From IMG/VR virus record IMGVR_UViG_3300045988_001472, positions 1 through 22,022 of that record: a stretch of DNA of 22,022 nt; one strand, 5' to 3'. Of the stretch, positions 1 through 22,022 are shown piece after piece (the first letter of the stretch is position 1; the number at the start of each line of letters is the position of its first letter). Below the pieces are notes generated by a model, which made no database searches, was not told where the DNA came from, and was given only the letters and a program-made list of their open reading frames with translations. The stretch comes from a virus. The translations under genes and the position numbers were made by a program.

Positions 1-1170
1 GGCTTCAAAGTGCCAATTGTGGCAACGCCAGACGGCGAGATTATCAATGGACATACGCGCTGGAAAGCCGCTAAAAAACTAAAATTAAAGACTGTTCCAG
101 TAATTATTGCGGATGATTTAACAGAAGAACAGGTCAGAGCGTTCAGACTAGCTGACAACAAAGTCGCAGAAATAGCTCAATGGGATATTGAACTGTTATT
201 GAGTGAAATCGAGAGCGTCGACAATCTTGACATGACACTTTTTGGATTCACGGACAGCGATTATACATTGGATGATTTTGAAGACGAAGAAACCGGCACC
301 GATATTTCAGAAGATGAAATCGAAAGCGAAGGCGATTCGGTTTCATCAGTAGAGTACGGGGATATTTACCAACTAGGACGACATCGCTTGATGTGTGGGG
401 ACAGTACATCAGCAGGGGATATGAAGGAGCTTGTCAACGGCGAAAAGATAGACCTCTACGTTACTGACCCACCGTATAATGTCGCTTACGAGGGTAAAAC
501 CGAAGAAGCTATGACAATCCAGAACGACAGCATGGATGACGCAAGCTTTCGCAAATTCCTGAGAGATGCATTCGAGGTAGCTGATCAACACCTAAAACCG
601 GGCGGAGCGTTCTATATATGGCACGCAGATAGTGAAGGGTTAAATTTCAGAGCAGCCGTTAAGGAGACAGGGTGGTTGCTGAAACAGAACCTTGTCTGGG
701 TTAAGAACAGCATTGTTTTAGGTCGCCAAGACTATCAATGGAAACATGAACCGTGTCTCTACGGGTGGAAAGATGGCGCTTCACATTACTTTATTGATAA
801 CCGCTCGTTAGCTACAGTCATCGAAGAAGATGAAGAAAACCTGAAAGAAATGACTAAAGGGGAGCTTATTTCTTATATCAAGACGATGCAAGAAAACAGT
901 CCCGCTAGTATATTCTACGAGGATAAACCTGTTAGAAGTGATATCCATCCGACCATGAAACCATTGAAATTGATTGCTAGGTGTGTCCTTAATTCTAGTA
1001 AAAAAGGCGAGCGCGTGCTGGATAGTTTCAATGGCGGGGGTTCCACTTTGATGGTTTGCGAGAAGACGGAACGTATTTATTACGGGATGGAACTTGACCC
1101 GGTATATGTCGAGCGCACAATTAAACGATGGGAAGAAGAAACCGGACTGAAAGCTGAAAAAATAAACTAA
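1..1170 (+). CDS. ParB-like nuclease domain fused to an N6-adenine/N4-cytosine DNA methyltransferase (beta-class). It is 5'-truncated by the window edge.
   Basis: The reading frame is open from base 1, so the GTG at 10 is only the ORF-track start. The N-terminus (GHTRWKAAKKL...VPVII...RAFRLADNK) looks like the end of a ParB/Srx domain. Motif IV is DPPY (LYVTDPPYNV). Motif I FxGxG (DSFNGGGST) lies near the C-terminus, the beta-class permutation of the PF01555-type family. Confidence 0.85.
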   Translation, partial: GFKVPIVATPDGEIINGHTRWKAAKKLKLKTVPVIIADDLTEEQVRAFRLADNKVAEIAQWDIELLLSEIESVDNLDMTLFGFTDSDYTLDDFEDEETGTDISEDEIESEGDSVSSVEYGDIYQLGRHRLMCGDSTSAGDMKELVNGEKIDLYVTDPPYNVAYEGKTEEAMTIQNDSMDDASFRKFLRDAFEVADQHLKPGGAFYIWHADSEGLNFRAAVKETGWLLKQNLVWVKNSIVLGRQDYQWKHEPCLYGWKDGASHYFIDNRSLATVIEEDEENLKEMTKGELISYIKTMQENSPASIFYEDKPVRSDIHPTMKPLKLIARCVLNSSKKGERVLDSFNGGGSTLMVCEKTERIYYGMELDPVYVERTIKRWEEETGLKAEKIN

Positions 1171-1188
1171 ACGATAGGAAGTGAGGCG

Positions 1189-1620
1189 ATGGCGAATGAA
1201 CAAAACCTAAGGGTCCCAAGCTCGGAGGAAGCGCGAGAATTAGGAAGAAAAGGCGGCATAGCTTCAGGCAAGGCTAGACGTAGAAAAGCGGACCTAAAAA
1301 GGGCATTTAACACTATTCTAAAAGCCGACGTAGCGAACGAAAACATATCAAAGCAACTTGAAGCGCTCGGTTTCGAAGCTACGAATGAAATGGCGTTAGC
1401 TATGGTAATGATGCAAAAAGCCATGAAGGGTAACGTCAAGGCGTTTGAACAAATCGCTAGACTGGTCGCCATTGATACCAAGGACAGCTTGGATCGCAAA
1501 GAACAGCGTGAGCGCATTATATCTATCCAACTTGAAAACGATAAAAAACGCAGCGTTATTTCAGGCGATAAAACAAGACAAGATTTCAGTATCTCGGTAG
1601 GTGAATGGGATGACGATTAA
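1189..1620 (+). CDS. terS: Terminase small subunit
   Basis: A 143-aa ORF with a GAGG RBS 5 nt upstream, immediately preceding and overlapping terL. It has a basic N-terminal motif (GRKGGIASGKARRRK) typical of small terminases of Gram-positive phages. The call rests on position plus motif only. Confidence 0.7.
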   Translation: MANEQNLRVPSSEEARELGRKGGIASGKARRRKADLKRAFNTILKADVANENISKQLEALGFEATNEMALAMVMMQKAMKGNVKAFEQIARLVAIDTKDSLDRKEQRERIISIQLENDKKRSVISGDKTRQDFSISVGEWDDD

Positions 1621-2875
1621 TCTTGAAATCAATCCAAGTAGGGTGTTTAATCGGCATATCTATGAACATTTGTTTGATTATGACACGTTTACTGAGGTCC
1701 ATTACGGCGGAGCGTCTAGCGGTAAGAGCCACGGAGTCTTCCAGAAGATAGTCCTCAAAGCCTTAAAGAGTTGGGACAAGCCTCGCAAAATATTGATATT
1801 GCGAAAAGTAGGCTCTACGGTTCGTGATTCGGTGTTTGCGGACGTGCAAGCAGCCTTGTCTTATTTCGGCGTGCTTAATCTATGCAAGGTTAACATGAGC
1901 GCATTTCGTATTGAATTACCAAACGGAGCCGAACTGATTTTTAAAGGGATGGATAACCCAGAGAAAATCAAGTCTATCAAAGGCATTTCAGACGTTGTGA
2001 TGGAAGAAGCGTCAGAGTTTACGCTTGATGATTACACACAGCTAACACTTCGCTTGAGGGACAAGGCTCACAAACAAAAACAAATCTATTTGATGTTCAA
2101 CCCAGTGTCTAAGGCCAACTGGGTATATAACGCATTCTTTGTGAAGAGCCCTAAGAATACAGTGGTTTATCAAACGACGTACAAGGATAATCGCTTTCTG
2201 GATGACTTGACCAAGGAGAATATCGAGGAGCTAGCCAACCGAAACGAAGCCTACTACAAAATCTATGCTTTGGGTGAGTTTGCCACCCTCGATAAGTTAG
2301 TATTTCCAAAATATGAAAAGAGATTACTCAATAAGGACGAGCTTAAGCGGCTACCGTCCTTTTTTGGTCTTGACTTTGGTTTTACAAACGACCCCACGGC
2401 GTTTATGCACGTCAAAATAGACCGAGAGAATAAGCGGCTATACATCCTAGAGGAGTATGTCAAAAAGGGCTTGCTTAACAACCAGATAGCAGAAGCTATT
2501 ACGAGCCTTGGCTATTCAAAAGAGGTGATTATGGCTGACTCAGCAGAACAGAAATCCATTGCTGAATTGCAAACACTGGGCTTGCGTCGAGCTATTCCAG
2601 TAGACAAGGGAAAAGGTTCGGTTCTACAAGGGATTCAGTTCTTGCAGCAGTTCGACATCATCGTTGACGAAAGATGTGTCAAGACGATTGAGGAGCTTGA
2701 AAACTATACATGGCAAAAAGATAAGCATACAAACGAGTACATCAACAAGCCGTGTGATTCTTACAACCACTGCATAGATGCTATTAGATACGCACTGCAA
2801 AATCTTATCTTTGTTAAAGATAGACAAGATGTGGATGCTAAAATCAGACGGGTCAACAAACTGATAAGGAGATAG
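1610..2875 (+). CDS. terL: Terminase large subunit (PBSX/Terminase_3-like, headful type)
   Basis: Walker A motif GGASSGKS is present, with an acidic Walker B-like VVMEEASE and a C-terminal nuclease region with conserved Asp residues. The ORF track starts at GTG 1601. The ATG at 1610 has a better AGGTGA RBS 6 nt upstream. It overlaps the terS stop. Confidence 0.9.
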   Translation: MTINLEINPSRVFNRHIYEHLFDYDTFTEVHYGGASSGKSHGVFQKIVLKALKSWDKPRKILILRKVGSTVRDSVFADVQAALSYFGVLNLCKVNMSAFRIELPNGAELIFKGMDNPEKIKSIKGISDVVMEEASEFTLDDYTQLTLRLRDKAHKQKQIYLMFNPVSKANWVYNAFFVKSPKNTVVYQTTYKDNRFLDDLTKENIEELANRNEAYYKIYALGEFATLDKLVFPKYEKRLLNKDELKRLPSFFGLDFGFTNDPTAFMHVKIDRENKRLYILEEYVKKGLLNNQIAEAITSLGYSKEVIMADSAEQKSIAELQTLGLRRAIPVDKGKGSVLQGIQFLQQFDIIVDERCVKTIEELENYTWQKDKHTNEYINKPCDSYNHCIDAIRYALQNLIFVKDRQDVDAKIRRVNKLIRR

Positions 2876-2876
2876 A

Positions 2877-4376
2877 ATGACGAACACAACACATAGTGCT
2901 GACGACATTTTACATGAAGGACAGTACATTCCTAGATCATACCAATTCGAGCGAGACATGGAACCGACTAGCTTGCAGAAACGTGAAGACTTCCTTCATT
3001 TTCCCAAAGAAGCTAACACCCACTTCATGGCTCAATCAGCGGATGACCTAGTGGACACGTTTCAAGGGCGAGAGAAGTTAGAGAAGATGGTGGCTCAGTT
3101 TCAAGACGAGCAGGTAGACCGCTTGAATATCCTAGAGAGCTACTCAAACGGGAACAATTACACGATTCTAAATGGGCGCAAACGACTAGAGTCAGAGAAA
3201 GCTGATTATCGCATTAGGCATGATCTGGGCGGACAAGCTAGCCGCTTCTTCACTGGTTACACAGTGGGGCAGCCTATTTCAATTGGTGCCACTGACACTG
3301 ACAGCGATTTGACGGCTATTGATGATTTCAATGCTTACAACGACATTGAAGCCCTTAACCGTGAGTTAGTCTATGATGCTTCACGCTTTGGGCGAGCGTT
3401 TGAACTGCATTATTATGACGAGTTTGGCAATCCCGCAGTAGTCTTGATTGACGCAAGGGAGATGTTCACAATTCGCAGTGCAGACGTCCGAAAGGATATC
3501 ATTGCGGCTGTCCATTGTCCAGTGTACAACGGTGAGATGTTTGTCACGGTATACACCGACAACAAAATTGTCAGTTATGATCCAAACTGGCAGGAAATCG
3601 AACGAAAAGAAAATCCGTTTGGAATGGTGCCAGTGGTTGAATGGCAGAATAACCGAGAGCGTTCTGGTGACTGGGAAAAAGGTATTCCAATCATCGACGC
3701 TTATGACGCAGCAGAGTCGGACACAGCTAACTATATGTCAGACCTTAACGATGCTATGCTTGTCATCAAGGGTGATGTCGAAAGTACTGGTATGAATGCG
3801 TCTGACATCATGAAAATGAAACACGCTAACATGTTAGTGCTTGAGAGTGGAGTTGGACACAACGGACAACAAACGTCCTTAGATGCCGGCTATATCTACA
3901 AACAATACGATGTGAGCGGTGTTGAAGCGTACAAGTCGCGCTTGATTAAAGACTTCTTCCGCATTGTTGGATTGCCTAACTTGCAAGACGATTCGACATT
4001 CTCAGCTACGTCTGGGATCGCTATCCGCTACAAGCTAGTTGATTTGCAGCAAGTTACAGCCGTTAAGCGTGGGTTCTTTGTCAAGGCGCTCAGACGACGC
4101 TATAAGCTGCTTGAGTTGCTATCTAACAATCTCAAAGGTATCGAACCAGTGGATGCTGACATGCTGACATTTACGTTCCATGAGAACCTACCAACGGATG
4201 TATGGGCTGAGATTCAATCTGCTATCAATTCGGGTATGGAAATCTCACAAGAGACGCTTATGGAATCAGCTAGCTTCACAGACGCTCGCAAAGAAAAGAG
4301 CCGTTTGCTCAAAGAAGGCGGGGCTACTGATCTAGAAGTTAGCCAGATTGTAGGTGTTGAGGATGATGACGAATAA
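2877..4376 (+). CDS. Portal protein (SPP1 gp6-like)
   Basis: A 499-aa ORF directly after terL (AAGGAG RBS) with an acidic C-terminal tail. Its size and position are typical of SPP1-type portals. Confidence 0.85.
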   Translation: MTNTTHSADDILHEGQYIPRSYQFERDMEPTSLQKREDFLHFPKEANTHFMAQSADDLVDTFQGREKLEKMVAQFQDEQVDRLNILESYSNGNNYTILNGRKRLESEKADYRIRHDLGGQASRFFTGYTVGQPISIGATDTDSDLTAIDDFNAYNDIEALNRELVYDASRFGRAFELHYYDEFGNPAVVLIDAREMFTIRSADVRKDIIAAVHCPVYNGEMFVTVYTDNKIVSYDPNWQEIERKENPFGMVPVVEWQNNRERSGDWEKGIPIIDAYDAAESDTANYMSDLNDAMLVIKGDVESTGMNASDIMKMKHANMLVLESGVGHNGQQTSLDAGYIYKQYDVSGVEAYKSRLIKDFFRIVGLPNLQDDSTFSATSGIAIRYKLVDLQQVTAVKRGFFVKALRRRYKLLELLSNNLKGIEPVDADMLTFTFHENLPTDVWAEIQSAINSGMEISQETLMESASFTDARKEKSRLLKEGGATDLEVSQIVGVEDDDE

Positions 4377-5319
4377 TGAACGCTACAATGCTGAACGAAA
4401 AGCACAATCAGACCTAATTAAGCGCGACATAGAGCGTGACAAGGTCTTAAAAGAGCTCTATCAAGCGTCATATAACCGTATGCAAAGCCAAATAAACGGG
4501 TTTTACATGCGATATGCTGACAAAGAGGGGCTAAGCCGTGCTGAAGCGATGAAACGAGCTAGTGAGTTCGATGTTACTGAGTACAGAGACCGAGCTAGAA
4601 AGGCAGTAGTCGAGAAGGACTTCTCACACGGCACTAATCAATGGCTAAGACTGTTTAACTTAAAAATGAAAGTCAGTCGGTTGGAGCTACTCAAAGCAGA
4701 ATTAAGGCTTGAGATAGCTAGTCTTATATCAGACGTTAACGAAGTCTTCGATAAAGCGCGTGAGAGTGAATATTTAGCTGAATTTAAGCGCCAAGCAGGT
4801 ATTTTGGGCAATTCTGCTGTCAATGCGGTAAGTCGTATGAGAGCAATTTTAGACGCTGATTTCTACGGTCAGAATTTTAGTCGTAGAGTTTGGGGCAGGA
4901 ACGGACTTCATGCAAACATGCAGAAGGATGTGTTTAGCTCGTTAGCGCGGATCTTCACCGACATGGACGGTTTTAAGCAGGAACGGCAGCGATTAGCTAA
5001 AAAATATAACACAAGCCAAGCCAACGCCCAACGGCTACTCAAGACCGAAATAGCTCGCATTAATGCCGATACAGAGTTGATGATGTTGAAAGAGAATGAC
5101 TTCACACATTTGATCTATGTTGCCGAAAGCGGGGCTTGCGATATCTGTAAGCCTTTGGATAGAAAAGCCATACCGATTAATAAGGCAGAGAAAGGGGTTA
5201 ACATGTACCCAATGCACCCCAACTGTCGCTGTTCAGCGTATGGACATATCAAAATGGAATACAAAGCCGGTGGCAGCACTCTTGATGAAGAAGCTGTTAA
5301 CGGTGTTTGGGGCGAGTAA
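4363..5319 (+). CDS. Head morphogenesis / minor capsid protein (SPP1 gp7 / Mu F-like)
   Basis: It follows and overlaps the portal. The C-terminal signature CDICKPLD...MYPMHPNCRC is characteristic of the Phage_Mu_F/gp7 family. The ORF track starts at GTG 4354. The ATG at 4363 has an AGGTG RBS 6 nt upstream. Confidence 0.8.
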   Translation: MMTNNERYNAERKAQSDLIKRDIERDKVLKELYQASYNRMQSQINGFYMRYADKEGLSRAEAMKRASEFDVTEYRDRARKAVVEKDFSHGTNQWLRLFNLKMKVSRLELLKAELRLEIASLISDVNEVFDKARESEYLAEFKRQAGILGNSAVNAVSRMRAILDADFYGQNFSRRVWGRNGLHANMQKDVFSSLARIFTDMDGFKQERQRLAKKYNTSQANAQRLLKTEIARINADTELMMLKENDFTHLIYVAESGACDICKPLDRKAIPINKAEKGVNMYPMHPNCRCSAYGHIKMEYKAGGSTLDEEAVNGVWGE

Positions 5320-5406
5320 GCCTTTGTCCAGACCGTGCTGATGACATTTAAAAGCTGCATGAGTTCGTCGAGGTTGGACGTAAAAGCGTAAAGAAAGGAG
5401 CCTATC

Positions 5407-5958
5407 ATGGCAGAAAAAGAACTTGAAACAGTTGAGAATCCTCAAGAGGTTGAAGCTAGCCAACCAGAAAAAGAGGAGAAGATGGTGTCAGTTGCTGAAA
5501 TGCAGCGTAGACTCAAACAGATGGAAGAGAAACATACTCTTGAAATTGCTGATATGCAAACCGGTATTCAAGCAAAAATCGAGGAAGCTGTTGCTAAAGC
5601 TAAAATGAGTGAAGAAGAACTTCAAGAGCTGCAACAGAAACAGCGGGATAAAGAATTCGAAGAAGCCCAGAGCACAATTGCAGCACTTCAAGCTCAGATC
5701 GTTCAACGTCAAATGCAGGATATCGCTATTAAAGAGCTCGAAGCTCAAGGCGTGCCTGTCAATGAGTCAACGCTTGCATTCGTAGTCAAAGGCGATGAAG
5801 AAGCTACTAAGCTAGCTGTTTCAAACATGGCTAACATCCTAAACTTGCAGAAACGAGAAGAAGCTAAAGCTCTACCACCTCGCACTAGTGGTGGAGAGGA
5901 AGGGCGTTCTCACCGTGGAAAAGACAAGTTTGATAAAGCCAAAATCACTAATTTCTAA
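5407..5958 (+). CDS. Scaffolding protein
   Basis: A 183-aa, highly charged, Glu/Gln/Ala-rich predicted coiled coil immediately upstream of the major capsid gene, with a strong AAAGGAG RBS. Confidence 0.7.
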   Translation: MAEKELETVENPQEVEASQPEKEEKMVSVAEMQRRLKQMEEKHTLEIADMQTGIQAKIEEAVAKAKMSEEELQELQQKQRDKEFEEAQSTIAALQAQIVQRQMQDIAIKELEAQGVPVNESTLAFVVKGDEEATKLAVSNMANILNLQKREEAKALPPRTSGGEEGRSHRGKDKFDKAKITNF

Positions 5959-5976
5959 ACTAAGAAAGGAGAGCGC

Positions 5977-6909
5977 ATGGCTCAACAAAAATTCAATCCG
6001 GACACAGTCCTCTTGTCTGATTCTCTTGGAAAAGAGATTACATCAGAATACATCACTGATCTATTCACTGACGAACTTGTAAAAACTTCAAAAGTCATTC
6101 AGCTTGGTCAAAAAGTTGAAATGAACGGTAAAATGGTTCGTAAAGGCGTAGAAGTTGGTCAATTGACAGACGCTTACTTTGTTGGTGAAGGTCAAAAAAT
6201 CGGTACTGCAAAAGTACAAACTAAATCTTACGTTCTTGAATCTCGTAAATTGGCAGTTATCTTGCCAGTTACAGAAGAAGTCCTCAACTACACTTGGACT
6301 AACTTCTTTGAATCGATCAAAGACAAGATTGTTGACTTGTTCAACAAGAAAATCGACGGGGCGGCGTTCCTTGGCTTGTATAACAACCCATTCGGCGCTA
6401 ACGTTTTGGCGTCTGCTAAACGTGCTCAGAACATCGTATCTGGTGACATCAACCTCAATAATATCTACGATGTTGAGGACAAGTCAGAAAAAGAACCTAA
6501 CGCATTCGTGGGGCACCGCACAATCAACCGCACACTCCGTGGAATCGTGGACAGCGTGAACGGTGGTCAACACATCTTCACTAAGCCAGCTAACCCTAAC
6601 GCAATCGGTGAGCTTGATGGTCTTCCATATTCTCAACTTCAATTGCAAGACGGGCAAACTTACCCAGCAGGTACATTGATTACTGGTAACTTCAACGGCT
6701 TGGTGTACGGTATTCCAAACGGCACTAACTTGCGCCTTAAAATCGCAGACCAAGCTACTTTGTCTAAAGTTCAAAACGATGGCACACTTGATTCTGGTGA
6801 CGTTCACTTGTTTGAACAAGACATGCAAGCACTCCGTGCAATCTTTGAAATCGCCGTAGCGATTCCAAACGATGAAGCATTTGCGGCTATCCAACCAGTA
6901 GGAGTATAG
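5977..6909 (+). CDS. Major capsid protein
   Basis: A 310-aa ORF after the scaffold with an AAAGGAG RBS. Codon usage is strongly biased (ggt/gct/aaa/gaa rich), consistent with very high expression. Its position is that of SPP1 gp13-like capsid genes. Confidence 0.8.
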   Translation: MAQQKFNPDTVLLSDSLGKEITSEYITDLFTDELVKTSKVIQLGQKVEMNGKMVRKGVEVGQLTDAYFVGEGQKIGTAKVQTKSYVLESRKLAVILPVTEEVLNYTWTNFFESIKDKIVDLFNKKIDGAAFLGLYNNPFGANVLASAKRAQNIVSGDINLNNIYDVEDKSEKEPNAFVGHRTINRTLRGIVDSVNGGQHIFTKPANPNAIGELDGLPYSQLQLQDGQTYPAGTLITGNFNGLVYGIPNGTNLRLKIADQATLSKVQNDGTLDSGDVHLFEQDMQALRAIFEIAVAIPNDEAFAAIQPVGV

Positions 6910-6922
6910 TCAGGAGGTTTAA

Positions 6923-7195
6923 ATGACCTATAAAGCTAAGATTACATTCCGTGACTTGCAAGATAACGAGTATATCTATCAAGTCGGGGAAACTTACCCA
7001 CGAGAAGGCTATGAGCCTACTAAAGAGCGCGTGGCAGAGGTTCTTGAAAAAGGTGGTATCGAACCAGTCGAGCCGTCAAAAGAGCTTACAGTCAAAGAGC
7101 TCAAAGCAAAACTTGATGAAGCTGGCATCGAGTATGATGCCAAAGCGAAAAAAGCAGATTTAGAAGAACTTCTAAAGGCTGCGGAGGAGGTCTAA
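6923..7195 (+). CDS. Small head-associated protein with a C-terminal HeH/SAP-like motif
   Basis: A 90-aa ORF with an AGGAGG RBS. The C-terminal LTVKELKAKLDEAGIEYDAKAKKADLEELL matches the helix-extended-helix (Rho-N/SAP-like) pattern common in small ORFs next to capsid genes. Confidence 0.5.
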   Translation: MTYKAKITFRDLQDNEYIYQVGETYPREGYEPTKERVAEVLEKGGIEPVEPSKELTVKELKAKLDEAGIEYDAKAKKADLEELLKAAEEV

Positions 7196-7196
7196 A

Positions 7197-7544
7197 ATGA
7201 ACGATATCCAACTTGAGAAGATTAAGCGTCGGTTGGGTATCGACGTTGAAGACAAACTTGAGGATAAATTGATTGAAGACTTAGTCAACGACGCTGAGAG
7301 CTATTTCAAAGCACTAGTTGGAACAGCCGAGATTGACAAGAAATATCACTTCATCATCGAAAATGTTGTTTACAAGCTCTATGGTCGTAAGGGCTCAGAG
7401 GGTGTTAAAATCGAGAACGTAGACGGCTATTCAGTCACTTACGAAGACTGGGACGACATGTTCAAACCTTACAGAAAGATTTTGGATAAAGATTTCGGTC
7501 TGGACGGTTCACTAGCTCGAAAAGGTAAGGTGAGGTTCCTATGA
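7197..7544 (+). CDS. Head-tail connector protein (gp6-like / DNA-packaging QLRG-type)
   Basis: A 115-aa ORF. The call rests on position and the N-terminal pattern LEKIKRRLGID...EDLVNDAESYF. It is coupled to the next gene by an ATGA overlap. Confidence 0.6.
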   Translation: MNDIQLEKIKRRLGIDVEDKLEDKLIEDLVNDAESYFKALVGTAEIDKKYHFIIENVVYKLYGRKGSEGVKIENVDGYSVTYEDWDDMFKPYRKILDKDFGLDGSLARKGKVRFL

Positions 7545-7849
7545 AAACACCACACCGCATCAAGCTAGTGAAGCAGGGCGCTTCGACTTACAACCCGATT
7601 ACTGATAAGCACGAAGAAAAGGCACAGTCTAGTAAGATTGTGCCTTGTTTGGTTAACTTCATTGACCAACAGCGTGTATTTGAAGCCTACGGGAGTAGGT
7701 CAGACGTGGTCATGATATGCCGATTCAGCCAAGAGCAGAAGCCATTTGACTACGCTCTTTATGAGGGCAAGAAGTATTACCCTATCGAACAGATTGACGC
7801 ACCGATTAAGGGCGCAATCCGATTGAAACGAGGTGAGTTGAATGGCTAA
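7541..7849 (+). CDS. Head closure / head-tail adaptor protein
   Basis: A 102-aa ORF overlapping both neighbours. The call rests on size and position in the conserved siphovirus connector block. Confidence 0.5.
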   Translation: MKTPHRIKLVKQGASTYNPITDKHEEKAQSSKIVPCLVNFIDQQRVFEAYGSRSDVVMICRFSQEQKPFDYALYEGKKYYPIEQIDAPIKGAIRLKRGELNG

Positions 7850-8195
7850 CTTTTCAATTGAATGGCGTGGGGATTTGGAGCTTGCTGCCGCATTAGGAAA
7901 TGCAAGCCAAAAAATAAAAACCCAAGCTAACAATGTCCTAAAAAATGCTGGAGAAAAAGGCACTAACATCGCTCAACGTAAAGCTCCGGTAGATACCGGT
8001 TTTTTGAAAAGCGAAATCACCGGACTGCCAAAGGGTGATGAGTATCACATCCATTCAGCGGCATCTTATAGCGGCTATCAAGAATATGGGACACGTTATC
8101 AGCCGGGGACGCCATTCATGCGCCCCATGATGACAGAAATCGAGCCTTACTTCACAGACCAAATCAGAAAAGTAATGGAAGGAGCCTTTAAATGA
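7842..8195 (+). CDS. HK97 gp10-family tail-component protein
   Basis: A 117-aa ORF carrying the motifs APVDTGFLKSEI and YSGYQEYGT, typical of the HK97 gp10 family. Confidence 0.65.
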   Translation: MANFSIEWRGDLELAAALGNASQKIKTQANNVLKNAGEKGTNIAQRKAPVDTGFLKSEITGLPKGDEYHIHSAASYSGYQEYGTRYQPGTPFMRPMMTEIEPYFTDQIRKVMEGAFK

Positions 8196-8572
8196 CACCT
8201 AACCACGACTTATTCAGAAATCTATTTGCTATTGCTAGTGAGACGCTAGCAACTTACGACTACTTACCCGATTCATCCGCAAGCTATCCTTTCGCTTACA
8301 TCGGTGAGAATAGCTCAGCGCCTACACTCAATAACGACAATTTTGGAACGATAAGACAAACCGTCCATATCTACGGGACTAGAGTGCAGCGTGCAGAGCT
8401 AGACGCTCACTGCCAAGAGTTAGAACAAGCTAGCGAACGAATTAAAGGGTTTGAATACAACTTATTAAAAACTGGTACAGACAAGCAAGTCTTACCGGAT
8501 AATACAGACGTCCAGCCATTGATCCACATTGTGCTGGATTTTTCATTTTCATATACCAAAAAGGAGGAATAA
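8192..8572 (+). CDS. Tail terminator / tail completion protein (positional call)
   Basis: A 126-aa ORF between the gp10-like gene and the major tail gene, with an ATGA overlap upstream. Confidence 0.45.
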   Translation: MTPNHDLFRNLFAIASETLATYDYLPDSSASYPFAYIGENSSAPTLNNDNFGTIRQTVHIYGTRVQRAELDAHCQELEQASERIKGFEYNLLKTGTDKQVLPDNTDVQPLIHIVLDFSFSYTKKEE

Positions 8573-9115
8573 ATGGCAGAACTTATTTTGGGTAAAGACC
8601 TAATGGTCTTCTTCCGTCGTGTCAAAGACCAAAAGACACAAGATGCTGCTAAAGTACGTTTCCAAACAGAACACACTATCAACGCTGAGAAAGAGGTCGA
8701 AACTACCAAAACTAAAGACGGTGTGGTTAACTCAATTTCAGACGGTGAAGTGTCTGGGGAATTCGTATCACTTGCATATCGTGAAGATGGCACTACTACG
8801 GAAATGTGGCGTGAAATGCGTAAATGGTTCATCGCAGGTGACAAAGTAGAGTGCTGGCAAGTTGACCTTGCTTCTAAACGTGCGTCTGGTGGAAAAGATG
8901 TCTATGACGTTGAATATTACCAAGGCTATCTTAAAAACTTTGAAATTTCAGCACCAGCTGACGACAAAGTGGAGCTTTCTTACGAAATGGCTATCGACGG
9001 CAACGGTATTATTTCAACTGACAGCTTGACAGAAGCTCAGAAGAAAGCAGTTGCAAGCGCTCAGTACGACTATCACACCCTTGCTAAAGAAGACGGCCTA
9101 ACGGCATCTATCTAG
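8573..9115 (+). CDS. Major tail protein
   Basis: A 180-aa ORF with a strong AAGGAGG RBS and highly biased codon usage. It is followed by its own terminator and then the tail chaperone pair. Confidence 0.7.
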   Translation: MAELILGKDLMVFFRRVKDQKTQDAAKVRFQTEHTINAEKEVETTKTKDGVVNSISDGEVSGEFVSLAYREDGTTTEMWREMRKWFIAGDKVECWQVDLASKRASGGKDVYDVEYYQGYLKNFEISAPADDKVELSYEMAIDGNGIISTDSLTEAQKKAVASAQYDYHTLAKEDGLTASI

Positions 9116-9122
9116 TCTAATT

Positions 9123-9150
9123 GCAGGGGCTTTGTGCCCTTGCTTTTTTT
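9123..9150 (+). terminator. Intrinsic terminator or attenuator after the major tail gene
   Basis: Hairpin GCAGGGG-ctttgtg-CCCTTGC (one G.U pair) followed by a T7 run, 8 nt after the stop codon. Confidence 0.6.
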
Positions 9151-9170
9151 GTATAAAGGAGAAATAAAAC

Positions 9171-9512
9171 ATGATTCTATCTATCAACGGACGAGACTTT
9201 GAATTGAAATTCGGACTTGCGTTCTTGCGTGAAATCAACAAATTGCACTCAGCAGAACTTGAGGGCATGAAGACTGGTTACGGTGCTATGACATTGATTT
9301 CAGCCGGTGTCGCTATCAACGACCCGTTGGCATTTGTGGATATCATCAAAGCTGGTACGATTACAGCACCACAAAAGCCAAGTGACGCTGACATTGAAGC
9401 CTATCTTGCTGATTTGATTGACAAAGGTAAATACAAAGAGACAATCGGCTCTATTATTGACGAGTTAAAAGCGTCATCCCTACTCAAACTCGCAATGAAC
9501 GTTCAAGAGTAG
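9171..9512 (+). CDS. Tail assembly chaperone (gpG analogue)
   Basis: A 113-aa ORF between the major tail and tape measure genes with an AAAGGAG RBS. It overlaps a -1 frame ORF downstream. Confidence 0.7.
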   Translation: MILSINGRDFELKFGLAFLREINKLHSAELEGMKTGYGAMTLISAGVAINDPLAFVDIIKAGTITAPQKPSDADIEAYLADLIDKGKYKETIGSIIDELKASSLLKLAMNVQE

Positions 9513-9889
9513 GGCAACATCAACCAGATTATGATTTCAGCTACGATGACGCAATTGCTTTATTGATTGCAAGGCACGGCATGAGCTACACAGAAGCCGC
9601 TAGGACAACTCTTGTTGAATTTGAGGTATACAATACTGCCTACGCAATTAAACAAGAGGATATCCGCTTTAACGCAGCAATTCAAGCATGGTATAACCAG
9701 ACCGTGCAGGCTACCAAAGGCAAGGGCAAGAGTGTTCGCTCAGCTTACCGAACCTTTAATGAGTTTTATGATCATGAGAAAGAGTTCAGTAGGATATTTA
9801 AACCAGAGGACACTGTGCCTAGAAGTCGAGCGCTTTCGTTAGCTGATAAGAATAGGATCATTAATCAAAAAATGAAAGGGGGTAGTTAA
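9171..9889 (+). CDS. Tail assembly chaperone G-T fusion made by a -1 programmed frameshift near 9465-9471
   Basis: The downstream ORF (track 9563-9889) is in the -1 frame relative to 9171-9512. That frame is already open from 9461, so it overlaps the end of G by 52 nt. It has no convincing RBS or ATG of its own, and its stop overlaps the tape measure ATG (TAATG). Confidence 0.6.
9465..9514 (+). promoter_or_regulatory. Candidate -1 frameshift signal: slippery UUAAAAG plus a downstream stem-loop
   Basis: In the zero frame the sequence reads gag UUA AAA Gcg. The AAA codon (9468-9470) can re-pair with AAA at 9467-9469. Seven nt downstream there is a perfect 8-bp stem, CCCTACTC (9478-9485) with GAGTAGGG (9507-9514), that spans the G stop codon. 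Confidence 0.55.
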
Positions 9890-12800
9890 TGGGAGCATCT
9901 TTTGACGTTACGGCCATATTGCGTGCCAATTCAAGCGACTTCACCAACGGTGTCAATGCTGCCAAGTCTGCCCTTGCTGATTTGAAGAATCAGTCTGGGG
10001 GCATGCTTGCTCAAGTTGGTAGCAGTTTAAAGTCAGTCGGTAGCGCCATGCAATCAGTCGGCGCTGGAATGACCACGGCTTTCACATTGCCGATGGTCGG
10101 TGGGTTAACTGCCGTCATCAAAGGCTATGCAGACCTTGAGCAATCTTTGGGTGGTGTTTCTACGCTATTCAAACAGAACGGTTCAAGCGTCAATGCCCTT
10201 GCCAGAGACTACGGCATGACCAGACAGCAAGCCCAAGAACTCTATAATACAATGGATCGTGAGGGCACCAACGTCATTGAAAACGCCAACCGAGCCTATA
10301 GGACGGCTGGTGTGTCTGCTAACCGCTATATGGAGCAGGTAACGTCGTTCTCAGCTACCTTGTTACAAGGTCTAGGCGGTGACACTGCCAAGGCTGCGAA
10401 ATACGGGGATAAAGCCCTTGTCCAAATGTCTGATAATGCGAACAAGTTCGGTACTAACATGACGGACATTCAAAACGCTTATCAAGGTTTCGCCAAGGAT
10501 AACTACTCAATGCTGGACAACCTGAAACTTGGTTATGGTGGTACCATGTCCGAAATGGCTCGCTTGGTCAATGAATCTGGTGTCTTGAATGGTGAATTTG
10601 AAGCTACAGCTGACAATATCCGTGATATTCCATTTCATACCTTGATTGATGCCATCGGTATTACTCAAGATAGATTGGGAGTTACCGGAACGACTGCTAA
10701 AGAAGCAAGTACAACCGTTTCGGGTTCGTTTAATTCCATGAAAGCAGCCGCTGAGAACTTAGTGGCCGGTCTTGGTAACAATGAAGCTAATATCAAGCAG
10801 CTCATGGAGAACATGAAGCAGACTATCATCATATTTAAAGATAATGTGGTGCGTGTTCTAGGGACTATCTGGGACAATCTGCCAGTGGACGGATGGGTTA
10901 AATGGGCAGCGCTTATCGTTGGAGCAGCGGGGCCTATCATCGCAATACTTGGGACCCTAATCATTTGGGTTGGTAACGTTGTTTCTGCATTGAGCACAAT
11001 TGGTGGCGCTATCAGCTCGCTTGCTGGATTCTTCTCAAGTGGTACCGCAGCAGTAGAAGGCTTTTCAATGGCTTTCGAAGGTGGCGAAGCCATGATGGTT
11101 TCATTTGGTAGTGCTGCCAGTGGTGTTTCTGCTGCTGCCCTTGCTGCGTTCGCTGGGATTGCGTTAGCGGTTGGGATGGTAGTAGCTGCGCTTGTTGATT
11201 TGTGGAATCATAACGAGAATTTCCGTTCACAAGTCATTGCAATCTGGGAAACCATCAAGAGTGCAATCACTAGCGCTGTTCAAGCCATTGTGTCATTTGT
11301 CATGTCAATTTGGGGTCAGTTGACGTCATTCTGGAACGAAAACCACGCCTTGATTATGCAGACAGCGACGACTTACTGGAATATGTTCAAGAGCATGATT
11401 GAAAACGTCATGAACGCTATTCTGCCAGTCGTTCAAACTGGATTGAATTTGTTGATTACGCTGTTCTCAACGAGCTGGCAAATGATCACAACGGTCATTT
11501 CAACAGTTATCGATGTTATCCTCAATATCATTAAGATGGGTATGCAGATTCTACAAGGTGACTGGTCTGGAGCGTGGGAAACGTTCAAAACCATCTTGTC
11601 TACTGTTTGGGAAGGCATCAAGTCACTTGTTTCAATCGGTATCAATGCTATTGGTCCAATTATCCAAGCGGGGATTCAGTTCATTCTTGCGATTTGGGAC
11701 GCAGCATGGGCATTGTTAGCTGTTCCATTCCAAGCGCTTTGGGCATTGCTTCAACAAATCGCTGGCGGAGCTATGACTGCCATTAGCGGTGTTATTAGTG
11801 CTGGTATTGCTGTGATTCAATCCATTTGGTCAGCAGCGTGGACGGTTATCCAGACAGTGTTCTCAACAGTTTGGAATACAATCACGTCTATTCTGTCACC
11901 TATCATGGCCGGCATATCAAGCATTATTTCAAGCACTTTGTCAGCTATCCAAGCGATTTGGAACGCCATCTGGACGGGTATTCAAGCTGTTTTAGCTGGT
12001 GTATTGGCTGCTATCGTCGGATTGGTTACTGGTAACTTCTCGCAAGTTCAGGCGGCTATTTCGTCAATTATGTCAGCTATTCAAGCCACTATCAGCGCGA
12101 TTTGGAATGCCATCTTGTCGCTTATCAGAAGCGTATTGAGTGCGATTGCTAGCACTGTATCAAGTACATGGTCAGCGATTCAATCTGCTATTTCAAGTGC
12201 TATGAGTTCTGTTCAGAGCATCATCAGCTCAGCTTGGAGCGCTGTTAGATCAGCAGTATCAAGTGCCATGAGCTCTATTCAGTCAGCTATTACTAGCGGA
12301 TTTAGTGCCGTGGTATCAGCGGTAACAAGTGCCGGTCAGCGTATCATTTCAGCAGTTCGCTCAGCGTTCAGCGGTGCACTTAGTGCAGCCCGTGGATTCG
12401 TTGGACAAGCTGCAAGCGTCGGTGCTAACCTTATTAGCGGTTTCGTTAGCGGGGTTACATCCGCAGCCGGGAAACTGATTTCAGCGGTTAAAGGTGCGGT
12501 AGGTAACGCCATCAATGGAGCTAAAGCCTTGCTTGGTATCAAATCGCCATCCCGTGTATTCCGTCAATTCGGTATCTACACGGATAAAGGTTTTATCATC
12601 GGTATTGATAGCAAAGCGGACCAAGTAGCCCGTTCAATGCGTTATATGGCCCAAGGAGCTATTGACGCATTCACTGGTCAAGATATCAATGGAGCTATCA
12701 CTGATGAACTTGGTAGCATGGACGGCCAGTTAGGTCGTTTAGCAGGGTATGATCCATCTGTTTCATTCAACGGTGGCAAGATGTCAGTTACTCAACAAGC

Positions 12801-12900
12801 AGCGGACATCGTGCTTAAAATGGGTGATACAACTTACAGAGCATTTACTGAGGATATCACTAATGCTCAATCAATGGAATTAATGCTTGATAACTATTAA
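9889..12900 (+). CDS. Tail tape measure protein
   Basis: A 1003-aa ORF in the canonical position. It has two hydrophobic segments and a long Ala/Ser/Ile-rich helical region with Trp at multiples of 11 residues. No lysozyme or peptidase motif was recognised. Confidence 0.9.
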   Translation: MGASFDVTAILRANSSDFTNGVNAAKSALADLKNQSGGMLAQVGSSLKSVGSAMQSVGAGMTTAFTLPMVGGLTAVIKGYADLEQSLGGVSTLFKQNGSSVNALARDYGMTRQQAQELYNTMDREGTNVIENANRAYRTAGVSANRYMEQVTSFSATLLQGLGGDTAKAAKYGDKALVQMSDNANKFGTNMTDIQNAYQGFAKDNYSMLDNLKLGYGGTMSEMARLVNESGVLNGEFEATADNIRDIPFHTLIDAIGITQDRLGVTGTTAKEASTTVSGSFNSMKAAAENLVAGLGNNEANIKQLMENMKQTIIIFKDNVVRVLGTIWDNLPVDGWVKWAALIVGAAGPIIAILGTLIIWVGNVVSALSTIGGAISSLAGFFSSGTAAVEGFSMAFEGGEAMMVSFGSAASGVSAAALAAFAGIALAVGMVVAALVDLWNHNENFRSQVIAIWETIKSAITSAVQAIVSFVMSIWGQLTSFWNENHALIMQTATTYWNMFKSMIENVMNAILPVVQTGLNLLITLFSTSWQMITTVISTVIDVILNIIKMGMQILQGDWSGAWETFKTILSTVWEGIKSLVSIGINAIGPIIQAGIQFILAIWDAAWALLAVPFQALWALLQQIAGGAMTAISGVISAGIAVIQSIWSAAWTVIQTVFSTVWNTITSILSPIMAGISSIISSTLSAIQAIWNAIWTGIQAVLAGVLAAIVGLVTGNFSQVQAAISSIMSAIQATISAIWNAILSLIRSVLSAIASTVSSTWSAIQSAISSAMSSVQSIISSAWSAVRSAVSSAMSSIQSAITSGFSAVVSAVTSAGQRIISAVRSAFSGALSAARGFVGQAASVGANLISGFVSGVTSAAGKLISAVKGAVGNAINGAKALLGIKSPSRVFRQFGIYTDKGFIIGIDSKADQVARSMRYMAQGAIDAFTGQDINGAITDELGSMDGQLGRLAGYDPSVSFNGGKMSVTQQAADIVLKMGDTTYRAFTEDITNAQSMELMLDNY

Positions 12901-12922
12901 GAGAGAAAAGAGGTTTTAGCAA

Positions 12923-13714
12923 ATGTATGATTATGCTTCATTGAAGCGCACGGAATCAACGGTGCTGCAAAGAGCGCCAGTTGATAACATGCGTATCAAC
13001 GGGACGCCCATTGAAGATATCATCCAAGGATATCGACAGCTTACAGTTAAGGGTCGTTCGTTGCTTAACCGTGAGATTTCAACTACTAGAGTTCCGGGGC
13101 GCCGCGGTGTCTGGGTGGACAGTGTCAACGACTCAGAGCGTGAGATTGAAGTTAAATATCAGTTAACTACAGTTACTAGCCAAGTCATGAGGACCTCTTT
13201 CCGAGAGCTTAACCGCATCTTGAGAGAGGTAGGCCCTAGCGGGTATCTCGAAGTCACTTTTGACGACGAGCCAGATTTCACTTACTACGCCATTTTCAAG
13301 GAAGCGGACGAAGTCGAGGAAGACAGGCTTTCAGTCATTAGCAGTTTTGTTCTGCTAGTGCCAGACGGCTATAAAAAACGAGTTCCAGAGCGTTCTAACG
13401 ACATTGTTTATCTAACTTATGCTAAGAAAGTGATACCTGAGAAGATTGTAGCTGTAACATCTACAGCGGCAACGGAATTTGAAATTATCAACGGTCAAAC
13501 CAAGCTGTCGTTTAAGGGTAGTTATGCAGCTAATAAGGAAATCGTCATTAAATTCGGTACAGAAGAAGTGACAGCTACTTATGATGGGCGTAATATCCTA
13601 AGCGAATTACAACGTTTTAGCCCGCTTGAGCAGTTCTATGTTAAGGACGGCGACAGATTGACCGGCAAAAATGTAACTATCCGTGAGGTACAGTGGAGGG
13701 ATGAAAGTCTATGA
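12923..13714 (+). CDS. Distal tail protein (Dit)
   Basis: A 263-aa ORF directly after the tape measure and overlapping the large tail protein (ATGA). Size and position are typical of Sipho_tail/Dit. Confidence 0.7.
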   Translation: MYDYASLKRTESTVLQRAPVDNMRINGTPIEDIIQGYRQLTVKGRSLLNREISTTRVPGRRGVWVDSVNDSEREIEVKYQLTTVTSQVMRTSFRELNRILREVGPSGYLEVTFDDEPDFTYYAIFKEADEVEEDRLSVISSFVLLVPDGYKKRVPERSNDIVYLTYAKKVIPEKIVAVTSTAATEFEIINGQTKLSFKGSYAANKEIVIKFGTEEVTATYDGRNILSELQRFSPLEQFYVKDGDRLTGKNVTIREVQWRDESL

Positions 13715-16700
13715 TCTATTTATTCGATAAGGATGAAAAACTTATCAAGATTGTTCGCAAGCCTGCAATTAAGAAGGCTTTGCAGAAATTCAGTCTTACC
13801 ACTGAAAACTACATTTCAGACCGCTTGACCGTCGAAATGAAAGCCTTGAAGGATGACGAGCTGGAAAAACTGGAATACATGGCTATTCAGTCAATCGACG
13901 ATACCCACAAATTCCATTACTTCTACATCGCCCAAGGCAACACCAAAGGGGATATCACAACGCTTATCGGTGTTCAGTCTGGCATTGAGGAGCTACGCAA
14001 GACAGTCGTTTACGACAAGCGCCCAACAGACCAACGTGCTAGACCAGTCATTGAATGGCTCTTGACTGGCACAAACTGGTCTCCTCGTTTCATTGCTGAA
14101 ACAAACCCAAAGAGTACCAATTTCTATTACATTTCCACATTCGATGCACTGAAAAAGGTGTGCAAAGTGTGGGGCTTAGAAATGCAGTTCTTTGTTGAAA
14201 TGAACGGCGCTCAGATTGGCGCTAGATACATTGATTTCAAGCGCAAAATAGGTGAAGCAGTCGGTAAGCGTGTTGTCTACGGTCATAACGCCCTTGAAAT
14301 TCTACAAGAGGTTGAAAAGACAAACCTATACACCGCCTTGGTTGGTCGTGGTAAAGGGGAACAAGTCAGCTCAGCGGAAGACACCGGCAAAGATGCCGAT
14401 GGCTATGGTCGAAAAATCAACTTCGAGGAAGTTGTCTGGTCAAAAGCCAAAGGGGACCCACTAGACAAGCCACTTGGTCAGAAGTATCTTGAAATCCCCG
14501 AAATGACCGCTAAATACGGGATTAAACAACCAGACGGCAAGATGCGCCCAAAGATTGGCTTTGTCGAATTTAGCGAGGAAGAAGACAAGAACGAACTTAT
14601 CAAGCAGACTTACGAGGCTTTGATTGAGTCTTCAAGACCTAAGTTGACACTTAAAACGTCAACGGTATATCTCAAGGGCGTTCAAATCGGGGACACTATC
14701 CGAGTTGTTCGTCATGACAGACATCTTGATTATGATACACGTATCTTTGAAATCACATTTAACCGCTTAAACAATGAGTCTAGCGACATCAAGCTGGGAG
14801 ATCGAGTTAGCGAAAGCAATGACGCAAAGGTACAGAGTACCGTCAACAAAGCTATTGATGAGTTTAAAGCTGGTGAGTTTACTGAGTTTGTCAAGAAACT
14901 GCCAGAGTTTATCCCATCAGCTAATGGGTTTAACCATAATTGGTACACAAGCACTGATCCAACAGAGTCTCACCCCGGACAAGTCCTAATCAATGATTCT
15001 TGGTACAAACCAGACCCAGAACACGAGGGGCATACCATCATGTATCGCTGGACTGGGGAAATGTGGCAAGAGGTCTTGAGGACATGGGACGGCACGGGGC
15101 TACAAGACAAAATCAAGAAAGAGTTTGAGAAAGTCGCAGCTGACATGGCTAAACAGCAATCAGACCACGACAGAGTGGTTGCTGAAATCACAGCCAAAGC
15201 TACTAATGCGGAAACATTAGCTAGTTCAGCTAAATCAACCGCAGAGGACGCTTTTAGCCATCTAAACGACGTCAAGAGTGAAGCTATCGCAGAAGCACGT
15301 TATTTGGACACCGTCGAGCGTGCAGAGACAGAGAAGAAGATTGCTGCATCTAAAAAAGACGCACTTTCAGAAGCTGTCAAACTGGTCGATAATGCTAAAA
15401 GTACGCTAAACACGGACTTATCAGAAACTGAAAAGAAAGTTGAAGCTCTAAAAGGTTCTATTGGCACATTGTCAAACGACACGTCTGTACAGTTTGCCAA
15501 AATCAACAACGCCTTGATTTCAGTAGCTAGCAAGCAAGATGTTGACAAAGTCAGTCAGCGCGTGTCTAATGCTGAGACGGTTTTGACACAGCAAGCAGGG
15601 CAGATTTCAGCTAAGGCTAGCAAAGAGGAAGTCAATGCTGTTTCTGGGCGTCTAAACAAGGCTGAGAGCTCGTTGACAGTGCAGGCTGGGGAAATCAGCC
15701 AGAAAGCCGACAAGCAGGATGTAGACACGCTGACAGGGCGTGTGGATCGTGCTGAAACATCAATCACTCAGCAAGCGGACATGATTGCGTCTAAAGCTAA
15801 CAAACAAGAGCTTGACAATGTCAATAATCGAGTGTTGAACGCTGAAAGTCATATCACTCAGCAAGCTAACGAGATTAGTCAACGAGTGAAAACAAGCGAT
15901 TTTAACAATGCTACTCAGAGACTTGCTACGGCTGAAAGCTCAATTACTCAGCTAGGAAATAAAATCACTACTGAGATTAGCAGAGTAGACAGCAAGATCC
16001 CGACAGATTTTGGCAGTCGTAACTTGATTTTGAAGTCAGCAGATTTCGAGAACTTGCACCGACAGCCGGCAGGAAGTAATGCTACTACCGACGGTCAGGC
16101 CTATATCATCAATTCCCAAAACTACCCTAACGATGTTTACGCTGGGATTTCATGGAATATGGCTGTTGCGGATGTTAAGGCCGGGGAAACATTCTCACTT
16201 CTAGCCCCGATTTACATCGACAGCAGCATCGATATTGATTTCGGCGCTAAAATTATGATAAAAAACCATAAAAGTAATGACCATTTATTCGTCTTTGACA
16301 TACCGACGGGCGTTAAAGATGAATGGTTTGATGTCAAATTGACGTTTACTACTAGCAAGAGCGTTGAGCTTGGAGAGTGGCCGTTTTACATATCAGTGGT
16401 CAGAAATGGGTATCTGAAAATCAAACCGCCTATGCTGGTTAGAGGGGCACTCATCCCCTTGCAGCATACAGTAGCACCAGAGGATACCGAAGCCGAAATC
16501 AGCACGGTTAAAACGACGATAACACAGACCGAGCAAGGTGTCAGTCAGCTATCTCAGAAACAATCTGAAACAGATAGCCGCATGACTAACGCTGAAACCA
16601 AGGTTAATCAATTGGTCGGTGAAATGTCGTCGAAGGTATCGAAGACAGATTTTGACAAATTGTCCAAGAGCGTAGTGGCTAATAGTACCGCAATCACTCA

Positions 16701-18690
16701 GACTGATAGCAAAATCAGTTTAAAAGCAGACCGGACAGAAGTCCAAACTGCCAAAGCTACGGCTGACAGTGCAGTGTCTAAAGGTCAAGAGTTAGAGCGT
16801 AAAATCAACCAGACTAACGCAGAATTACGTGTCACAGCGGATTCTATCGCTCAAAAGGTTTCAAGAGTTGATTTTGACAATCTTGGGAATAAAGTCACTA
16901 ACGCTGAAACGCAAATCAACACGTTAGCTGGCAAGATTGAAACTAAGCTATCTAGAGTAGACCTAGATAGAACCATTGATAGCAGAGGCTTTGTGACGGC
17001 TACTACTGTCACGAATCTCATTCAACAATCAGAGCGAGGGACAACTCAGCTTATTAGCGAGGTTAAGAAACAGATCCCGTCAATCGGACAAGTCGGCGGC
17101 GAGAATTTAATCCAAAACTCGGCATTCCCACAAAACATAGACGGCTGGGGTACATGGATTTATGGACAAGGGAATAAGAATTTATTCGTAGATAAGCATG
17201 CTACTTATTACAACGGGGCTAGAGAGCTGTTCCGTTTGTACAATGCAGAAGCTCAACTCACTGCGACAACGCCAGCGTCCACTCGAAGGATTCCTCTTAA
17301 GAGAAACACTGCTTACCGAGTTAATATCTCGCTAATTGGCAGCGATAACTTGGCTGGCGCTGACATTTATTTGCTAGTTAGAAAAACGGGAGAGACCAAA
17401 GACTACACTAACGTCTATCACTTGAAACACATCAACGGTCCAGAGATTAGCACGCTTAAGCGGTTTGGATTAACTGTCCAAAACGGAGAATTCGATGAAG
17501 GATATATTCGGATTGATAACAGAGGGCGCACGGATGCACAACCGTCAAACTTATTCTTCACAGAACTAGATTTCTACGAAGGAACTATGGACCGTGCTTG
17601 GCAGCCGTCTCCGAAAGATGCAAGTCAAGAGGTTACGGTTAAATTCAATGAAATCAAGTCAACCGTTGACAGTTTCAGCCGAACTATTGGTGAACATGGG
17701 CAGTCCATTTCTCAGATTATTCAAGATGCCAAGGGTACAGTCTGGAAAGTCGAGAACCTAGAGGATAAGTGGTCGTTTAATCTCGGTGTCACTAACAGGC
17801 AACTAGACAAGCTAGACACTGGGCTTGAAGCTACCAAGTCCGAAATGTCGCAGATTGCTGGCTCATGGGCAGTCAAGAACCTAACAAGGTCTGGTGACGT
17901 GCTCAACCAAATCAATCTCAATAAGGACGGCTCAGTTAAAATCGACGGTAAACTGGTTCAAATCACTGGCTCTACGTACATCGAGGACGGTGTTATCAGC
18001 TCAGCCAAAATCGGAGAGCTTTCAGCAAGTAAAATCACTAGCGGGCGCTTAAACGCTTCACTGGTTGACGTTGTCAATCTGAATGCTTCAAGCGTTACTA
18101 GTGGTACGTTTACCGGTTTAAATTATCGTGGAGGCAAAATAGAAGGGCTCAACGGCTCAATGCGAGTTGACTTAAATCAATCTGAGATTCATTTCTACGA
18201 TAATGCAACGATTGAATTTCACAATAAGGATAACGCGCTGGTTCGACGTAAAGGTCCGCACACAGCGTTTGTGCACTTCAACGACACCCCACCAGACGAA
18301 GACCAGAATACCGGTTCGTTGTTTGCGGCCATCGGCGTTACATCCTCTGGAGATGGAATCAATTCAGCGTCTTCTGGTCGTTTCGCAGGGCTTCGTGTGT
18401 ATCGTGCTGCAAGGGGTTTGGAACATGTCGCAGTTTTTGACCAAGCTGAACTTTACGGCGACAGAATCTTGCTAAAAGACGACTTCTACCTTAACCGAGG
18501 GTTCTCTTTCCACCCAGCTTCACTTCCCGACGGGCGTTGGATAAATGTTACCAATCTTGCGTTTGCTGCTGCGGCTCTCGCTAGGGTCTGGCAGCATTTC
18601 CTAAATGTTGGAGGGAACGGAAAGGATCCTGCATTTATCAACGCTTTAAAAAACGAACAAGCGACTTTCGGTAAAATCGACCACTGGTAA
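13711..18690 (+). CDS. Tail-associated protein (Tal) / host-specificity receptor-binding protein
   Basis: A 1659-aa ORF. The N-terminal ~380 aa has the size and position of the prophage-tail (Tal) domain. It is followed by coiled-coil repeat arrays and two beta-sandwich, CBM-like modules that begin NLILKSADFEN and NLIQNSAFPQNIDGWGTW. A C-terminal region carries the SAKIGELSASKITSGRLNAS motif seen in streptococcal antireceptors. Confidence 0.8.
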   Translation: MIYLFDKDEKLIKIVRKPAIKKALQKFSLTTENYISDRLTVEMKALKDDELEKLEYMAIQSIDDTHKFHYFYIAQGNTKGDITTLIGVQSGIEELRKTVVYDKRPTDQRARPVIEWLLTGTNWSPRFIAETNPKSTNFYYISTFDALKKVCKVWGLEMQFFVEMNGAQIGARYIDFKRKIGEAVGKRVVYGHNALEILQEVEKTNLYTALVGRGKGEQVSSAEDTGKDADGYGRKINFEEVVWSKAKGDPLDKPLGQKYLEIPEMTAKYGIKQPDGKMRPKIGFVEFSEEEDKNELIKQTYEALIESSRPKLTLKTSTVYLKGVQIGDTIRVVRHDRHLDYDTRIFEITFNRLNNESSDIKLGDRVSESNDAKVQSTVNKAIDEFKAGEFTEFVKKLPEFIPSANGFNHNWYTSTDPTESHPGQVLINDSWYKPDPEHEGHTIMYRWTGEMWQEVLRTWDGTGLQDKIKKEFEKVAADMAKQQSDHDRVVAEITAKATNAETLASSAKSTAEDAFSHLNDVKSEAIAEARYLDTVERAETEKKIAASKKDALSEAVKLVDNAKSTLNTDLSETEKKVEALKGSIGTLSNDTSVQFAKINNALISVASKQDVDKVSQRVSNAETVLTQQAGQISAKASKEEVNAVSGRLNKAESSLTVQAGEISQKADKQDVDTLTGRVDRAETSITQQADMIASKANKQELDNVNNRVLNAESHITQQANEISQRVKTSDFNNATQRLATAESSITQLGNKITTEISRVDSKIPTDFGSRNLILKSADFENLHRQPAGSNATTDGQAYIINSQNYPNDVYAGISWNMAVADVKAGETFSLLAPIYIDSSIDIDFGAKIMIKNHKSNDHLFVFDIPTGVKDEWFDVKLTFTTSKSVELGEWPFYISVVRNGYLKIKPPMLVRGALIPLQHTVAPEDTEAEISTVKTTITQTEQGVSQLSQKQSETDSRMTNAETKVNQLVGEMSSKVSKTDFDKLSKSVVANSTAITQTDSKISLKADRTEVQTAKATADSAVSKGQELERKINQTNAELRVTADSIAQKVSRVDFDNLGNKVTNAETQINTLAGKIETKLSRVDLDRTIDSRGFVTATTVTNLIQQSERGTTQLISEVKKQIPSIGQVGGENLIQNSAFPQNIDGWGTWIYGQGNKNLFVDKHATYYNGARELFRLYNAEAQLTATTPASTRRIPLKRNTAYRVNISLIGSDNLAGADIYLLVRKTGETKDYTNVYHLKHINGPEISTLKRFGLTVQNGEFDEGYIRIDNRGRTDAQPSNLFFTELDFYEGTMDRAWQPSPKDASQEVTVKFNEIKSTVDSFSRTIGEHGQSISQIIQDAKGTVWKVENLEDKWSFNLGVTNRQLDKLDTGLEATKSEMSQIAGSWAVKNLTRSGDVLNQINLNKDGSVKIDGKLVQITGSTYIEDGVISSAKIGELSASKITSGRLNASLVDVVNLNASSVTSGTFTGLNYRGGKIEGLNGSMRVDLNQSEIHFYDNATIEFHNKDNALVRRKGPHTAFVHFNDTPPDEDQNTGSLFAAIGVTSSGDGINSASSGRFAGLRVYRAARGLEHVAVFDQAELYGDRILLKDDFYLNRGFSFHPASLPDGRWINVTNLAFAAAALARVWQHFLNVGGNGKDPAFINALKNEQATFGKIDHW
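15535..15984 (+). repeat. Five tandem 90-bp (30-aa) degenerate repeats inside the Tal gene
   Basis: Residues 609-758 read as five units of the pattern (Q/E)DVDxhxxRVxxAEsxITQQAxxIsxKxxK. An example is QDVDKVSQRVSNAETVLTQQAGQISAKASK followed by EEVNAVSGRLNKAESSLTVQAGEISQKADK. Confidence 0.8.
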
Positions 18691-18704
18691 GAGAGGAAAT
18701 ACTA

Positions 18705-18932
18705 ATGAACGAACAAATTTATACTTCAATGATTCAAGACATCGCAAGTCAGAATGCTAATTTAACGATTGAAAAAGCCGAGTTTAAGGCTCGCTTGCAG
18801 TCAACTGCTAGCGAACTGGAGCAGGTCAAATCACAACTAGAACACTATCAAAATGTACTAGCGTCTGATTCAGACCTTAACGACCTCTTTAATGAGGTAG
18901 CACAGAAAGGAGCGACTGATGAACAAATCTAA
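18705..18932 (+). CDS. Hypothetical small coiled-coil protein
   Basis: A 75-aa ORF with a GAGAGGA RBS, coupled to the next ORF. No function was recognised. Confidence 0.5.
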   Translation: MNEQIYTSMIQDIASQNANLTIEKAEFKARLQSTASELEQVKSQLEHYQNVLASDSDLNDLFNEVAQKGATDEQI

Positions 18933-19518
18933 TTTCAGTGTCACATCAAGCTATCTGACCAACCCGACAACAACAAGGATTGCTGTCCAGTCCAAAGATG
19001 GCTCGACGTGGTTGACTCGTGATGTGCCGGGCGACCACACAAGCAAGACGGATGAAGCTAAAATCCAGCTTATCTTGGATATCTTAGCGACTGAGTTGGA
19101 TCCTGCAGGGGCATTGGCACGCTACCAAGCCAAGTCAGAGGAGTCGATTAAAGACCTTGACAGCCGCTTGAATTTAGCAGAGAAAGTCGCTGAACAAGGG
19201 GAACTTACTCGTAAAATCGCTAACGTTTCCATTCTCAATGCGGTAATAAGTCAAAATATCCAGTACGGCACAATCTACAAGCAATACTTGGAATTGTTGC
19301 CAGTCGCTAAAAAAGGCGATGTATTCAGCGCTGGGGATATCTTTGCTATCGAAGCCCCGGACCACGAAGAAGTGGACGGAGAAGGCAAACTGGTACTTAT
19401 CCAAGTAAACGGGTCTTTCACTTACGAAAATCAGCCATTCGCTGATTTCGCAAAAGGTGGCAAGTTAGAAAACAATGGGATTGCTACTGCATGGCTATTC
19501 AAACCGAAGGAGAATTAA
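18919..19518 (+). CDS. Hypothetical protein between the tail fibre and holin genes
   Basis: A 199-aa ORF with an AAGGAG RBS. Its stop overlaps the holin start (TAATG). No motif was recognised. Confidence 0.5.
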   Translation: MNKSNFSVTSSYLTNPTTTRIAVQSKDGSTWLTRDVPGDHTSKTDEAKIQLILDILATELDPAGALARYQAKSEESIKDLDSRLNLAEKVAEQGELTRKIANVSILNAVISQNIQYGTIYKQYLELLPVAKKGDVFSAGDIFAIEAPDHEEVDGEGKLVLIQVNGSFTYENQPFADFAKGGKLENNGIATAWLFKPKEN

Positions 19519-19952
19519 TGGTACAGAAACCAGATGGCATCTTTGGGCTCTTTGATGTAGTCCGAGACTTCTACGCACACGGTATTGATGAGCATCCGTG
19601 GGTACTTATTCTCGTGATAATTATTTTTTCAGACATTGCCGTAGGTGTGTCTAGAGCTTGGGCTGCTCACGAACTCTCGAGCACAAAGTTCCGAAAAGGG
19701 GTAGCCAGCCACACAGCGATGGTTGTGTTTGTGGCGATATTCTACCCGTTTGCGATTTTCATGAATTTGGGCAGTATCGTTGATACATTTATATTCTCAA
19801 TGATTGCAGCTTACACTTCTAGTATTTTGGCTAGCCTGTCAGCGTTAGGCGTGGAAATCCCCTATATCGACAAGTACATCAAAAAAAATATTGACAAAGA
19901 GAAATTTAACTTGGAACCTTCAGACAAAAAGGAGAATAATGACAATGATTAA
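19518..19952 (+). CDS. Holin (multi-pass, phage_holin_4-like)
   Basis: Three to four hydrophobic helices (WVLILVIIIFSDIAVGV, AMVVFVAIFYPFAIFM, FIFSMIAAYTSSILASL) are followed by a charged C-terminal tail. The ATG at 19518 has a GAAGGAGA RBS, which is preferred over the track start at 19491. Confidence 0.75.
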   Translation: MVQKPDGIFGLFDVVRDFYAHGIDEHPWVLILVIIIFSDIAVGVSRAWAAHELSSTKFRKGVASHTAMVVFVAIFYPFAIFMNLGSIVDTFIFSMIAAYTSSILASLSALGVEIPYIDKYIKKNIDKEKFNLEPSDKKENNDND

Positions 19953-20187
19953 TTTTAAACTACGTTTGCAAAACAAAACTACTTTGGTTGCTCTTATTTC
20001 AGCAGTATTCTTGATGTTGCAACAGTTCGGGCTTGAAATTCCTCACAACATTCAAGAAGGTGTCAATACTTTCGTTGTGATCTTGGTAATTTTGGGAATT
20101 GTTACAGACCCAACAACTAAGGGTCTTGGAGATAGCGAACAAGCATTGAGCTACCACGAACCTCGAAACGATAAGGAGGGCTACTAA
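19939..20187 (+). CDS. Second small holin-like membrane protein
   Basis: About 82 aa with two hydrophobic helices ([32 protein letters not shown]) and a charged C-terminus. A GGAG RBS lies 4 nt before ATG 19939. A second in-frame ATG at 19945 gives the dual-start pattern common in holins. Confidence 0.7.
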
Positions 20188-20188
20188 T

Positions 20189-20638
20189 ATGGCAACAGAT
20201 AACGACATCATTCAATTTGCAGAAGACCTAGCTAACGCTGGGATTGGTACCGATGCAGACGGAGCTTATGGGACACAATGCGTTGACCTGCCTAACTCTA
20301 TCTCAATTAATTTCTTTGGCCGTACTCTTTGGGGCAATGCTATTGACTTGCTCAACTCAGCGGCAGAAGCAGGCTATGAAGTCGAGTATAACCAAATGGG
20401 GAACCTTGACAGTCGTCCACGTCGTGGGGCTGTATTCGTCATGGATACTACTTACATCGCAGGACACCCATACGGGCACACTGGTCTGGTTATCGAAGAC
20501 TCAGACGGCTATACCATGCGAACTATCGAGCAGAATATTGACGGGAACGCTGATAGCTTGTATGTTGGTGGTCCTGCTCGTTACAATACACGCAATTTTG
20601 ACGGTATTGTAGGCTGGTTCTACTTCCCAACAGATTAA
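20189..20638 (+). CDS. Endolysin, CHAP catalytic domain only (149 aa)
   Basis: The CHAP signature is present: Cys in [10 protein letters not shown], His in [11 protein letters not shown], then IEQNIDG. The ORF terminates at TAA 20636-20638, right at the domain boundary (GWFYFPTD*). Confidence 0.85.
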
Positions 20639-20666
20639 AGAGGAAACCGGATCATTCACAGTTGAA

Positions 20667-20879
20667 GTGTCAGCTCTCAACGTTCGAGCTGGTGCCGGTC
20701 TAGGTGCTGAAATCGTGGCAGTTTATGGAGCTGGCGAAACTATCAACTACGATGGCTGGTGTGACGTTGACGGCTATATCTGGATTAGCTACATTAGCTG
20801 GTCTGGAAATCGTCGCTATGTAGCAGTCGGCCAGTCAGAGAACGGCCGACGTGTAACGTCATTCGGTTCATTCGCCTAA
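20667..20879 (+). CDS. SH3b (SH3_5-type) cell-wall-binding domain ORF, in the +1 frame relative to the CHAP ORF. It is probably the displaced C-terminus of the same lysin.
   Basis: The sequence ALNVRAGAG..EIVAVYGAGETINYDGW.DVDGYIWISYISWSGNRRYVAVG is a typical lysin SH3b domain. The frame is open from 20613, and the domain-like residues EETGSFTVEV precede the only candidate start (GTG 20667). That GTG has no RBS. Confidence 0.7.
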   Translation: MSALNVRAGAGLGAEIVAVYGAGETINYDGWCDVDGYIWISYISWSGNRRYVAVGQSENGRRVTSFGSFA

Positions 20880-20972
20880 AATGTAATAAGCAGACCACGC
20901 AAACTATAAAACTAAAAGGAGTATATCACCTCCCGACAGACCACAGTTCGGACATCATGGTGGTAGTGGTCG

Positions 20973-21000
20973 AGCCTCAGCGTTTGTTGGGGCTTTTTTT
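20973..21000 (+). terminator. Intrinsic terminator T1 at the end of the late/lysis operon
   Basis: Stem AGCCTCA (20973-20979) pairs with TGGGGCT (20988-20994), with one G.U pair, and runs into a T7 tract. Confidence 0.65.
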
Positions 21001-21003
21001 ATT

Positions 21004-21053
21004 TGCTATAAAATGCTATAAAATGCTATAAAATGCTATAAAATGCTATAATA
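21004..21053. repeat. Tandem 10-bp repeat: (TGCTATAAAA) x4 followed by TGCTATAATA
   Basis: Read directly: four perfect units at 21004, 21014, 21024 and 21034, plus a fifth variant at 21044 that forms a perfect extended -10 box (TGcTATAAT). Confidence 0.95.
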
Positions 21054-21058
21054 TACAT

Positions 21059-21118
21059 GAAACGACAATCCCCCTGCATCCATTATGGACAGATACGTTC
21101 TGACGCAGGGCTTTTTTT
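21059..21118 (+). ncRNA. Candidate ~60-nt small RNA 1 (promoter-to-terminator unit)
   Basis: An extended -10 box TGCTATAAT lies at 21044-21052, so the start is expected near 21059-21060. The unit ends in an interrupted hairpin. The outer stem is CCCTGCATC (21072-21080) with GACGCAGGG (21102-21110), one mismatch. The inner stem is GGAC (21087-21090) with GTTC (21097-21100). A T7 run follows at 21112-21118. No RBS or credible ORF is present. Confidence 0.3.
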
Positions 21119-21119
21119 A

Positions 21120-21128
21120 TGTTATAAT
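21120..21128 (+). promoter_or_regulatory. Extended -10 promoter box TGTTATAAT
   Basis: It is a perfect TGnTATAAT. A CTGACG (4/6 match to the -35 consensus) lies exactly 17 bp upstream at 21100-21105, inside the 3' arm of the previous hairpin. Confidence 0.45.
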
Positions 21129-21134
21129 ATATCT

Positions 21135-21185
21135 ATCCATCATAGGCAAAGAGCTACGAGGTTATCTCATAGCTCTTTTTTATTT
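21135..21185 (+). ncRNA. Candidate ~50-nt small RNA 2
   Basis: The start is predicted ~7 nt after the -10 at 21128. A 14-nt unpaired 5' end (AUCCAUCAUAGGCA) is followed by a 12-bp hairpin, AAGAGCTACGAG (21149-21160) with CTCATAGCTCTT (21166-21177), one mismatch. The hairpin runs into a T tract. No ORF is present. Confidence 0.3.
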
Positions 21186-21256
21186 GTAATTTCCATAGAT
21201 AAGTGATAACATAGTCAGTGGAATACTTGGCGTCATTTCGATAAATTTCTCGAACT

Positions 21257-21284
21257 GCCCCCGGCTTTTAGTCGGGGCTTTTTT
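21257..21284 (+). terminator. Intrinsic terminator T4
   Basis: A GC-rich stem GCCCC(C)GGC (21257-21265) pairs with GTCGGGGC (21271-21278) around loop TTTTA, followed by a T6 run. Confidence 0.65.
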
Positions 21285-21321
21285 ATTTTGCAAAAAAACT
21301 TAAATTTCTTTGTAAAAAGTG

Positions 21322-21350
21322 TTGACAATATATAGTATATGTACTATAAT
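21322..21350 (+). promoter_or_regulatory. Perfect consensus sigma-A promoter with an embedded operator-like palindrome
   Basis: TTGACA (21322-21327), exactly 17 bp of spacer, then TATAAT (21345-21350). The inverted repeat TATAGTA-tatg-TACTATA (21331-21348) fills the spacer and overlaps the -10. Confidence 0.8.
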
Positions 21351-21403
21351 ATAAATGAAGATAAGGAAAGGGAGAACAAAAGAAGTTCTCAAGGTAAAAC
21401 AAA

Positions 21404-21586
21404 ATGGCATTAACACAAAAACAAATCAACGAACTTGTTACTGAATATAAAAAACACTACGATGGTGACGAAGAAGTCACTGAAGAAAAAGTCCTCAACG
21501 ACTTACAAGAGTACATGAAAGACTTCACAGATTACGAAGATTTCGACGAAGTTCCCTTTGAAGAATTGATTGACTTTATAGGATAA
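21404..21586 (+). CDS. Hyper-acidic 60-aa protein of unknown function
   Basis: It is the first ORF downstream of the consensus promoter. By direct count it has 11 Glu + 8 Asp against 5 Lys and 0 Arg. The RBS is weak (AAGG, 9 nt upstream). Confidence 0.6.
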   Translation: MALTQKQINELVTEYKKHYDGDEEVTEEKVLNDLQEYMKDFTDYEDFDEVPFEELIDFIG

Positions 21587-21603
21587 CTCAAAGGAGCAGC
21601 ATA

Positions 21604-21789
21604 ATGACAGATGCACAGCAAAAAGCCACTAAGAAGTGGAATGAGAACAATCGAGAACATCGGAATTACCTATCAAAAAGGTCGTCAGCTCGTAGCTTCA
21701 TCAGAAATCATGCTACGGGTTCGGACTTGAACGAGTTAGAGGAATTAATCGCAGAAAGACGTTGTAATTTGGGAACGATAAAAGACTAG
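21604..21789 (+). CDS. Small 61-aa protein with a basic N-terminal half, unknown function; possible DNA-binding regulator
   Basis: AAGGAG RBS. Residues 1-36 have 9 K/R against 3 D/E (KKWNENNREHRNYLSKRSSARSFIRNH). The C-terminal part is helical and acidic. It is co-transcribed with the acidic ORF. Confidence 0.6.
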   Translation: MTDAQQKATKKWNENNREHRNYLSKRSSARSFIRNHATGSDLNELEELIAERRCNLGTIKD

Positions 21790-21808
21790 GGGTATCCTAG
21801 CCTTTTTT
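21786..21808 (+). terminator. Weak intrinsic terminator after the two-gene cassette
   Basis: A 5-bp stem CTAGG (21786-21790) with CCTAG (21796-21800) is followed by CC and a T6 run. It overlaps the stop codon. Confidence 0.4.
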
Positions 21809-21909
21809 GTGTATTCATGATAAATCGTTAGACATTTAATCTAAATAAAGGTACACTATAGATGTATTTTAGGCGATTGCGTGCCGAATGTTTTTGTTTT
21901 TTCATGTCG

Positions 21910-21940
21910 CTTGGTAGCTCATGCTGCCAAGTCTTTTTTT
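21910..21940 (+). terminator. Intrinsic terminator
   Basis: A 9-bp stem CTTGGTAGC (21910-21918) with GCTGCCAAG (21923-21931), one G.U pair, surrounds loop TCAT and is followed by TC and a T7 run. Confidence 0.6.
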
Positions 21941-21944
21941 ATGC

Positions 21945-21974
21945 TCAATCAAGAATTTTAGTGTCCTTGATTGA
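21945..21974. repeat. 9-bp perfect inverted repeat with a 12-bp spacer
   Basis: TCAATCAAG (21945-21953) and CTTGATTGA (21966-21974). It is not followed by a T tract, so it is not an obvious terminator. Confidence 0.7.
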
Positions 21975-22022
21975 AATGAAGGTTACTAAAACGCTCTATA
22001 ATTTCCATAAAATAACGATGGT

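Follow-up and report, generated by a model that had tools for sequence, protein, structure and literature searches.

The cassette that this streptococcal phage carries after its lysis genes is a small operon, predicted to repress itself, of the published acr-aca13 type; it fills the variable region that, in streptococcal phages, separates the lysin gene from the lysogeny or early module. We use "the window" for the whole 22,022-nt stretch of DNA that was analyzed (positions 1 to 22,022 of IMG/VR record IMGVR_UViG_3300045988_001472); the genes, promoter elements, leader hairpin, and terminators described below are all on its plus strand, and the operator repeat is assigned to neither strand. 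The original prediction had described an acr/aca-like unit with a strong promoter, an operator, and an acidic payload, and this core reading matches the published acr-aca13 system. The sequence features that it listed were all confirmed at the positions given. The identification of the second gene, ORF2, as Aca13, together with its operator, is very likely correct; that the first gene, ORF1, encodes an anti-defense protein has a little better than an even chance. We hold the explanation as a whole, an acr-aca13 operon with ORF1 as the candidate anti-CRISPR payload, with moderate confidence.

ORF2 (21604..21789, 61 aa, pI 9.4) is homologous to Aca13, a stand-alone anti-CRISPR-associated repressor family without a helix-turn-helix (HTH); no similarity to any named family had been recognized at first, which for ORF2 does not hold. 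Using the reference sequences for Aca13, AcrIIA32, and AcrIIA31.1 in Table S1 of PMC8934645, we found 61% identity to Aca13 (WP_094140901.1), 85% to the Aca13 part of Streptococcus salivarius AcrIIA31.1, and 59% to the C-terminal domain (CTD) of AcrIIA32. A phmmer search aligned ORF2 residues 3-52 with residues 90-139 of AcrIIA32 in PDB chain 8YE6_B (E=1.9e-15), and ORF2 also matches phrog_2277 (E=4e-27). Three of the published DNA-contact residues, W99, R107, and S111 in AcrIIA32 numbering, correspond to W12, R20, and S24 of ORF2; the fourth is changed, K92 aligning with Q5 and K7 lying nearby, and AcrIIA32 R104 and E105 correspond to R17 and E18. Aca13 has no HTH, binds the inverted repeat IR2 between the -35 and -10 boxes, and represses acr promoters, as demonstrated by EMSA and an mCherry reporter for the S. 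uberis AcrIIA32-CTD and its homologues (PMC12282945). ORF2 is likewise small, and its AF2 model is all-helical (helices 3-15, 17-35, and 39-56; pLDDT 89); no HTH was detected by Pfam or NCBIfam, and Foldseek returned no fold match for the model in the PDB. Its N-terminal half is as basic as had been claimed, with 9 K/R against 3 D/E in residues 1-34. The proposal that ORF2 is an autoregulator acting on a repeat in the promoter gains weight from its membership in a family with published repression, and by analogy it would bind its own repeat. Aca13 is a stand-alone protein in the window and is fused to an AcrIIA31 domain in most S. salivarius-group relatives.

Both genes are preceded by a consensus sigma-A (sigma-70-type) promoter at 21322..21350, with TTGACA at 21322-21327, a 17-nt spacer, and TATAAT at 21345-21350. 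The 12/12 match is the sole exact one on either strand of the 22-kb window, and none of 100 dinucleotide shuffles yielded one; the promoter is conserved at 34 of 36 ORF1 loci. Abutting the -35 box is an A/T-rich stretch (21285..21321, TTTTGCAAAAAAACTTAAATTTCTTTGTAAAAAGTG) that is conserved in all related loci and resembles an UP element, a role it may well play by analogy, as UP elements and consensus sigma-A boxes precede the variable regions of S. thermophilus phages (PMC13575424). The predicted Aca13 operator is a perfect inverted repeat, TATAGTA-tatg-TACTATA (21331..21348), which covers the spacer's 3' portion and runs 4 bases into the -10 box; the 7+7 repeat is exact, occurs once in the window, and was matched in 0 of 100 shuffles. 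An inverted repeat between the -35 and -10 boxes of its own operon's promoter, the arrangement characteristic of Aca13, is thus found here, and binding of Aca13 to inverted repeats at the same promoter position has been established experimentally at S. uberis loci (PMC12282945). By this analogy, Aca13 would bind the exact repeat in the window.

The link between operator and aca13 extends across species. In the GBS (S. agalactiae) element Javan5, the same repeat lies in the promoter upstream of aca13 (TTGACT-tta-TATAGTAcatgTACTATAAT), and in S. equinus Javan213 a version with one left-arm mismatch, TATAaTA-catg-TACTATA, lies in promoters flanking aca13 on both sides, the second of which drives AcrIIA32.1. 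Among IMG/VR viral contigs, 39 of 42 promoter-embedded copies of the repeat adjoin aca13 (36 with the gene downstream and 3 with it within 200 nt upstream), and only 9 of 108 copies without a -35 box are near aca13. The same partition is seen among ORF1 loci: aca13 is present in 27/27 with a TATAGTA-type repeat and in 0/7 with another palindrome, TATCATA/TATGATA. The assignment of repeat to protein is not one-to-one, because in CHPC1036, a phage of S. thermophilus, the promoter ahead of an Aca13 homologue bears the other palindrome, and a strict rule equating one operator class with the presence of Aca13 is weakened accordingly.

The unit had been said to be bounded by terminators on both sides, and a scan located terminator-like sites with T-runs at both ends. 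The upstream intrinsic terminator (21259..21284, CCCCGGC-ttta-GTCGGGG followed by a T-run; stem part, 21259-21277) is kept in 26 related loci, with one-sided stem changes, and also closes a conserved noncoding element that precedes the acr promoter. The downstream one (21786..21808, CTAGGGGTATCCTAG followed by a T-run; stem, 21786-21800) overlaps the ORF2 stop codon with its stem, and the operon ends there. Between these limits, 54 nt separate the -10 box from ORF1 and 17 nt separate ORF1 from aca13, with no terminator in between; ORF1 and aca13 therefore share an operon under a promoter of the Aca-controlled type, as is expected of an Acr candidate. Two small genes of opposite charge, a promoter palindrome, and insulating terminators would also fit a toxin-antitoxin or addiction module, with ORF1 as the acidic antitoxin, ORF2 as the basic toxin, and autoregulation through the palindrome. 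We rejected this reading, which we find barely credible, because ORF1 and ORF2 occur independently, each being found without the other, and because the function of Aca13 has been published. It is also difficult to reconcile with the demonstrated repressor function of the ORF2 family and its occurrence in fusions to Acr domains, with the lack of a toxin-antitoxin family match in Pfam and NCBIfam, and with published work in which E. coli expressed Aca13, implying that the protein is nontoxic alone (PMC12282945).

Just upstream of the cassette are conserved sRNA-like units (21054-21284), from which small transcripts are predicted. A relationship of these elements to viral sgRNA or tracrRNA was rejected for now: they have no match in Rfam, including its tracrRNA entries; four exact substrings were absent from the part covered of a preprint supplementary file holding the vsgRNA table; and local alignment to St1-type sgRNA was no better than that of shuffles.

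ORF1 (21404..21586, 60 aa), the regulated cargo and candidate anti-CRISPR or anti-defense protein, is a real, conserved coding gene, with a pN/pS of 0.21 over 22 distinct alleles, which indicates purifying selection. The protein is indeed hyperacidic (19 D/E, 5 K, and 0 R; charge, -14.4; pI 4.05), and its AF2 model consists of three helices (pLDDT 87). We found no significant match to ORF1 in Pfam, PHROGs, or NCBIfam, including named Acr and anti-restriction families, no match to its sequence among PDB chains, and no fold at E<=0.001 when the model was compared to the PDB and BFVD with Foldseek. BLASTP and profile comparisons gave no similarity to AcrIIA4, AcrIIA5, or AcrIIA24-32 (<4 bits) or to the non-Acr candidates of Song 2022, and the family is missing from the 2022 candidate table (PMC8934645); ORF1 might coincide with AcrIIA33, AcrIIA34, AcrIIA35, or another candidate already tested in the 2023 and 2025 papers (PMC10711425, PMC12282945). 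A HMMER search of 1.84 billion representatives returned 14 matches, comprising close relatives, fragments, and one repetitive protein of 7,917 aa that we treated as spurious, and two scans of 185,579 species-representative genomes returned no relatives. In the phage collection, ORF1 occurs in S. salivarius phage YMC-2011 only, with none among the sequenced S. thermophilus phages. The family is thus narrow and confined to streptococcal mobile elements.

We regard ORF1 as a candidate anti-CRISPR because purifying selection acts on it, it comes first after the promoter in 34 of 36 related loci, and the genes that follow it in relatives are AcrIIA6, AcrIIA25, or Aca13::AcrIIA31. The operons that it heads take the forms ORF1-Aca13, ORF1-AcrIIA25-Aca13, ORF1-AcrIIA25-Aca13::AcrIIA31, ORF1-Aca13::AcrIIA31, ORF1-AcrIIA6, and ORF1-orf13-like-AcrIIA6. 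Homologues of ORF1 therefore adjoin validated acr genes: they lie directly upstream of AcrIIA6 in L017-L019 and L022, of AcrIIA25 in L026, L027, L029, L030, L032, and L040, and of Aca13::AcrIIA31 in many loci. In the window and in phage YMC-2011, ORF1 is the sole gene besides the repressor. The cassette is found outside prophage ends too, on large contigs where it adjoins a PcfJ-like gene.

ORF1 is also accompanied by its own leader element. The inverted repeat reported in the predicted leader, GAGAAC-n7-GTTCTC (21372..21390), would form a 5' RNA hairpin immediately before the weak ribosome-binding site of ORF1; its folding energy is -6.9 kcal/mol (z=-3.3), a value that 0 of 200 shuffles attained. 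The hairpin is common to all promoter-linked ORF1 loci, with or without aca13, its variants keep their pairing (GAGAC/GTCTC in L021; GAGAGC, with a G.U pair, in L018 and L029), and the leaders of operons headed by another gene lack it. That ORF1 heads promoter-linked operons with this conserved hairpin whichever Acr follows, and that the charges of the two proteins are extremely complementary (-14 for ORF1 and +6 for the N-terminal half of ORF2), would fit a role as an operon timer, in which ORF1, as an acidic, DNA-like decoy, binds the basic DNA-binding face of Aca13 (or of a different repressor) and so postpones promoter shut-off. As these operons often hold validated Acrs (AcrIIA25, AcrIIA31, and AcrIIA6), ORF1 would not be needed to explain the locus. 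We nevertheless consider a timer distinctly improbable: seven loci have ORF1 with AcrIIA6 and no aca13, L038 and L041, representing two lineages, carry ORF1 in a different gene string without the promoter or aca13, and the operon in the window would be left with no payload. We know of no anti-Aca protein of this sort.

A payload need not act on CRISPR-Cas, and ORF1 could instead be a moron that uses the strong, Aca13-buffered early promoter against a different target, such as restriction-modification, abortive infection, or competence. Other defense and anti-defense genes have been reported in Aca-controlled operons (PMC13551039), and the Aca13-controlled slot itself also holds cargo genes for which E. 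coli assays showed no inhibition of Cas9 (orf1, orf8, and orf14 of PMC8934645). In one lineage, ORF1 belongs to a run of small early genes that follows an orphan C5 DNA methylase; many related prophages adjoin the host comGC gene, and GBS prophages have paratox beside aca13, as annotated next to the aca13 homologue in Javan5. We judge a non-CRISPR target unlikely, since the validated functions of the neighbors of ORF1 in its operons are anti-Cas9 only and no anti-restriction family match to ORF1 was found in the database searches described above. S. pyogenes paratox (Prx) is similar to ORF1 in being about 60 aa long, acidic, and encoded at the lysin-proximal prophage end, with no detectable sequence similarity; there was no Pfam paratox match, and the profile score was 3.9 bits, below 4, against a provisional paratox sequence, so the paratox alternative raised for ORF1 in the original prediction found no support. 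To our knowledge, paratox is not paired with a repressor in an operon.

On the preferred reading, ORF1 inhibits a defense system, a role that its sequence and genomic context suggest. Upon DNA entry, the sigma-A promoter would act at full strength and produce a single bicistronic mRNA; as ORF2 (Aca13) builds up, it would bind TATAGTA-n4-TACTATA between the -35 and -10 boxes, probably in dimeric form and through its basic N-terminal helices, and bring the promoter down to a low level. ORF1 would be the payload whose dosage this circuit sets, and the cassette may be expressed in lysogens. The likeliest role for ORF1 would be to inhibit, as a small acidic protein, a CRISPR-Cas effector of the host, with Cas9 of the S. 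salivarius/thermophilus group as a first-guess target and type III-A, type I-E, or another defense as possible ones. Against this stands the record of guilt by association at Aca13-type loci, which has succeeded in about one-third of published tests (about 30 candidates giving 9 families; 2/5; 1/3).

A further version, which we put forward tentatively and consider possible rather than probable, is that ORF1 founds a new anti-defense family with a novel three-helix acidic fold, is the conserved "first gene" of S. salivarius-group operons, and has a target beyond those of AcrIIA6, AcrIIA31, and AcrIIA25. Because ORF1 often rides with these inhibitors of St1-/St3-type Cas9, it would target something else, which might be a type III-A or I-E effector, another defense, or Aca13 itself, as a DNA-mimic timer; the noncoding units at 21054-21284 might then be an RNA-based part of the same anti-defense island.

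The regulator, the operator logic, and the locus type have already been published, and the cassette is not new as a system. The novelty lies in the cargo: ORF1 is a small protein under strong conservation that heads most anti-CRISPR operons of this phage group. Should it inhibit a Cas effector, it would be a compact, 60-aa inhibitor with a new fold, useful as an off-switch for genome editing and in studies of phage-host dynamics among oral and dairy streptococci. The TATAGTA-n4-TACTATA repeat fused to the -10 box also provides a clean, species-spanning definition of the predicted Aca13 operator, with which further cargo genes could be found.

Several known systems share parts of this design. 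AcrIIA4, AcrIIA2, Ocr, and ArdA are acidic DNA-mimic inhibitors, small and strongly negative like ORF1, whose net charge is -14; its predicted three-helix model has no structural neighbor among known mimics, and AcrIIA4 has an alpha/beta fold. DNA mimicry by ORF1 is a guess from charge, because the protein has neither similarity to AcrIIA4 nor a PDB fold match and is modeled as three-helix rather than alpha/beta. The AcrIIA1-controlled acr loci of Listeria prophages, reported by Rauch in 2017 and Osuna in 2020, likewise combine a strong promoter, a palindromic operator, autorepression by a protein of the locus, and a location that lies between lysin and prophage end; AcrIIA1 uses an HTH, whereas Aca13 has none, and the two have no sequence relationship. 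Aca13 homologues are also found in the lysin-to-end region of Listeria phages B025, LP-101, and others. Closer to the window is the "variable region" of S. thermophilus phages (Johnson et al. 2025, cited in PMC13575424), which likewise follows the lysin gene directly, has a perfect sigma-A consensus promoter and an A/T-rich upstream element, and is described there as expressed early and as containing anti-CRISPRs. CHPC1036 shares the upstream noncoding element and the promoter-leader module with the window, whereas ORF1 does not occur in the sequenced S. thermophilus phages of the collection. The closest counterparts are the acr-aca13 operons of Streptococcus mobile elements (Song et al., NAR 2022, PMC8934645; NAR 2025, PMC12282945). 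The loci studied in 2025 have two promoters, unlike the window, in which no second Aca13-controlled promoter is present further downstream, and sister operons carry AcrIIA25, AcrIIA31, and AcrIIA6 where the window has ORF1 as its only cargo. They agree with the window in regulator family (61-85% identity), in a promoter whose consensus boxes enclose an inverted repeat, and in their site beside the lysin gene at the phage or prophage end, with variable small cargo.

The window comes from a streptococcal siphophage and corresponds to its late region; the nearest public record is the Streptococcus salivarius prophage YMC-2011, in which the same cassette is placed between lysin and integrase. The promoter predicted at the head of this cassette (TTGACA, 17 nt, TATAAT; 21322-21350) is the sole 12/12 consensus match in 22 kb and was found in 0 of 100 shuffles; the inverted repeat TATAGTA-tatg-TACTATA (21331-21348), which runs from the spacer into the -10, is exact, occurs once in the window, and was likewise found in 0 of 100 shuffles. 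A second repeat, GAGAAC-n7-GTTCTC, lies in the leader (21372-21390), and its RNA fold beats those of 200 of 200 shuffles. Two genes follow on the plus strand: ORF1 (21404-21586), a hyper-acidic 60-aa protein (19 D/E, 5 K, 0 R; net charge, -14.4), and ORF2 (21604-21789), a 61-aa protein with a pI of 9.4 and a basic N-terminal half. A sequence scan placed terminator-like hairpins with T-runs on either side of the cassette, at 21259-21284 and 21786-21808. The layout drawn in the original prediction, with its promoter, both repeats, the composition of both proteins, and flanking terminators, was thus confirmed.

ORF2 had been proposed as the regulator of the cassette, and homology searches bore this out. 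Although Pfam and NCBIfam searches gave no match, ORF2 matched PHROG 2277 (unknown function; E = 4e-27), and in the PDB its residues 3-52 aligned with residues 90-139 of 8YE6 chain B ("A32"; E = 1.9e-15). This chain is AcrIIA32, described as an Acr fused to Aca13 in Table S1 of Song 2022 (PMC8934645); other entries of that table are a stand-alone Aca13 (S. equinus) and AcrIIA31.1 (S. salivarius), in which Aca13 is fused to AcrIIA31. Identity to ORF2 is 61% for the S. equinus protein, 59% for the Aca13 part of AcrIIA32, and 85% for that of AcrIIA31.1. In Song 2025 (PMC12282945), which describes EMSA, reporter assays, and mutagenesis, Aca13 has no helix-turn-helix, binds an inverted repeat between the -35 and -10 of acr promoters and represses them, and needs K92, W99, R107, and S111 for activity; the ORF2 equivalents are Q5, W12, R20, and S24. 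The AF2 model of ORF2 is confident and all-helical (pLDDT 89) and found no structural neighbor among PDB folds, which is consistent with a noncanonical DNA binder. We conclude that ORF2 is Aca13, agreeing with the family in each feature that can be compared in silico except one of the four contact residues.

The repeat at 21331-21348 had been read as a repressor operator. A scan of IMG/VR for TATAGTA-n4-TACTATAAT gave at least 150 sites, in 120 stretches among the matches listed, and 42 of the listed sites were promoter embedded (a TTGAC[AT] -35 at promoter spacing). Among the matches listed, aca13 lay downstream on the same strand of 36 of these 42 and no more than 200 nt upstream in another 3 (39 of 42); for copies without a -35, aca13 was nearby in just 9 of 108. 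All 27 ORF1 loci with the TATAGTA/TACTATA repeat have aca13, but since the loci share ancestry, such counts are not independent events. The seven ORF1 loci without aca13, which are ORF1-AcrIIA6 operons, have another palindrome, TATCATA/TATGATA, where the TATAGTA/TACTATA repeat would be. In S. thermophilus phage CHPC1036 this second palindrome occurs together with an Aca13 homologue, so the specificity of repeat for Aca13 is not one-to-one. We regard 21331-21348 as a well-supported predicted Aca13 operator. The other palindrome forms a second operator class, seen in the promoters of related loci L013, L015, L017-L019, and L022 and of CHPC1036 (L002); the ORF1-AcrIIA6 operons that have it encode no known Aca, and the CHPC1036 Aca13 homologue has N at the position equivalent to S24.

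ORF1 is the first gene after the promoter-leader module in 34 of 36 loci, with the leader hairpin present each time. What follows it varies: Aca13 alone, AcrIIA25 then Aca13, AcrIIA25 then Aca13::AcrIIA31, Aca13::AcrIIA31, AcrIIA6, an orf13-like gene then AcrIIA6, or, on one short contig, a truncated acrIIA6. The cassette also occurs in contigs of 200-370 kb, away from any lysin and close to a PcfJ-like gene, and in two lineages ORF1 is translationally coupled within a string of small genes 3' of an orphan C5 methylase. Apart from the repressor gene, the cassette of the window and that of YMC-2011 hold ORF1 alone, which must therefore be what the circuit regulates. The leader hairpin goes with ORF1, not with the promoter: it occurs with either operator class, is missing where the first gene is not ORF1, and tolerates G.U pairs and a paired one-base deletion. 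It may stabilize the 5' end or tune translation of ORF1.

The ORF1 family is small and limited to streptococcal mobile elements. A protein search gave 267 clusters, the best 120 of which were all at least 80% identical to ORF1; only 14 representatives were found among 1.84 billion proteins, only YMC-2011 among 50,697 phage records, and none in 185,579 species-representative genomes. ORF1 is under purifying selection (pN/pS, 0.21), and its AF2 model (pLDDT 87) comprises three helices, at residues 5-18, 27-41, and 52-59. No match was found in Pfam, PHROGs, NCBIfam, or PDB sequences, nor in a fold search of PDB and BFVD, and ORF1 has no similarity to AcrIIA4, AcrIIA5, AcrIIA24-32, the 2022 negative candidates, or the paratox sequence compared. 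The alternative that the cassette is paratox-like gained no support.

By guilt by association, ORF1 is a candidate Acr. The slot behind Aca13-controlled promoters is also occupied by orf1, orf8, and orf14, for which Song 2022 saw no inhibition of Cas9 (PMC8934645), and in GBS by hydrophobic peptides of 40-41 residues; guilt by association has succeeded in about 1 in 3 cases in the aca13 system (PMC8934645, PMC10711425, and PMC12282945). Negative candidates may, as their authors suggest, target other CRISPR types. Because noninhibitors share the slot and the hit rate is of this order, we lean only slightly toward ORF1 being an anti-defense protein. Inhibition of a host system, as originally proposed, is plausible but unproven; the one pointer to DNA mimicry is charge. 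ORF1 is absent from the 2022 candidate table (PMC8934645). The later candidates, from the 2023 and 2025 papers (PMC10711425, PMC12282945), are AcrIIA33-35 and six negatives, all obtained with Aca11/Aca13 bait; since ORF1 is the commonest neighbor of aca13 in S. salivarius-group elements, there is an appreciable, if less than even, chance that it is already among them.

The 440 nt from lysin to the acr promoter contain a tandem run of boxes resembling an extended -10 and two or three units that each combine a promoter, a hairpin, and a T-run. Across 26 loci these units are conserved and show some compensatory changes; this includes the region upstream of the acrIIA6 promoter in CHPC1036. An array of four TGCTATAAAA copies ending in TGCTATAAT (21004-21053), a run of extended -10-like boxes, is missing from most relatives. 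After the TGCTATAAT box, the unit at 21054-21118 has an outer stem (CCCTGC...GCAGGG plus T7) and an inner hairpin (TCCA-tta-TGGA); changes on each side of both stems in related loci L018 and L024 (e.g., TCCG/CGGA and CACAG/CTGTG) are suggestive of an RNA with defined structure. The conserved non-coding element directly 5' of the acr promoter (21120-21284), shared by 26 related loci and also seen 5' of the CHPC1036 acrIIA6 promoter, has an extended -10 (TGTTATAAT) and a 16-nt leader, TATCCATCATAGGCAA, followed by the hairpin AAAGAGCTACGAG-gttat-CTCATAGCTCTTT plus T6, a distal part (...GATAAGTGATA...GGAATACTTGGCGTCATTTCGATAAATTTCTCGAACTG), and the 21259-21284 terminator. This element has the appearance of one or two small RNAs. 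Because a 2026 preprint places phage sgRNA-like RNAs beside acr genes, the upstream units were compared with such RNAs: there was no match in Rfam or in the compared part of the preprint's supplementary table, and similarity to St1-type sgRNA or tracrRNA was not significant. Further upstream, the lysin (20189-20879) is split into ORFs in different frames, with the CHAP ORF stopping at TAA 20636-20638 and the SH3_5 ORF at 20667-20879; about 20 linker residues of the intact YMC-2011 lysin are missing. The split may reflect a pseudogene, an error in sequencing, or a lysin made of two parts. In L013, L015, L018, L022, L024, L029, L033, and L043, the acr operon is followed directly by the host gene comGC (competence pseudopilin), which places these prophages at or in the comG operon.

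The Aca13 family extends well past Streptococcus: homologues (48-59% identical), among them those at B025 2501-2674 and at locus L047, lie between lysin and integrase in Listeria phages such as B025 and are also present in Lactobacillus phiadh and in phages of Clostridium tetani. The B025 homologue is on the strand opposite annotated gp29/gp30, which suggests a misannotation. In S. agalactiae prophage Javan5, TTGACT-tta-TATAGTAcatgTAC-TATAAT precedes the aca13 homologue; this Aca13-operator promoter heads a unit (283-770), antiparallel to lysin and adjoining paratox, whose first gene encodes a hydrophobic peptide of 41 aa (MRISEIADLLTSIGTLLVGIASIITAIKKEPKKKNRPRRFK) and is followed by aca13. 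The arrangement recurs in at least six IMG/VR contigs, and a membrane peptide as cargo of the Acr slot was unexpected.

With ORF2 as Aca13 and the repeat in its promoter linked to aca13, the acr/aca-like reading is supported for regulator, operator, and locus type, and the cassette belongs to the published acr-aca13 locus type. Regulator, operator logic, and locus type are already published; the new part is the ORF1 cargo family alone. In the proposed mechanism, the consensus promoter, together with an A/T-rich upstream element, would drive synthesis of a bicistronic mRNA early and at maximal strength, and ORF1 would act at once on its target; accumulating Aca13 would then bind the repeat overlapping the -10 and throttle the promoter. 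By analogy with other Aca systems, this would spare the cost of runaway expression and leave a low maintenance level in the lysogen. In S. equinus prophage Javan213, the repeat, with one left-arm mismatch (TATAaTA-catg-TACTATA), lies in consensus promoters flanking aca13 on both sides, the downstream one driving AcrIIA32.1; this layout is the two-promoter arrangement reported in Song 2025 (PMC12282945).
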